Shown here in pieces: positions 1-64,000 of a stretch of 64,000 nucleotides of DNA (its first letter is position 1; each line of letters opens with the position of its first letter). The position numbers and the translations under genes were made by a program. The notes below the pieces were generated by a model, which worked only from the letters and a program-made list of their open reading frames with translations, was not told the DNA's origin and made no database searches. This DNA is from Phycisphaerae bacterium (GTDB taxonomy: Bacteria; Planctomycetota; Phycisphaerae; UBA1845; Fen-1342), in the NCBI GenBank assembly GCA_050115495.1, contig JASFQK010000010.1, forward strand, positions 96,360-160,359. The letters are read 5' to 3'.

Positions 1-331
1 CTGGCCGCTGATCACCATGATGACGTCGCAGGTTGCCCGCCTGGCGGCGGCGGTGGCGATCGTGGCGGTCGCCGTCCTCGCCGCGATGTTCGTCTACGGG
101 AAGGCGGGCCGCCGACTGCTGCTGCTGACCTGGGTCTTCAGCCTGCTCTACATTTCACCGCACTGGCTGGTGGATCCGCGGTACTACATCGTGCCGACGG
201 TCTTGCTCGGCCTGCTCACGCCGTTGGGACCGGTGTCGGCGCGCTGGCAGATCGCGTGGCAGGCCGCGCTCACTGCCGGGCTGGCGGCGTACATCGTGGT
301 CTGCGGCAGCCCGAACGGCGGGGTGCTTTGA
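1..331 (+). CDS. C-terminal part of a polytopic membrane protein, possibly a GT-C glycosyltransferase (5'-partial)
   Basis: Hydrophobic helices; PHWLVDPRYYIVP resembles the (D/E)xRY.I.P motif near GT-C C-termini; frame probably begins upstream of the window. Confidence 0.5.
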   Translation, partial: WPLITMMTSQVARLAAAVAIVAVAVLAAMFVYGKAGRRLLLLTWVFSLLYISPHWLVDPRYYIVPTVLLGLLTPLGPVSARWQIAWQAALTAGLAAYIVVCGSPNGGVL

Positions 332-534
332 GGGTTATCCAGCCGTGCGCGGCAGCAACCAGGACCCGAACACCGGGTGCAGGTCGCGTTAATCCGTGAT
401 GAGGAAGGCCGCTGACTTGACGCCCGGCCCGGAATGCGCTTGAATCCGGATTCTCGTGCGCTTGGCGCGGTTGTCATGGTACATCGGCGGGGCGGGACCG
501 CGCAGTCGGCGTCGAACAGCGAGCGAGGGCGACC

Positions 535-771
535 GTGAACATCCCCGAATACTGGTGGCCGTACCTGTATCAATACGGCGTTGGACTGGCCATTTTCCTG
601 ACCGGCCTGTGGATCATCCTCAGGTACAAGAGCTGCGTGCTGAGCCGCCAGAGTGACCGCTTCTGGTTCGGCGTGCTGATCTTCGGCTTCATCTGGTACG
701 CAGGCATTCACTTCCTGTGGTATATGGCGGCGATGTATATCATGCCGGCCCCCTCCGGGGGGGCGGGATGA
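535..771 (+). CDS. Small two-helix membrane protein, likely accessory to the downstream symporter
   Basis: 78 aa, two aromatic-rich TM segments; its TGA overlaps the symporter ATG (ATGA 768-771). Confidence 0.75.
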   Translation: MNIPEYWWPYLYQYGVGLAIFLTGLWIILRYKSCVLSRQSDRFWFGVLIFGFIWYAGIHFLWYMAAMYIMPAPSGGAG

Positions 772-2807
772 TGCTGACCATGCTCGCGGAAGCCACGCAG
801 CCGGCGTCGCAGGCCGCGGCGGCCGCCGGCTCGGTGGCCCAGCCGCTGGACTACGTGGTTATCGGTGGCTATCTGCTCTTGATCCTCGGGTTCGGCAGCT
901 TCTTCGGTCGCTACGCGAAGTCGACGCGGGACTTCTTCTTCAGCGGGGCGAGATTCTCCTGGTGGCTCATCGGCATGAGCATGGTGGCCACCGGCGTCGG
1001 CTCGCACAGTTTCATCAAGTACGCCCAGAAAGGCTACGAGTACGGCATGTCCAGCGGCATGTCGTACATGAACGATTGGTTCTTCATCCCCTTCTTCATG
1101 TTCGGTTGGCTGCCGATTATCTACTTCTCGCGGGTGCGCTCGATCCCGGAGTACTTCCAGCGACGCTTCGGGACGGTGGCTCGCTTCCTGGCCGTGTTGG
1201 CGATCCTGGAGTACATGGTCGGCTACATCGGCTACAACCTGTTCACGTTGGGCACCGTCGCCCATCAGGTGCTCGGTGTCGAGATCTGGCAGGCGATCGT
1301 CGTCATCTCCGTGATCTCGGGTATCTATATCACCGCAGGCGGCCAGACGGCCGTCATTTTCACCGACCTGGCCCAGGGCTTCATGCTGCTGTTTGCCGGA
1401 TTGCTGCTGTTCGGGCTGGGGCTGGACTACCTGGCGTTTGACGGCGCGATACTCGATGGCCTCAAGACGTTCTGGACACACCTGAGCCTGTCGGAGCGCT
1501 TGCCTTTTGCCGGCTTCAACGAGCCGCAGAACTTCAACTTCGTCGGTGTGTTCTGGCAGGACGGGATCGCCGGCAGCATCGCGTTTCTGTTCATCAGCCA
1601 GGGGCTCATCATGCGCTTCCTGGCGGCCAAGAGCGTGAATGAGGGCCGCAAGGCGATTCTGTTCAACACGGTATTCATTCTGCCCATCAGTATGATCGTC
1701 GTGGGGAACGCTGGCTGGCTCGGCAACGTGATGGTCGATATGGGGTTGATCGACGCCCCTGCCAAGTCGCGTGACATCTTCATCGAGGTTGCCGGGCGCA
1801 TCTGCGTGCCGGGCATATTCGGGTTTGTGCTGGCGGCGCTGTCGGCCGCGCTGATGTCCACGATCGACACCCTAACGAACGCGACGGCGGCGCTGTTCAT
1901 CTACGACGTGTACCAGCCGTACCTCCGGCCCGGCGCGTCCGATCGGCACTACATGAGGTCCGCCCGCGTGGCCTCGGCGTGCACGGCCCTGCTCGGGCTC
2001 GGCGTGGGCCTGTTTTTCATGGGGTTCGGCAAGGACATGTACAAGATCCACGGCATGTTCCAGGCCTTCGTGTCCCCACCGATCGTGGCTGCTGTGTTCC
2101 TGGGTGCGTTCTGGCGGCGGTTCACGTCGGCAGGGGCTATTGCCGCCATGGCCGGTGGCATGATCTGTATCGGGCTGTCCAAGGTCTTCCCGACTCTGGT
2201 CTGGCCGTTCGCCCACGGCGTGGCGCCGGACGACAGCGGTCAGTACAACTACATGACCGCGTGCTTCGGGCTGTTCTGTTCGGCGTTCATCGGTGCTGTC
2301 GTGTCGCTCATGACGCGGCCGAAGACGGATCAGGAGATCGCCGGCCTGTGGATCGGCACCATGGACTTCAGCATGCGCCGCTTCAAGGGCGCTACGCCGA
2401 ATCACGAAGTTGGCAAGCGCGTTTTCGCCGACCTGCGTGTTTCGCCCGACGGCACCACTCCGGCCACTACTGCGCTGACGTTCGAAGAGCATCAGCGGCC
2501 GTCCGACGATTCGCCGCCGTCCGACGCGCTGCAATACGCCCGGACACCGCTCAGGCCGCCCGGACCGCCGCCGCCCGAGTATGCCATTGTCCGCGTGGGG
2601 TCGGCGGACATGGAGCGTATGAGGGCGGAGCCCGGCGACCTGCTCTATGTCAGTGACGCCCGCTGGTGGCTGGGCGGCTTGCGCTCGCTGCACTGCCGCG
2701 CGGGCACGCCGCACGAGCAGGATGGCACCGTGCTCATGAACGAGGCGGCTTTCGCCGGCGGTAGCTTCGTTCGCGGCCGGCGCGTGCGCGTCGAGAAGTT
2801 CTTCTAG
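768..2807 (+). CDS. Sodium:solute symporter (SSS) family protein with a C-terminal soluble domain
   Basis: LDYVVI..Y, DFFFSG, SIPEYFQRRF, YITAGGQTAVIFTD, AALMSTID motifs; many TM helices. Confidence 0.92.
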   Translation: MMLTMLAEATQPASQAAAAAGSVAQPLDYVVIGGYLLLILGFGSFFGRYAKSTRDFFFSGARFSWWLIGMSMVATGVGSHSFIKYAQKGYEYGMSSGMSYMNDWFFIPFFMFGWLPIIYFSRVRSIPEYFQRRFGTVARFLAVLAILEYMVGYIGYNLFTLGTVAHQVLGVEIWQAIVVISVISGIYITAGGQTAVIFTDLAQGFMLLFAGLLLFGLGLDYLAFDGAILDGLKTFWTHLSLSERLPFAGFNEPQNFNFVGVFWQDGIAGSIAFLFISQGLIMRFLAAKSVNEGRKAILFNTVFILPISMIVVGNAGWLGNVMVDMGLIDAPAKSRDIFIEVAGRICVPGIFGFVLAALSAALMSTIDTLTNATAALFIYDVYQPYLRPGASDRHYMRSARVASACTALLGLGVGLFFMGFGKDMYKIHGMFQAFVSPPIVAAVFLGAFWRRFTSAGAIAAMAGGMICIGLSKVFPTLVWPFAHGVAPDDSGQYNYMTACFGLFCSAFIGAVVSLMTRPKTDQEIAGLWIGTMDFSMRRFKGATPNHEVGKRVFADLRVSPDGTTPATTALTFEEHQRPSDDSPPSDALQYARTPLRPPGPPPPEYAIVRVGSADMERMRAEPGDLLYVSDARWWLGGLRSLHCRAGTPHEQDGTVLMNEAAFAGGSFVRGRRVRVEKFF

Positions 2808-2812
2808 CCGCG

Positions 2813-3760
2813 ATGTCTCCGCAGCGCGGGCATAACGAGTGGCGCGAGGCGGTGACGTATCCCGTCCGTGAGCAGACCGCCACATGGCACGATGCCGCCC
2901 GCGGCCGCGACGTGCCGATCCGCGTCTACCTGCCCGATGGGCTCGAAGGCCGCGCCCCGGTGGTCGTCTTTTCTCACGGCCTGGGCAGCTCCTGTGACGG
3001 CTACGCCTACCTCGGCCGGCACTGGGCCGCCGGCGGGTATCTCGTCGTACACCCCACGCACATCGGCAGTGACGCCGACGCCTTGCGCGGCCCCGGCGGG
3101 TTGCCGCCGCGCAGCCTGGCGGAGTTCCTGGCCGATGTACAGCAATGGCAGGATCGGCCCCGCGATGTGTCGTTCGTGCTCGATCGCCTCGCTGACGAGC
3201 CCAAGCTGCGCGAGCATGCCGACCTCGACCGTGTCGCCGCCGCCGGCCATTCGTACGGGGCGTTCACGGCCCTTGCGCTGGCGGGGCTGGTCATCGACTT
3301 GCCCGACCGGCTCGGCGTGACCTTCCGCGACCCGCGGGTTCGAGCGGCCATCGTCATGTCGCCGCAAAGCCAGGACAAATTCGGCCTGCGCGTCGATTCG
3401 TGGAACCGGATCGATATCCCGGTCCTGTCGCTGACCGGCACGAAGGACATGGAGTACGGCGTCGGGTCGGCGGCGCCGCGGCGCACGTCGTACGACCGCA
3501 CGCCAGGGCGGGACCAGTTCCTCGTCACGATCGACGGGGCGACGCACGCCACGTTTGATGATCCGCACCGGCTGCGCATCCGCGTCAAGCCGCACAACCC
3601 GGCTCATCACGAGTACATCCGGGCGGTGACGGCGGCGTTTCTCGATGCGTGCCTGCGCGGCTCCGCAGCGGCGCAGCGGTGGCTGTTGAGCGGGGCGGTG
3701 GAGCGACTCTCCGCCGGCGCCTGCCGGTTCGAGTACAAGCGGGTGAACCTGCTCCCCTGA
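2813..3760 (+). CDS. Alpha/beta hydrolase (dienelactone hydrolase/PAF-acetylhydrolase-like)
   Basis: VVFSHGLG, nucleophile elbow GHSYG, TGTKD, GATH; start could be GTG 2852. Confidence 0.88.
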   Translation: MSPQRGHNEWREAVTYPVREQTATWHDAARGRDVPIRVYLPDGLEGRAPVVVFSHGLGSSCDGYAYLGRHWAAGGYLVVHPTHIGSDADALRGPGGLPPRSLAEFLADVQQWQDRPRDVSFVLDRLADEPKLREHADLDRVAAAGHSYGAFTALALAGLVIDLPDRLGVTFRDPRVRAAIVMSPQSQDKFGLRVDSWNRIDIPVLSLTGTKDMEYGVGSAAPRRTSYDRTPGRDQFLVTIDGATHATFDDPHRLRIRVKPHNPAHHEYIRAVTAAFLDACLRGSAAAQRWLLSGAVERLSAGACRFEYKRVNLLP

Positions 3761-3775
3761 CTGGTCGGGCCGCGG

Positions 3776-4939
3776 CTACTTGCGCCGCTTCGCCTTGCGG
3801 ATGTTGACGTCGATGCTCTTCACGCGTTTGTTGGCGATCTTGTAGCTTCCCTCGACGCGTCGGCCGTTCGGCAGCTCGCAGATGACGAGCCGGCGGCCGG
3901 GCTTCTTCTCGACGGTCCACGTGCCGCGTGACGGGGCGTCCTTCAAAGCCTGCGTTAGCAATGCCGACGGCAGCCAGTCGTCAGCGTGGTGCCGCAACTC
4001 GCCCGCCTCCGCCGCCGCGGCGAATTCCTCGAACGTGTCGAAGAACTGGCGCTGGCTGAAAGCCCGGGCATAGAAGCTGGTCAGGGCCGCGACGGTGGTT
4101 TCGGCGTACAGGTCTGCGGTCGGGTTTTCATCGAGACTGAGCCAGTACTCCTCCCAGCGCTGCTGAAAGGCGTCGACGCTGTTGCCGAAGATACGGGCCC
4201 AGGCCGCCTCCCAGTTCTGCCCGCGGCTGACCTCTTTCAGGAAGCGTCCGAATGGCTCCTGGTAGCGTCCGTTGTCGGCGTGCGCGAGGAAATGGACCAT
4301 GGCCCAGGCCTGGTCGTAGTTCGCCAACGCGTCGCCCATCATGACTTCCACGTTCCAGGCGGCGTGCGGCAGCCGCATCATGTCGAGCAGGGGCCGGAAG
4401 TGCTTTCGGTTGATGCCGCTCTTGATGCGGATCAGCCGGTCCGGCGGGATGAGACCGGTGTAGAAACCGTCGCCGGTGTAGATGCCGTGGCCGAAATACT
4501 CCGCCATGCCCTCGTTGGCCCAGATGGGCAGGTCGTCACCGATAGCCGCGTCGGCGAACTGGTGGAAGCCCTCGTGCTGGAGGACGTGCCAAGTGCGTTC
4601 GGTCAGCTCCTCGCCGGCGAGAACCATCAGCCGGTCGCCCATGAAGACGCCCGCGGTGTTCGGCATGCCGCCGTGGGCGTAGTAGTTGGAGACGTCGCGG
4701 AAGACGTAGACGGGCAGCCGGTCGCGGATCGTGCGTGAGAAGCCGCTGGTGCGGTTGTGGTACTCCTCGGCCATGAGCGTCAGGCGGCTCACGAGCTCCT
4801 GGGCACGCTCGGTGTCCGTGTCGGTGTGCAGGCTGTAGTACTTGGTTTCATACGTGCGCAACTGAGCTTGCGCCGATGGGGTCCCGAGTTGCACCGAGAC
4901 CAGCGTCGCCATCGCGGCGAGCAAAACGGACGGTCGCAT
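3776..4939 (-). CDS. Secreted DUF1570 / zincin-like metallopeptidase domain protein
   Basis: Signal peptide; HEGFHQF..PIWANEGMAEYF..YDQAWAMVHFL. Confidence 0.85.
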   Translation of the reverse strand: MRPSVLLAAMATLVSVQLGTPSAQAQLRTYETKYYSLHTDTDTERAQELVSRLTLMAEEYHNRTSGFSRTIRDRLPVYVFRDVSNYYAHGGMPNTAGVFMGDRLMVLAGEELTERTWHVLQHEGFHQFADAAIGDDLPIWANEGMAEYFGHGIYTGDGFYTGLIPPDRLIRIKSGINRKHFRPLLDMMRLPHAAWNVEVMMGDALANYDQAWAMVHFLAHADNGRYQEPFGRFLKEVSRGQNWEAAWARIFGNSVDAFQQRWEEYWLSLDENPTADLYAETTVAALTSFYARAFSQRQFFDTFEEFAAAAEAGELRHHADDWLPSALLTQALKDAPSRGTWTVEKKPGRRLVICELPNGRRVEGSYKIANKRVKSIDVNIRKAKRRK

Positions 4940-4971
4940 ACGAAATCCTCCCTATCGTGTCGGGCCGTGGC

Positions 4972-5265
4972 TCAGGTGAGCTTCGCATCGCAGCGGCAGA
5001 CCATCTCGCCGCAGCCGGGACAGCCCGACGTGAACTTGCCGATCGCCTCCTCCAGGTCGATATCCTCGACGTTGGCCAGGGTCACCAGCCAGGCGAAGAC
5101 GTCGGCGAACTCCTCGCGTAGGTTCTCGCGGTCCTGTTTGGCGACCCCGCTGGCCAATTCGCCGAACTCCTCAGCGAGCCAAAGGAACGTCTTGGCGGCG
5201 CCGCGGCGACGGTCCTTGTCGGAATACATGCGGTCGATCAGTTGCTGGAATTCGCGGATGTGCAC
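4972..5265 (-). CDS. MazG-like nucleotide pyrophosphohydrolase
   Basis: LAEEFGELA..EEFADVFAWLVTLAN; C-terminal CPGC..C.C; GTG start inferred at 5265. Confidence 0.88.
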   Translation of the reverse strand: MHIREFQQLIDRMYSDKDRRRGAAKTFLWLAEEFGELASGVAKQDRENLREEFADVFAWLVTLANVEDIDLEEAIGKFTSGCPGCGEMVCRCDAKLT

Positions 5266-5324
5266 GGTGGCCCTCTTGCCTCTTACAATGGCCGGGCCGG
5301 GGGACGCCGGGAGCGACGCTGGCC

Positions 5325-5774
5325 ATGCCGCAGCCACACGACCGCAAGCACGCGCCGCCGGTCTTCGAGCCGGCGCTGGCCGACTGGCCTGATACAGGAG
5401 TGTATCAGCTTTGGCTGGAGGTGTCAGTCGGGTTGCGGTTGCGGGTGGGGCGGCTGGGGCGGGTGAGCCTGGAACCGGGTGTGTACGTGTATACGGGGAG
5501 GGCGTCGCGGGGGCTGCGGGCCCGGGTGCTGCGGCACGCTCGGGGGGCCCGCCGGCGGCACTGGCACATCGACTACCTGCTGGCCCGGGCGGAGGTGCGG
5601 CTTTTGCGCGTGCGACTGGCTGCCGGCGAGGCGGAGGCGGAATGTGCTGTGAACAAGGCTGTTCCGGGTGGCGAGTGCGTGTTGCCGGGCTTTGGCAGCT
5701 CGGATTGCCGGCGGGGATGCGGTTCACATTTGCGTTACGTGCCCGTTGCGCTTGACGCTCGTGCGGCGGAGTAG
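5325..5774 (+). CDS. DUF123 / GIY-YIG-like nuclease family protein
   Basis: GVYQL..GVYVYTG.A..RV.RH..HWHIDYLL..GFGSSDC..C.SHL. Confidence 0.85.
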   Translation: MPQPHDRKHAPPVFEPALADWPDTGVYQLWLEVSVGLRLRVGRLGRVSLEPGVYVYTGRASRGLRARVLRHARGARRRHWHIDYLLARAEVRLLRVRLAAGEAEAECAVNKAVPGGECVLPGFGSSDCRRGCGSHLRYVPVALDARAAE

Positions 5775-5813
5775 TATCGGTATGTCCAGGCGTCATATCG
5801 AGAGGGTGCAGCG

Positions 5814-6242
5814 ATGCGGTTCGACATCAACAGAGTGGACGTGTGGGCGGGAGAGGTTCCGGACCGGCGTGGTTCGCTGGCCAATACGCTCCGCGCGCTA
5901 TTCGACGCGGGGGCCGACCTGGACTTCATCATGGGCCGGCCGTCGCCGGTGAAGCCGAATACGGGCATCCTCTATGTCGCTCCGGTTGAGGGCGAGGCAC
6001 AGGTGCAGGCGGCGGCCGCGGCGGGGCTGGTGCCTTCGGGGTTGGTGCCGGCCCTGCGGATCGGCGGACCGGACGAGCGGGGTCTGGCCGAGCGGATCGC
6101 CCGGGCGCTGTCCGACGCGGGTATCAATATCGCGGCCTGGATGGCCGGACGCATGGCCGACCGCTGCGTGATGCACCTGCGGTTCGAGCGGGACGAAGAC
6201 CTGACGAGGGCGGAAGAGGTGCTGAAGGAGGTGTTGAAATAA
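5814..6242 (+). CDS. Tandem ACT-domain protein
   Basis: DRRGSLA..L..AGADL and DERGLA.I..L..AGINI ACT signatures. Confidence 0.85.
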   Translation: MRFDINRVDVWAGEVPDRRGSLANTLRALFDAGADLDFIMGRPSPVKPNTGILYVAPVEGEAQVQAAAAAGLVPSGLVPALRIGGPDERGLAERIARALSDAGINIAAWMAGRMADRCVMHLRFERDEDLTRAEEVLKEVLK

Positions 6243-6338
6243 GCGGCGCGCCGTCGGGCGGCGGGCACGACGGCGGCAACGGGTGACAGAGCTGGCCATG
6301 CCGGGGCCTGCGTCCCGGCGTCAATCGTGGGGCGAGCG

Positions 6339-6764
6339 ATGGCATTTGAGATTACCAAGGTCGAAGTCTGGGAGGGGCGGGTTATCGATCGACCGGGGGC
6401 GTTGTCCGAGCAACTGGCGGAAGTGATGCGGGCCGGGGCGAACCTCGACATGATCATGGCGCGCCCCTGTCCGCTGCGTCCGGACGAGTGCACGCTGGTC
6501 CTGGGTCCGCTGCACGGCGAGGCTCAGACCACCGCCGCCGAACAGGCGGACCTGCACCGGTCCGGCGAGCATTGGCTGCGGCTGGAGGGTCCGGACCGGC
6601 CCTGGCTGGCGGCGGGCATCTCGCGGACGGTGGCCGACAGCGGCGTGAACATCAAGTCGATGACCGGCACGGTTCTCGGTGACCGTTGCGTGGTGTACAT
6701 CTCGTTCGCGACCGAAGCCGACGCCCGCCGGGCGGCGCAGGTGCTGACGCCGGTTTTGGGCTGA
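6339..6764 (+). CDS. Tandem ACT-domain protein, paralogue of the upstream gene
   Basis: DRPGAL..AGANL and DRPWLAA.I..GVNI; colinear with 5814-6242. Confidence 0.85.
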   Translation: MAFEITKVEVWEGRVIDRPGALSEQLAEVMRAGANLDMIMARPCPLRPDECTLVLGPLHGEAQTTAAEQADLHRSGEHWLRLEGPDRPWLAAGISRTVADSGVNIKSMTGTVLGDRCVVYISFATEADARRAAQVLTPVLG

Positions 6765-6789
6765 TGGACGCGTCGGGCGAGCAGGGCAG

Positions 6790-6810
6790 GTAGGGCAGGC
6801 CCTGCCCGCC
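6790..6810 (+). repeat. GTAG-type REP-like repeat, left flank of islet
   Basis: gtagggcaggccctgcccgcc; 18/21 identical to 9257-9277. Confidence 0.6.
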
Positions 6811-6893
6811 AATATCGGCGGAACCTACCTGCTGACCGCCGTGGCCCGCCCCGCATCTTCTGGTGGGTATCGCGTGGCACCCGCCTGTCTTGC

Positions 6894-7166
6894 CTACCCT
6901 CTGCGGCTCTTCCGCGGCGCACGCGGTCGTGAGGCTTGCTTCTCCAGAGCAGCCTTTACCATATCAGGGGGCTCCTCAATCGTTGCATAGCCTTCGGCAA
7001 TGGCTTGTGCCCAGGCCCGGTAGAGACGCTTCGTTTCATCATCCGCGTTGAAGTACCATATCAGGCCGCTTGTGCAGGCCAATTGCTTGTGGCCGTGCTC
7101 CTCCTGCATGAAGCGCTCTCGCACTACCTCGGGCACCTGCGAGTTGAACTTAGCGAACCTAGCCAT
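6894..7166 (-). CDS. Hypothetical protein, possibly a ribbon-helix-helix-like regulator
   Basis: ORF MARFAKFNSQVPEVVRERF...; start 7166 or 7199; fold is a guess. Confidence 0.5.
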   Translation of the reverse strand: MARFAKFNSQVPEVVRERFMQEEHGHKQLACTSGLIWYFNADDETKRLYRAWAQAIAEGYATIEEPPDMVKAALEKQASRPRAPRKSRRG

Positions 7167-7237
7167 GGCATCAATATAACCATGGTTCCAGCATGTCATC
7201 TATGATCATGAAACCGCGAAAAAACCGTGAAATAAAG

Positions 7238-7266
7238 TTGACAACAACCTGGATAGCCCGTATGTT
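7238..7266 (+). promoter_or_regulatory. Sigma70-like promoter with no downstream + strand gene
   Basis: TTGACA-17 nt-TATGTT preceded by an A-rich tract. Confidence 0.65.
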
Positions 7267-7272
7267 TTACGT

Positions 7273-7357
7273 GGTTGCCTGCCGCAACTGCCCAGCACCG
7301 GATAGCCTGCAGGTGCTCTCGTTGCGAGAATGCTTGCACTTGGTAGATGAGCAGGCC
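7273..7357 (+). ncRNA. Candidate structured small RNA
   Basis: Follows the promoter at 7238; nested stems gcctgc/gcaggc, ctgcc/ggtag, agcacc/ggtgct, ctcg/cgag, seen by eye. Confidence 0.35.
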
Positions 7358-7375
7358 GCGCGGGCCAATTTCCCC

Positions 7376-7639
7376 CTACTCCCTCTGCGTGTGCTTGCGT
7401 TTCCCCCTGCGCTTGGGCGGATCGGGCACGATCTCAAGGAAATCCTGAATGGGAACCTGCAAGGCGAGACAGAGCTTCTCCACGTTCGCCAGAGTCGGGT
7501 GATAGTTCTCGCGCGTTGCGATCGACTGAAGCGTGCCAACTGCCAAGCCTGTCACACGGGCAAGATCCTCATACGTGATGCGCCTGCCAGTTCGACGCCG
7601 GTATGCCAACATCGCCTCTCTGAGCTTGACGATCACCAT
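7376..7639 (-). CDS. Cro/C1 (XRE)-type HTH transcriptional regulator
   Basis: ITYEDLARVTGLAVGTLQSIA..PTLANVEKLCLALQVPIQDFL. Confidence 0.9.
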   Translation of the reverse strand: MVIVKLREAMLAYRRRTGRRITYEDLARVTGLAVGTLQSIATRENYHPTLANVEKLCLALQVPIQDFLEIVPDPPKRRGKRKHTQRE

Positions 7640-7687
7640 CAATTGTACCCAATAAGCGGAAAACCCGCGCAAAAATCGAGTTTCCTG

Positions 7688-7716
7688 TTGGCAGTCCCGA
7701 CGCTGCAGGTTATACT
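7688..7716 (+). promoter_or_regulatory. Sigma70-like promoter divergent from the HTH gene, bracketed by a candidate operator inverted repeat
   Basis: TTGGCA-17 nt-TATACT; tacccaat (7646-7653) / attgggta (7733-7740). Confidence 0.65.
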
Positions 7717-8136
7717 ACCATACGTGTCGATAATTGGGTAGTGCACGGCTGCATGAGCAACGGCCGTGCCCGGATCTTCATTACGATGATGTCGTGACCT
7801 TTGGGCTGTCAATGCAACGCGTCATGCGCGTTGTGCCAGTCTGGTCATGACAGCCTCGCCCGGGCGAGTGTCCGCGCTTATCATGCGGGCGCTGCCCGGT
7901 GCGCGGGGTCGCGGAGACTGGCTTGACGGCCCAACCGCGGCCTTCAGCGCATCGGGTGGCGCCCGTTTCCTTTAGGTGCCATCGGCTCTCGACGTTTCGC
8001 TGTCCCCCGACGGCGCCGTCACCCCTGCGCGAATGTACGCGGGTCGTGCGCGCCAATTGCGAGTCTGTCCGAGCGCACCCAGCAGGCACGGCCCGCTCTA
8101 CACGCCGACACGCAACACGCGAAGGAAGGACACCTG

Positions 8137-8502
8137 ATGGCAAAATCGCCGGAGCTGGACGAAGACACGTTTCAGGCCATGTGGAAGACCTTGCCGCTTA
8201 GCGACAAACGCTTCCTCGGTGCGTTGATCCTCATTACAGAGGCCGTCGGGGATGAGAAGCTGCGTTACCACGAATTGCCCGCCCGCCTGGAACACACGCT
8301 ACGGGAAGCCGATCGCGACACACTCTTCAGCCTTATCGCCGAGTGTCTCGGCCACTTGCTCAACGCCCCGGCGATGGAACGCGTCAGGCGATGTCACCGC
8401 CGCGGGCGAAGCGCGCGGCTCGCGTCCAAACAGAATCAGACGCGCGAGCCCAGACCGAACGGGGACGGCCGGCCCCCGGCCCGGGGGAGGCGACCAGGAT
8501 GA
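8137..8502 (+). CDS. Hypothetical protein
   Basis: RBS aagga upstream; helical 121-aa ORF; stop overlaps the next ATG. Confidence 0.6.
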   Translation: MAKSPELDEDTFQAMWKTLPLSDKRFLGALILITEAVGDEKLRYHELPARLEHTLREADRDTLFSLIAECLGHLLNAPAMERVRRCHRRGRSARLASKQNQTREPRPNGDGRPPARGRRPG

Positions 8503-9260
8503 ACGCGCGTGGCACAGAACATGTCACGTTTGCTGAGCCTCCCGTTGGGCGGGCTGTGCCTGCCGGTAGTGACACGCCGGAAGCGGCCGAGTCGGCGGGC
8601 GCGGCCGACCCCGCATTGGCCATGTCGCACAACGCATGCCAACCACGCCCGTTCGCCCTGACGGCCTTGCTCCGCGACCTCCAGCCGCATCCCGAACTCG
8701 ACCTGCGGACGATGGCCTATCACCTCCAGCAATCCGACGCCACCGCCGGCGACGGCTACGGTCACGCCGCCATCAACGAGGCCCGCTCCGCCCTCGAGGC
8801 CCTCATCGTCAGCATCGCCTGCACCATCCGCCACGGCGCGACGGATGGAACAGATACGCCCTTGCGCGAACGCGTCCAGAACGGCAGCACGTTCCGCACA
8901 CATCGCCGCTGCCTGATGGACGCCGGCTTCATTGACGCCGACGAGAGTGACTTGCTCCAATTCGTCTACAGCATGGCTAGCGCCAGAGGCAGCCATTACG
9001 GCGTGACCGACGAAGCCTGGACCCGCTTAGCTCGGCGAATCATCTTCGCCGTCGGCCAATACTTCACGCTGCGCTACGCCACGTGGAAGCGGAATGGCCG
9101 CCAACCGGCACCACCCGCTGTCAGTTGCCGTCAGCCAACGCCACGCTCCTGGCTCCCGAGTCTCCTCGCCAACCTCCTGCCCTGGCGGAGGGATACCCCA
9201 ACCCGCCCCTCTTCCATCAGGACGCCGACACGCCGCAAGCCCACGGATGGACACAAGTAG
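8499..9260 (+). CDS. Hypothetical protein with a HEPN/Abi-C-terminal-like helical domain
   Basis: AINEARSALEALI and later ARGSHYG in an all-helical context; ATGA coupling. Confidence 0.55.
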   Translation: MNARGTEHVTFAEPPVGRAVPAGSDTPEAAESAGAADPALAMSHNACQPRPFALTALLRDLQPHPELDLRTMAYHLQQSDATAGDGYGHAAINEARSALEALIVSIACTIRHGATDGTDTPLRERVQNGSTFRTHRRCLMDAGFIDADESDLLQFVYSMASARGSHYGVTDEAWTRLARRIIFAVGQYFTLRYATWKRNGRQPAPPAVSCRQPTPRSWLPSLLANLLPWRRDTPTRPSSIRTPTRRKPTDGHK

Positions 9261-10488
9261 GACTGGCCGTGCCCGCCCCACTTCTGTGGCTGGTGGGTCC
9301 GGACCGGCCATGTTCGCTTTGCCGCAGGTGCTTCTGCACGTACTCGATCAACTTGCCGGCGGTTTCGTCGCAGGCTTTCGCGGCCTCTGGAGTGCCGCAG
9401 TTGGTGGCGACTAGAACGGCGAAGTCACGCTTCGGGGCCAGCCAGGCGACGGCGTACCAATACGTGTTGCTGCCGGCGTGCGTGAGGGCGGTGCCGCCGG
9501 CCCAGGGACGCTCGACCACGCCCCAGCCCAGGGCATAGTCGAAGCCGGGAGGTGGACGGTGCAGCGTGGTGATGGTCTCTGCCTTCAGCAGGCCCGATTC
9601 GCCGCGGGCGCCACGCAGATGCAACGCAGCGAAACGTGCCCAGTCGCCCAGCGAGCAATGCACCGTGCCGGCGGGGCCGAGACACGCCGGATTGTCGGAC
9701 AAAGCCAGCGGCTCCAACGGCAGGAGCTCCTCGCCGACGAGGCGGTGCCCGCGCGGCTGGTCGGGTTCGAGTGGCGTGCCCGGTGGGCCGAAGCCGGCGG
9801 TGTCCATCTTCAGCGGCGTGAAGAGCAGGTCGCGCATCAGCTCTTCCCAGGAGCGGCCGGTGACACGCTCGGCCATCGCGCCGGCGACGGCGTAGCCCAT
9901 GTTCGAGTAGATCATCTTCGAGCCGGGTTGCGCCGCCGGCTCCTGGCCGAGGGCGAGTCGGACAAGTGTCTCCCGCTGCTGGCGGATGGGGCCGTCGAGC
10001 GTGCGGAGACGCATGAACACCGGGCCGGGTACGCGATCCTCGGGCAGGCCGCTGCGATGCGTCAGGAGTTGCTCGATCGTGACGGCGTGATATTCGGGGC
10101 GAATCTCGCCTTTCAGGTCGGGGAACACGTCGGCGACCGTCGTGTCCCAGCGGAGCTGGCCCTGCTCGACGAGGCGGCCGATCAGTGTCGCGGTCATGGC
10201 CTTGGTGCAGGAGCCGATGTGGAAGCGGTCGTTCGGCGTAACCAGCGTCGTGTCGCCCATGCAGCGCACGCCGGTGGCGCCGAGGGCGACCAAGTCGTCA
10301 CCGCGGATGATGGTCCCCGCCAGTGCGGGCAGGTTGTGTTGGGCGCGGATGGGCTCGAGCAGCTCGGCCAGGTCGCGCACGGGTTGCGTCGTCGGCGGAG
10401 GCTCAGCCCAGGCCCACGCCGCGGCGAGCAGCACCAAGATGGCGGTCGCCGCGGCGTGGGCCGGCGCGTGTCGGGTTGAGCGGTTCAT
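9217..10488 (-). CDS. Secreted serine hydrolase (beta-lactamase-related/AmpC-like family)
   Basis: Signal peptide; F.IGSCTK (SxxK), LLTHRSGL, YSN, HAGS. Confidence 0.92.
   Translation of the reverse strand: MNRSTRHAPAHAAATAILVLLAAAWAWAEPPPTTQPVRDLAELLEPIRAQHNLPALAGTIIRGDDLVALGATGVRCMGDTTLVTPNDRFHIGSCTKAMTATLIGRLVEQGQLRWDTTVADVFPDLKGEIRPEYHAVTIEQLLTHRSGLPEDRVPGPVFMRLRTLDGPIRQQRETLVRLALGQEPAAQPGSKMIYSNMGYAVAGAMAERVTGRSWEELMRDLLFTPLKMDTAGFGPPGTPLEPDQPRGHRLVGEELLPLEPLALSDNPACLGPAGTVHCSLGDWARFAALHLRGARGESGLLKAETITTLHRPPPGFDYALGWGVVERPWAGGTALTHAGSNTYWYAVAWLAPKRDFAVLVATNCGTPEAAKACDETAGKLIEYVQKHLRQSEHGRSGPTSHRSGAGTASPTCVHPWACGVSAS
9257..9277 (+). repeat. GTAG-type REP-like repeat, right flank of islet
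   Basis: gtaggactggccgtgcccgcc; direct-repeat partner of 6790-6810. Confidence 0.55.
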
Positions 10489-10497
10489 CGGCGTTGG

Positions 10498-12141
10498 CTA
10501 CGAGGGACGCCGGTCGGCGGCCACCTCGTCCTTGAGCCGCTTCATGTGGCCACGGCCGAGGCCCTTGACCTCGCAGCCGAGCTCGAAGTAGCGGCGGATC
10601 TTGTCGTCGTCGAGGACGCCGAAGCAGTCGATGACCGCCACCGGCTGGCCGGCCATGCGCACGACCTCGTCCGGCGAGAGGGCAAGGTAGGGCTTGTGAC
10701 GGACGGCGAGGATGACGGCGTCGGCACCTTCGAGGGCGGTGGCGAGATCCTGCTGGATGCGCAGGTCCTTGAGGCCCTCCTGGTTGCGGAAGAAGCGGGC
10801 CCAGCTATAGCCGGGGGAGGGGTAGGTGTCCTGGGCCTCGATTTCCCACCAATGCGTGACGTAGGGGTCGTGGACGCGCAGGTCGCCACCCATCTCCGTC
10901 AGCTTGCGGACGACAAGCTCGCTGCCGCTGTAGCGGGTGTCGCCGACGTCCTCGCGATAGGCGGCGCCGAGGAGCGTGATGCGGGCGGCGGCGACGACCT
11001 TGCCCATGTTGCGCAACGCGTCGCGGGTGAGCTGGCCTACGTGCAACGCACGGGTGTCGTTGATGTCGATGGCCGTCGGCGTGATCATGAAGATGTCGTC
11101 TTCGAAGCCCATCAGGTGGCGATAGGCCCACATGCCCAGGCCGCCGTCCTTGGGCAGGCAGTAGCCGCCGATACCGGGGCCGGGGAAGATCATGTTGTTG
11201 TGGGTGGGGCGCATCTTGATGGCCTGGATGACCTTGATGAGATCGACGCCGTTGCGCTCGGCGAAGAGGCTCCATTCGTGGAGGAAGGCGAGGATGGTGG
11301 CCCGGTAGCTGTTCTCGACGATCTTGGTGGTCTCGCTTTCGAGTGGGCGATCGAGGACGGTCAGCGGGAACTCGTCGGTGTTGAGGACCTCGGTGAGGAA
11401 CTTCTCGACGCGACTGCGGGCCTCGGCGTTCACGCCACTGCACACGCGCCAGAAGTCGCGGATGCTGCTGACGTAGTTGCGGCCGGGCATGACCCGTTCG
11501 AAGCTGTGGGCCAGGAGCGGCTCGGTCTTGATGCCGCGAGCGGCGAAGGCCCGGCGGAGAATGGGCATGGCCACGTATTCGGTCGTGCCGGGCGCGACGG
11601 TCGTCTCGATGAGGACGAGACACTCGGGCGGGATGTGCTCGCCGATGACGCCGAAGCTCTTTTCGAGGGCGGCCATGTCGGCGTGGCCGCTGCGCAGGTT
11701 GCCCAGGTCCTCCTTGAGGTAGTCGCACTGCACGTCGACGACGACGCAGTCGGCGAGCTTGAGCACCTCGTTGGTGTACGTCGCGATGAGCGTCTTCTTG
11801 TCCTTGACGCAGCGGGGGATGATCTGGTCGACCTCGGGGTCTTCGGCCTTGACCGGCGACACGCCGCGGTTGAGGTAGTTGATCTTCCAGAAGCTGCGCG
11901 TGCTGGGCCGCTGCATGCCGATCACGAACTTCGTGGGCTGGCCGGTCTTGCGGTCGACCGTGTCGGCCACGACGGCGGCCATGACCGCGCCGACGAAGCC
12001 CACGCCGACCACGACGACGATCTCGCGGCCCTGCTGGCGCTGCTCGGCGACGATCTTCTCCAACCGCCGGAACTCCTCGGCGTAATCCTTCTCCGTGGGC
12101 AGAGGGAAACGTTCCCCATCCGGACTAATCGAGTAATCCAT
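10498..12141 (-). CDS. Nucleotide-sugar dehydrogenase (UDP-glucose/GDP-mannose dehydrogenase family)
   Basis: GVGFVG Rossmann motif, ETTV.PGTT, ERVMPG, K..EN, GIGGYCLPKD. Confidence 0.93.
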   Translation of the reverse strand: MDYSISPDGERFPLPTEKDYAEEFRRLEKIVAEQRQQGREIVVVVGVGFVGAVMAAVVADTVDRKTGQPTKFVIGMQRPSTRSFWKINYLNRGVSPVKAEDPEVDQIIPRCVKDKKTLIATYTNEVLKLADCVVVDVQCDYLKEDLGNLRSGHADMAALEKSFGVIGEHIPPECLVLIETTVAPGTTEYVAMPILRRAFAARGIKTEPLLAHSFERVMPGRNYVSSIRDFWRVCSGVNAEARSRVEKFLTEVLNTDEFPLTVLDRPLESETTKIVENSYRATILAFLHEWSLFAERNGVDLIKVIQAIKMRPTHNNMIFPGPGIGGYCLPKDGGLGMWAYRHLMGFEDDIFMITPTAIDINDTRALHVGQLTRDALRNMGKVVAAARITLLGAAYREDVGDTRYSGSELVVRKLTEMGGDLRVHDPYVTHWWEIEAQDTYPSPGYSWARFFRNQEGLKDLRIQQDLATALEGADAVILAVRHKPYLALSPDEVVRMAGQPVAVIDCFGVLDDDKIRRYFELGCEVKGLGRGHMKRLKDEVAADRRPS

Positions 12142-12361
12142 GGTGCCTTCCTCCAAAGGTGTGAGTCGTGCGCCGAGTGCCGGGGGGGCGGAACGACGGG
12201 GCCCCGCGCCGCACGGTGGACACCGTAGACCGGCGGCGGCGGGCCGTCAAATGACGGGGGGTGGGTGGGGCGGTGAGTGAAATCGGCGGGTATGCTGGCA
12301 ATCCGTGCGACGGCGCTGCAAGATCAGCCCTGCGACGCATGGTGTTGGAGTGGAACGTGTC

Positions 12362-14365
12362 ATGAACGAGGCTTCGCCATCGGCCAAGCGGCCGCTCGAC
12401 GACCCGCGCCTGCACCGGGTGCTGGTGCCGGGACTGCTGGTGTTGACGGCGGTGTTGGCGGTGACGTCGCTGTTGGGGGACAGCCTCACGTACGATGAGA
12501 ACAGCCACCTGACGGCGGGGATGAGCGTGCTGGAGACGGGCGACTATCGATTAGCGCCCGATCACCCGCCGCTGGCCAAGATCTGGGCGGCGTGGCCGCT
12601 GCTCTTCACGGATCAGGAATGGGTACCGGCGGACAACCACGGCTGGCAGATCGCCGACGTGTTCATCACCGGGCGGACGTGGCTGTTCGAGTTGAACGAC
12701 GGCGAGCGGCTGCTGCCGATCGCGCGGTGCATGATCGTGGTACTGCTGGTGGCCCTGTGCCTGGCGGTGTATGCGACAGCCCGCACGCTGTTCGGGCCGT
12801 CCGCGGGGCTGCTGGCCCTGGCGCTGGCGGCGCTGAGCCCGACGTTCCTGGCGCATGGCCGGCTGGTGACGACCGATCTGCCCATCACGTTGTGTCTGAC
12901 GTTGGTGTTGCTGACGATGGCCCGGCTGTTGCAGCGGGTCACGGTCTGGCGGTTGCTGGCGGCGGCCGCAGCGCTGGGGGCGGCGAGCGTGACGAAGATG
13001 TCGTGGCCGCTGATTCTGCCGGCGGTGGCCGGGATGTTCGTCGCGGTGCTGGTGCGGCAAACGCCGCTGGAGGTCCGCCGGGGGCGGGGCGAGTCGGCGG
13101 TGCGCTTGCTGGAACGGCCGCGGCAGCGGGCCAGAGTGCTGGCCGTGCTGGCGGTCGTGCTGGGGCTGACGACGTGGACCAGCATCTGGGCGTGCTACTC
13201 CGGGCGCGTGAGCATGTTCGGGCCGGCGGTGACGAAGTCGCTGGAGGACGGGACCGCCGACGCGGCGACGCGTGATTTGGTCGACAACCTGTCGGTGGCG
13301 TGGAATCGGGCCCTGTCCGATGAGAACGGCCAGCCGCGCACCAGCTTCGTGCCGAGCACGCTGCGCTTCCTGGCCGACTGGAACCTGCTGCCCGAGGCGT
13401 ACCTGTTCGGGTTGGCGTGGACGTTCGAGGTAACGGGCGGGCGGATCGCGTACTTCTGCGGCGAGGTGAACACGGCGGGGTTCACCTGGTATTTCCCGGT
13501 GGCGTTCGCGATCAAGACGCCGGTGGCGACGATGTTGCTGGTCATCGCGGGCATCGTGGCTCTGGCGCGGCGGCGCTGCGCGTGGAACCGGGATGTGCTG
13601 CTACTGACCGGGCACGCGGTTTTCGTGGCTCTGTACGTGCCGTACGTCATTCACAGCGGCTTCAACATCGGGCAGCGGCACCTGCTGCCGATCTATCCGG
13701 CGCTGTTCGCAGTGGGCGGGGCGGCGGCGGCGTGGCTGAGGAGCCGGGTGGGGCGCGTGCTGATCGGGTTGGCGGTGGTGTGGCTGGCGGGGGCGAATGC
13801 GCACATCTATCCGCATTACCTGAGCTACTTCAACGAGCTGATTGGCGGGCCGGCCAACGGGCGTTACTACCTCGCCGACAGTAACATCGACTGGGGCCAG
13901 GATCTCAAGCGGCTGGCCACGTACGCCCACGAGCACCCGGAAGAGACGATCAAGCTGTCGTATTTCGGCAGCGCCGATCCGACGTGTTACGGCTTCCCGG
14001 TCACGCTGCTGCCGAGCTCGATCGAGACGGGCTCGTACGGAGCGCTGGCGGGCGGGGGCCTGTACGTGATCAGCGTGACGAACCTGCTCGGCGTGTACGA
14101 GTCGTATGCGTGGGAGTCGTTCTGGGCCGATCCGAAGTGGCCGGCGTACTATCGCAAAGTCGAGGACTACCTGGCCGCACCGCCCGTGGATGACACGGCG
14201 GCGACGCAGAAGGAGCGGGCCGTCGCCACGCGCGAGCGGGACAAGCTGCGCTGGGGCCGGTTCTTGTATCGGCTGCGGCGGCGGCCGCCGGGCCAGCGCA
14301 TCGGCTGGTCGATGTTTGTGTACCACCTGTCGGCGGCGGACGTGGAGGAACTGGCCAAGCCCTGA
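12362..14365 (+). CDS. GT-C (GT39/ArnT/PMT-like) membrane glycosyltransferase
   Basis: TYDE..H, DHPPLAK, SPT.LAHG.L.TTD, WYFPVA..IKTP, NIGQRHLLP, DSNIDWGQD. Confidence 0.88.
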   Translation: MNEASPSAKRPLDDPRLHRVLVPGLLVLTAVLAVTSLLGDSLTYDENSHLTAGMSVLETGDYRLAPDHPPLAKIWAAWPLLFTDQEWVPADNHGWQIADVFITGRTWLFELNDGERLLPIARCMIVVLLVALCLAVYATARTLFGPSAGLLALALAALSPTFLAHGRLVTTDLPITLCLTLVLLTMARLLQRVTVWRLLAAAAALGAASVTKMSWPLILPAVAGMFVAVLVRQTPLEVRRGRGESAVRLLERPRQRARVLAVLAVVLGLTTWTSIWACYSGRVSMFGPAVTKSLEDGTADAATRDLVDNLSVAWNRALSDENGQPRTSFVPSTLRFLADWNLLPEAYLFGLAWTFEVTGGRIAYFCGEVNTAGFTWYFPVAFAIKTPVATMLLVIAGIVALARRRCAWNRDVLLLTGHAVFVALYVPYVIHSGFNIGQRHLLPIYPALFAVGGAAAAWLRSRVGRVLIGLAVVWLAGANAHIYPHYLSYFNELIGGPANGRYYLADSNIDWGQDLKRLATYAHEHPEETIKLSYFGSADPTCYGFPVTLLPSSIETGSYGALAGGGLYVISVTNLLGVYESYAWESFWADPKWPAYYRKVEDYLAAPPVDDTAATQKERAVATRERDKLRWGRFLYRLRRRPPGQRIGWSMFVYHLSAADVEELAKP

Positions 14366-14401
14366 GGCTGTGCGGCGTATCGCGGTGGCCGGAGACGGTG
14401 G

Positions 14402-16273
14402 ATGAGCAAGGAGCCGACGAGCACGGCGGGGCGAACGCAGTGGTACGTGCTCGCGCTCGTGTTCCTCGTGGCGCTGGTGATGCGCGGGGCGGATTTCTGG
14501 GGGCAGATGCACGACAACCCGTTCTTCGGCGCGCCCATGATGGACGAGCGCATGCACCACATGTGGGCGGAGCAGATCGCCAGCGGCGAGGGGATGGGCC
14601 CGAAGCCGTTCTTCCGGGCGCCGCTGTACTACTGCCTGCTGGCCGGGCTGTATGCGCTGGCGGGGCCGAACATCGCACTGGCGCGGGCGTTGGGCTACCT
14701 GATGGGGGCGCTGACGTGCGTGCTGGTGACGCGACTGGGGACGATTCTGGTACGGCCGGCGGTCGGCCTGATCGCGGGGTTGCTGGCGGCGCTCTACTGG
14801 CCGCAGATCTATTTCGACGGACAGCTACTGACGGTCGGACTGGAGGTCTTTCTCGGCACGGCGCTGCTGCTCGTGCTGATCGAGGCGGTGCGGCGGGGAT
14901 CGCTGGGATTGTGCGGACTGGCGGGGATCGTGTGGGGACTGGCGGCGATCACGCGCCCGAACTTCCTGGTGGCGGCGCCGGTGATCGCGATCTGGCTCTG
15001 GGTCGGGGCACCGCTGGCCCGCCGGCGGATGCACAAGCTGGCGGCGTTGGGGCTGATCGGGCTCGGCGCGGTCGTGACGATTCTGCCGGTGACGCTGTAC
15101 AACCGGATTGTCGGCGGAGAGTGGGTGCTCATCGCGACAAACGGCGGGGTGAACTTCTACATCGGGAACAACCCGTGGGCGGACGGTGAGGCGGCAGTGG
15201 TTCCCGGGACACGCCGGGACTGGGTCGGCGGGTTTGAGGACACGCACACAATTCCCGAGCACGAGCTGGGCCGCAAGCTCACCGAGGGGGAGGTGTCCGA
15301 CTACTGGATGCGGAAAGGGCTGGCGTGGATCCGTGAAGATCCGGGACGATGGGCGGCGCTGACGCTGCACAAGCTGCGGCTGTTCTGGAGCCCGGTGGAG
15401 ATTCCGAACAACCAACCGGCGTGGTTCTTCGCGCGGCTGTCGCTGGCGTCCGGGCTGTATTGGATCGGGTTCCCGGTGGTGGCGTGCCTGGGGTTGGCGG
15501 GGCTCGTGGTTATCGGGCGATCAGCGCGGATGTGGTTTGTGCCGCTGGCGTTCGCGGGCGTGTACATGGCGAGCGTTGTGGCGTTCTTCTGCGCGGATCG
15601 GTATCGATTGCCAATCGTGCCGGTCTTGATGCTGCCGGCGGCGGCGGGATTGGGGCGGCTGCCGGAGTTGTGGCGACAGCGGAGATTCGCGCGGCTTGGC
15701 GGCTATGGTGCTGTGCTGGCGGCGGCTGCGCTGTTTCTCTACACGAATCCGCCGCCACGGGATGCGTTTAACGAGGCTACGGAGGGGAGCGCGCACTACG
15801 ACCTGGGTCTGCACTACATCCGGCTGGCGCCGCAACAGCCGGAGTACCTGCCGCTGGCGGTGGCTCACTTCGAGGAGGCGGTGCGGCTGCGGCCGTATCA
15901 CGGGATCGCCCGGCTATGGCTGGGGCTGGGCCTGCTCGATCTGGAGCGTGAGGATGAGGCGGAGGAGCAGTTCGCCGCCGCCCTGGAAATGGGTCACGAT
16001 GATCCGGGCATCTACACGTTCTACGGACATATCTTGCGCTCGCGCGGGCGGCTGGCGGAGGCGGCGGAGCAATACCGGGCCGCGATCCAGGAGCAGCCGG
16101 CGATGGTGGATGCGTACATGGATCTTGGCGAGGTGCTCGTCGAGCTGGGTGACAAGGACGAGGCGGCCAAGTGTTATCAACACGTGTTGTCGCTGGACGC
16201 CGGCCATGAGGAAGCGGCTCGGCGGCTCGCGGAACTGGAGTTGGGCGAGCAGACGCCGACGTCAGCGCCCTGA
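14402..16273 (+). CDS. GT-C (PMT-like) glycosyltransferase with C-terminal TPR repeats
   Basis: MDE..H, FFRAPLY, RPN, GGVNFYIGNN, RYRLP; TPR-like helices at the C-terminus. Confidence 0.88.
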   Translation: MSKEPTSTAGRTQWYVLALVFLVALVMRGADFWGQMHDNPFFGAPMMDERMHHMWAEQIASGEGMGPKPFFRAPLYYCLLAGLYALAGPNIALARALGYLMGALTCVLVTRLGTILVRPAVGLIAGLLAALYWPQIYFDGQLLTVGLEVFLGTALLLVLIEAVRRGSLGLCGLAGIVWGLAAITRPNFLVAAPVIAIWLWVGAPLARRRMHKLAALGLIGLGAVVTILPVTLYNRIVGGEWVLIATNGGVNFYIGNNPWADGEAAVVPGTRRDWVGGFEDTHTIPEHELGRKLTEGEVSDYWMRKGLAWIREDPGRWAALTLHKLRLFWSPVEIPNNQPAWFFARLSLASGLYWIGFPVVACLGLAGLVVIGRSARMWFVPLAFAGVYMASVVAFFCADRYRLPIVPVLMLPAAAGLGRLPELWRQRRFARLGGYGAVLAAAALFLYTNPPPRDAFNEATEGSAHYDLGLHYIRLAPQQPEYLPLAVAHFEEAVRLRPYHGIARLWLGLGLLDLEREDEAEEQFAAALEMGHDDPGIYTFYGHILRSRGRLAEAAEQYRAAIQEQPAMVDAYMDLGEVLVELGDKDEAAKCYQHVLSLDAGHEEAARRLAELELGEQTPTSAP

Positions 16274-16600
16274 CGTATCGTCGGGGGGCGGGGGAGGCTC
16301 GACGGTAGGTGGACGCTCGCTACGTCGACGGGCGAATCCCTCGCGGACTTCGTGCTCGGTCAGGCCGAGCCGGTTGAGCGGTACGGTGAAGCCGCGCAGG
16401 GCGCCACACTCGGGGCAACGGGGGATGTCGAGGCCTTCGAGGCTGTAACCGCACTTGGCGCAGCGGGCGCTGTTCTCGCGCTGGCGTCTGGCCCGAGCGG
16501 TCAACCTCCGTGCGAGACGCACGAGCACCAGGCTGGCCAATCCCACCATTACGGGGATCAGCGCCAGGAGCAGAATCAGGAGTGTCTTGCTCCGCCACAT
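16262..16600 (-). CDS. Membrane-anchored zinc-ribbon protein
   Basis: N-terminal TM helix; CAKCGYSLEGL..CPECG. Confidence 0.75.
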   Translation of the reverse strand: MWRSKTLLILLLALIPVMVGLASLVLVRLARRLTARARRQRENSARCAKCGYSLEGLDIPRCPECGALRGFTVPLNRLGLTEHEVREGFARRRSERPPTVEPPPPPDDTSGR

Positions 16601-16650
16601 GGCCGGTGTTTCCTGTCAGACGGCCGCGTGCCGCCGCGGTGGCGGCAGGC

Positions 16651-17097
16651 TCAGTGGCCGGTGTGGCCGAAGCCGCCGGCGCCGCGTTGGCTTTCGGCGA
16701 GTTCGGTCACTTCGGTGACGTCGACGTGTTCGACGCGGTTGATGACGAGTTGGGCGAAGCGCATGCCGCGGGTGACGGTGTAGGGCTCGCGGGCGCAGTT
16801 GCCGAGGACGACCTGGAGCTCGCCGCGATAGTCGGCGTCGATCGTTCCGGGGGCGTTGGGCAGCATCAGGCCGTGACGCAGGGCGAGGCCGCTACGGGCC
16901 CGGACCTGGCCCTCGCAGCCGGGGGGAATCTCGAGAAAGAGGCCCGTGGGAACGAGCTTGATCTCGCCGGGGGCGATGGTGATGGGTTCGTCGTTGGCGG
17001 CGTAGAGGTCGAGGCCGGCGGAGTGCTCGGTCATGTATTGCGGCAGGGGCAGGTCTTCCAGCCCGGGCCGGCGGCGGATCTTGAGTACCGGTCGCAT
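16651..17097 (-). CDS. dut: dUTP diphosphatase
   Basis: AGLDL, RSGLA, GTIDADYRGE, R.AQL, RGAGGFGHTG. Confidence 0.97.
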   Translation of the reverse strand: MRPVLKIRRRPGLEDLPLPQYMTEHSAGLDLYAANDEPITIAPGEIKLVPTGLFLEIPPGCEGQVRARSGLALRHGLMLPNAPGTIDADYRGELQVVLGNCAREPYTVTRGMRFAQLVINRVEHVDVTEVTELAESQRGAGGFGHTGH

Positions 17098-17292
17098 CTT
17101 TGCTCCTGCGTGGATCGTCGGGTTCCCAGGGGCCGAGTATAGCGGCGGGGCGAAGTGGCTGCACGGCGGGGAATAGTGGGCGGGGCGGGGCGGTTAGAGA
17201 GAACAGGAAGCGGTTTCCAAACGGGTGCGGTTCACCCCCAGTACTGATTACGACGCGCTTTGTCAGAGTTTACCCAGAAGGGAGAAGTGTCG

Positions 17293-17880
17293 ATGGAAAA
17301 CCTGGTGACCAAGCCGGCGCCGGACTTCGCAGCCCAGGCGGTCATGCCGGACAACACGTTTCGCGAGCTGAAGCTGTCGGACTATCGCGGCAAGTACGTG
17401 ATCCTGTTCTTCTACCCGCTCGATTTCACGTTCGTCTGCCCGTCCGAGATTATCGCCTTTGACAAGGAGCTTACGCAGTTCACGGAGCGGAACACCGTGG
17501 TCATCGGCGTGTCGGTCGATTCGCACTTCTCGCACTTCGCGTGGAAGAATACGCCGCGGAACAAGGGCGGTATCGGCAACGTGCAGTTCCCGCTGGTGGC
17601 CGACATCACCAAGCGGATCTCGACGGATTACGGCGTGCTGCTCGACAGCGGCGTGGCACTGCGCGGGCTGTTCCTGATCGACAAGGAAGGCGTGGTGCGG
17701 CACTGCATCGTCAACGACCTGCCGTTGGGGCGGAACGTCGACGAGGCCCTGCGCACCGTAGAGGCCCTGCACCACTTCGAGAAGCACGGCGAGGTCTGCC
17801 CGGCGAACTGGCGCGAGGGCGATGAGGCGATGAAGCCTACGGCCGAGGGTGTCGCGACGTATCTCGGCAAGCACGGGTAG
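17293..17880 (+). CDS. Typical 2-Cys peroxiredoxin (AhpC/TSA)
   Basis: FYPLDFTFVCPSE and GEVCPANW. Confidence 0.96.
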   Translation: MENLVTKPAPDFAAQAVMPDNTFRELKLSDYRGKYVILFFYPLDFTFVCPSEIIAFDKELTQFTERNTVVIGVSVDSHFSHFAWKNTPRNKGGIGNVQFPLVADITKRISTDYGVLLDSGVALRGLFLIDKEGVVRHCIVNDLPLGRNVDEALRTVEALHHFEKHGEVCPANWREGDEAMKPTAEGVATYLGKHG

Positions 17881-17931
17881 TGCGGGCGGCGGCCGGCGCG
17901 AGTAGAATAGAGCTGAACGGGAGTGTGCGGT

Positions 17932-18111
17932 ATGCCTCTGTTTGAGTACGAATGTCGGCATTGCGGGCATGTGCACGAGGTGCTGGCCCGCGCCGGGGCC
18001 GCGCCGCCGAAGAAGTGCCCGAAGTGCGGTGAGCCGCAGCTTGAGCGGCGGTTCTCGGTGTTCGCGACCGGCGGTGGTGAGAAGAAGCGGTCGTGTGCGC
18101 CGCGAGGCTGA
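17932..18111 (+). CDS. FmdB-family zinc-ribbon protein (possible Sec read-through to 18126)
   Basis: MPLFEYECRHCG..CPKCG..LERRFS. Confidence 0.9.
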   Translation: MPLFEYECRHCGHVHEVLARAGAAPPKKCPKCGEPQLERRFSVFATGGGEKKRSCAPRG

Positions 18112-18193
18112 GGGATCAAGCGTTAGGCCCTCGGTGAGGGTCAGCGGCGGAGAAGGGGGGCAGCTTAGGTTGTGCGGTTCCTGACGTGCGGTC

Positions 18194-18274
18194 GGAAAAG
18201 GGGACAGGCACCGAGCCTTGTGCAGCAGCGGAAACGCCGCGGTTGTTGTGGGCTCGGAGCCAGTCCCCTTTTCC
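18194..18274. repeat. Intergenic inverted-repeat element (MITE/REP-like), copy 1
   Basis: Perfect 12-bp TIR ggaaaaggggac/gtccccttttcc; gggacaggcac...ggctcggagccagtccc shared with 25261-25349. Confidence 0.75.
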
Positions 18275-18295
18275 TTGGGTCGCGCCGAGCCCGCC

Positions 18296-19213
18296 TTACG
18301 ATGCGGTGGTGGGGGCTTCGAGGAACGAGTTGAGATCGGTCTCGTTGATCGCCGGCTCGCCGGGGCTGACGTTGTTCAGGCGGCCGTCGAGCATCCATTG
18401 TTCGAGCGTGTCGATCTGCTCGAACAGGTGGTCGAACGAATCGACGATGAACAGCAGCGGCTGGTAGTGGTCGATCTCAAAGTACTGGTTGATGACCCAT
18501 TCGAGACGCAGGGGGTAGCGCTGCACGTCGGGGGATTCGAGGCAATGGGCGAGCTCACCGTAGGAGCTGAGCAGGCCGCTGCCGTAGGCCCGCAGGTCGG
18601 TTCCGTCGCGCATCAGGCCGAACTCGACCGTGAACCAGAAGAAGCGGGCCATGGCCTTGATGATGCTCTCCAGTCGGTGGAGACGCTCCTGGCGGTCGGG
18701 GATGTCGCGAACGAGCGTTGCGGCCCGGCGGGCGACCTCGCCGAACCGGACGAGGACATCGGCGAACTTGCGGTCGGTGTGCATGGGTACGTGGCCGGCG
18801 ACGTCGTGGAAGATGTCAGGCTCGGGGAGGTAGTCGAGGCTATCGAGGCTGCGGACGGTGATCGTCGTGGGGAAGCTGCGCTGGCGCAGGCAGTCGAAGA
18901 AGAGGTACGCGGGGACGTAGCCACTGACGGCCTTGGCCGCGAAGCCGCTGAGCGGTTCCAGAAAACGGTTGATATCCGCCAGCCGCGGGACGCGCTGTGA
19001 GTCGAGGGCGAGCTGTTCGACGCCCTGAAGAAACCGGCGGTTGGCGTACTGCCGCCAGCGGGGGACCATGCGGGCGTAGAGGCGGCGCCAGGCTTCGTGG
19101 TTCTCGTCGGTGTACAGGTCGTAGGGTTGCTCGATGTAGAGCTCCCCGGCGGCCTGGGCCTGTTCGATGAACGGGGCCCGGGTCGTGGTCAGACCGGCGG
19201 TGGGCACAGACAT
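18296..19213 (-). CDS. phhA: Phenylalanine 4-monooxygenase (aromatic amino acid hydroxylase)
   Basis: YLPEPDIFHDVAGHVP, FWFTVEFGL, YGSGLLSSYGE, YQP. Confidence 0.92.
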   Translation of the reverse strand: MSVPTAGLTTTRAPFIEQAQAAGELYIEQPYDLYTDENHEAWRRLYARMVPRWRQYANRRFLQGVEQLALDSQRVPRLADINRFLEPLSGFAAKAVSGYVPAYLFFDCLRQRSFPTTITVRSLDSLDYLPEPDIFHDVAGHVPMHTDRKFADVLVRFGEVARRAATLVRDIPDRQERLHRLESIIKAMARFFWFTVEFGLMRDGTDLRAYGSGLLSSYGELAHCLESPDVQRYPLRLEWVINQYFEIDHYQPLLFIVDSFDHLFEQIDTLEQWMLDGRLNNVSPGEPAINETDLNSFLEAPTTAS

Positions 19214-19274
19214 GGGGGTCCTCCAATCGGCCCACCGATTGTAGCGCGCGTCTTCCTGGCTGGCCGGCGGGGAG

Positions 19275-19958
19275 CTACGGGCCGGGGTTGACCGAGAGCG
19301 TGGCGGCGTATTGGACGCGGACGGTGCCCTCGCGGAAGCCCTCGAGGTCGCGCTCGTTGGTGCGCGTGAGGGTAATGAGCAGCGGGGCGCCCTGGCGGAA
19401 GTTGGTCAGGTCGGAGAGTGTGAAGGTGTGAGTCCCCGTGTCCGTCGCGGGGTCGAGCGAGGCCGTGATCACCTGGCCGAAGAGCGTCTGCGTCACCGTT
19501 ATCTGGGCGTCGAAGGCCGCGTTGGCGCCGGACCACGTGAGGGTGAAGCCGGAGAGGGAGACGGTGTCGCCGGCGACGGGGGCGGTGAAGGCGAACCCGC
19601 CGGCGGTGGAGACCGTCGTTTGGGCGACGCCGCGGGTGGGCTCGTAGACGGCGATGACGTACGCCGGCGAGGCGACGACCGTGGCCTCGTAGCCACCGGA
19701 GACGGGGCCGACCAGCTCTTCGTCGTTGACGCTGATGGACTGGCCGTCTTCGAGCACGATCGTCCGGCCGATGGCGGTGGTGATCTCGATGCGGGCGTCG
19801 GCGTTGTTGCTGCCGGCCAGCTCCTGGATCATGAGCGTGGCGTACAGGTCGTTGAGCGTGGGCGAGCCGTCGATGCCGTCGCCATCGAAGTCGATGGTGC
19901 AGGTGGCACCGGAGCAGAGCGTGGCGGCGAGGGCGAGCAGGGCGAGTTTCTTGAGCAT
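19275..19958 (-). CDS. Secreted/lipoprotein with beta-sandwich-like domains
   Basis: MLKKLALLALAATLCSGATC signal; Thr-rich beta-strand pattern. Confidence 0.75.
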   Translation of the reverse strand: MLKKLALLALAATLCSGATCTIDFDGDGIDGSPTLNDLYATLMIQELAGSNNADARIEITTAIGRTIVLEDGQSISVNDEELVGPVSGGYEATVVASPAYVIAVYEPTRGVAQTTVSTAGGFAFTAPVAGDTVSLSGFTLTWSGANAAFDAQITVTQTLFGQVITASLDPATDTGTHTFTLSDLTNFRQGAPLLITLTRTNERDLEGFREGTVRVQYAATLSVNPGP

Positions 19959-20005
19959 GGCGGTTGGCCTCAGTTGTGTCGGCACGTACGCAGGTCGTTC
20001 GGTGA

Positions 20006-20035
20006 TCGACGTCGGCCACGGGGGGCCGACGCTAC
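20006..20035 (-). repeat. GTAG-type REP hairpin
   Basis: Minus strand GTAG-CGTCGGCC-ccccgt-GGCCGACG; identical 30-mer at 23161-23190. Confidence 0.8.
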
Positions 20036-20065
20036 CAGCGGGCACGTGGGTCTTTCGGCGATCGA

Positions 20066-20091
20066 CGGCCGACACGGAGGTCGGCCGCTAC
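20066..20091 (-). repeat. GTAG-type REP hairpin, variant
   Basis: Minus strand GTAG-CGGCCGAC-ctccgt-GTCGGCCG. Confidence 0.7.
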
Positions 20092-20114
20092 GGAGTCGTG
20101 GGCGTAAGAGCATG

Positions 20115-20996
20115 TTAGGGCTCGATCGTGAGCGTGAAGCTCTGGGCCGCCACCGAGGGCGGATTGTCCGCGTCGGTGACCTGGACGGTGATGGTGATCG
20201 TGCCGGCGGTGCGCGGCGTGCCGGCGATGATGCCCAGGGACTGGTTCAATTCGAGGTTGCCGCCGACGTCACCGAGGTAGCCGGCCGTGATCGACCAAGT
20301 GTACGGGGGCTGGCCGTCGACGGCGACGAGGGTGGCGGCGTAGGGCTGGTTCACATGGCCCGTGGGCAGGGTGGTCGTCGTGACGCTGACGTTCCGCGGC
20401 TTGATGACGAGGAGCCTGGTCAGCGTGACCTGCTGCACTGGGTCGCCCGTATCGGTGACGATCACCTGGATGGGAAGGGCGAGATACGGCCAGGCGGGCG
20501 TGCCGGAGATCGTGCCGGTGGTGGCGTCGAAGGTGAGGCCGGCCGGCAAGCCCACGACGTTGTATGCATAGGGTGGGACGCCGCCGGTGGCGAGGGGCGT
20601 GATGGAGTAAGCCTCGCCGACGCGAGCGATGGCGGCGGTAAGGGTGACCTCAAGTTCGGGGAGGATCGTGAGGGTGTAATTGCGCTGGCCGGACGACGGG
20701 GGGAGGTCGGTGACGCGAGCGCCGACGTCAAAGTTGAAGGTTCCGGCTTCGGTCGGCGTGCCGGCGAGGGTGCCGCTGGAGGACGAGAGGCTCAGGCCGG
20801 CGGGCAAGCTGCCGGCGTCGACGCTCCAGCGTTCGGTGCCGCCGGCGCCGGTCGTGAGAACCTGCTCGTAGTATTGCCCGGCGGCGCCGGGGGGCAGCTC
20901 TTCGGGAGCGATTTCGAGCGGCGGGCCGCTACAGGCCGGCAAGCCGATGGCCAGCAAACCGGCGACACAGACTGCCAGGAGGCGTTGAGCAGACAC
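20115..20996 (-). CDS. Lipoprotein with putative Ig (He_PIG-like) repeats
   Basis: Lipobox LPAC; three LP.G..GLP.GL..G.ISGTP-type units. Confidence 0.88.
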   Translation of the reverse strand: MSAQRLLAVCVAGLLAIGLPACSGPPLEIAPEELPPGAAGQYYEQVLTTGAGGTERWSVDAGSLPAGLSLSSSSGTLAGTPTEAGTFNFDVGARVTDLPPSSGQRNYTLTILPELEVTLTAAIARVGEAYSITPLATGGVPPYAYNVVGLPAGLTFDATTGTISGTPAWPYLALPIQVIVTDTGDPVQQVTLTRLLVIKPRNVSVTTTTLPTGHVNQPYAATLVAVDGQPPYTWSITAGYLGDVGGNLELNQSLGIIAGTPRTAGTITITVQVTDADNPPSVAAQSFTLTIEP

Positions 20997-21127
20997 GGGT
21001 TCGTCTCCAGGATGGCATACAACGTATAGCGCACGTACCCCGCGATAGGGCAGGCGCCCTGTTCGGAGACATTATACGTAGGGAGGCGGTGTCCGCGGAG
21101 CTTGGTCGGAAGGCCGGGAGAGGGGTG

Positions 21128-22456
21128 TCAGGTGGGGATGATGGGGCAGTTTCGGCAGGGGCCCAGCTTAGCCATGTCGCCGCCGACGACCTTGCGGCGA
21201 ATTGCGCTGATCTCGGGCGAGTTCCAGACCTCCCGGATGGAGCGGTCCCGGACGTTGCCCAGGTTGAACTGACCGTTAATGTCGCCGTGGCAGAAGCCGT
21301 AATCGCCGTTGGCGAGCACCAGCAGGCGCTGACCCTGGCGACAGTAGGCGTAGTGGGCGGGGCCGGCGTCGAACGGGACGGTGCGGATCTGACCGTCCGC
21401 CGTCATGTAAGCGTTGCCGGGGACCTTGGAGATGCCGTTGAGGAAGATGGTGTCGACGAGGGCGACCCAGCGCTTGCCGAAACGCTGGACCTCCGGAGCT
21501 TGCGGGTCGTCGCAGAGCTTGGAGATGTGCACGCGGGCTTCGGTGAAGCCGAGTTCACGCCGGACGTCGAGCAGATCGAGGATGTTACGCTCGATGACCT
21601 CGTACTTGGCACCGCGACGGATGCGCTCAAGGTCGCCTTCGAGGGCGTCCAGCGATATGTAAAACTCGCGGAGGCCGGCTTCCAGAAGTCGCCGGGAGCG
21701 GTCTCGGTCGAGCAGCATGCCGTTGGTCTGGATGGCGAAGCTGGAGGGGAGGGGTGAGCGGTCCCGGAGCGAGACGATGTAGCGGACCATCTCTTCGAGC
21801 TCGGCGTGCAGCAGCGGCTCACCCAGGAAAAAGAGCATAATCCCCGAGCCGGGTTGGGTGCTGCACTCGTCGGCGATCTTGCGCAGATATTCGAGGGGGA
21901 GGTCGGTGAGGGGGCGGTGCATCTGGTTGCGCGTGCACATGACGCAACGGAGGTTGCAGCGGTTGGTGACCTCGATCTGTACGCGGGGCGGGAATTCGGG
22001 TGGTCGCAAGAGCAAACCGGCCTGATCGAAGGCCTGATTTACCCGGCAGCGGGCGGTGATGCGCGTCCAGGTGGGCGGCGTTAGCCAGCCGTGGGCCAGG
22101 CTGTACCAGAGGTTGTAGGCTTCCTCGGTCTGGCCGAGTTGGTGCAGAACCTCGCCGAGACGGAACAGGCACAGCTCGCGCACGTCGCGGCTGGATGTGT
22201 GGCGGGCGATGTCGCCGAGGGCCTGGGCCCCCTGCTGGAGTTTCCCGGCGGCAAGCTGCTCCAGGGCCCGGCGGTACTCGGGCAGGCGGTGGGCGGCAGC
22301 CTCGGCGTCGGTCGGGGTCTCGGGCTCGCCGGGTCGGCGACAGAGCGACTGGATGTCGTCAACGAGTTGGACCAGATCGCGCGCGTGGTCGGTCGGCGGG
22401 GCGGCCGACGGGCCGCGTTGCAGGAGGGTCTCCGGTAAACAGGTGAAAGGCGCCAT
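21128..22456 (-). CDS. Radical SAM/SPASM-Twitch protein with a TPR-like N-terminal region
   Basis: CNLRCVMC, GEPLLH, TNG, ISLD; C-terminal C..G...C..D..LGN..W..C..C. Confidence 0.9.
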   Translation of the reverse strand: MAPFTCLPETLLQRGPSAAPPTDHARDLVQLVDDIQSLCRRPGEPETPTDAEAAAHRLPEYRRALEQLAAGKLQQGAQALGDIARHTSSRDVRELCLFRLGEVLHQLGQTEEAYNLWYSLAHGWLTPPTWTRITARCRVNQAFDQAGLLLRPPEFPPRVQIEVTNRCNLRCVMCTRNQMHRPLTDLPLEYLRKIADECSTQPGSGIMLFFLGEPLLHAELEEMVRYIVSLRDRSPLPSSFAIQTNGMLLDRDRSRRLLEAGLREFYISLDALEGDLERIRRGAKYEVIERNILDLLDVRRELGFTEARVHISKLCDDPQAPEVQRFGKRWVALVDTIFLNGISKVPGNAYMTADGQIRTVPFDAGPAHYAYCRQGQRLLVLANGDYGFCHGDINGQFNLGNVRDRSIREVWNSPEISAIRRKVVGGDMAKLGPCRNCPIIPT

Positions 22457-22591
22457 TATAGTGCCTTTATCGGGGACACGGCTCGTCCTGAACCGAACTT
22501 CGTGAGTGTCAGCGGAATATCGCCGCGATATGGGCAAAATCTGCGCGTTCGGGCTGTGAATTTCATTCAGGGGCGGGAGGCAGGGGGTGTC

Positions 22592-22620
22592 TTGACGTGG
22601 GCCACCGACGGGCGTAGAAC
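22592..22620 (+). promoter_or_regulatory. Sigma70-like promoter of atpC (near-leaderless transcript)
   Basis: TTGACG-17 nt-TAGAAC ending 9 nt before the ATG. Confidence 0.55.
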
Positions 22621-22629
22621 CTGTGCCGT

Positions 22630-23034
22630 ATGGCCACTACTGAACCCGTCCAATTCGTCGTAATCACGCCGGAGCGAAAAGTGCTGGAGCAGGCCGCGGA
22701 GGCGGTGGTGTTCACGGCGCACGATGGGGAAATGGGCGTGCTGACAGGGCGGTCACCGCTGATGTGCGAGCTGGGCATCGGCGAGCTGCGCTACCGGGCG
22801 GGCGGGCAGACACGAAAGCTGTACATCGAGCAGGGGTTCGCGCAGGTGCTGGACAACCACGTGACCGTGCTGACGCAGCGGGCCGTGGCTGCCGAGTCGA
22901 TCGACAGCGAGATGCTGGCGGCGGCGCAGCGCGGTGTGGACGAGCTGACGGGGAGCGACCCGGAGACGCTCGAAGCGCGTTTGCAGGCGCAGCGGAGACT
23001 GCGCGTGCTGCAGAGTCTGCACGATAATCACTGA
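22630..23034 (+). CDS. atpC: F0F1 ATP synthase epsilon subunit (orphan)
   Basis: VITPER, GEMGVL.G.SPL..L.IGEL, GFAQV.DN.VTVL, C-terminal helical hairpin. Confidence 0.93.
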   Translation: MATTEPVQFVVITPERKVLEQAAEAVVFTAHDGEMGVLTGRSPLMCELGIGELRYRAGGQTRKLYIEQGFAQVLDNHVTVLTQRAVAAESIDSEMLAAAQRGVDELTGSDPETLEARLQAQRRLRVLQSLHDNH

Positions 23035-23109
23035 TCCGTTTGCCTGGGGGATTCCTGAGGATGTTGATCGGGACGCGACAGGTGCGCGCGGCTGGAGCAT
23101 GCGCAGATG

Positions 23110-23133
23110 CACTGCTCAAGAGCAGTGGCACAC
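23110..23133 (+). repeat. Palindrome followed by gcacac (REP-like)
   Basis: cactgctc-aa-gagcagtg-gcacac; same architecture as caccggcca-t-tggccggtg-ccacac at 38133-38157. Confidence 0.45.
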
Positions 23134-23160
23134 CGAGTGCGTGTTGAGGAGCGGCGGCGT

Positions 23161-23190
23161 TCGACGTCGGCCACGGGGGGCCGACGCTAC
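23161..23190 (-). repeat. GTAG-type REP hairpin
   Basis: Identical to 20006-20035. Confidence 0.8.
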
Positions 23191-23217
23191 GACCGTGGGT
23201 CGACCACGGGAGGGACG

Positions 23218-24477
23218 TCAGGGAAGATGCAGCCAGACGGCCTTGAGGTAGGCGGACTCGGGACAGGCGGGCGTGACGGGGTGGTCGGGGCCGGCGGCGG
23301 TGAGGGCGAAACGTTGTGCCGGGCGATTGCAGCGGCGGGCGGCGCGGTAGACGGTGTCGACGAATACGTCGGTTGAGACGAGACCGCTGCAACTGCACGT
23401 GAGCAGCACGCCGCCGGGACGGACCACCTGCATGGCCAGGGCGTTGAGGTCGCCGTATTTGCGGAGAGCGGTTTCGTATTCGTCGCGCGAGGTGGCGAGC
23501 TTGGGCGGGTCGAGGATGACGGTGTCGAACGTGCGGCCGTTGGCGATCATCTGGCGGAGGTAGGTGAACGCGTCGGCGTGGACGAAGTCGATGCGCGTCT
23601 GATTGAGGCCGGCGTTCTCGCGGGCGAGCGCGAGGGCCTGCTCGTCGAGGTCGACGCCGGTGACGGAGCGGGCGCCGCCGAGGACCTTGGCGCACAGGCT
23701 GAAGCCGCCGGTGTAGCAGCAGAGATCGAGTACGTCGGCGTCGTGGCAGAGGTCGGCGAGCCGGCGACGGTTGTCGCGCTGATCGCAGAAGAACCCGGTC
23801 TTGTGGCCGCCGGCGACGTCGACTCGGTAGCGGACGCCGTGCTCGCGGATGATCAGGCGGCCGGGGGGCTCCTGGCCGGTGGAATCGACGTGAAAGCGCT
23901 CGGCAGATTCGATCGGGGCATCGGCCCGCACGTAACGCCGCCAGGTGCCGGCGGACGCACCAGGGCGGTCGAGGCTGGACGGCGGGCCGAGGACGTCGCC
24001 GAGCATATCGGCCAGCATCGACCAACGCTGGTACATGCCGGCGGCGAAGACCTCGAAGACGAGACAATCGGCGTAGCGTTCGACGATCAAGCCGCTGAGG
24101 CCATCGCCCTCGGCGTGCACGAGGCGATAGGCGTCGGTGACGTCGGCGAGGCGGAGCCGTTGACGCAGGGTTGCTGCCGCGGCCAAACGCTCACGCCAGA
24201 AGCGGTCGTCGATCGGGACGTCGCCGTGAGCGAGGACGCGGAGAGCGAGCGGGGCGTGCGGGCTGAAGAGGCCGCGGCCGAAGAGCTGGTCGTCGCGGCC
24301 GTAGATATTGACGACGTCGCCGGACTTGGCGGCGGGATCGATGTCGCCGATCATGCGCCGGTAGATAAGCGGGTGCCAGGTCGTGGTGCGCAGGCGGACC
24401 CAGGGCGAGAGGGCGCCGGGTGGGGGTGCGGTCGGCGCGGTTCTGTGCGATGCTCGGGGATGCGGCTTGCGGGCCAT
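23218..24477 (-). CDS. RlmI-like class I SAM-dependent rRNA methyltransferase
   Basis: YRLVHAEGDGLSGL.V.RY, GHKTGFFCDQRDNR, LDLCCYTGGF, ILDPP, CSCS, HP..PESAYLK. Confidence 0.92.
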   Translation of the reverse strand: MARKPHPRASHRTAPTAPPPGALSPWVRLRTTTWHPLIYRRMIGDIDPAAKSGDVVNIYGRDDQLFGRGLFSPHAPLALRVLAHGDVPIDDRFWRERLAAAATLRQRLRLADVTDAYRLVHAEGDGLSGLIVERYADCLVFEVFAAGMYQRWSMLADMLGDVLGPPSSLDRPGASAGTWRRYVRADAPIESAERFHVDSTGQEPPGRLIIREHGVRYRVDVAGGHKTGFFCDQRDNRRRLADLCHDADVLDLCCYTGGFSLCAKVLGGARSVTGVDLDEQALALARENAGLNQTRIDFVHADAFTYLRQMIANGRTFDTVILDPPKLATSRDEYETALRKYGDLNALAMQVVRPGGVLLTCSCSGLVSTDVFVDTVYRAARRCNRPAQRFALTAAGPDHPVTPACPESAYLKAVWLHLP

Positions 24478-24539
24478 GCCGACATCATTGTCGCCCGGCG
24501 GACGGGCGGCAAGCGGCGACAGGCCGGCAGGAGGCGATC

Positions 24540-25244
24540 ATGAAGACAATCGGGTTGATCGGCGGGATGAGCTGGGAGTCGTCGATCGAGTACTACCGGA
24601 TCGTGAACGAGCAGGTGGCCCGGCGGCTGGGCGGGCTGCACTCGGCGCGATGCGTGATGTACTCGTTCGATTTCGAGGAGATCGAAGCGCTGCAACGGTC
24701 CGGGGGATGGGAGGAGGCGTCGCAGCGCATGATCGAGGCGGCCAGGGCCGTCGAGCGGGCGGGGGCCGACTTCCTGGTGATCTGCACGAATACGATGCAC
24801 ATGATGGCGACGGACGTCGAGGCGGCGGTCGACGTGCCGCTGCTGCACATCGCCGACGCGACGGCGGAGCGGATTCTGGCGGGGGGGCTGCACCGGGTCG
24901 GGCTGCTCGGCACGCGGTTTACGATGGAAGAGCCGTTCTACAAGGGGCGGCTGATCGACAAGCATGGGCTGTCGGTCGTTACGCCGGATGAAGCCGGGCG
25001 GCAGTTCGTGCACGATACGATCTACAAGGAGCTATGTGCGGGGAAGCTGGACGAGGCGTCGCGGGCGCGGTTCCTGGAGATCATCAGCGACCTGGCGGCG
25101 GATGGGGCCGAGGGCGTGATTCTGGGTTGCACGGAGATCGGCCTATTGGTCAAGCCGGGGCACAGCCCGATTCCGCTGTTCGATACGGCGGTGATTCACG
25201 CCGAGGCGGCGGCGGCGTTCGCGTTGGCGGAGCATGCGGGCTGA
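24540..25244 (+). CDS. Aspartate/glutamate racemase family protein (YgeA/RacX-like)
   Basis: MKTIGLIGGMSWES, ICTNTMH, LGCTEI. Confidence 0.95.
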   Translation: MKTIGLIGGMSWESSIEYYRIVNEQVARRLGGLHSARCVMYSFDFEEIEALQRSGGWEEASQRMIEAARAVERAGADFLVICTNTMHMMATDVEAAVDVPLLHIADATAERILAGGLHRVGLLGTRFTMEEPFYKGRLIDKHGLSVVTPDEAGRQFVHDTIYKELCAGKLDEASRARFLEIISDLAADGAEGVILGCTEIGLLVKPGHSPIPLFDTAVIHAEAAAAFALAEHAG

Positions 25245-25260
25245 GGGGGATTGGCAGGCT

Positions 25261-25349
25261 GTTGAAAAAGGGGGACAGGCACCTCGATCGGGGCGGTTGG
25301 CGACGCGGTGCGGGCGCTGTGGCTCGGAGCCAGTCCCCCCTTTTTCAAC
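25261..25349. repeat. Intergenic inverted-repeat element, copy 2
   Basis: gttgaaaaagggggac...gtcccccctttttcaac; same internal motifs as 18194-18274; lies between convergent genes. Confidence 0.75.
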
Positions 25350-25355
25350 GGATCG

Positions 25356-26099
25356 CTAGCGCCGGCGGGTCCATTCGGCGCTGCTGAAGGTCTCGCGGCG
25401 GGTGGCGACGTCGGCGAGGCGGTCGGGGGACCAGGTGGCCGGTTGCGGTTCGAGCTCGAGGCGCGTGGCGAGGACGGCGACGAAGGCGGCGGTCCAGCGG
25501 GCGAGCGTCTCCGGCGACGGGCCGCCGAGATGGCCGCCGGGATGAGCATCGAAACGACGGGCGAGCAGGAGCGAGCCGTGCTGGAGGACGCGGCCGGGGG
25601 TGCGTCGCTGGGCGCTGCCGAGGATCTTGTCGGGGCCGAGGATCAGGTCGGTCTGGCCGGGCTTCTGGAAGCAGAAGAACGGGCCGGTGCGCGGCGAGGG
25701 GAAGGGCAGGGTCTGCGGAGCGACTTCCACGCCGGGGACGTCCTCGCCGAGGGCGTCTCGCCAGGCGCCGTGGACGAGGTTGTAGAGGGCGGCGGGAGCC
25801 TGGCGAGCGATGTCGAGGCTGTCGTCGACCACGAGGCAGTAGGTGATCTCGCGGTCGTGGAGGATCGCGCCGCCGCCGGTTTGTCGGCGAACGACGGCGA
25901 GCTCACGTACGTCGTCGGGGAGTTGGTCGAGGTCGGCGCAGCGCTGGAAGTAGCCGAGGCTGATCGTGGGCGGGTCCCAGGCGTAGAGGCGCAGGGCGGC
26001 CGACCGCAGGTCGGCGGCGTGGAGCAGGTGCTGATCGCGGGCCATGTTGGTGGGCCCGTCGAGCGGCGGATCGTGGAAAACGTGCAGCGGCTGCGCCAA
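25356..26099 (-). CDS. Lipoate-protein ligase / LipM-like octanoyltransferase
   Basis: NMARD, LRLYAW..TISLGYFQ, VRRQTGGGAILH, KILGSAQRR, QHGS; TTG start with gagg RBS inferred. Confidence 0.9.
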   Translation of the reverse strand: MAQPLHVFHDPPLDGPTNMARDQHLLHAADLRSAALRLYAWDPPTISLGYFQRCADLDQLPDDVRELAVVRRQTGGGAILHDREITYCLVVDDSLDIARQAPAALYNLVHGAWRDALGEDVPGVEVAPQTLPFPSPRTGPFFCFQKPGQTDLILGPDKILGSAQRRTPGRVLQHGSLLLARRFDAHPGGHLGGPSPETLARWTAAFVAVLATRLELEPQPATWSPDRLADVATRRETFSSAEWTRRR

Positions 26100-26107
26100 G
26101 CGGGGCC

Positions 26108-28039
26108 TCAATTGCGGGTCAGGAGGTCGACGAAGGGGCTGATGTCGAAGTTGTTGACGGTGCCGTCGTTGTTCACGTCGCCGGCGAGATGGCTGCAATC
26201 GGGCCAGAGGGCGTAGTATTCGGGATAGTCGGGCGGCGTCGCCGTCAGCACGCGGACGAACGGGGCGATGTCGAAGTTGTCGAGCACGGCGTCGCAGTTG
26301 AGATCGCCGAGCGGGCAGCCGGCGGCGCCCACGAGCGTGCCGGGGGGCGTGTCGGCGCAGCGGTCGCAGGCGTCGGGGACACCGTCACCGTCGTCGTCCG
26401 GCTGGCACTCGTCGGGGATGCCGTTGGCGTCGCAGTCGCGGCTCGTGCCGGCGGCGATTTCGAGGTAGTCGAAGACGCCGTTGTCATTGCAGTCACGCGT
26501 GGTGTCGAAGGTGAACGTCATGGTGGGGCCCTGCAAGCTGACGTCCTCGATGTAGAGGCCGGACGGGCTGCCGTCCCACCACTGCGTGTTGGGGTTGGTG
26601 GCCGGCGTGCAGTCCGTGAAGCCGGGTTCCGCCCAGAGATCGGTGGAGTCGCCGTAGTTCTGGCCGTGTTCGAGGTCCCAGTTGCCGTCCGCCTGCACGA
26701 GCGTGACCAGGTAGTGCCGGTCGGGGGTCTGTTGTTCGTCGTCGTTGCTGCCGAACGTATCGATGTGCCAGATCGCCAGACCGTGGTCGGGCTGCGCGGC
26801 GTAGCGGCGTCCGTTGTAGCGGTTCTCAATGAGGTAGTACTCGTTGTCGTGGCCGGGGCGCTCGTACTTGCAGAACGTGTTGACGTTCGCCGGCACCGAC
26901 ACGTACTCCTGCGGAGCGGTGAGGAGGGTGACGTCACCCCAGCCGGCCTGGCAGGTCAGGTAGGCGCAGGGCTCGCAGGGATTGGTGTCCGAAGCGCCGT
27001 AGGCCATCAGGCAGAAGTTGCCGACGCCGGTGGACTCGTAGCCGTAGTCGTAGAGGTCGGGCCAGCCCATGAGCATATGGCCGTTCTCGTGGCAGAACGT
27101 TCGCAGGTACAGGCGATCCTGCATGTCGGTGATCTGGTAGCTCTGCGTGCAGACGCCGTCGGCGCAGAACTCCACGGTCCAGGCGTGTGGCCACAGCCCC
27201 TCGGCCCAGGCGGAATTGCGGTAACCAGCGTAGAAGCAGTTGAGGGCGTCGATAATGCCGTCACCGTCGGCATCGAAGTCGCTGTAGTCCAGAGTGTCGT
27301 CCCAGTACGTGAGGGCTTCGACGATCAGCTCGCGAGCGCGGGTGCCATAGGAGATGGACGGGTCGGTGTAATATGACTTCGGGTGTTGAGCGCGGTAGTA
27401 GGCGACCGGCACGATGTTGGTATAGAGCAGGCGGCGGTCGGACACGTCGAAGTAGAAGTCGCGGACGCAGCCGTTGTTGCCGAACTCGCTGTAGCGGTGC
27501 AGGTTGCAGAAGTCGTACACGGCGTCGCGCGGGAGCGTCGCTTCGTCGTCGGAGAAGTCGATGATCAGGCAGAGGCCGCGGACGATGCCGGTCGTCGGGC
27601 CGCGCGTGCTGCGCTGTAGCGGCGGGGCCAGCGGTCCGGACCAACGGCGGCGCTCAGCGTCGGCGCGGACGGCGAGTGCCTGGGCGCGGGCGGCGGCGGG
27701 GTTGATGCGCAGATGCGGCGTGAGGCCGAGGGCGGCGGGATCGGCGTCGCCGGCGGGAACGCCGGTGGAGAGCAGCTCGTTGCCGTCCGGCGAGAGCTCG
27801 GCGTAGCAGATCATGCCGGTCGCCGGGTCGCGGGTAAGCGTGTAGCCGTCCAGTGATTCGGCGACGACGTAGAATTCATCGCCCCAGACGCGGACCTGAA
27901 TCGTCGTCCCGTCGGGCTGGCGCGCGGGGAACTCATGTCCCGCGACGGCATCCGCGTATGCCCATGGGCACAGCAGGCCCAGCAGAACGAGGATGCTCAG
28001 ACACAGGGATCGCTGATGGATGTGTGGTGTCACGCTCAC
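26108..28039 (-). CDS. Secreted M6-family (immune inhibitor A-like) metalloprotease with TSP3-like repeats and a dockerin-like tail
   Basis: QPDG..WGDE prodomain, HENGH..PDLYD, LMAYG, EYYLIENR; GDLNCD..NFDI.PFV twice. Confidence 0.92.
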   Translation of the reverse strand: MSVTPHIHQRSLCLSILVLLGLLCPWAYADAVAGHEFPARQPDGTTIQVRVWGDEFYVVAESLDGYTLTRDPATGMICYAELSPDGNELLSTGVPAGDADPAALGLTPHLRINPAAARAQALAVRADAERRRWSGPLAPPLQRSTRGPTTGIVRGLCLIIDFSDDEATLPRDAVYDFCNLHRYSEFGNNGCVRDFYFDVSDRRLLYTNIVPVAYYRAQHPKSYYTDPSISYGTRARELIVEALTYWDDTLDYSDFDADGDGIIDALNCFYAGYRNSAWAEGLWPHAWTVEFCADGVCTQSYQITDMQDRLYLRTFCHENGHMLMGWPDLYDYGYESTGVGNFCLMAYGASDTNPCEPCAYLTCQAGWGDVTLLTAPQEYVSVPANVNTFCKYERPGHDNEYYLIENRYNGRRYAAQPDHGLAIWHIDTFGSNDDEQQTPDRHYLVTLVQADGNWDLEHGQNYGDSTDLWAEPGFTDCTPATNPNTQWWDGSPSGLYIEDVSLQGPTMTFTFDTTRDCNDNGVFDYLEIAAGTSRDCDANGIPDECQPDDDGDGVPDACDRCADTPPGTLVGAAGCPLGDLNCDAVLDNFDIAPFVRVLTATPPDYPEYYALWPDCSHLAGDVNNDGTVNNFDISPFVDLLTRN

Positions 28040-28264
28040 GTCTGCTCCCTTGGGCCCTCCGGCTCCGTTTACCCCACTGATTGTGATGTCTCTGTTGTAC
28101 GCTGGCTGGCACGCGGACAGCGCGATGTCCCCACCGGCCGCTCCCCGCACATTGGTCCGAAGCGGTTTCATGCCCATCCAGTGCACCCACACGCCAGCCG
28201 ACGCCGAGGCTCGCCGAAGCTTCCCGAGACCGGCGGCCCCGCACCTCCTCGCGCCAGCTAATGC

Positions 28265-28294
28265 ATTCTATTGAGAACGGCAAGGCAGCGTCAA
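28265..28294 (-). promoter_or_regulatory. Sigma70-like promoter upstream of the M6 protease
   Basis: Minus strand TTGACG-18 nt-TAGAAT. Confidence 0.5.
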
Positions 28295-28316
28295 TGAATA
28301 GGTGCGCCGGCGGGTG

Positions 28317-30818
28317 TCAGTGTCGCGTCAGCAGGTCAATGAAGGGGCGGATGTCGAAGTTGTTGACGGTGCCGTCGTCGTTGATATCGGCGGTGCGGCG
28401 GTCGCAGTCGGGGTAGGCGTCGGCGTAGGCGGCCGGGCTGCACAGGGCGCGGACGAAGGGGTTGATGTCCAGCGTGTTTACGCGGCCGTCGCAGTTCAGA
28501 TCGCCGATCATGAGGCCGGGCACGCAGCCCCAGCGGGCGATGCACGTCGAGACGCGGCCGCCGGCGCCGAGGAACTGCCCGCCGGCGTACAGGGCCGGGC
28601 CGGCGCCGTCGTCGAACTCGGCGAGCGCCAGGACACCGCCAAACAGATCCGTTCCGCTGCCCAGTGCCGACCAGCGCTGGCCGTTCCAGCGGGCGATGCA
28701 GTTTGCCGGTTCGCCGCCGGCCGTGGCGAAACGGCCGCCGGCGTACAGCGCAGGCCCGCTGCCGTCGTCTATGACGGCCAGCGTCTCGACATGACCGTCG
28801 AGCCCACCGCCGACGGGCGACCACGTTTCGCCGTCCCAGCGGGCAATGCCCGGGATGTCCATTCCGCCGGCGGTTTCGAACGCACCACCGGCATAGAGCG
28901 CCGGCCCGGTGCCGTCGTCGAAGACGGCCAGAGCCAGCACGCACGGGCAGGAGCCGCCGCCGATGCCGCCGCCGGCCAGGGCAGACCAGGTCTGCCCATC
29001 CCACCGGGCGACGTTTTCCACCGGGATGCCGCCGGCCAGGGTGACCTGTCCCGCCGCATACAACGCCGGTCCGCCGCCATCGTCGAACACCGCGAGGGCG
29101 TACACGCCGGCGATGCCGAATTCCTCTGCCATCAGTCCGCTGCCGAGGGGTGACCAGGCTTGCCCGTCCCAGCGGGCGATGCTGCCGGCGCTCAGGCTGC
29201 CGGCGTCTTCGAAGATCCCACCCACGTACAACCCCGGTGCGTCCTCGCCCGGCGGATCGTACACGGCGAACGCCCGCACGGTGGCCTGGTATATTGGATA
29301 GGCGCTCACTCCCCCGCCCACCGGCTGGAAGGTCGTCCCGTCCCAGCGGGCGATGCCGGCCGCGTCGACGCCGTCGGCGACGCGGAACTGCCCGCCGACG
29401 TACAGCGTGGGGCCCGCCCCATCATCGAACACGCCCAAGGCTTCCACGACGTCGTCCGTCCCCTCGCCGAGCGGCGACCACGCCTGGCCGTCCCAGTGGG
29501 CGACATGGCTGGCCCGGGCGGCGCCGGCGGTCGTGAAGTCCCCGCCGGCGTAGAGGGCCGGCGGCTCGGCGCCGGGGGGATCGAGCACCGTCAGCGCCCG
29601 GACCCATTGATTCATTCCGCTGCCCGTGCTCAATGCGGACCAGGTTGTGCCGTCCCAGCGGGCGATGCGGCTGGCGGCCACGCCGCCGGCGACGCCGAAC
29701 GCCCCGCCCGCATAGAGCGCCGGCCCGCGGCCGTCGTCGTAGACGGTCAGGGCCAGCACGGCGCCGAAGTTGTACCAGAGCATGTCCTCCATCCCACTAC
29801 CCAGTGGCGACCAGCTTGTGCCGTCCCAGCGGCCGATGTTGTGGACGCTGACGCCGCCGGCGGTGTCGAAGACGCCGCCGGCATACAATGCCGGGCCGCT
29901 GCCATCGTCAAACACGGTCATGGAGTAGACCGTGGGGTACGGCCAACCGGCAGTGCCGCTGTCGAGTGCGGACCAGGTTGTGCCGTCCCAACGGGCGATG
30001 TTGTTGGCGCTGACGCTGCCAGCGGTGTCGAACCACCCGCCGACGTAGAGCGCCGGGCCGTGGCCGTCGTCGTAGACGGTCAGCGCGTAGGCGACGGCGT
30101 AGTTGGGACCGAGGCTCCCGTCCAGCGCCGACCAGCTCGTGCCGTCCCACCGGGCGATGGCGGGGGCCGTAACCCCTCCCGCCCCGGCGAAATCCCCCGC
30201 GGCGTACAGCGCCGGTCCGCTGCCGTCGTCGTAGACCGCGAGGGCAGACACCTGGGAGAAGACGTCGCCGATGCCCGTACCCAGCGCCGACCAGGTCAAG
30301 CCGTCCCACTTGGCGATGTTGTTGACGACCAGGTCCCCGGCCGTTTGCCGGAAGTGCCCGGCCGCGTAGAGCGCCGGGCCGCTGCCGTCGTCGAACACGG
30401 CCAAGGCGTAGACGGTACCGCTCACGCCGCCGCCGACGGCCGACCACGCGGAGCCGTTCCACTTGGCGAGGTTGCCGGAGATCCCTCCGCCGGCGTAGAG
30501 CGCCGGGCCGCTGCCGTTGTCATAGACGGTCATTGCGTGGATGGAACCCCACGCTCTACCGCCCAGCGCCGACCAAGTCTGGCCGTTCCATCGGGCCGTG
30601 TATTCAGCGATGGCGTCGCCGGCCGTCCTGAAGTCGCCGCCGACGTAGAGCGCCGGGCCATGGCCGGCGTCAAAAACTGTGAATGAACGCACGACATCAT
30701 CCGTGCCCGGCGCGTAGAACCCGTCGGCCCAGTCCAGGACGCATTGGGCGCCGACGGCACCACCAGCTAGTGATACGGCCACCAGCGCTGCGAACTGCAG
30801 CAACGTACTCCGAATCAT
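28317..30818 (-). CDS. Secreted 14-repeat beta-propeller protein with a dockerin-like tail
   Basis: 14 copies of LAV(F/Y)DDGSGPALYAGG.F..AGG..IARW; signal peptide; GDLNCDG..DINPFV. Confidence 0.9.
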   Translation of the reverse strand: MIRSTLLQFAALVAVSLAGGAVGAQCVLDWADGFYAPGTDDVVRSFTVFDAGHGPALYVGGDFRTAGDAIAEYTARWNGQTWSALGGRAWGSIHAMTVYDNGSGPALYAGGGISGNLAKWNGSAWSAVGGGVSGTVYALAVFDDGSGPALYAAGHFRQTAGDLVVNNIAKWDGLTWSALGTGIGDVFSQVSALAVYDDGSGPALYAAGDFAGAGGVTAPAIARWDGTSWSALDGSLGPNYAVAYALTVYDDGHGPALYVGGWFDTAGSVSANNIARWDGTTWSALDSGTAGWPYPTVYSMTVFDDGSGPALYAGGVFDTAGGVSVHNIGRWDGTSWSPLGSGMEDMLWYNFGAVLALTVYDDGRGPALYAGGAFGVAGGVAASRIARWDGTTWSALSTGSGMNQWVRALTVLDPPGAEPPALYAGGDFTTAGAARASHVAHWDGQAWSPLGEGTDDVVEALGVFDDGAGPTLYVGGQFRVADGVDAAGIARWDGTTFQPVGGGVSAYPIYQATVRAFAVYDPPGEDAPGLYVGGIFEDAGSLSAGSIARWDGQAWSPLGSGLMAEEFGIAGVYALAVFDDGGGPALYAAGQVTLAGGIPVENVARWDGQTWSALAGGGIGGGSCPCVLALAVFDDGTGPALYAGGAFETAGGMDIPGIARWDGETWSPVGGGLDGHVETLAVIDDGSGPALYAGGRFATAGGEPANCIARWNGQRWSALGSGTDLFGGVLALAEFDDGAGPALYAGGQFLGAGGRVSTCIARWGCVPGLMIGDLNCDGRVNTLDINPFVRALCSPAAYADAYPDCDRRTADINDDGTVNNFDIRPFIDLLTRH

Positions 30819-31202
30819 GGCGCAAACCTCCCAGGGGCTCGAGCGCGTTTGCGAACATGTGATGGACACACCACCATTATACACAGTCGTGCGCTGTGCG
30901 CGCGGACTGACGGCCGTCGACCCGAACCCTCAGGAGATGCCGGGTTGTTGGCTGGGGATAGGCCAAGGCGAGGCACTGCAAATGCCGTGCCTCGCGGCAC
31001 GCGTATCGGCTGCACAAACTGAATTAGAGTATTTGCCTGATGGCGGGAGGCTTGACGTGGGCCGTACACTCCACATACTCTTATCGGTCGTTACGTGTGG
31101 AGTAGCGGCCAAGGGTCTCGAGCAAGTGCCGCCCGGGGGATAGCCGGGGTGGTCCGTTGTGGACGCCTGCCTCCGACGGCCGTTTCGCAGCGGGAGAGAA
31201 TC

Positions 31203-34200
31203 ATGGAAACACTGAGGCGAGTTGGGATTTCGTCGGTCATCCTCTGTGTGCTCGGCGTGTACGCTGGCGCGAACGCGTACGCCGAGGAACGGCGCGTGCC
31301 CAGCCAGTACTTGACGATTCAGGCGGCAATCGACGCCAGCGCGGACGGCGATGTCGTGATCGTTGAGGACGACCCCGATCCTTACTCAGGCCCAGAGAAC
31401 ACGGCGCTCGATTTCGGTGGGCGCCGCATCACCGTCCGATCGGAGGGCGACAATCCTGAGCACTGCAAGATTGACTGTGAGAACGGCTGTCGCGCCTTTC
31501 ATTTCCATAGCGGCGAGAGCGCCGATTCGATCGTTCGGGGGTTCAAGATTCTGAGAGGCTGGGTGGGCGACTCAGGTGGCGGGATTCTGTGTGAGGGGAG
31601 CAGCCCGACGATTCTGAATTGCGTGTTTGACCAGAATACGTCGGACAGTGGGAGTGTGGGTCAGGGTGGTGGCGCCATAGCCTGTGTTAGTGCCAGCAGC
31701 CCGCTCATATCCAGGTGCGATTTCATGTCCAACTCGGCGGCGCGGATGGCTGCGGGCGGGGGAGTGTTCTGCAAGGACGGATCGAGTCCGGCGATCACGA
31801 ACTGCACGTTCAATGGCAATACGGCACACGGACGAGGGGGCGCCGTATGCTGTGAGAGTGCCGGGCCCATCGTCATGCACTGCCGCTTCAGCGGGAATTC
31901 GGGCACAGACGGCGCTGCCGTCTGCTGTACGTCGTCGTTTCCGACGCTCGTCAACTGCCTCATTAATGGCAACACGACAACCAACGGCTATTTCGGCGGC
32001 AGCGTCCTGTGTACTGGTTCGACCGTTGCCTATATTACGAATTGCACGATCGCGCACAATCCAACGCACATCAACGGAGGGCTGTACTGCGAATGGCAAA
32101 GCTACGCGATCGTGACCAACTGCGTTTTGTGGGGAAACACGGCACCGCAGATCGTCTCGGAGTACGTTGATCCCATCGTGACCTATAGCGACATCCAGGC
32201 CGGCTGGACGGGAGAAGGGAACATCTCCGCCGACCCGCTGTTCGTTGTGCGCTCGATCGAGGACCCCTGGAAGGGCGAGCACTATTTGAGGCAGCAGGGG
32301 ACGCACGAGCTGCCGTGGAGTCCGTGCGTGAATGCGGGTAACGCGACGGCCGCAGCCATGGGACTGGGGGTGCACACGACGCGGATCGATCTGGTTGCCG
32401 AGGAAGGCACGGCGGACATGGGCTACCACTACTATCCGGCGGACTGCAACGGCAACGGGCAGCCCGACCCATGGGATATCGCCCGCGGGACAAGCGACGA
32501 CTGCAACTACAACGGGACGCCTGACTGGTGCGACATCAACGTCTACGGCACCAGCGAGGACGAGAACAGCGATGGCGTGCCAGACGAGTGCCAGGGGTAT
32601 CCCGACCGAGCATTCTTCTCGCTGGACGAGGACTTCGACCTGGGGACGTTGATCAACGTGAATCACGGCGACCCGGAGGACCCGTTGGACGAGTTGCGGC
32701 GGAACGAGTTCGCCACGCCGCTGCCGTACCTGTGGGTTCCGGCCTCGGCGCGGGGGACGATCGTGCGGATCGACACGGACGATACGCTGCCAGGGGGCGG
32801 ACAGCGCATCCTGGGCGAATATTACACCGCTCCGGACAACACCGGTTCGGACCCGTCGCGCACGGCGGTGGACCTGGACGGCAACGTCTGGGTGGCAAAC
32901 CGCGAAGACGATGATGGCGGCGCCGGTTCCGTGACGAAGATCGGCCTGATAAAGGGCGGAACGCGTTGCGACGCGAGTGGGACACGGAACCCGTACGGCG
33001 AGTACCTCAAACCGCCGTTCGACTATAACACGTGCGTCGACCGCAACGGCGATGGCCTGATCCGGACGTCGCGGGGGCTGGGCGACATCCTGGCGTGGCC
33101 AGGCGCGTATGGCAGTGTCTCGACGGCGTTGGACGAGTGCATCCGCAACTACGTGCGCGTGGGCGGAACTGGAACACGCCATACCTGCGTCAATGCCGAT
33201 AATGACGTCTGGGTGGCGGGCAGGAGGAACTACGCGTTCGAACTGCTCGACGGCGAGACCGGCGACTTGCTCGCCAGTTTCAACGTTGGCGCCGGAGGCT
33301 ATGGCGGCCTGATCGACTGCGCGGGCGTGATTTGGTCGTCGCACCGACAAGATGCCTACAAACAACTCCTGCGATACGACACGAAGGGCACCATCGACAC
33401 GCAGGACGACACGTACAGCGTCATCGATGACGACTCGCCGAACAGCTATGGGCTGGGGATCGACCGGGACGGCTACATTTGGAATAGCCAGTGGAGCAAC
33501 CAGGAAGTTCGCAGATTCGATCCGGACGGAACGCTGCTGGGCACGTTCAGCACGGGCGGAACGATGAACGAAGACCGGGGCGTGGCGGCTACCTTTGCCG
33601 ACAATGACATCTGGGTCGCCAACAGTGGTGACCCGACAGGTCACGAAGTGACGCGCCTCAATAACGACGGCCAGATTCAGGGCGTGATCGAACTGAACCA
33701 ACCGCCGGATTACGGCTATACCCCGACGGCGTTGGCCGTTGATGCTGCGGGCAAGGTCTGGGTTACATGCAGGGGTTCGGACTGCGTCAAGCGGATCGAC
33801 CCTGACCTGGGCGTGTGCGGTGCCGTTGATCTGAGCGTTTCACTCGACTATGGCGCCGGCCCGTACGCCTACAGCGACATGACGGGTCAAGTGACGCTGC
33901 ATACGTCGGCGACCGGCACGTGGCACGTCGTTCATGACGGCGGGCACTTCGGCGCCGACTGGCATCTGGTGTTGTGGAATCGCGACCTCAGGTACGACCC
34001 GGAGGGCCAGAGCGCGTGTCCGGTCGATCCGGAGCCCGAAGGTACAGCTCTGACCGTAGAGGTGCGCGCGGCTGATTTCCAGTCGGCGCTGCCGTTAGAG
34101 CTGTACGTGACGGTGGAAGACGGCAAGCGGTTCGACGACGTGAGGGGCAGGTATCTGGAGATTCGGGTGCGTTTCAAGGGCACTTGCCCGGGAGCGGCCT

Positions 34201-34451
34201 TCGAGAGCCCCGCGTTGTGTAACCTCGTGGCGAGTCAGGGGCTGGCCGACCTGACGTGCGATGGGCTGGTGAACAACTTCGACCTGAGCGCATTCGTGCT
34301 GGCGTTGACGAATCCTGAAGGCTATTCCGCCGCGTACCCGGACTGCGACCGGTTGCTCGCCGACGTTACGTGCGACGGGCTCGTGAACAACTTCGACATT
34401 GCCCCGTTCGTGGACTGCGTCACGAACGGCGGCTGCAACCCGTGCCCCTGA
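31203..34451 (+). CDS. Secreted multidomain protein: right-handed beta-helix, TSP3-like repeats, beta-propeller, dockerin-like tail
   Basis: VPSQYLTIQAAID, GGG.I.C..SSP.I.NC.F..N repeats, DCNGNG.PD, AVD.DGNVWVAN repeats, ADLTCDGLVNNFD twice. Confidence 0.9.
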   Translation: METLRRVGISSVILCVLGVYAGANAYAEERRVPSQYLTIQAAIDASADGDVVIVEDDPDPYSGPENTALDFGGRRITVRSEGDNPEHCKIDCENGCRAFHFHSGESADSIVRGFKILRGWVGDSGGGILCEGSSPTILNCVFDQNTSDSGSVGQGGGAIACVSASSPLISRCDFMSNSAARMAAGGGVFCKDGSSPAITNCTFNGNTAHGRGGAVCCESAGPIVMHCRFSGNSGTDGAAVCCTSSFPTLVNCLINGNTTTNGYFGGSVLCTGSTVAYITNCTIAHNPTHINGGLYCEWQSYAIVTNCVLWGNTAPQIVSEYVDPIVTYSDIQAGWTGEGNISADPLFVVRSIEDPWKGEHYLRQQGTHELPWSPCVNAGNATAAAMGLGVHTTRIDLVAEEGTADMGYHYYPADCNGNGQPDPWDIARGTSDDCNYNGTPDWCDINVYGTSEDENSDGVPDECQGYPDRAFFSLDEDFDLGTLINVNHGDPEDPLDELRRNEFATPLPYLWVPASARGTIVRIDTDDTLPGGGQRILGEYYTAPDNTGSDPSRTAVDLDGNVWVANREDDDGGAGSVTKIGLIKGGTRCDASGTRNPYGEYLKPPFDYNTCVDRNGDGLIRTSRGLGDILAWPGAYGSVSTALDECIRNYVRVGGTGTRHTCVNADNDVWVAGRRNYAFELLDGETGDLLASFNVGAGGYGGLIDCAGVIWSSHRQDAYKQLLRYDTKGTIDTQDDTYSVIDDDSPNSYGLGIDRDGYIWNSQWSNQEVRRFDPDGTLLGTFSTGGTMNEDRGVAATFADNDIWVANSGDPTGHEVTRLNNDGQIQGVIELNQPPDYGYTPTALAVDAAGKVWVTCRGSDCVKRIDPDLGVCGAVDLSVSLDYGAGPYAYSDMTGQVTLHTSATGTWHVVHDGGHFGADWHLVLWNRDLRYDPEGQSACPVDPEPEGTALTVEVRAADFQSALPLELYVTVEDGKRFDDVRGRYLEIRVRFKGTCPGAAFESPALCNLVASQGLADLTCDGLVNNFDLSAFVLALTNPEGYSAAYPDCDRLLADVTCDGLVNNFDIAPFVDCVTNGGCNPCP

Positions 34452-34511
34452 TTCCGAGGGTGCACGCACACGAAGAATGGGGCGCCGCCCGCTTGTCGCG
34501 CCGGCTGCTGC

Positions 34512-35693
34512 TCAGTCGCGGATGCCGAGCGAAGGTGGGGGAGGGTATTTGCGGCCGCCACCGCCGCGGACCGGTTCCAGATCGTCCAGCCAGAGGGCGT
34601 CATCGTTGCGCTTATAGGTCATAGGGACGCCGCGGAAGCGCGGGTCGCGGGCCCGGTGGAAGCGCAGGTGGATGTGCCGCCGATCGACCGCCAGGATTTC
34701 GACCTTGCCGCGCTCGTGCGACATGACGAAGCGGGCGCGGCGGGCGAGGCCGGAGCCGCGGCGCAACGTCTCGCGGAAGATCTCCCAGCCGCGGACGATG
34801 GGGACGGTGTACGGGGCGTTGCCGGCGGTGGGTCGTCCCTGGAAGAGGTAGTAAGGCGGGCAGCCGATGAAGGACAGCTCCCGGTAGAGCTCGCTGAGCA
34901 CGTCGGGGTCGTCGTTGACGCCGCGGATGAGCGGACACTGGTTGGCGCAGATCACGCCGCTACGGATGAGGGCGTCGATGGCGTCGACGGCTTCGTCGGT
35001 CAGCTCACGCGGGTGATCGAAGTGGGTCATGATGTAGATGCGGCGGCGCGGCGTGCTGTGCTGGCTGAGCAGCCGCAGCAGCTCGGGGTCGTGCGTGATG
35101 CGGAAGGGGTCGAAGGCGGGCATCTTCGAACCGATGCGGATGATGCGCACGTGGGGGATCGCGCGAAGCTGCTCGATGATCTGCCGGAGCCGCCGGGTGC
35201 TCATGAGCAGGGGATCGCCGCCGGTGAGGAGGACGTTCGTGACCTCCGGGTCATTGGCGATGTGGCGGATGCCGGCGGAGACGTCGTTAGAGGTCTCGTG
35301 GTTGTCGGCGGAGAAAAGGCGCTTGCGGAAGCAGTAGCGGCAGTAGGCGCCGCAGGTTTCGTTGCAGAGCAGCAGAACCGTATGGCGATACTTGTGTTGC
35401 ACGCCACGGGCGACGGTAACGGCGGCCTCGTTGCTGGCGTCGAGGTGACCCCACGGATCCAGCTCTTCCGGTCTGGGAACGATCAGTTGGCGAATGGGGT
35501 CGTTGGGGTCATCCCAGTTGATGAGGCCCAGATAATAGTCGTTGGCGCGGAACGCATATTTCTTCTCGACCTCGGCGAGCGCGTTCTGCTCGTCAGGTCC
35601 TAGCTGCTTGATCTGGTTTACCCTGGATACGAACCTCACTCGCCTATGGGGAGCGGGCCGATCGGGGACGAGGCGCAGAGCTCCTCGATCCAT
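34512..35693 (-). CDS. KamA-family radical SAM protein (lysine 2,3-aminomutase-like)
   Basis: DPIRQ, HKY, CGAYCRYCFRK, LTGGDP, RIGS, HFDHPRE, NQ.PL.RGVND, PYYLF. Confidence 0.92.
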   Translation of the reverse strand: MDRGALRLVPDRPAPHRRVRFVSRVNQIKQLGPDEQNALAEVEKKYAFRANDYYLGLINWDDPNDPIRQLIVPRPEELDPWGHLDASNEAAVTVARGVQHKYRHTVLLLCNETCGAYCRYCFRKRLFSADNHETSNDVSAGIRHIANDPEVTNVLLTGGDPLLMSTRRLRQIIEQLRAIPHVRIIRIGSKMPAFDPFRITHDPELLRLLSQHSTPRRRIYIMTHFDHPRELTDEAVDAIDALIRSGVICANQCPLIRGVNDDPDVLSELYRELSFIGCPPYYLFQGRPTAGNAPYTVPIVRGWEIFRETLRRGSGLARRARFVMSHERGKVEILAVDRRHIHLRFHRARDPRFRGVPMTYKRNDDALWLDDLEPVRGGGGRKYPPPPSLGIRD

Positions 35694-35988
35694 AGATTGC
35701 CTCCGATCTGGCCAGACGGCCTTCAGGTATTGACGCCGTCACGTGGGGCGATGCGTTCCCGGCCCGACCTGTCCGGGTCGGGTTTCACGCGTTATGTGCT
35801 TGTCGCGAGACGACTTAGCCCACGCTCGTGACGCCCTCTCATCAGTAGCCTAGGGTGGATTGGGTCTGGTGGCAACAACAATCCGGCGTGGTTATAGGAC
35901 GATAGGTGTGGTGGGGCCGAGCTACTGATGTTATCGGACTGTCAAGGGATCTTGCACAAGTTTCATGCCGTTCTCGAGCGTCGGTGGC

Positions 35989-36309
35989 CTAATCGCCGCC
36001 GCGACGGAACACTGCCACGATGTCCTCGACCGGCACCACGTACAGGCGGTTATCGCCCTCGAAATCCACCGGGACGGCGTTCTTGGGGTTGAACAGCACC
36101 TTGTCGTACTGGGCGATCGGGTAGTCCTCATCGCGGCCGACCTGGGCGGAGACGGCAACGACGCGGCCCGTGATAGTCGGGATTTCGATGTTGCCGGGTA
36201 GCTCGATGCCGCCCTTCGTGGTCTTCTTGTCCTCGTCCTTGCGGATCAGGACACGCTTGCCGATGGGCTCAACCACTTCGAGCGACTGAGACGGGCGTGC
36301 CTGTTTCAT
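35989..36309 (-). CDS. groES: Co-chaperonin GroES (orphan paralogue)
   Basis: PIGKRVLI..KTTKGGIELP..GRVVAV..DKVLF..EDIVAV. Confidence 0.88.
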   Translation of the reverse strand: MKQARPSQSLEVVEPIGKRVLIRKDEDKKTTKGGIELPGNIEIPTITGRVVAVSAQVGRDEDYPIAQYDKVLFNPKNAVPVDFEGDNRLYVVPVEDIVAVFRRGGD

Positions 36310-36397
36310 GCCGAACCTCTCCAGTACACTACGATTTCCAGGTGCGGCGCGGAACGTCAGGGCCGCACATCGGATTCTACCGCGATGGAGCAGCTTA

Positions 36398-37177
36398 TTG
36401 GACCCGCAACGGCTCCGCAAACTGCTGGACGAACTGGCCGGCGGCCGGATGGACGTGGCCACCGTGCTCGAGCGTCTGCAAACGCTGCCCTTCGAGGATC
36501 TGCCGTTCGCGCGCGTCGATCACCACCGGGCGCTGCGGCGCGGCTTTCCCGAGGTCATCTTCGGGCAGGGGAAGACGCCGGAGCAGGTCGAGTCGGTCTT
36601 CGGCCGGTTAGCCGAGGCGGGCGGTAACGTCATCGCCACGCGAGTGGCGGCGGAGGCGGCGGAGCGGGTCTGTGGTCGGTTTCCCAACGCCAGATACGAT
36701 GCGTGTGCCCGGTTCCTGTCGTTGCGGCAGCAGCCGGCGCGGTTGAGTGCCGGGATGGTGGGGGTCGTTTGTGCGGGGACGACGGATCTGCCGGTGGCGG
36801 AGGAGGCTCGGCTGACGCTGGAGATGATGGACCAGCGGACGCAGACGTTCTACGACGTGGGCGTGGCGGGATTGCATCGGCTGCTGACCAACACGGCGGC
36901 GCTGCGGTCGGCGAGCGTGTTGGTGGTGGTGGCGGGGATGGAGGGTGCACTGCCCAGCGTGGTCGGTGGACTGGTGGCGGCACCGGTGATCGCCGTTCCG
37001 ACCAGCGTCGGTTACGGGGCGAGCTTCAACGGGCTGGCGGCGCTGCTGGCCATGTTGAACTCGTGCGTGCCGGGGGTGAGCGTGGTGAACATCGACAACG
37101 GGTTTGGGGCTGGCTACCAGGCGGCACTGATCAACCGCGCCGCGGGTGGCGCCGAGCAGGCCCCGGCGGAAGGCTGA
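36398..37177 (+). CDS. larB: Nickel pincer cofactor biosynthesis protein LarB
   Basis: DHHR..RRGFPEVIFG.GKT, AGTTDLPVAEEA, DVGVAGLHRL, AGMEGAL, PTSVGYG, VNIDNGFGA. Confidence 0.95.
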   Translation: MDPQRLRKLLDELAGGRMDVATVLERLQTLPFEDLPFARVDHHRALRRGFPEVIFGQGKTPEQVESVFGRLAEAGGNVIATRVAAEAAERVCGRFPNARYDACARFLSLRQQPARLSAGMVGVVCAGTTDLPVAEEARLTLEMMDQRTQTFYDVGVAGLHRLLTNTAALRSASVLVVVAGMEGALPSVVGGLVAAPVIAVPTSVGYGASFNGLAALLAMLNSCVPGVSVVNIDNGFGAGYQAALINRAAGGAEQAPAEG

Positions 37178-37185
37178 ACGAGGCC

Positions 37186-38121
37186 ATGGCCCGCGCGAAG
37201 GCGAAACCAACGATCGTGACCGATGTACCCCGTCTACCGGAGCGGCCGGCGGAGATGCACAAGGGTGTCGCCGGCCATGTGGCCATTGTGGCGGGCAGTC
37301 GGGGGATGTCGGGGGCGGCGCTGCTGGCGGGACTGGGGGCGCTGCGGGGCGGAGCGGGGCTGGTGCGGGTGTTCACGCCGGCGTCGGTGCAGCCGATCGT
37401 GGCGGCGGGTGAGCCGTGTCTGATGACCGTGCCGCTGCCGGAGTCGCGGACGGGGCAGCTCGCGACGCGGGCGATCGGGACGATCGAGGAGATGGCCCTG
37501 GCGTGGGCGCATGCGGTGGCGATCGGGCCGGGGCTCGGGGCAAGTGCGACGGCCGGGTCGGGCGTTACGCGTATTGTGCGAGAGGTGTTGGCAGGGGATG
37601 TGCCGGTTGTGGTCGATGCCGATGCGCTGAACGCGGCGCCGGGGGAGTTGCCGGATTGGCTGGCGGCGCGCACGCCGGAGCGACCGGTGATCGTGACGCC
37701 GCACCCGGGTGAGATGGCGCGGTTGCGGGCGGGGACGAAGTTGCGGGAGCTGCGTGGGGGCGACGCCGAGACGCGGCTGCGGTTGGCGCATGAGTATGCC
37801 AAGCTGACCGGGGCGGTCGTTGTGCTGAAGGGGCACGAGACGGTCGTCGCCACGCCGGCGGAGGCGTACGTCAACGCGACGGGGAATCCGGGGATGGCGA
37901 GTGGCGGGATGGGGGATGTGCTCACCGGGTTGTTGGCGGCGCTCGCGGGGCAGGGGCTGAGTGCGTTTGAGGCGGCGCGGTTGGGTGTGTATGCCCACGG
38001 GCTGGCGGCGGATCGGTGTGCGCAGCATATCGGGCCGGTGGGGTACCTGGCTCGCGATGTGGCGGAGGCACTGCCGGCGGCGCTGGCGGAGGCGTCGCGG
38101 GAGTCGATTGGGTTTCGATAA
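37186..38121 (+). CDS. nnrD: ADP-dependent NAD(P)H-hydrate dehydratase
   Basis: HKG..G, GAGLV, IGPGLG, DADALN, TPHPGEM, LKG, GGMGDVL. Confidence 0.94.
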   Translation: MARAKAKPTIVTDVPRLPERPAEMHKGVAGHVAIVAGSRGMSGAALLAGLGALRGGAGLVRVFTPASVQPIVAAGEPCLMTVPLPESRTGQLATRAIGTIEEMALAWAHAVAIGPGLGASATAGSGVTRIVREVLAGDVPVVVDADALNAAPGELPDWLAARTPERPVIVTPHPGEMARLRAGTKLRELRGGDAETRLRLAHEYAKLTGAVVVLKGHETVVATPAEAYVNATGNPGMASGGMGDVLTGLLAALAGQGLSAFEAARLGVYAHGLAADRCAQHIGPVGYLARDVAEALPAALAEASRESIGFR

Positions 38122-38349
38122 GGTGGGGCTTTCACCGGCCATTGGCCGGTGCCACACTAGGAGGCGGGGATTGTCTAGCAAGCCTATGGCGCGGCGCTCG
38201 GGGCCGAATTACACCGGCGGTCTGACGTGCACTGGCGAGGACGCGGGGCCGGTTGAGCGAGGGCGTTGGTTCTCGAAAGAGAATCGCCGGGTCGGCCCTG
38301 TGGTATCGAGCCGGCCCGGCGGTTCATTGAAGCTGCGATCAGCGTTGGT

Positions 38350-39741
38350 CTAGAACTTCCAGCCGGGGCGATACTCCTTGGTGAGGAACTCGTTCGCCTC
38401 GGGCAGGTTGGTGATGCGCATGTTGGGACCGTCCCACTTCAGCGGGCGGCCGACGCGCAGGGCCACGTTGCCCAGCAACACGGCCTCGGTGAACGGGCCG
38501 GCGTAGCCGAAGTTCGAGCCGGTGTAGTCGAGCGGCTTTTCGCCGGTGGCGGCCAGGATCCACTCCTCGATCTGGCCGGGGGAGCGCTCGAGCATCTTGG
38601 GCGGCTTGCCGACTTCCTTCATGCGCGACTCCGGGATGATACGCGGGCTTTCGAGGTAGTCGCCGGAGATGAGCATGGAGGCCTTCGTGCCGATGAAGAG
38701 GTTGCCGGTATCGGGCAGTGTGCGGCCCTGCTCGAGGTGGTCGGGCAGGCGGGGCTTGAGGCCGCCGTCGTACCAGTAGGTGGTGAACGCCCGGCGTCCC
38801 TTGCGGGCAGGGAACTCCCACTTGATCAGCGAGGAGTTGGGGAACGCCTCAGCCGTGAGGGGCGTGGCGGCGATGGGCTCGACAGAGGTGGGCGAACCGG
38901 GGTCGAGCACGGCGAAGATGCCGTCCATCGTGTGGCAGGCCATATCGCCGAGGGCGCCGCAGCCGAAGTCGAACCAGCCGCGCCAGACGAACGGGTGGTA
39001 GATCTTGTCCTTAAAGGCACGTTCGGGGGCCGGTCCGAGCCAGGCGTCCCAGTTGAGCTGCTCGGGGACGGCGTCGGTCTCTTCGGGGCGGATCATGGCC
39101 TGGGGCCAGACGGGGCGGTTGGTCCAGGTGTGCGTTTCGAGCACGTCGCCGATGGCGCCGCTGTGCACCCACTCGAAGACGAGGCGCCAGCCCTGCATGG
39201 AGTGGCCCTGGTTGCCCATCTGCGTGGCGACCTGGTACTTGCGGGCGGCCTCGGTCAACTGGCGGGCTTCCCAGACGGTGTGCGTGAGCGGCTTCTGCGT
39301 GTAGACGTGCTTGCCGAGCTGCATGGCGATCATCGTCGCCGGATAGTGATGGTGGTCGGGAACGCCGACCATGACCGCGTCGAAGTTCATGTGTTCCTTG
39401 TCGAACATCTCGCGGTAGTCCTGGTAGGCCTTGGCCTGGGGGTGGAGCTCGGCGGCCTTTTCCATTCGCCGCGTGTCGACGTCGCAGTAGCAGGGGCAGA
39501 CGACGGGCAGTTCGGCGGTGGAGTCGAGGTGGTAGCCGCCGATGCCGCCGGTGCCGATGAAGGCGACGCGCAGCTTCTCGCGGCGGGGCAGCAGGACGCC
39601 GCGGTGGAGGCCTTGCGGCATGAACCGTTCGCCGCGACCCGAGGCACAGCCCTGGAGGCTGCTGGCCAGGAGCGTGGCTCCGGCGGCGGTGGCGGCGTTC
39701 TTCAGGAACCGGCGACGGCTGGAACGACGTTCGTCTTGCAT
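38350..39741 (-). CDS. Tat-exported Gfo/Idh/MocA oxidoreductase
   Basis: SRRRFLK signal, IGTGG.G, PDHHH, KHVY.QKP, TQMGNQ, WLGPAP, GALGDMACH. Confidence 0.94.
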   Translation of the reverse strand: MQDERRSSRRRFLKNAATAAGATLLASSLQGCASGRGERFMPQGLHRGVLLPRREKLRVAFIGTGGIGGYHLDSTAELPVVCPCYCDVDTRRMEKAAELHPQAKAYQDYREMFDKEHMNFDAVMVGVPDHHHYPATMIAMQLGKHVYTQKPLTHTVWEARQLTEAARKYQVATQMGNQGHSMQGWRLVFEWVHSGAIGDVLETHTWTNRPVWPQAMIRPEETDAVPEQLNWDAWLGPAPERAFKDKIYHPFVWRGWFDFGCGALGDMACHTMDGIFAVLDPGSPTSVEPIAATPLTAEAFPNSSLIKWEFPARKGRRAFTTYWYDGGLKPRLPDHLEQGRTLPDTGNLFIGTKASMLISGDYLESPRIIPESRMKEVGKPPKMLERSPGQIEEWILAATGEKPLDYTGSNFGYAGPFTEAVLLGNVALRVGRPLKWDGPNMRITNLPEANEFLTKEYRPGWKF

Positions 39742-40424
39742 GGTGATTCTCACTGCTTCGTGGACCATCTCCCCAGACTGGACCCTCTTATAACGCGCCG
39801 GTGGCGGGGTCGGCGAGTCGCGGGGGGCGGCTTTTTCGGTTCCTGGCGGGGCGATCCGGGTGGCCGGCGACGGCGAGTCGGCGCTGAGCTCGTCAGAGAG
39901 GCTTGAGGGGCACCCCGTGTAATTCAAGATTGGATTTTGGATCGCCCGGATTCGCCATAAGTATTTTCTGTGAATGTAGTTGTGTTCGCTACGATCGGTT
40001 GGCGATACGGCGGCGATGCGACGTTCGGCGGATTCAGGATGTCCCCCGGCGACGTGAGCTCGACGACTGCTCGTCTCCGGTGCGCGTCCAAGCAACGGCG
40101 ATGGACGTCGCGCAACCCGCTCAGAAGCTGGCGTTCCACGCCTGCGCCGAGCTCGGCAACGAACACGTGCTCGCCGCTATCCCCGAGATCCGGCCACTGT
40201 CGACGACCGATCCCGAGTCAGTCGCCGAAGTCACCAAGTGGCTCGACAGCCACACCGAGCCGGTGGGGAAGGGCCACGCACCCGCGCAGCCGCTCAATCC
40301 CGGCGTGCCGAGATTCAAGCGGCGCGTGACCGTCTGAGCATCCGTTTTGATCTAGAGTGCTCCCGGACAAGTCCTAGAGCTTCTCGCCCCGTGCGCGCCG
40401 GGCGGCGGCGCGTCGTGCATCGAC

Positions 40425-42911
40425 TTACGTGCCAGATTGCACTTGGAATACCGCGAAGTCTGTAAGATCGACATCCGTGTCGAGGTCAAGATCGGCACCG
40501 TCGCAGTCCGGCGCCGGGGTCACCAGCGGGCCTGACATGCAGCCAGCTAAGACGTTGAAGTCGTTGATGTCCACATCACCATCGCCATCGAGGTCAGATA
40601 CCAAGCCCGAAGTGCCAGCGAATTCGAATGCGCCCATGTCGACCACCCAGGGATAGCTTGGCGGATCCGACACGCCGGAGTCGATCGTCCCGGGGTCGTC
40701 CGCGAACCGGGGCAATCCGTCGAGATCGAGTGGCGTGCGCTCGGCGCTGTCACCGTCGTGGTCGAGGTCCGCAACGTCGGCGGAAACGACCAGATTGCTG
40801 CCTGCGTCGATGCACGGCGAGCCGGCCGCCAGCCGGTAGTCGTTGTCCACCAAAGTCTGGGGATCGCCATCCGGCCCGTCCGGATCGAGAAATTGGGGGG
40901 CGAGCGCGATGTTACCTGTCCCCAGCCAGCCATCCTGGATGCAGCAATATGTCACCGACGCATTACCGTGGATCTGCGCCTCCATCGGCGCGGTATTGCC
41001 CCAGAGAACGCAGTTGGTGATCGCCAGGGTGGCCGCCGAAGACTCGCCCCAGATCGCCCCGCCATGAACAACAGCCCCGTTGCCGACGAATGTGCAGTTT
41101 GCAATGTTGAGTAGCGCGTCGCTGTTGGTCTCGTGATCGATTGCCCCTCCCCCGGTTGCCGCGCTGTTTCTAGCAAACAGGCAGTTTACCAGGCTCGCAC
41201 GGGAGTCGTTGAAAGTATGAAATGCGCCGCCATCAGCCGTTGCATAGTTGTAGACAAAAATGCAATTAACGACCAGCGATGAGCCTCCATCATCGAACAC
41301 TGCGCCGCCTGCCAGCGCCTCATTATCGCGGAACACGCAATTGAGGAGCGTTGGTCCGGCGTTGACAACATGGACTGCCCCAGCGCGGAACGACGAATGC
41401 CCGTTCATCAGAGTGAAGCCCGCGATAACGGAACTCGTCGTCTCGCCCGAGTGGAAGTGGAAGCCCCGGCCACTACCTTCGCAATCGATAATACACAGCG
41501 CTGGGTCGCCCGACGCGCTGCGTACGGTGATTGCCTTGCCGCCAAAGTCCAGATTCTTGTTGCCCGCGCCGGTGTAGGTCCCATCGGCAACCTCAATGAT
41601 GTCGCCGTTCGCCGCTACGTCGATCGCGCCTTGAATGGTCGCATAATCTGCAGGTACGCATAGCGTCATGCTGGAGGCATCGGGGTAGATCTGGAGAACA
41701 GCGTACTCTTCATCCGGATCGCAGCCTTGCCAGGGGCAGTGCAGGTTGTCTATCGCATACCAGGCGGTGTGGCTATCTGCCCACCCGTAGTTCATGTGAA
41801 ACTGGTCGATTCCGTCGTCGTCGGACCACCCGTCACACACGATCGCGTGGCTGAAGATGCGGTACAGGATCGGTCGGCCGGCGTTGATCTCATTCTGGAT
41901 GAGCGCGAACCAAGAACTCGGCGTGTGGTCAACGCGATCCTCCCGATTGATCGCGGCGTCATACCGGAAGTATGTCGGGAGGACGGTTTGGGCGAAGCTC
42001 GTCGACGCTCCTGACCCACAGGCGCCGTAGTCCATCTCAAACGCGACGCCGACCTCGTAACAGAGTTCGGCCAACGCCGCATCCTGATCCGGGCTGCATC
42101 CTCCGGTGCAGTCGTCGGGCATGTCTGACCAAGCGTAGCTGTCCGCGTAGTTTGCAGTGAGCGTGGCACCGCTTGTGGAGCCGCCGCAGGAATCGTCACC
42201 GTCCCAGTCGTACTCGTGCTCGCCGGTCCCGTAAGGTGGCCATTGGTGATATCGCATAATCTGGGCGGTCGCCGTTGCGACACAGCCGACGACGCAACGG
42301 TCCCCGTCTCCCATTGGGCAGTCGTTGTTATACGGAGGTCCTTGATGCCAAGCCGTAGTTAAGAGGGGGCCGACGGCGGCGCGTTCGCGACCACGACCTT
42401 CGTCCAACGTCTTCTCGAAGTCGACGCCCGCCAGCGCATACCTGTCCCACTGCGACCGGTTGCCCGGATCGAATAACACGTCCCCGCCCCTGGGTTGGAC
42501 TGCGTCGAGACTTCCATATGCGTCGGCGAATAGCCGAAGCCGGTGAGCGAGAACTTCGCGGAGCAAGTCTGTCATTCTATCGGGCGCGCTCGCGTCAAGA
42601 TTAGAGGTCTGAGAATACGCCTTGACCGGTGGGAGTTCCTTTAGTGCCGGGACCACGACGTAGCCCTGAGGGGTGATGGCGAAGCAGTGCGCGAGGAGAA
42701 TCCCATCCTCCTCGAGCGGTACAGCGCTAATGATCGTGGGATCAGCTTGGCCAGCCCAAGTCCCTCCATGCGCGACAACCGATGTGAGCCAGTTCTCACA
42801 TACCTGCTCCATCTCGGCGGGGGTGGGGACTTCAGCCTGCGTCGTTGGGCCCACGAGACAGCACGCGAACGCGACAAGGAGCATCGTCTGGAGCGCACGA
42901 GGCGGATTCAT
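40425..42911 (-). CDS. Secreted peptidase C10 (streptopain-like) with beta-helix and dockerin/EF-hand-like tail
   Basis: WHQ..PYN..CP, VGCVATATAQIM, HAIVCDG, FHMNYGW; VPADYATIQ beta-helix cap; DLDGDGDVDINDF. Confidence 0.92.
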   Translation of the reverse strand: MNPPRALQTMLLVAFACCLVGPTTQAEVPTPAEMEQVCENWLTSVVAHGGTWAGQADPTIISAVPLEEDGILLAHCFAITPQGYVVVPALKELPPVKAYSQTSNLDASAPDRMTDLLREVLAHRLRLFADAYGSLDAVQPRGGDVLFDPGNRSQWDRYALAGVDFEKTLDEGRGRERAAVGPLLTTAWHQGPPYNNDCPMGDGDRCVVGCVATATAQIMRYHQWPPYGTGEHEYDWDGDDSCGGSTSGATLTANYADSYAWSDMPDDCTGGCSPDQDAALAELCYEVGVAFEMDYGACGSGASTSFAQTVLPTYFRYDAAINREDRVDHTPSSWFALIQNEINAGRPILYRIFSHAIVCDGWSDDDGIDQFHMNYGWADSHTAWYAIDNLHCPWQGCDPDEEYAVLQIYPDASSMTLCVPADYATIQGAIDVAANGDIIEVADGTYTGAGNKNLDFGGKAITVRSASGDPALCIIDCEGSGRGFHFHSGETTSSVIAGFTLMNGHSSFRAGAVHVVNAGPTLLNCVFRDNEALAGGAVFDDGGSSLVVNCIFVYNYATADGGAFHTFNDSRASLVNCLFARNSAATGGGAIDHETNSDALLNIANCTFVGNGAVVHGGAIWGESSAATLAITNCVLWGNTAPMEAQIHGNASVTYCCIQDGWLGTGNIALAPQFLDPDGPDGDPQTLVDNDYRLAAGSPCIDAGSNLVVSADVADLDHDGDSAERTPLDLDGLPRFADDPGTIDSGVSDPPSYPWVVDMGAFEFAGTSGLVSDLDGDGDVDINDFNVLAGCMSGPLVTPAPDCDGADLDLDTDVDLTDFAVFQVQSGT

Positions 42912-43514
42912 GGTTTCACTCCCGGGTTGCAGTGCGAAGGGCGATCATCTTGCACTATACCGTCGCCAATGGCCGCGAAGCAACGGATTCCAGAGTAGCC
43001 AGCGCGGGCTGTGCGCTAGTGTTCAGTATTTCATGCGCTGGGACTGATCACTGGGCGCACCGAATTCCGGCGCAGAGTGGCGGCCCTGACGGCCTCCATG
43101 TCATAAGTTAGGCTTCACACGATGGTTGCGTGTACTTCGATCGTGTGCCGGGCCGTACACGCCCATAGTCGCTGCCCAAAGAGAGGCTTCCGTTCTTGTT
43201 GAACTCAGCCGAATGGCCGGCCGTTGCGCTCCGTGCGTGATGCCGCCAATCCAACTCCATTCCCCTATTGGCAAGGAGGCTTCCATGACCATTCTCACTG
43301 TGCCTGCACCGCAGGCGAACGCCGTTTCGAACGACGGCGAACAGTCCATCAGTCTGTTCGTTCGGGTACCTGTTCGTCATCCGGGCGCCGCAGAAGGTCC
43401 TGCCGGATCGGCAACGACGTCGATCGCCGGCGTCGGGCGCTGCCCAAGGCTGCGTCCCGGCATTGGCGGGCGTTGGGGGGCGGGTTACGATAATGGGATA
43501 AGGAGTGCCATTCC

Positions 43515-44471
43515 ATGGACAGAAACCGCCAGAATCCTTCGGATGTGAGCGAGAGCGTGCGATTCGATCGTCGGACGGCGTTGCGAGTTGCCGCCGCGGG
43601 GGCGGCTGGTTTGACGCTGGCGCCGCTCGGTCAGTTGGCCTACGCCGGCGACGATCGGCCGCTCTTTCAGATCTCTCTCGCCGAGTGGTCGCTGCATCGG
43701 GCGCTGTACGCCGACGAGCTGAGCAATCTGGACTTCCCGGCGACGGCGAAGAAGGAGTACGGGATCGAGGCGGTCGAGTACGTCAGCGTGTTCTTCAAGG
43801 ACAAGGCGGAGGATCAGGCGTACCTGGCGGATTTGAAGAAGCGGGTGGCGGACGCCGGCGTGCGCAGCCTGCTCATCATGGTCGATGGCGAGGGGGCCCT
43901 GGGGGCGCCGGACGAGGCCGAACGCCGCACCGCCGTCGAGCGGCACTTCAAGTGGGTGGCGGCGGCGAAGACGCTGGGCTGCCACTCGATCCGGGTCAAC
44001 GCGGCGAGCTCGGGCACGTTCGACGAGCAGATGCGGCTGGCGGCGGACGGCCTGCGGCGGCTGACGGAGCACGCCGCCAAGCAGGAGCTGAACGTCCTGG
44101 TCGAGAATCACGGCGGGTTGTCGTCGAACGGCGAGTGGCTGGCGGGCGTGATGAAACGCGTGGATCATCCACGCTGCGGCACGCTGCCGGATTTCGGCAA
44201 CTTCAACCTGGGCGACGGGAAGACGTACGATCGCTATCGCGGCGTGGCGGAGATGATGCCGTTTGCCAAGGCGGTGAGCGCGAAGTCGCACGATTTTGAC
44301 GAGCGGGGCAACGAGATTCACACGGATTATCGCCGAATGCTGAAGATTGTGCTCGAGGCGGGGTACCACGGGCATATCGGCGTGGAGTACGAGGGCGACA
44401 AGCTGAGCGAACCGGAGGGCATCCGCGCCACGAAGCGCCTGCTGGAGCGCATGCGCGAGGAATTCGCGTAA
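43515..44471 (+). CDS. Tat-exported sugar-phosphate isomerase/epimerase (xylose isomerase-like TIM barrel)
   Basis: DRRTAL signal, [37 protein letters not shown]. Confidence 0.92.
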
Positions 44472-44735
44472 CGCCGGCGGGGATGGCGCGCGGAAGCGTA
44501 TCGTCGGCGGGGACGGTGCTCGAACGCGTAGGGTAAACGCGGCCGCGCTCACACGCGTAGGGCAGGCGGGGCGGCGCTCGAGCGCGTCGGGCAGGGGGGC
44601 GGTGTTCGAGCGGGTAAGGCAGGCGCGGCAGCGTTCACACGCGCATTGTCGGCGGGGGCGGTGCTCGGATGCGTGTTGCCGGCGGGCGCGGTGATGCTCC
44701 GATGCGTATAGTCGGCGGGAGGGTGGCGACGCTCC
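44466..44735. repeat. Degenerate tandem array of nine ~28-33 bp units
   Basis: Units start at 44466, 44496, 44526, 44555, 44584, 44612, 44641, 44671, 44704; consensus about gcgta..g..ggcgggg.cggtgctcga. Confidence 0.75.
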
Positions 44736-44866
44736 TGCTCGTGCTGGCGGCGGAGAAACGGACAGCGTGGGGCGTGATTGCAGGGACGCGAGCCTCGTGC
44801 GGCGGGTTGCCGCGAGACGGCGATCAGCCGCCGGCAACGAAGCCGGCGGAATCGCCGGCGACACCC

Positions 44867-44894
44867 TTGACTCTCCTGGCGGCGCGGTTAGGCT
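44867..44894 (+). promoter_or_regulatory. Promoter of tRNA-fMet
   Basis: TTGACT-16 nt-TAGGCT immediately upstream of the tRNA. Confidence 0.5.
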
Positions 44895-44908
44895 TTGACG
44901 AAGACGGC

Positions 44909-44981
<73 letters not shown>

Positions 44982-44992
44982 GTGCCTAACTT

Positions 44993-45035
44993 ACGCAGGA
45001 TCAAGGAGTTGGCTCCGGATCCTGCGTTTTCTTTT
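44993..45035 (+). terminator. Intrinsic terminator after the tRNA
   Basis: acgcaggatc..ggag-ttgg-ctcc..gatcctgcgt followed by tttctttt. Confidence 0.75.
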
Positions 45036-45270
45036 GCGCAGGGGTGACCAAAAGGTGCCCACCGCAAACGTCGCAGGGTCCGGAGGGATCAAGGAGACCC
45101 TGCGATGCCCCTCCCGTTCTGGTTTGACGGCCAAGTGTTCAAGACCGGCAGTCGTGCTCCTCCGACCTAACGCTCGTCGAGCATGGGACTCGGCGGTTAC
45201 ACGTGGATTCCGTCGCCTTCGACACAAGGCCGACGTATTGTCTGATCACCCGCAGGACGCCGGTGACGTG

Positions 45271-45720
45271 ATGCTCCAGCTCCGCCGCATGTTGCCCGCG
45301 CAGGGTTGGCTGACCGAACGGATGGCCAGGCTCCGGACACGCGCGCACCTTGCCCGGAAGGGACACATTGCCCGAATTGATGAACTGAAAAGCACTGTCG
45401 GCGAATTGCCGGCCAGAGCGAAGGCCAAGGTCTCGCGTGAGCTCCGCGCCAGGTACCACGAACTAAAGATCGACGAGCGCATCGAACGCCTTGACCGCCT
45501 GGTGGCAAGCAACGAACGATCGGTGCGTGACCTGACACAGCAAGCTCAAGCTCGTCTCGCCAGCCATGACTATCAGAAGCTAGTCGACATTCTCAAAGCC
45601 GCGGAGAACACTCAGAAGCGCTGCACGCGCTTGATCAACCTCATCGAGCGCACAGAAAAGAAACTGCTTGCCGTCGCGGAGAACGCCGCCAAAAAAGCCC
45701 GCGAGGTGAACGATGCGTGA
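45271..45720 (+). CDS. Hypothetical coiled-coil protein
   Basis: Heptad-like helical ORF; stop overlaps the next GTG; start uncertain. Confidence 0.65.
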   Translation: MLQLRRMLPAQGWLTERMARLRTRAHLARKGHIARIDELKSTVGELPARAKAKVSRELRARYHELKIDERIERLDRLVASNERSVRDLTQQAQARLASHDYQKLVDILKAAENTQKRCTRLINLIERTEKKLLAVAENAAKKAREVNDA

Positions 45721-46094
45721 ACTACGCTCCTACTGCCCGGCTGGAGGACCGCCTTGGTCCACACGAGCCACCGTACCGTTCTCGGGGAGAAGCCCAGGTC
45801 GGCCGGCTCCTTGATCGCTCCGGAATACCCTTCTTCTACGAACAGCCTACGCTCATCTACGACCGCGGCCGCCACCGGATCTGGTACCCGGACTTCACGT
45901 TGCCAACGTACAACGGTCTGATCGTCGAGTATGCCGGCATGATGGACATCCCCAGCTATGCCGCCGGCATCCACCACAAGGTCGTCACGTACGCAACTAA
46001 CGGCATTCCGGCGTTGTTCATCTATCCCACCGACCTGCAGCACCGCGCGTGGCCAACACGGTTCATAAGGCATGTCTACAAGACTATTCACTGA
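45717..46094 (+). CDS. Small PD-(D/E)xK-like nuclease domain protein
   Basis: RSRGE..LL..GIPF.YEQ..WYPDFTLP..IVEYAG. Confidence 0.75.
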   Translation: MNYAPTARLEDRLGPHEPPYRSRGEAQVGRLLDRSGIPFFYEQPTLIYDRGRHRIWYPDFTLPTYNGLIVEYAGMMDIPSYAAGIHHKVVTYATNGIPALFIYPTDLQHRAWPTRFIRHVYKTIH

Positions 46095-46216
46095 TCCAGG
46101 TACGCCACGACGCAACGCTCTGCCGCGTGGCCGTCCGGCCACCTGAACATCGATTGTGCAAGACCCGCTTCTCCCACTCCCGCGGACACTGGCGCACGTT
46201 GCACCAAGCGCGGAAC

Positions 46217-49189
46217 TCAGCTCGCCTCCGCCTGCGGATTCTCGCCAGCACTCACAAGCTCGTCGACAATTCGGTTGAAACCGTCTCGACAACATATGAC
46301 ATCCTGGCACGCTCGATCAGGATGCATGCCTGTAATCACACTGTGGCGTTCCGTCTGGAGCCACGACGACAGATCGCTGGGATACGGGCATCCATAGTCT
46401 GGATCAAGTCGTCTGTACGAGCAGAACGAGATCCATGCGTCCTCAGTTGGACGCATCCTGACGCCGCATACTACCCTCTCCTCACTTCTTCCCTCACCAC
46501 ATGATGAGATGACCATGCGATAATACGCAGAATAGCACACTCCGTATTCCTTTGGAGGGATAAACACACTCCTTCTGGACGGTGTCGTCGATGCCAGCCA
46601 CTCCTCAAACCATCGCGGCGTAAGCGCAAAGCCGCTGAATTCCTTGAGCACCTGCCTCATTATCTCTATGTCCTCGGTAGAATACTCGAGATACGGTTCT
46701 CGGCCGCACTCGCGAGTAACCGGCCGAAGAACCAATGCCGTAGCGCGCCCTGCCCGCCACTCCTTGCACGCGTCGGCCAGTCCCGAGATAACATGTGGAT
46801 GAAGCAAGATAGAGATCGTTGCCGTTACCCCACTGCGCAGCAGCTTCTTGATCCCACCGACGGTTGCATCCCAGAGTCCGTTTTCATGGTCTAATCCATG
46901 GCTCCTTGCATGGGCCTGAGCCGAGCAACCGTCGAGGGATACACGCAAGTGGACACGACGTCTCGTTTCTATTAACGCAGCTTGAATGACATCCTCGGCA
47001 AGTCTGCTTCCGTTGGTCACAACTAAGACATCATACCCCATTGCCGCCACGACACGCAACAACGTCGCAAACTCTGGATGGAGCGTCGGCTCTCCGCCGT
47101 AGAAACCCACACGACGACAACCCGCCGCCTTCAGGTCGGCACAAATAGACAAACACCTATCAAGCGACAAGAACACTCTCTTGCCGCGCAACTCTCCTTC
47201 AATACAGCCTTGGCAACTGTAATTGCAGGCGGCCACCGGGTCAATGTGAACCGTATCAAGCGGAACATCAGCCCAACGGTTCTTCTGCCTGAAACGCACT
47301 CCCATGCTGGCGGCCAGTCCATCAGCCATTCCTATCGATGTTTTCAAGCATAGTTCCCTGAAGTGCACCGGACTATCCAGGAACTGCATGTGACGGACGC
47401 CTTCGATTCGAATGGGTTCCTCCGGGATCTCATATACAGCCTCGAAGTACATAGGAATACGCCCATCACACTGGCCCGCCAAGCTCTGAAGGAATCTCTC
47501 GATGTTTTCCCGTTGGAATAGCATGGCTCCCGCATAAGTGGCCTTGCTATGAATACCCGCCACAATCCAAATCGCCGTCTCCACATCGAGATCGGGAACT
47601 TCCACATTGCATAAACCATGACTCGGACCGATCCCAGGAAGTCGCATGAGAAGCAGGTAGTCCGTGAAGCGATCAAACAACTCCTGGTCCGGTTTCTTGT
47701 TGGAACGAAACCGGCGGTCGGCCCCGATTTCGAGGTGCTGTTGGACAGCCTCCTGTGCCCGTTCGTCGACAAAGCGAACGAGGCCACCCGCCAGATACAC
47801 ATGGTAGCGATCAAGAAGTGAGGCAACGTAGGGATTGTAGTGCGGTGAATCCACGAGGAATACTACGCCCTTGTTCTCGAACTTCTGCCATTCTGTTGGT
47901 TCTCCCCGATCGATGCGAACCAGATGCCCTTTGACCTGATCGAGCATTCTTAGCAGGGCCGCATTGATGGTTTCGCCCGGTGACAATACTCCGAAGCTCT
48001 CAAACTTGCGTGATTCACAGTGAGCAACGACTGCCCAACCGGCATGTGGGCTAGTTCCGAGGAATCGCTCCGTACCCACCTGGGCGTCATGAATGCTCTG
48101 CTTGAACTCACCAAACGATACGCCGTGTTGCATTGCAAGGGTCTCACAAGCGTGCTCCTGCGGCGCACTCCAACCGTTCTCTCGGTCGAATAGGCCGTCG
48201 GTAATCCACGCATAGGTGCGCCGAACGGCCTTGGATTGCTCGGGCTGGCCAAACTCGAGACGCAGCACCTGGTAATGATTGCCCTCCGGTAACGTGTAGC
48301 CATGGAGAAAGGAGTGGCCTGTCGCCAGCGTGAAGAGGCTCGGCTGGGCACCCAAAAGCGTCGTTGTCTTGCCGCTGGGTGCATGTGTGTGCCCTGAAAG
48401 AAGTAGGCGAAAGCGGTGCCGGACCAGCCAAGCCATCAACTGGTCACGGTCCACTTGGTCGGGTACTGACGGATCGGGCGCAGGGAGATCCTCGAGATGA
48501 TGGTGCATGAGGGCTATCCGAAGTGTGTGAGGTTGGTCGTCGAGAAGACCGGTCAATGCGCGTAAGTCCGAACGTGTGAGGACCGGGTGGGTGTCAATCG
48601 GAGGAGCTGATGCTGGGCTCACCCCGTCGCTAGCACCATACCAGTGGATGTTGATGCAGCTATTCAGGTCGATGATCTGGGCGCAGAAAGGAAACGTGAT
48701 GCGAACGGTGACGTAGGGACGGTTAAGTGTGAAACCGCGCGCGAAGTGAGCATATTCTGTGAGTTCTTCTAGGAATATCTTGAAGGCGCGGTACTTGGGG
48801 TGCGACTCCTGAGCAATGGAAGCAGGCTGGCTGGGATCGTACGGGCATAGCTCGAGATCGTGGTTGCCAGGTATACAGATTATGTGGTCAGGGCGCAAAA
48901 CGCTGTTCTTGAGTGCGTCACGGAAGCACAGACGGAGACTCCGGAAGAACTCGAGCGCGGCCTGAAATTCACTCCATTCATGGTGGTGTGTGATGTCGCC
49001 TGTAACGAGAAGAAAAGTCTCTTCTGTGAGAAATGGAATCGAGTACGCGATCTCCACCTCATGCAGGTCAGCGGCGAGGCGCTCGGCGGTGACGCGTGCG
49101 AGGTCCGCAGAGGGATGGTGAGCATGCCCTTCCCGTGGGGGCTTACCGATGTGGAGATCGGAAAGATGGACTAGCGTGAGTCCGGCCAT
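46217..49189 (-). CDS. Calcineurin-like metallophosphoesterase / central alpha-beta domain / radical SAM (Twitch-like) fusion, about 990 aa
   Basis: HLSDLH, VTGD, PGNHD, HHH, GHTH; then CNYSCQGC, GGEPTLHP, VTNG, RVSLDG and Cys-containing tail; ggagg RBS before ATG 49189. Confidence 0.88.
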   Translation of the reverse strand: MAGLTLVHLSDLHIGKPPREGHAHHPSADLARVTAERLAADLHEVEIAYSIPFLTEETFLLVTGDITHHHEWSEFQAALEFFRSLRLCFRDALKNSVLRPDHIICIPGNHDLELCPYDPSQPASIAQESHPKYRAFKIFLEELTEYAHFARGFTLNRPYVTVRITFPFCAQIIDLNSCINIHWYGASDGVSPASAPPIDTHPVLTRSDLRALTGLLDDQPHTLRIALMHHHLEDLPAPDPSVPDQVDRDQLMAWLVRHRFRLLLSGHTHAPSGKTTTLLGAQPSLFTLATGHSFLHGYTLPEGNHYQVLRLEFGQPEQSKAVRRTYAWITDGLFDRENGWSAPQEHACETLAMQHGVSFGEFKQSIHDAQVGTERFLGTSPHAGWAVVAHCESRKFESFGVLSPGETINAALLRMLDQVKGHLVRIDRGEPTEWQKFENKGVVFLVDSPHYNPYVASLLDRYHVYLAGGLVRFVDERAQEAVQQHLEIGADRRFRSNKKPDQELFDRFTDYLLLMRLPGIGPSHGLCNVEVPDLDVETAIWIVAGIHSKATYAGAMLFQRENIERFLQSLAGQCDGRIPMYFEAVYEIPEEPIRIEGVRHMQFLDSPVHFRELCLKTSIGMADGLAASMGVRFRQKNRWADVPLDTVHIDPVAACNYSCQGCIEGELRGKRVFLSLDRCLSICADLKAAGCRRVGFYGGEPTLHPEFATLLRVVAAMGYDVLVVTNGSRLAEDVIQAALIETRRRVHLRVSLDGCSAQAHARSHGLDHENGLWDATVGGIKKLLRSGVTATISILLHPHVISGLADACKEWRAGRATALVLRPVTRECGREPYLEYSTEDIEIMRQVLKEFSGFALTPRWFEEWLASTTPSRRSVFIPPKEYGVCYSAYYRMVISSCGEGRSEERVVCGVRMRPTEDAWISFCSYRRLDPDYGCPYPSDLSSWLQTERHSVITGMHPDRACQDVICCRDGFNRIVDELVSAGENPQAEAS

Positions 49190-49669
49190 TGGGGAAACCT
49201 CCAGCAAGCAACAGAGAAGAGTGAACAGAGCCGCGGCGGAGTTGTGAGGAGAGGGTAGTCTACGCAAGGTGCCAGCAGGTCATCCAGATCAGAAGGCGAG
49301 GCAGGGCGAGTACGGCGCGAACGTGCTCGCAGAATGCGCATGCGGGCGTTGAATGAGAAGGTGCCACCCAATGCGGTCCAGATGTGATGCCTCTCCACCA
49401 TGGGCACGCCCCGTTCGGTCGAGCGGTCACTTGCGCCGTGCCAAGCCGGCGATGCGCCGACAACGATGCCACGAAACATGCGCAATCGGCTTCGCGAGAT
49501 GCTCATATCATGTACTCACCGTGTGACGAGAGCAAGGACCGCGAGCTGCCCGCCGGAGACGAGCACTGAAATCAGCAGAGGGGCAGAGGGTGAGTCGGTC
49601 TTTGGAAAGGTCAGCTTGGTTGTATGCAGAGCTCATTCGAGATCACTCGCACTACGTGATCGCCGCTGC

Positions 49670-50030
49670 TCAGGACACGTCAAGCCAGGTCTTGAGTTCG
49701 ACCTCTGGGGGGTCGCCTAGGCGAGGCAACGTCCGGTCGCAGGCGGCGATCGCCGCGGGCGACGTCGCCAGCAGCACGGCACGGTCAAAGCGGGCGCCGT
49801 GCAGTTTCAACAGGTTGGCCGCAATATCCGACTTCCCTGTTTCGATCTCGATGGCGACGCGTTCACCGGGGCGAGTGGCCAGCACATCGATGACGCCACC
49901 ACCAGGCACGGTATACTCCAGGGTCACGTCGAAGCCGCATTGCTCAAAATGTGCGGCGGTTCGTTGCACCCAGAAGGCGTGTTCGACGCTTGCGCGGGGG
50001 CGAGGGCCCGGATCAAGCCCCAGAACCGGT
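49670..50030 (-). pseudogene. 5'-truncated C-terminal restriction-endonuclease-like domain
   Basis: Frame reads LGLDPGPRPRASVEHAFWVQR..EY..GGGVIDV..VAIEIETGKS; it stays open upstream of GTG 49969 with no credible start or RBS. Confidence 0.6.
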
Positions 50031-50649
50031 GCGCAACCGTCTCCAGCAGCAGCAACATCAGACGCCGGTTCGCATGGGCGGAGAAGTGTGTGTCCGAAGG
50101 GGTGTTCGCCGAGGAAACCGGACCGAAGCAGTGTGGTTTGGCGACAGGGAAGTGGCCAAGCGGTTTGGGGGCAGTGGGGTGGGCGAAATACTAACGGTCC
50201 TCCGCCGTGTCGTGCGGTGGTTGTTCGGGGGGGGCTTCGTCACATCCGGTCCTCGTTGCTAAAGGACTTGCAGCGATGGAAATCGTTTTAGTGTTTGGCC
50301 GGGGCCGGCTCGCGGTACGGTGAAGCGTGTGGGTGGCTCGGCTGGCTTGGCCGGGGCGGCGGTGGCGGGGTGGAACGGGTTATTGCGGACCTTGAAGATT
50401 ATGTGGGGTGGCTTGGTGGCGGTGGTCGACGGCGGGGCGGGTACGCGGGTGACGCCGGGGGGCGTTTTATCGGGGGCATCCACGGTCTTCGCCGCCGGTC
50501 GCTGCTATACTTACGGCGTTTGGGTCGCCGTGCGGTTGACGGCTGGATGGCGGACACTCAGAATCTGGTTCCAATGCGCGGAAGGAGGGATACTGCGTAC
50601 GTCGCCGGGGTTCTCCGCGGCGCGACGCCCCTTGCGAGGAGGCACTCTG

Positions 50650-52926
50650 GTGGCTGAAACGTCGGTGCGGCCCGCCTCGGTCGCAGATTTCACGTTCAAA
50701 GTGGGCGACAAGTCCACCGAAGACCTCAAGGTCAGCGGCTTCGAAGGGACCGAGGGGATCAGCCGGCTGTTCCGGTTTCGGATCATGCTCTGTTCGAGCG
50801 AGCCGGCCATCGCATTCGATGAGATCGTCGGGAAGCCGTGCGTCCTCGAGATCGCCGGCGCGAGCGGATCGCGGTTCGTCAACGGCATCGTGCGGCGGTT
50901 CGAGCGCAGCGGCGAGGGCTCATCGCTGACGTACTACACCGCGGTCGTCGTTCCGGTGCACTGGCTGCTGACGCGGCGGCACAAGTCGCGCATCTTCCAG
51001 GAGCACAACTGCCCGGACATGACCGTTCCCGGGATCATCAAGAAGGTGCTCCAGGACGCGGGCATACCGGAGGACAACTACCGGTTTGCGCTGCAGGGGA
51101 GCTACGACAAGCGCGAATACGTGGTGCAATACCGCGAATCGGAGATGAACTTCATCGCGCGGCTCATGGAAGAGGAGGGCATCTTCTTCTTCTTCGAGCA
51201 CACGGTCGACGGGCACAAGCTGGTCTTCGGCGACAGCCCGGTCGCCCACGTCCCCGCGCCGAATCAGGCGGAATTGGTCTATCGCGACCGAACCGGACTC
51301 GTCGCGGAGACCGAGCAGGAGCACATTCACGAAATCCGGGACGGACAGGAGATCCGGATCGGCGCGGTACGGCTCGACGACCACAACTACGAGCAGCCGC
51401 AGGTCGATCTGATGGCGACCGCCGCCGCCTCCCAGTACACCTCGCTCGAATACAGCGACTATCCCGGCGAGTACGTCGACAAGTCGGTCGGGGCGCGCTA
51501 CGCGACGATCCGCCTGGAGGAGTTCCAGTGTCGCCGGTGGATTCAGCACATGGGCGCGAGCGCACGGGCGCTGCTACCCGGCTACAAGTTCACGCTAGCC
51601 GAACACCCCGTCGCGGCGATGAACCGCGATTACCTGGTGACGCGCGTGGTGCACACGGCTCGGCAGCCGCAGAGCCTTGATGCCGAAGCCGGTGCGGGGT
51701 ACGGCGCGGAGTACAAGGCCGAGCTGCGCGCGATCCCGGCGGATGTGCCCTTCCGACCCGCGCGAACCACGCGACGCCCTCGCATTCACGGCACGCAGAC
51801 GGCGATCGTCGCCGGTCCGGCCGGCGAGGAGATCTACACCGACAAGTACGGCCGAGTGAAGGTCCAGTTCCACTGGGACCGTGAGGGGGAGCACAACGAG
51901 AAGAGCTCACGCTGGGTGCGCGTCAGTCAGGGTTCGGCGGGTGGGCAGTACGGCATGATGTTCCTGCCGCGTGTCGGGCAGGAGGTCGTGGTCGATTTTC
52001 TGGAAGGCGACCCGGACCAACCGATCATCACCGGCCGCGTCTACAACGACGACCTGATGCCGCCATACACGCTGCCGGACGAGAAGACCAAGAGCGTGAT
52101 CAAGACGCACAGCTCGAAGGGCGGCGGCGGGACCAACGAGATCCGCTTCGAGGACCTCAAAGACAGCGAGCAGGTCCTGGTCTACGCGCAGAAGGACCTG
52201 CACGTTCGGGTGAACAACGACCGGGTCGAGAACGTCGACCACAACCGTCACCTGACCGTCAAGGAAAACAAGTTCGAGCTGGTCAAGCAGAAGAAGCACG
52301 TCGAGGTCAAGCTCGACCACAACGAAAAGATCGGCGGCGATATGTCGCTCGAGGTCGCCGGCGCTGTTTCCGAGGATTTCGGCGGCAACCACAGCGAGAA
52401 TACGGGCGGCAATCTCTATCTCAAGGCGGGACAGAACACGGTGATCGAGGCCGCGATGGGCCTGACGCTGAAGGTCGGCAGCAACTTCATCAAGATCGAC
52501 AGCAGCGGCATCGCGATCGTCGGCACGATGACCAAGATCAACAGCGGCGGCGCCGCCGGCAGCGGCACGGCCGGCACCGTCAACACGCCCGAGGAGACGA
52601 TCGACGCCGACGCGGCGGTACCGGGAGCCGACGTCACGTACGCGGCCACGCCCACTCCAGACGAAGCCCTGGAGGTCGAGCAGGGCGAGTTCACGCCGGC
52701 CGAATACGAGATGGAGGAGAAGATCACCTCGTGGGTCGAGATTGAGCTGGTCGACGAGGCTGGCCAGCCAGTCCCCAACGAGCTGTATGAGCTGACCTAC
52801 CCGGACGGCAGGAAGCGTCGCGGCAAGCTTGATGAAAGGGGGCAAGCGCATATCGGCCTGCCGGAGCCGATTACGGTCGAAGTGACCTTCCCGCACTTGG
52901 ATGCGGATGCCTGGGAGCGTGCATGA
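50650..52926 (+). CDS. vgrG: Type VI secretion spike protein VgrG with a C-terminal transthyretin-like extension
   Basis: EGISRLF, RIFQ, VQYRES..F..RLMEEEG, QTA.V.GP.GEEI.TD.YGRVKVQFHWDR, PRVGQEV.V.FLEGDPD.P, NEIRFED; gaggagg RBS before GTG 50650. Confidence 0.96.
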   Translation: MAETSVRPASVADFTFKVGDKSTEDLKVSGFEGTEGISRLFRFRIMLCSSEPAIAFDEIVGKPCVLEIAGASGSRFVNGIVRRFERSGEGSSLTYYTAVVVPVHWLLTRRHKSRIFQEHNCPDMTVPGIIKKVLQDAGIPEDNYRFALQGSYDKREYVVQYRESEMNFIARLMEEEGIFFFFEHTVDGHKLVFGDSPVAHVPAPNQAELVYRDRTGLVAETEQEHIHEIRDGQEIRIGAVRLDDHNYEQPQVDLMATAAASQYTSLEYSDYPGEYVDKSVGARYATIRLEEFQCRRWIQHMGASARALLPGYKFTLAEHPVAAMNRDYLVTRVVHTARQPQSLDAEAGAGYGAEYKAELRAIPADVPFRPARTTRRPRIHGTQTAIVAGPAGEEIYTDKYGRVKVQFHWDREGEHNEKSSRWVRVSQGSAGGQYGMMFLPRVGQEVVVDFLEGDPDQPIITGRVYNDDLMPPYTLPDEKTKSVIKTHSSKGGGGTNEIRFEDLKDSEQVLVYAQKDLHVRVNNDRVENVDHNRHLTVKENKFELVKQKKHVEVKLDHNEKIGGDMSLEVAGAVSEDFGGNHSENTGGNLYLKAGQNTVIEAAMGLTLKVGSNFIKIDSSGIAIVGTMTKINSGGAAGSGTAGTVNTPEETIDADAAVPGADVTYAATPTPDEALEVEQGEFTPAEYEMEEKITSWVEIELVDEAGQPVPNELYELTYPDGRKRRGKLDERGQAHIGLPEPITVEVTFPHLDADAWERA

Positions 52927-53801
52927 TGGGCGATCCAAGGAGCGGATCCGGTCAGGATGATTTCCAGAAGCGTCTGGAGCGATCGCTTCAGGAGGTGCGG
53001 AACAAGCCGAAGCGGGAGGCGGCTGCTCCGTCGCCGGCTGCTCCCGCCGCCGGCTTCGAACAGCGTCTCAAAGAGGCGATGTCGCAATCCCAGGGTGGCG
53101 GGACGGCCGAGCCCGCCCGGGCCAGCCGGGACAGCGACGAGCACAGCGGCGGCCCGGTTGGTCAGGGCGACCACGTGGTTCGCCAAGGCGAGTGCATCTC
53201 GTCGATCGCGAAGAAGCGCGGGCTCTTCTGGGAGAACATCTGGAACGACGCCGCCAACAGCGAGTTGCGGTCGGCGCGCAAGAGCCCGAACGTGCTGCTG
53301 CCGGGCGACCGCGTGACGATTCCGGACAAGGAGCGCAAGGACGAGCCGATCGCTCCGGAAGAGCGGCACCGGTTCGTCCGCCGCGGTGAGCCGTCGTCGA
53401 TCAACATGTGTTTCACGGAGCTCGGCAAGCCGCTCGCCGGCCGTTCGTACGAGGCGTACGTTGACGGCAAGCTCGCGCAGGAAGGTTCGCTCGATGGCAA
53501 CGGCGGCGTCGAAGTCCCGCTGCCGTCGAATGCGGCGCGGGCGGAATTCGTCGTCTACGACGAGCACGGCATCGAGAAGCGGCACAAGATCCAACTGCGG
53601 CAGGTGCCGCCGATCAGTGAGCTTTGCGGCGTGCAGGCGCGACTGAATAACCTCGGTTACCCGTGTGGCCACGATGCGAGGCGTTTCACGCCGATGATCG
53701 CGCGGGCGGTCGAGGCATTCCAGCGCGACTACAAGCTGCCGATCAACGGATTGCCGGATGAGACGATGCGGAAGAAGCTGGTGGAGGTCCACGGTTGCTG
53801 A
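52923..53801 (+). CDS. LysM-like plus peptidoglycan-binding domain protein (vgrG-associated)
   Basis: HVVRQGECISSIA..PNVLLPGD..IP; GVQARLNNLGY..AVEAFQ..LPING..D; ATGA overlap with vgrG. Confidence 0.85.
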   Translation: MMGDPRSGSGQDDFQKRLERSLQEVRNKPKREAAAPSPAAPAAGFEQRLKEAMSQSQGGGTAEPARASRDSDEHSGGPVGQGDHVVRQGECISSIAKKRGLFWENIWNDAANSELRSARKSPNVLLPGDRVTIPDKERKDEPIAPEERHRFVRRGEPSSINMCFTELGKPLAGRSYEAYVDGKLAQEGSLDGNGGVEVPLPSNAARAEFVVYDEHGIEKRHKIQLRQVPPISELCGVQARLNNLGYPCGHDARRFTPMIARAVEAFQRDYKLPINGLPDETMRKKLVEVHGC

Positions 53802-53846
53802 AGGCGCCGGGCACGGAGGCGTGACGCCACTATCGAGACGTGAGAG

Positions 53847-55916
53847 ATGACAGTTACCAACACAGACATCATGGCCGGACCGGCGCAGTCGACCCACCCG
53901 CGCGGCATCCGCGCGGCGCGCGTCGGTGAGTTCGCCGATCAGCTCAAGCTTAGCGACGTCGCCCCGAAGTTCGGGATGACGGTCGAGGAGCTGTGCAAGC
54001 TGACGTTCGGCACGGGGAGTTTGCAGGAGTGCGAGGAGTTCCTGGAGGAGGACTGGGGGCTGCCCGACGCCGTGCTCGACTCCAGCGTTTCGCTCTGGGT
54101 GTTCAAGTACGACCAGGACGGCAACGAGATCAAAGCCGTCGAGGACGTGGAGCTGGGCGAGACGTACTTCGAGCCGCCGGCGCGACGGCCTCCGCAGGTG
54201 CAGCCCACCGGTGCGATCCAGGGTCTGGGTGCTTCGCCGGTCCGGAACACGATCGACATCAAGTTCAAGAACGGCGACATCCTGCTGTGCCATCATGCGG
54301 GCGACGAATTCATCGCCAACATGTCGCTGGCCTGGCCCACGCACGCGGGGATCGTCACCGACGGCGACAACGACGGCGCCACCGACGCGATGCCGGGCAA
54401 ATGGCGCTCGGAGACGGGCTGGGCGGGGGACGGGCGCAGCCTCGTCGTCGATAACCTGCCGGTGCTGATCGGCAACGATGCCTTCTTTGACGAGGGGATT
54501 ACGCCCAGCGGCGGCCTGGTGTATCGCTACAAGGGTGGCGGCCAGCAGGCGATGGGGAACAAGCGGGTCCAGCAGGTCAACAAGAAACGCAGGAAAGGGC
54601 TGGGGCTCTTCGGGTTCCTCCGCAAGAAGGACAAGGCCAAGGTCGTCGAGACCGAGGCCAACCGCGAGATGCTCGCCCGGCAGGTCGCCGAAGCCGCCGC
54701 CCGGTGGGCTCGTTCGCAGGTCGGCAGGAACTACAAGTTCAACCTGCGCAGCAACATCATCGGCGTGGAAGGGCCGCGGCACACGGTACGGCGTGACGAG
54801 CACGGCGGGCTCACCACGCCGGACAAGCAGTTCTCCATGACGAAGTGTGCGGAATGCGGCTTCAAGAAGGGCTCCGCCGCGTGCGAAGAGCTGGACGAGC
54901 TGCTGCATGAGTACAAGGACAAGACGAGCGTGAAGCCGCAGCCGGGCAAGCTGCTGTGTCTGAAGTGCGGCCAGCTCGACACCACCCATCTGCACGTCTG
55001 TGATACGTTGGCCGAGGAGTGCGACGAGTGCGGTTTCCACGAGGACTCCTGGGCGTGCAAGTACTTCCACAAGCAGATGGAGCGGCTGACGGACGAAGGG
55101 GAGGACGGCGACGACTGGTTCTACACGAAGAACCAGGTCAAGGACAAGCTCGGGGCGGGCTCGAACGATTTCCTCTGCATGAGCTGCGGCGAGCTCTGGG
55201 GCAAGGACAAGTGCTGCCAGGGCGGCACGACGGAACTGGTCGATGAGGACGGCAGCCGGCGGCCCTACCACTTCAAGTACCAGGGCAACGTCGGCCTGAC
55301 GACGCCAGCGCACAGCATCTACTGCTCCGAGTTCGTCTGGCGGGCCTATCGGTTCGGCGGCGGGGTGACGCTCGTCGAGCCGAAGGAGTTCCTCTACTTC
55401 TATAAGCACCCGAACCGGGCCACCACCTGGCTGCTGTGGCACGTGAGCGTCAAGGACAAGCAGCGGGCCGACCTGCTTCGGAAGGTGGAGAGGTGGCGGT
55501 GGGTGCCCAATGCCATTCTGCGCAAGGTGCTGATGCAGTGGCACTTCAAGGGTGAGTATTCCGGCTACATCCTCGCGCCCGTGCAACTGGCCCAGTCCAA
55601 GTTCGTCGAGAAGGTGCATCGCGTCCCGGCGAAGGAGGGCAAAGAGCAGATCACCGTGCACAACGTTCACAAGAAGAACATCAGCCCGACGGACGTGGCC
55701 AAGGTGCTGATTACCGACCGGGGCGTTCTGCGGTCGCTGCGGTACAACAAGCTGATGAAAGACCTGCTCGGCGGTACCGACCCAAAGGACGATACGCAGT
55801 TCGAGAAGTGGCTGGAGAAGCACGTCAGGGAAACGAGACGATTCGAGAAGTGGCTGGTGGATCACGCCGTTGAGGAGAAGTACACGGCGGATTCGCTGGA
55901 CAAGCCTGTAGGGTGA
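53847..55916 (+). CDS. Candidate T6SS effector: permuted NlpC/P60 (YiiX/YebB-like) domain with a Cys-rich insertion
   Basis: GDILL (aa143), THAGIV (H166), ARSQVGRNY, YCSEFVWRAY (C493). Confidence 0.75.
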   Translation: MTVTNTDIMAGPAQSTHPRGIRAARVGEFADQLKLSDVAPKFGMTVEELCKLTFGTGSLQECEEFLEEDWGLPDAVLDSSVSLWVFKYDQDGNEIKAVEDVELGETYFEPPARRPPQVQPTGAIQGLGASPVRNTIDIKFKNGDILLCHHAGDEFIANMSLAWPTHAGIVTDGDNDGATDAMPGKWRSETGWAGDGRSLVVDNLPVLIGNDAFFDEGITPSGGLVYRYKGGGQQAMGNKRVQQVNKKRRKGLGLFGFLRKKDKAKVVETEANREMLARQVAEAAARWARSQVGRNYKFNLRSNIIGVEGPRHTVRRDEHGGLTTPDKQFSMTKCAECGFKKGSAACEELDELLHEYKDKTSVKPQPGKLLCLKCGQLDTTHLHVCDTLAEECDECGFHEDSWACKYFHKQMERLTDEGEDGDDWFYTKNQVKDKLGAGSNDFLCMSCGELWGKDKCCQGGTTELVDEDGSRRPYHFKYQGNVGLTTPAHSIYCSEFVWRAYRFGGGVTLVEPKEFLYFYKHPNRATTWLLWHVSVKDKQRADLLRKVERWRWVPNAILRKVLMQWHFKGEYSGYILAPVQLAQSKFVEKVHRVPAKEGKEQITVHNVHKKNISPTDVAKVLITDRGVLRSLRYNKLMKDLLGGTDPKDDTQFEKWLEKHVRETRRFEKWLVDHAVEEKYTADSLDKPVG

Positions 55917-55928
55917 TGGTGACGCGTG

Positions 55929-56924
55929 ATGAGCCCACTGAAGCTCGACGAGTTCTGGGAGTACTACGCCGATCAGGAGCTGCTGGACTTCAAGCGCGAT
56001 CCGGCGACCAGTGCTTACAGCGGCACTTGCCGCAACACGGGTACGGGATCAGGCCCGATGGCGGAGGAGGAGATCAGCTTCGCCTTCGATCGGGCCGCGC
56101 TCCTGCGTTACGGCTACGAGCGGGACCGGATGTTCGGGCTCGGCATCTTTGACGAGTTGTCCGAGGCCCTGGCCATGCTCGTGGCGATGCCGTTGATGAA
56201 GGAGGAGTCGATCCCCAATCGCGACCAGCTCGAGCTGGTCTTCCAACTGCTGGGCCTGACGCCGCCGGAATGGGACGTCGAGTATTCGGCGGTCCACGCC
56301 CAGGCTCTGGCGGAGCTGGGCAGAGCGAAGATTTCGCGAGAGAAGGCCGTCGCCCTGATGGACGAGCTCAAGCCGGACGGCGACGACTACGAGGCCTACG
56401 AAGGCACGGGCATGGTCGCCCTGCTCCACGCCGAGCGCGAGCTGCTGCTGAAGGCGTACGCGTTTTGCACGACCGATTCACAGATCACCCGCCAGATTGC
56501 GGCGGTGATCGAGAATCACGAGCGCGAAGACACCATGACCGTGCAGGCCGCGATTTGGGCGCTGGGCCGGCACGACGACAAGGCGGCGATCGACAGCCTG
56601 ATCGCTTTGCTGAATCGCGGTGATTTCCAGTTCCACTGCGCGACCATACAGGAAACGCTGCAGTTCCTGTGCTCGGGCCGCGAGCTGATCCCGATCGCGG
56701 ACGAACAGGAATGGAAGCACTGGAGCGATCGGAAGCAGCAACTGCCCACAAGCCCGGCGGCCTGGACCCAGCACGACGCGACCAGCGTTTTCTGGGAGAA
56801 GCGGCTGCGCGTCGCGCGGCAGTGGTCAGCAGATCGTGCCGAAGGCCAGCTCGCGCAGTTGAAGATGGACGAGGTGCTCCCCGTCCGCCTGGCAGCCGGC
56901 GGACCAGAACAACTGGACGCGTAG
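55929..56924 (+). CDS. HEAT-like helical protein, candidate immunity protein
   Basis: Directly follows the effector; acidic; AAIWALGR..AIDSLIALL motif; no signal peptide seen. Confidence 0.65.
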   Translation: MSPLKLDEFWEYYADQELLDFKRDPATSAYSGTCRNTGTGSGPMAEEEISFAFDRAALLRYGYERDRMFGLGIFDELSEALAMLVAMPLMKEESIPNRDQLELVFQLLGLTPPEWDVEYSAVHAQALAELGRAKISREKAVALMDELKPDGDDYEAYEGTGMVALLHAERELLLKAYAFCTTDSQITRQIAAVIENHEREDTMTVQAAIWALGRHDDKAAIDSLIALLNRGDFQFHCATIQETLQFLCSGRELIPIADEQEWKHWSDRKQQLPTSPAAWTQHDATSVFWEKRLRVARQWSADRAEGQLAQLKMDEVLPVRLAAGGPEQLDA

Positions 56925-57057
56925 GCGCGAACGGGCGGCACCGCAACGGGCTTGAAGCGTGGACGCGGCCGGCGCGTTTGCTGCTATGCCTGTCGCACGG
57001 GAAGCAGATCCATCGCGTCGCGGCTTTCGGTGTCGACTATCATGGCTGCGGCCTCCG

Positions 57058-59571
57058 TCAGTTGCTGGCATGTTCCGTCGCACGGTGCGGATGCAGCGTG
57101 GTCTGCAAACGCTGCAGAAAGGTCCGATGCCGTGTTCCGCCGAGATCGAGGTGGCGGAACACCTGGAGCTTCACCCAGTCGTTGATGAGGAACCAGGCTA
57201 GGCAGTACAGCCAGACGAAGCCGATGTACGACCAGGGGATGGCGGCGACGAGGAAGCCGAAGCCGACGATCAGCGCCGCGATGATCTGTGTACCGAGGAC
57301 GGCGGAAAGCAGCAGGCGAGCGGGGTACGGTCGCGTCCAGAACGGGCGCTCGGTCCGCACCACGAACAGGGTTAGGTGGCCGGCTACGGCCAGCTTCAGG
57401 TAGATGAACGACTGCAACTGGGCCGCATCGAGCGCGAACCACAGCTTGCCGATGAGCAGCAGGGCGAAGCTCTGCACGACACCCACCAGCCCCAGAATCG
57501 TGGACACGGTTAGCACGCGCCGCATGCTCCAGCGCACCGGCCGGGGATCGAGGCGAGTGTTGTCGTAGGCGATGGTCAGGATGGGCAGATCGTTGAGCAG
57601 GGCCAGCAGGATGATCATCACTGTGGTGATCGGGTAGAGGTTGAACGTGATCATGGCCAGCACGACGAAGAACATGATGCGGATGGTCTCGGTGATGCGG
57701 TACGTCGCGTAGCTGGTCATGCGCTCGAAGATGCGACGGGCCTCTTCGATGGCCTTGATGATCACGTTCAGGCCCGGGGCGGTGAGCACGAGCGAGGCGG
57801 CGGCCTGGGCGGCGTTGGTCGCTCCGGCCACGGCGATGCCCACGTCGGCCTGCTTGAGTGCCGGAGCGTCGTTGACGCCGTCGCCGGTCATGCCGACCAG
57901 GTGGCCGCGGCGCTGCAGGGCACGCACGATCTCGTACTTGTGCTCGGGGTAGACTTGCGCGAAGCCGTCGGCCTGCTCGACGCGCTCGTCGAGACGCGGC
58001 GAGGCCTGTCGTTCGTCGTGCTCGCCGAAGATCTCATCCGCGCGCAGGACGTTGGGCTTGAGTCCGAGCTGGCGGGACGTCTCGCGGGCGATCGCCAGGT
58101 TGTCGCCGGTAACCATCTTGACGGCGATGCCGTGCTCGCCGGCATCCCGGATCACGTCCGCCGAGTCTTCGCGTGGCGGATCGTACAGCGGGAGGATGCC
58201 CAGCAGGTGCCAGGCGGCGCCATCCTGTCGGCGGGCGACGCCAAGGGTGCGGAAGCCGCGCGTGGCAAACTCGTCCACGCGGGCCTCTGCCTCGCGTCGC
58301 GCGTCGCCGGTGGCGTTGCAGAGGTCGAGGATCACCTGTGGGGCGCCCTTGGCCACCGCGAACGTCCGTCCGTCGGCGGCGCGGATGGTGGCGTCCGTAC
58401 GCTTTCGCTTGGCGTCGAAGGGCGTGAAGCGGAGCTGCTCGTAGTCATGCAGCACCTGCCGATCTGTCAGACCGCCGATGATTGCATCGTCGATCGCGTC
58501 CCGGTTCTCCGTCTTCGACGCCAGGGCGGCGGCCCGCAGCAGGTCCTGTTCGTCCTCGGCCTCCAGCACGACCGGCTCGCCGAGCGAGAGCTTGTTGGCC
58601 GTCAACGTGCCGGTCTTGTCGGAGCAAAGCACGTCAATGCCGGCGATTTCCTCGATCGACTGAAGCCGGGTGACGATCGCTTTCATCCGTGACAGGGCCA
58701 CGGCGCCCAGGGCCATCGTGACGGAAAGCACCGCCGGCATGGCTACCGGGATAGCGGCGACGACGAGAATCAGAACGAATTGGAACACCGACAGGAACGA
58801 ATCGCCCCGCAGCAGTTGGGTCAGCACGAGCACGGCGGCCAGGCCGAGGCTGACGTAGATCAGGTAGTCGCCGATGGCCAGCACCGCCTTCTGAAAGTGC
58901 GAGACGGCTCCGGCTTTCTCGACCAGTTTCGCGGTCTTGGCGAACTTCGTGTTGCCGCCGGTTGCGGTGACGAGGGCGACCATCTCGCCCTGTTTCGCCA
59001 CGGAGCCGGAATAGGCGACGTCGCCGGTCTGCTTGTCGACCGGTAGCGACTCGCCGGTCAGTGCCGACTGGTCGACGCTCAGGTACTCCCCGTCGACCAG
59101 CTTGATGTCGGCTGGGATGATATCGCCGGGGCGGACGCGGATGGCATCGCCCGGGACGAGCTCCCGTGCGGCGAGCTGCTGCCACTGGCCGTCGCGCAGC
59201 ACGCGGGCGGTGAGCGCCAGGCTCTTCTTCAGGGCGGCCAATGCGTTGGAGGCCTGAAATTCCTGCCAGAAGCCCACGACTGCGTTGAAGGCCAGCATGA
59301 CGAGGATGATGACGAGGTCGACCCAATGCCGCACGACGAGCGACAGGGCGGCGGCGATCTCGATCATCCAGGGAATGGGGCCCCAGAAGTAGCCGAGGAA
59401 CTTGAGCAGCGGGTTCTCTCGCTGCTCGGCCAGCTCGTTGGGCCCGACTTGCTCGAGCCGCCGGCGGGCTTCTTCACTGGTCAGGCCGCGGGGCGAGCCG
59501 TCGGTGTTGCCCGGGAACGCCGGTGGGGTCTGGCGGCGGGCGTGTTCTGGTGGAGTGTGCAAGGTTGTCAT
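57058..59571 (-). CDS. Plasma-membrane proton-efflux P-type ATPase (P3A)
   Basis: FWGPIPWMIE, DQSALTGES, IPVAMPAVLSVTMA.GA, CSDKTGTLT, KGAPQ, TGDN, MTGDGVNDAP, LLND. Confidence 0.95.
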   Translation of the reverse strand: MTTLHTPPEHARRQTPPAFPGNTDGSPRGLTSEEARRRLEQVGPNELAEQRENPLLKFLGYFWGPIPWMIEIAAALSLVVRHWVDLVIILVMLAFNAVVGFWQEFQASNALAALKKSLALTARVLRDGQWQQLAARELVPGDAIRVRPGDIIPADIKLVDGEYLSVDQSALTGESLPVDKQTGDVAYSGSVAKQGEMVALVTATGGNTKFAKTAKLVEKAGAVSHFQKAVLAIGDYLIYVSLGLAAVLVLTQLLRGDSFLSVFQFVLILVVAAIPVAMPAVLSVTMALGAVALSRMKAIVTRLQSIEEIAGIDVLCSDKTGTLTANKLSLGEPVVLEAEDEQDLLRAAALASKTENRDAIDDAIIGGLTDRQVLHDYEQLRFTPFDAKRKRTDATIRAADGRTFAVAKGAPQVILDLCNATGDARREAEARVDEFATRGFRTLGVARRQDGAAWHLLGILPLYDPPREDSADVIRDAGEHGIAVKMVTGDNLAIARETSRQLGLKPNVLRADEIFGEHDERQASPRLDERVEQADGFAQVYPEHKYEIVRALQRRGHLVGMTGDGVNDAPALKQADVGIAVAGATNAAQAAASLVLTAPGLNVIIKAIEEARRIFERMTSYATYRITETIRIMFFVVLAMITFNLYPITTVMIILLALLNDLPILTIAYDNTRLDPRPVRWSMRRVLTVSTILGLVGVVQSFALLLIGKLWFALDAAQLQSFIYLKLAVAGHLTLFVVRTERPFWTRPYPARLLLSAVLGTQIIAALIVGFGFLVAAIPWSYIGFVWLYCLAWFLINDWVKLQVFRHLDLGGTRHRTFLQRLQTTLHPHRATEHASN

Positions 59572-59645
59572 GGGATTGCTCCGTTCTTCGCTCGCGCCGC
59601 GCTCGTCCGTGACGAGGCACGCCTGCGGCGGGGGTCGATGTGCCG

Positions 59646-60182
59646 TCAGACCTGGCGTTTCTTCAGCTTCGCCAGCGCCTCCTCGGCACTGAAAGGTACG
59701 GCGAGTTCCGGCTCGTAGTGCTCCAGCGTCTTCAGCACGGGGTCGACGATGTCGGCGAGGTCATCGTGGTTGAACGCACGCAGGATGTGGTGGGCGCCCT
59801 CGCGGAGCTCAATCGAGCCGGCGCGGGCCATGAGGGCTTCGAATAGCGGCGCCAGTGCGGATTTGCGCAGGCCGATCAGCGCTTCGGCAGCCAGCCAGCG
59901 CACATCACTGTCTTCATCGTCCAGCGCCTTGACGAGCGCCGGGGCCGCCTCGGGGGCGTGCAGCGCGGTGAAGACCTTAGCCGCCTCCCAGCGGATCACG
60001 TTTCGATCGGCTGACAGGGCCGCCGTGAGCGGGCCGATGGCCGGTGTGCCCAGGCGGGCGAGGGCCGCGCGGGCGTGCTGGCGCTCCATTCCGTTGCGAC
60101 TCCCGAGCTGCGCGATCAGTTCCGCAGTGTTACCCCGAGCAGGGGTGCCGCGACGTTGCTTGTTGTTCTTGGTTGTTTGCAT
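59646..60182 (-). CDS. HEAT-repeat protein
   Basis: RWEAAK..APALVKALDDEDSDVRWLAAEAL; ggagg RBS. Confidence 0.85.
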   Translation of the reverse strand: MQTTKNNKQRRGTPARGNTAELIAQLGSRNGMERQHARAALARLGTPAIGPLTAALSADRNVIRWEAAKVFTALHAPEAAPALVKALDDEDSDVRWLAAEALIGLRKSALAPLFEALMARAGSIELREGAHHILRAFNHDDLADIVDPVLKTLEHYEPELAVPFSAEEALAKLKKRQV

Positions 60183-60265
60183 GATGACAGCCTCCAGGTG
60201 AAAGGGAGCACGGAGCGGCCGGCTCGCCAACCCGACGGCCGCCGCTCCGTGACAGGCTCCCTCGA

Positions 60266-61612
60266 CTACTGCGCCATGGCGATGACGGCGTCACGAAGCG
60301 CCATGACCTGTTCTTCCAGGGATTCGATGCGCGAGGCCACGTTCTTCTCGTTGTCGGCCTTGCCGGCGATCAGCGCGTCGGACAGGCTGCGGGCGTCACG
60401 CAGACGATCCTGGGCGGCCCGGACGTTCAACTGGTCCGCCCAGACGTGGCCGCGATCCAGATAGTTGGCGGCCCATTTGAGGTCGTATCCGGTCAACGTC
60501 GGCAGATCGGCCGCCCAATCGGCCTCGGCCATCTCACAGTGGTGCCGGGCAAGCGCGTAGCAGGCGTTCGCGATCGTGTGATCGAATTGCAGCCGGGGCA
60601 ATCCAAGGTTGGCGTGCGCCGGGTTGTGTTCAGCGAGCAGGGCCTCCAGGTCGTCGATGGAGCTCATCAGGGTGGCCCGGTCGTCGCCGGTGGCGCGGCC
60701 CGCCTGCAGCTCCAGGTCGAATATGGCCCGATGGATCTCGATCGCAGCCTGCTCGGGCCGTCGCTGCAGGTAGGCTTCGTACACGTTGTGCAGGTGTCGC
60801 CCGGCGCTGTCCGGCAGGTCGGTCCAGATGTCCTCGTCCACGAGCAGCCAGCCGGGCTCAATCACCGGAGCGACCGCGACGGCCGGTTCATCGATCGTGA
60901 GACCGGGATCGCTGGGGAGGTTGTTTATCCGCTTCTCCAGCGCGCCGATCGCGGTGTGCACCGCCTCGAGTGTCGTCGTCACTTCGTAGCTCTTCGACTC
61001 ACCGGCCGCCAGTTCGTCGGCGAGCGCATCCGCGTCCGCCAGGGCGTTGAAGCCGGCCTGGCCGAGGTCGGCGTCTGCCCAACTGCAGCCACTTCTGAGG
61101 TTGAAGACGGCCGCCTCCAGGTTCAGGCCCGCCCGGTAGGCCTGCTTGTCGTTCCAGGACGCCTGGGCCATGAAGTAGTCGTGCTCTGCCAGCGCGCAGT
61201 GTGCGCGGGCGAACTCGCGGTCCAACTGCGCGGCGGACTTCACGTCGCGCTTCTCCACCTGACGAGCCAGGCCGGAAAGACGATAGGCCGCGCCATAGAG
61301 CGGTTCGGGACGTTCGGAGGACGGCAGGCGGCGAGTCTGCAGCCGGAGGAACGCTGAGGCCTGGCGCAGGTCAATCGCGGCTAGGTCGTAGTCCTTGTTC
61401 AGGTACTCTTCGTGGGCGCGGTGGAAGTACGTGCCCGGCTCATGCGCCAGCGGGACCCAGAAGTTCTCTTCCAGGACGATCCAGCCCTCGGGCGCGTCCG
61501 GTGGCGTCTTCATGGCCTTGGCGTCGTTCTTGTCGCCCGCCAAGGCGGACACGGCGAGTGCCATCGCAATTGTGAACAGTGCTGCGAGTGTCTGTCCCTT
61601 GTTCATGTCCAT
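60266..61612 (-). CDS. Secreted helical protein made of two homologous halves
   Basis: Signal peptide; GWIVLEENFW..AAIDL vs GWLLVDEDIW..AAIEI; AH.ALAEH vs A.YALARH. Confidence 0.8.
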   Translation of the reverse strand: MDMNKGQTLAALFTIAMALAVSALAGDKNDAKAMKTPPDAPEGWIVLEENFWVPLAHEPGTYFHRAHEEYLNKDYDLAAIDLRQASAFLRLQTRRLPSSERPEPLYGAAYRLSGLARQVEKRDVKSAAQLDREFARAHCALAEHDYFMAQASWNDKQAYRAGLNLEAAVFNLRSGCSWADADLGQAGFNALADADALADELAAGESKSYEVTTTLEAVHTAIGALEKRINNLPSDPGLTIDEPAVAVAPVIEPGWLLVDEDIWTDLPDSAGRHLHNVYEAYLQRRPEQAAIEIHRAIFDLELQAGRATGDDRATLMSSIDDLEALLAEHNPAHANLGLPRLQFDHTIANACYALARHHCEMAEADWAADLPTLTGYDLKWAANYLDRGHVWADQLNVRAAQDRLRDARSLSDALIAGKADNEKNVASRIESLEEQVMALRDAVIAMAQ

Positions 61613-61689
61613 CTCCTTCTGTTTGTCACACGGGTTGCTTGTGTCGGGTCATTTCAATCGTCGTAGTACGTGGGCCTCGTGCCGATGCG

Positions 61690-63189
61690 TCAGTTGGCGT
61701 TGCTCTGCAGCACGACGAAGCGACGCATGTTGCCGATCTGCACGGCGAGGCGCACGCCCGACTTGAGGCTGTGCTTCTGGAGCTCGCGCTGGAACTCGGT
61801 CACGTTGCCGACCGGTACGCCCTGGACATCGACGATGAGATTGCCGGGCTGAATGCCGGCCATGTAGGCGAGCCCGTTCGGGTCGACCTCGGTCACGACG
61901 ACGCCGCGCGTCTCTGCATCCAGTCCCAGCGACTGCATCTCAGACAGGGTCAGATTGGTGACGGTCAGGCCCGACTCGTTCGACATGTCGCGTTCCGCGT
62001 TGGCGGCGACCTGTGCGTCGCGCTGCGCCACCAGGAGCTGCACCGTCTCCGGTCGGCCGTTGCGAATCACTTCGACCACAACCTTGGTGCCCGGCTCGGT
62101 GGCGGCGGCGACGTTGCGCAGTTGCTGCATGTCGTGGATCTTCGTGTCGCCGAATTTCACGACGATGTCGCCGGCTTTCAGACCGGCCGCTTCGGCCGGG
62201 CCGTTCGGCATGACGTTGCCGATGAGGGCTCCTTCGGTCGAGTCGTACCCGAGCGACTTGGCGAGCGTCTCGTCGAGCGGCTGGATCGCCACGCCCATCC
62301 AGCCGCGCACCACGCGGCCGTTGTGGATCAGGCTGTTCATGATGGACTTGGCCATGTTGACGGGGATGGCGAAGCCGATGCCGTCGTTTCCGCCGTCGCG
62401 GGTCGCGATGGCCGTGTTGATGCCGACGACGCGGCCGTGCAGGTCGATCAACGGGCCGCCGCTGTTGCCCGGGTTGATGGCCGCATCCGTCTGGATGAAG
62501 TCCTCATACTCGGTGATGCGGACGTTGGAGCGCCCCTTGGCGCTGACGATGCCCGCCGTCACGGTGTCGCGCAGGCCGAACGGGTTGCCGGCGGCAACGA
62601 CCCATTCGCCGATGTGCAGGTTGTCCGAGTCGCCCAGCGTCGCGGCCGGCAGGTCCTTTTGATTCACCTGCACGACGGCCAGGTCGCTCATGGGGTCCGT
62701 GCCGACGACTTTGGCCGGCGTCTCGTGACCGCTGGCCAGCGTGACGGTCACCTCGTCCGCGCCCGCGACGACGTGGTTGTTGGTGAGGATGTAGCCGTCG
62801 TTGCTGACGATCACGCCGCTGCCCACACCCTGCTGGGGCGGCACCTCGCGCGGCACGCGTTCGCCGAAGAACCGCCGGAGGAACTCATCGTTGAACGGGA
62901 GTCCCTCGGACATGCCCGGTCCGCGGTTGAGCCCTTCCATCTGCTGCGCCGGCTTGAAGTGCTTGACGGCCTTGATGGTCACGACCGACGGCCGGATCGT
63001 GTCCGCCGCGCGTTCGAAGGCGACCGAGAGCGCATCAGCGTAGTGAATGGCCTCGTTCGCCGAAACCTGGTGCTCGGCCGCACCGGCCCAGGCGGGCCTG
63101 GATACCCAGACACAGATGGCGAGCACGAGCCCGGCCACACCAACCATGGCCCAACGGCTCATCTTGAATCTGCACGTTTGCGCGTTCAT
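61690..63189 (-). CDS. HtrA/DegP (Do) serine endoprotease with two PDZ domains
   Basis: GSGVIV, TNNHVV, DLAV, IQTDAAINPGNSGGPL, two PDZ domains; aaggag RBS before ATG 63189. Confidence 0.95.
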   Translation of the reverse strand: MNAQTCRFKMSRWAMVGVAGLVLAICVWVSRPAWAGAAEHQVSANEAIHYADALSVAFERAADTIRPSVVTIKAVKHFKPAQQMEGLNRGPGMSEGLPFNDEFLRRFFGERVPREVPPQQGVGSGVIVSNDGYILTNNHVVAGADEVTVTLASGHETPAKVVGTDPMSDLAVVQVNQKDLPAATLGDSDNLHIGEWVVAAGNPFGLRDTVTAGIVSAKGRSNVRITEYEDFIQTDAAINPGNSGGPLIDLHGRVVGINTAIATRDGGNDGIGFAIPVNMAKSIMNSLIHNGRVVRGWMGVAIQPLDETLAKSLGYDSTEGALIGNVMPNGPAEAAGLKAGDIVVKFGDTKIHDMQQLRNVAAATEPGTKVVVEVIRNGRPETVQLLVAQRDAQVAANAERDMSNESGLTVTNLTLSEMQSLGLDAETRGVVVTEVDPNGLAYMAGIQPGNLIVDVQGVPVGNVTEFQRELQKHSLKSGVRLAVQIGNMRRFVVLQSNAN

Positions 63190-63219
63190 GTGAAGTCTCC
63201 TTTGCATCATGTTGTTTGA

Positions 63220-63657
63220 TCAGGAATCCGAGTCTTCATCGGGACATGGTCGGCCGAGCCAGTCGCAGATCATGCCGGCCGTGGAGTCGTCGTTTTCGGG
63301 AAGCACCGTCCACTTGCCGCGTGCCGTGCGGCGCAGGATCAGCCGCCGGTGGCAGTTCGGGCAGCGGGCCCGACTGGAGCGGCGGCCGTGCCAGCGGAAC
63401 CGGGCCTGGCAGTGCACGCAGCGGAGGACCACCGCGGGTAGGGCGTCGGCGGAAGTGGGACGGCGCGGCGCTCGGTCGCGCCGGCCGCCACCACTTCCGT
63501 CCGCCGAGGTGCCCAGTGGGGCACTGTCACGATGGGTCTCGGGACGTTGGCGTGAATCGGACAACGGTCGCGTATCGTCAGGCATTTGACCGGTCGGTTC
63601 CGTGTCCCGATCGCTCGCATTGCAGTAGGCCAGGATGAGTGGTTTGTTCATGAGCAT
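63220..63657 (-). CDS. Hypothetical protein with a CxxC...CxxC zinc ribbon
   Basis: CVHC..CPNC; gaggag RBS before ATG 63657. Confidence 0.5.
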   Translation of the reverse strand: MLMNKPLILAYCNASDRDTEPTGQMPDDTRPLSDSRQRPETHRDSAPLGTSADGSGGGRRDRAPRRPTSADALPAVVLRCVHCQARFRWHGRRSSRARCPNCHRRLILRRTARGKWTVLPENDDSTAGMICDWLGRPCPDEDSDS

Positions 63658-63909
63658 CTTGCGGCTCCTCATTGCCGCGTCTCTATGAGGAGAATACGTG
63701 TGGCGCGTGAGACGCTACTGAAATGGAGCTAAGGGTTTCCTCAGGTCGCCAACATCCGCGTGATCAGGTGGCGACGACGAGGTTAGTGTGGTGCCGGAAG
63801 GGGATTAGGCGGTGGGTTCAGGTCGTGAATGCCGGTACGGTAGGCCGATGTGATGATGGCCCCGGGTAGATGCGCGGAGCTATAACCGAATTTCGTTGAT
63901 GGCGGGATG

Positions 63910-63979
63910 AAAAAAGGCGGCGTACTCTCGGGATCAAGATTGGTTCCGAGCCGCCCACGCTGGGCAGAGGAGTACGCCG
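63910..63979 (-). ncRNA. Candidate three-way-junction RNA ending in a U-tract
   Basis: 10-bp closing stem cggcgtactc/gagtacgccg with two internal hairpins; A6 at 63910-63915 reads as U6 on the minus strand. Confidence 0.45.
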
Positions 63980-64000
63980 ATGCACGAGAGTAACGACGCG

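Follow-up and report, generated by a model that had tools for sequence, protein, structure and literature searches.

The window, a 64,000-nucleotide stretch of DNA from a Phycisphaerae bacterium, contains a gene that fuses an N-terminal metallophosphoesterase, a middle domain and a radical SAM enzyme in one chain. The family to which it belongs is rare. Its members have a constant core made up of the middle and radical SAM domains; at the N-terminus, one known immune effector takes the place of another, with catalytic residues intact. The protein is likely a one-gene conflict system, given the combination of a constant sensor-like domain and radical SAM domain with a variable part that is a set of immune effectors. 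In view of this exchange, it is probably an undescribed bacterial anti-virus system.

The fusion gene and its integrative element

The first-pass annotation had described a single uninterrupted reading frame, more AT-rich than its flanks, with five calcineurin-like phosphoesterase motifs and a complete radical SAM core followed by a cysteine-bearing tail. All of these features are borne out (Table 1). Translation gives no internal stop, and the start site is matched by the starts of homologues. Pfam assigns Metallophos (PF00149) to residues 5-271 (E 4e-12) and Radical_SAM (PF04055) to residues 653-799 (E 8e-14; 52.7 bits, cut-off 29.5); the scan finds no family between the two. All five metal-binding motifs of the phosphoesterase are present by Pfam and alignment (D11-L-H13, G64-D65, G108-N-H-D111, H229-H230 and G266-H-T-H269). 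The radical SAM motifs are C655xxxC659xxC662, GGEP698, TNG725 and SLDG751, and tail cysteines are found at positions 885, 923, 961, 966 and 967. GC content at third positions is 0.61 in the fusion gene, compared with 0.87-0.90 in all four nearby genes tested; genome GC is 0.667.

Table 1. Features of the fusion gene and the surrounding element remnant (window coordinates)
Feature	Position	Strand	Basis
Fusion gene, effector - middle domain - radical SAM, 990 aa	46217..49189	-	Stop-free translation, Pfam, 12 full-length homologues
Shine-Dalgarno-like GGAGGT	49197..49202	-	7 nt ahead of ATG
Metallophosphoesterase effector domain, conflict-type (putative), about residues 1-340	48170..49189	-	PF00149, NCBIfam, metal ligands
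Middle alpha/beta domain, proposed ligand sensor, residues 369-625	47315..48085	-	Fold model, structure matches, conservation
Radical SAM domain (residues 640-990), Twitch-like tail with four cysteines	46220..47272	-	PF04055, conserved cysteines, BlsE
tRNA-Met(CAT), initiator type	44909..44981	+	1:72 mismatch, three anticodon-stem G-C pairs
Truncated element gene A	45208..45720	+	Membrane/coiled-coil protein of 358 aa, matched over residues 189-352 only; 59% identity to the copy in element L096
Element gene P, small endonuclease-like ORF	45717..46094	+	PF05367 (weak); PHROG endonuclease, E 5e-6
Truncated element gene H, HerA-like ATPase, last 126 residues (582-707)	49670..50044	-	54% identity to L096 copy

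A chimeric assembly, raised as an objection in the first-pass annotation, is ruled out by a single 12.7-kb unitig from a separate assembly of run X1, which covers 44946-53000, and with it the whole gene, with 0 differences. Since X1 is possibly the source sample of the window itself, this unitig checks the assembly and not the distribution of the gene. It breaks inside the tRNA and does not bridge the DNA to the left. Run X2 contains two short exact pieces within the fusion gene.

A promoter scan at the gene gives nothing exceeding chance, and no RNA record is listed as containing the gene. A 21-nt inverted repeat (46465-46485 and 49244-49264) was rejected as a feature; it is equalled in 43 of 592 shuffles and in four of four other window segments, as expected by chance. 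None of the shuffles was as good in a smaller test with 12.

Comparison with related elements shows that the fusion gene occupies the slot in which an integrative element carries its variable cargo; the element is present here as a remnant beside tRNA-fMet. A 1:72 mismatch and three G-C pairs in the anticodon stem mark initiator tRNAs. The gene had earlier been proposed as cargo of a tRNA-fMet island. The island is looser than this suggests: the tRNA end is not repeated nearby, and the gene lies between two truncated element genes.

Intact copies of the element contain gene A followed by gene P, a convergent gene H for the HerA-like ATPase (matching PF01935 in L096), and Cdc6-like, integrase and nicking-replication genes. 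The window copy of A is missing residues 1-188 and that of H residues 1-581; the small nuclease-like ORF is the sole intact element gene left at the locus. In element L157, an intact copy follows a tRNA-Met with an integrase, in the orientation opposite to that of the window remnant.

Of 279 genomes belonging to the order, 37 have gene A, the present one included. Among 34 element stretches examined, 27 contain both A and H. The gap between them is 381-619 bp in 17 of the 27, where it holds only P and the slot is empty; in the other 10 it is 942-12,418 bp and holds extra genes. In the window it is 3,974 bp. Cargo elsewhere includes HipA N and C parts, a DEDDh nuclease, a pRiA4b ORF3-like protein, WD40 with AAA, an ADP-ribosylglycohydrolase and DUF123. 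Since four of the 10 filled slots contain proteins without a known family, the slot is not purely defensive.

Exchange of the N-terminal domain

A word-based search in which 8000 candidates were scored gave 16 matches: the query, 12 full-length homologues (35-43% identity across 98-99% of the length), one fragment and two proteins in which TIR_2 replaces the phosphoesterase. Searching 1.84 billion representatives with a profile widened the family, and 44 of the proteins listed were scanned with Pfam for domain make-up. With the query included, an N-terminal part precedes the middle and radical SAM domains in 36 proteins; two further proteins are without an N-terminus. This part is a phosphoesterase in 16, a CAP12-type TIR in nine, a TIR_2 in eight, and a SIR2 domain, an AbiEii-like domain and a hydrophobic segment (classed by eye) in one each. 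The phosphoesterase is therefore substituted in 20 of the 36, and the middle and radical SAM domains are retained; in the SIR2 member the middle domain has diverged (partial match, E 1e-6).

Metal ligands are kept in 14-16 of the 16 phosphoesterases, and the TIR catalytic glutamate in nine of nine CAP12-type and nine of nine TIR_2 proteins aligned. In a tree of 53 radical SAM domains, made by a quick method, the effector types are interleaved. Well-supported branches require the label to change at least three times for phosphoesterase, twice for CAP12 and three times for TIR_2; some of these changes are owed to fragments.

Since other N-terminal domains replace the phosphoesterase and are interleaved with it on the tree, it reads as a swappable effector and hardly as a pathway partner of the radical SAM enzyme. 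In the first-pass annotation, it was suggested that the protein might modify a nucleotide or sugar phosphate and hydrolyse a phospho(di)ester. Direct coupling, in which the radical SAM enzyme and the phosphoesterase act on the same molecule, is highly improbable. The phosphoesterase is the commonest partner and both domains look intact; nevertheless, unrelated NADases and other domains take its place in more than half of the family, and two phosphoesterase members branch away from the other 14. The remainder of that interpretation, a foreign, single-gene system of conflict type, is upheld by the effector swap and the cargo slot.

The best NCBIfam matches of the window phosphoesterase are two anti-phage models, both below cut-off: DS9_1 (E 5e-24; 85 bits against 420, profile positions 195-445 only) and DS8 (E 3e-13; 48 bits against 790). 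The Calcineurin-CE clade, to which the PUA-Cal-HAD effector belongs, has a substrate asparagine between motifs 3 and 4. A candidate for it, residue N176, is kept in 14 of 16 phosphoesterases, with a spacing akin to that of N367 in PUA-Cal-HAD. Near relatives of the domain are fused to NACHT, AAA_16 or TPR in four of 19 scanned. PHROGs gives nothing for the phosphoesterase or middle parts.

Named hosts of the family include Anaerolineales, Myxococcales and Thermodesulfobacteriota records. A search of 400 further genomes from the host phylum did not find the middle domain, and the DNA of the fusion gene is unmatched in all 40 relatives examined. No family member is found in the viral contigs and plasmids searched; a phage search gives one weak match (26% over 24% of the query).

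Ten independent loci have a 4-kb flank. By raw count, clear defence or mobile genes are present at four of them (type I restriction-modification and McrBC; HEPN; a methylase and a resolvase; TIR) and weak ones at two; neighbours at the other four are housekeeping genes or unassigned. The family gene is more AT-rich than its own locus in seven of the 10. No gene is common to the flanks compared, except for one TIR-like pair. Among the neighbour ORFs scanned there is no HAD partner gene, and no nucleotide cyclase is found among 112 of them, many on short contigs. Membership of a core biosynthetic operon had been named as a finding that would overturn the first-pass interpretation; the loci scanned show no biosynthetic or otherwise conserved operon, and no conserved partner gene such as a glycosyltransferase.

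The middle and radical SAM domains

The middle domain had been suggested to act as a sensor between the two enzymes. It is sensor-like and constant beside the radical SAM domain, and is retained as a candidate sensor. Its conserved motifs are HC, DSPxxN, DYxxxMRLP, WxxxGxxxK and FE; invariant or nearly invariant residues include H390-C391, D447, N452, D510, G545 and K549. A model built from 43 sequences has a pLDDT of 87.9, and its topology suggests that the conserved residues would line one pocket. A fold of the whole protein predicted without an alignment (pLDDT 37.8) was discarded. In the word-based search with a middle-domain profile, 13 of 13 long matches carry a radical SAM domain; the sole short match is a 211-aa piece on a 1.2-kb contig.

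VIA-align against 48,161 chains matches the model to the N-terminal region of GH115 (Z 8.5, rmsd 3.5, 143 aligned), an archaeal S-layer anchoring domain (Z 8.3, rmsd 3.0, 122 aligned) and BcsB (Z 8.2, rmsd 3.6, 165 aligned). The best of these scores is close to that expected of a common arrangement; the matched domains are non-catalytic, belong to carbohydrate or cell-envelope proteins and do not point to a ligand. Atlas models at TM 0.56-0.61 include fusions to HTH and winged-HTH domains, which would fit a sensor role. Foldseek against PDB and viral models gives no match at E 0.001, a PDB sequence search with the middle-domain profile gives nothing below E 0.09, and an Atlas feature search gives no usable match. 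The predicted homodimer scores 0.36 against a mark of 0.42.

In the radical SAM domain, the CxxxCxxC triad is present in 38 of 38 members. Tail cysteines C885, C923 and C966 are present in all 38 fused members and C961 in 36; all four are found in 13 of 13 stand-alone relatives. Putative pocket residues H648, D650, R749, S751, R891, Y925 and R927 are kept in 36-38 of the 38, and fused and stand-alone members share the triad, GGEP, R749, S751, R891, Y925 and R927. No SPASM/Twitch family of Pfam or NCBIfam passed on the 990-aa protein; among its Atlas structural neighbours the SPASM share is 17-98%. The best PDB sequence match is BlsE (E 1e-7 with the single sequence, 2e-25 with the profile), which covers the core only, and the NCBIfam BlsE model scores 44 bits against a cut-off of 400.

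The prokaryotic viperin model NF038283 scores 43 bits against a cut-off of 180, over residues 653-758 only; every other radical SAM model of NCBIfam is likewise far under its cut-off. The radical SAM enzyme may be a viperin-like effector which makes a toxic nucleotide analogue, with the N-terminal domain as a backup effector under the same sensor. This is improbable, as the score is so low and the radical SAM domain has a four-cysteine tail, which viperins are not known to have. The match of viperin models to the first 110 residues of the domain is in its favour, as is the existence of stand-alone radical SAM relatives, two of which are apparently complete and nested within the fused clade.

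A broad radical SAM profile that includes distant stand-alone relatives has matches in 95 of 400 other genomes of the phylum. These relatives are at about 21-31% identity. A Gfo/Idh/MocA oxidoreductase is adjacent or fused in at least 18 of the best 29 of their loci, and 10 of the 29 contain SIS, cytidylyltransferase-like, Kdo/WaaP kinase or glycosyltransferase genes (heptose/LPS sugar-nucleotide); 53 of about 70 ORFs were scanned in these neighbourhoods, and ORF picking hid the upstream gene in eight loci. This gives a hint of nucleotide-sugar chemistry in the wider radical SAM group. A literature search on radical SAM enzymes with ADP-heptose gave nothing relevant; bioRxiv 10.64898/2026.10.19.760177 and PMC10853773 mention radical SAM enzymes in unrelated settings.

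The occurrence of distant relatives in LPS sugar operons, the resemblance of the middle domain to domains of envelope and carbohydrate proteins, and the four of 10 loci with no defence neighbour would also fit a non-defence role. The protein would then be an enzyme of metabolism or stress signalling, for example one that modifies envelope sugars, and its N-terminal domain would be regulatory. There is little probability of this, given that no conserved operon or glycosyltransferase partner is seen, that the family is extremely rare (middle domain in none of the 400 phylum genomes), and that the set of N-terminal domains reads like a list of immune effectors.

Proposed mechanism and relation to known systems

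The best reading of the conflict system, although a tentative one, is that synthase, receptor and effector are present in one chain: the radical SAM enzyme would make a modified nucleotide or sugar-nucleotide, the middle domain would sense it and the effector would fire. This reading is favoured because the radical SAM domain keeps its catalytic and pocket residues in full and because effector and middle domain are always adjacent. The system would be of abortive type and probably anti-phage, with the layout effector - sensor - enzyme. With two iron-sulphur clusters, the radical SAM enzyme would perform radical chemistry on a phosphorylated small molecule, namely a nucleotide or nucleotide-sugar which arises or builds up when the cell is infected. 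Its product would bind the middle domain, the protein would oligomerise and the effector would be released. In the window protein, this effector is the phosphoesterase, which would drain a nucleotide pool; in relatives it would be a TIR or SIR2 NADase. Such wiring would resemble that of CBASS and Pycsar, with a radical enzyme as the synthase.

The effector swap, the lack of a partner gene common to the loci, the failure to find the middle domain in the phylum genomes and the mobile cargo slot speak for this reading. Against it, clear defence or mobile flanks are seen in only four of 10 loci, and the sugar-nucleotide hint comes from relatives of low identity. Oxygen-sensitive chemistry is also an odd choice for a fast signal.

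The same effector swap is compatible with a guard or decoy, in which the radical SAM domain restrains the effector, through SAM binding or a restraining product, and firing follows upon SAM depletion by a phage, or upon inhibition or binding of the domain by it. Phage SAM lyases oppose type I restriction-modification and McrBC, and one family locus lies beside both; in addition, the feature-nearest Atlas clusters of the radical SAM domain include phage radical SAM proteins. A guard is nevertheless unlikely. The near-complete conservation of pocket residues and four tail cysteines (36-38 of 38) exceeds the needs of a mere SAM sensor, and the viral contigs and plasmids searched contain no family member, with one weak match in phages.

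No paper describing the effector - middle domain - radical SAM architecture was found in a literature search that covered subscription papers and the hyphenated form 'radical-SAM' thinly; the architecture is apparently undescribed. Several known systems share parts of it. CBASS Cap12 and Pycsar PycTIR work as signal-gated NADases. Nine family members similarly have a PF10137 TIR effector beside a putative ligand-binding domain; in contrast to CBASS and Pycsar, no cyclase, STING, SAVED or cNMP-binding family is found in the proteins or scanned neighbours, and the candidate synthase is in the chain. Prokaryotic viperins are likewise radical SAM enzymes in a defence setting with a weak profile match, and differ from the window domain, which is far under their cut-off, has the four-cysteine tail and is fused to an effector. 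BlsE is the best PDB sequence match, and the four conserved tail cysteines recall the Twitch-type enzymes (BtrN, MoaA group); the match to BlsE is confined to the core, its model is far below cut-off, and the window gene lies in no biosynthetic cluster.

DS-8 and DS-9 need phosphoesterases of this type for defence, according to PMC13092281. In the same account, DS-8 and Avs (STAND/NACHT) are single genes whose N-terminal metallophosphatase effector is under the control of a C-terminal module; the window protein differs in having no P-loop NTPase, NACHT or STAND domain by Pfam, and its C-terminal module is a radical SAM enzyme plus an unnamed alpha/beta domain. The PUA-Cal-HAD phosphoesterase depletes dNTPs upon ligand binding; its sensor is fused to a calcineurin-like phosphoesterase, and elsewhere occurs with TIR and other effectors (bioRxiv 10.64898/2026.01.15.699771). 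From these two descriptions, DS-9 and PUA-Cal-HAD would seem to be one system, and DS9_1 is the best NCBIfam match of the window phosphoesterase. Unlike that system, the window protein has no PUA domain and no HAD partner; its effector is N-terminal and its chain includes a radical SAM enzyme. The fusion is read as a variant among the single-gene conflict systems that swap effectors, and there is a fair chance that its signal chemistry is new.

Known immune messengers are made by cyclases, TIR domains and base-modifying enzymes. The family may possibly, if rather doubtfully, represent a class of immune protein whose signal is synthesised by a radical SAM enzyme; a modified nucleotide or nucleotide-sugar would be the messenger, and an unrecognised receptor fold in cis would gate exchangeable effectors. 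A messenger made by a radical SAM enzyme would, if true, mean that both the chemistry and the receptor are new. A common unnamed domain met with HTH regulators would then gain a first function, as would an uncharacterised group of radical SAM enzymes. The series of natural swaps (phosphoesterase, two TIR types and SIR2) offers read-outs, such as NAD loss, with which the trigger may be found.

Distribution and cargo of the integrative element

The integrative-element family whose remnant flanks the fusion gene is present in 37 of the 279 genomes of the host order (genomes with gene A, window genome included), with seven matches in a single genome, G525. Its gene set comprises a Cdc6-like ATPase, a HerA-like ATPase, a 358-aa membrane protein, a small nuclease, a tyrosine integrase and a nicking Rep. 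The content of the cargo slot varies between copies. In the 12-kb cargo of copy L155, the AAA ATPase matches the PADLOC TRIP13 and IetA models; cargo belonging to no known family in copies L143, L145, L158 and L163 provides candidate defence genes. A VgrG-like cluster immediately adjoins the remnant in the window; its genes look like type VI secretion spike, effector and immunity genes.

Locations of the features discussed
Feature	Location	Remarks
Integrative-element family	window 45208-50044; also L096, L108, L109, L143-L171	
Cargo block of element copy L155	L155:401-12249	WD40 protein and AAA ATPase
21-nt inverted repeat	window 46465-46485 and 49244-49264	one arm in leader, other in coding region
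VgrG-like cluster	window 50320-56924	VgrG-like gene, then LysM/peptidoglycan-binding, C92 papain-like and HEAT-repeat proteins
CxxxCxxC of fusion protein	window 47204-47227	residues 655-662
Stand-alone rSAM relative	L039:5122-7149	followed by RING-like ORF, then ThiF (E1-like) gene

Fusion gene and P0002

The public gene call for P0002 (946 aa) starts 44 codons too late; consequently, it lacks the first phosphoesterase motif. The inverted repeat at the fusion gene was rejected as a meaningful feature, as it was shown to be due to chance.

Radical SAM motif and relatives

Radical SAM (rSAM) enzymes usually carry an aromatic residue before the third cysteine of CxxxCxxC, whereas most members of the fusion family have G, T, K or H at this position. 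A common uncharacterised rSAM protein is found at other loci (L173-L201) amid heptose/LPS genes, where it is paired with or fused to a Gfo/Idh/MocA oxidoreductase; this pair may represent a new nucleotide-sugar modification step.
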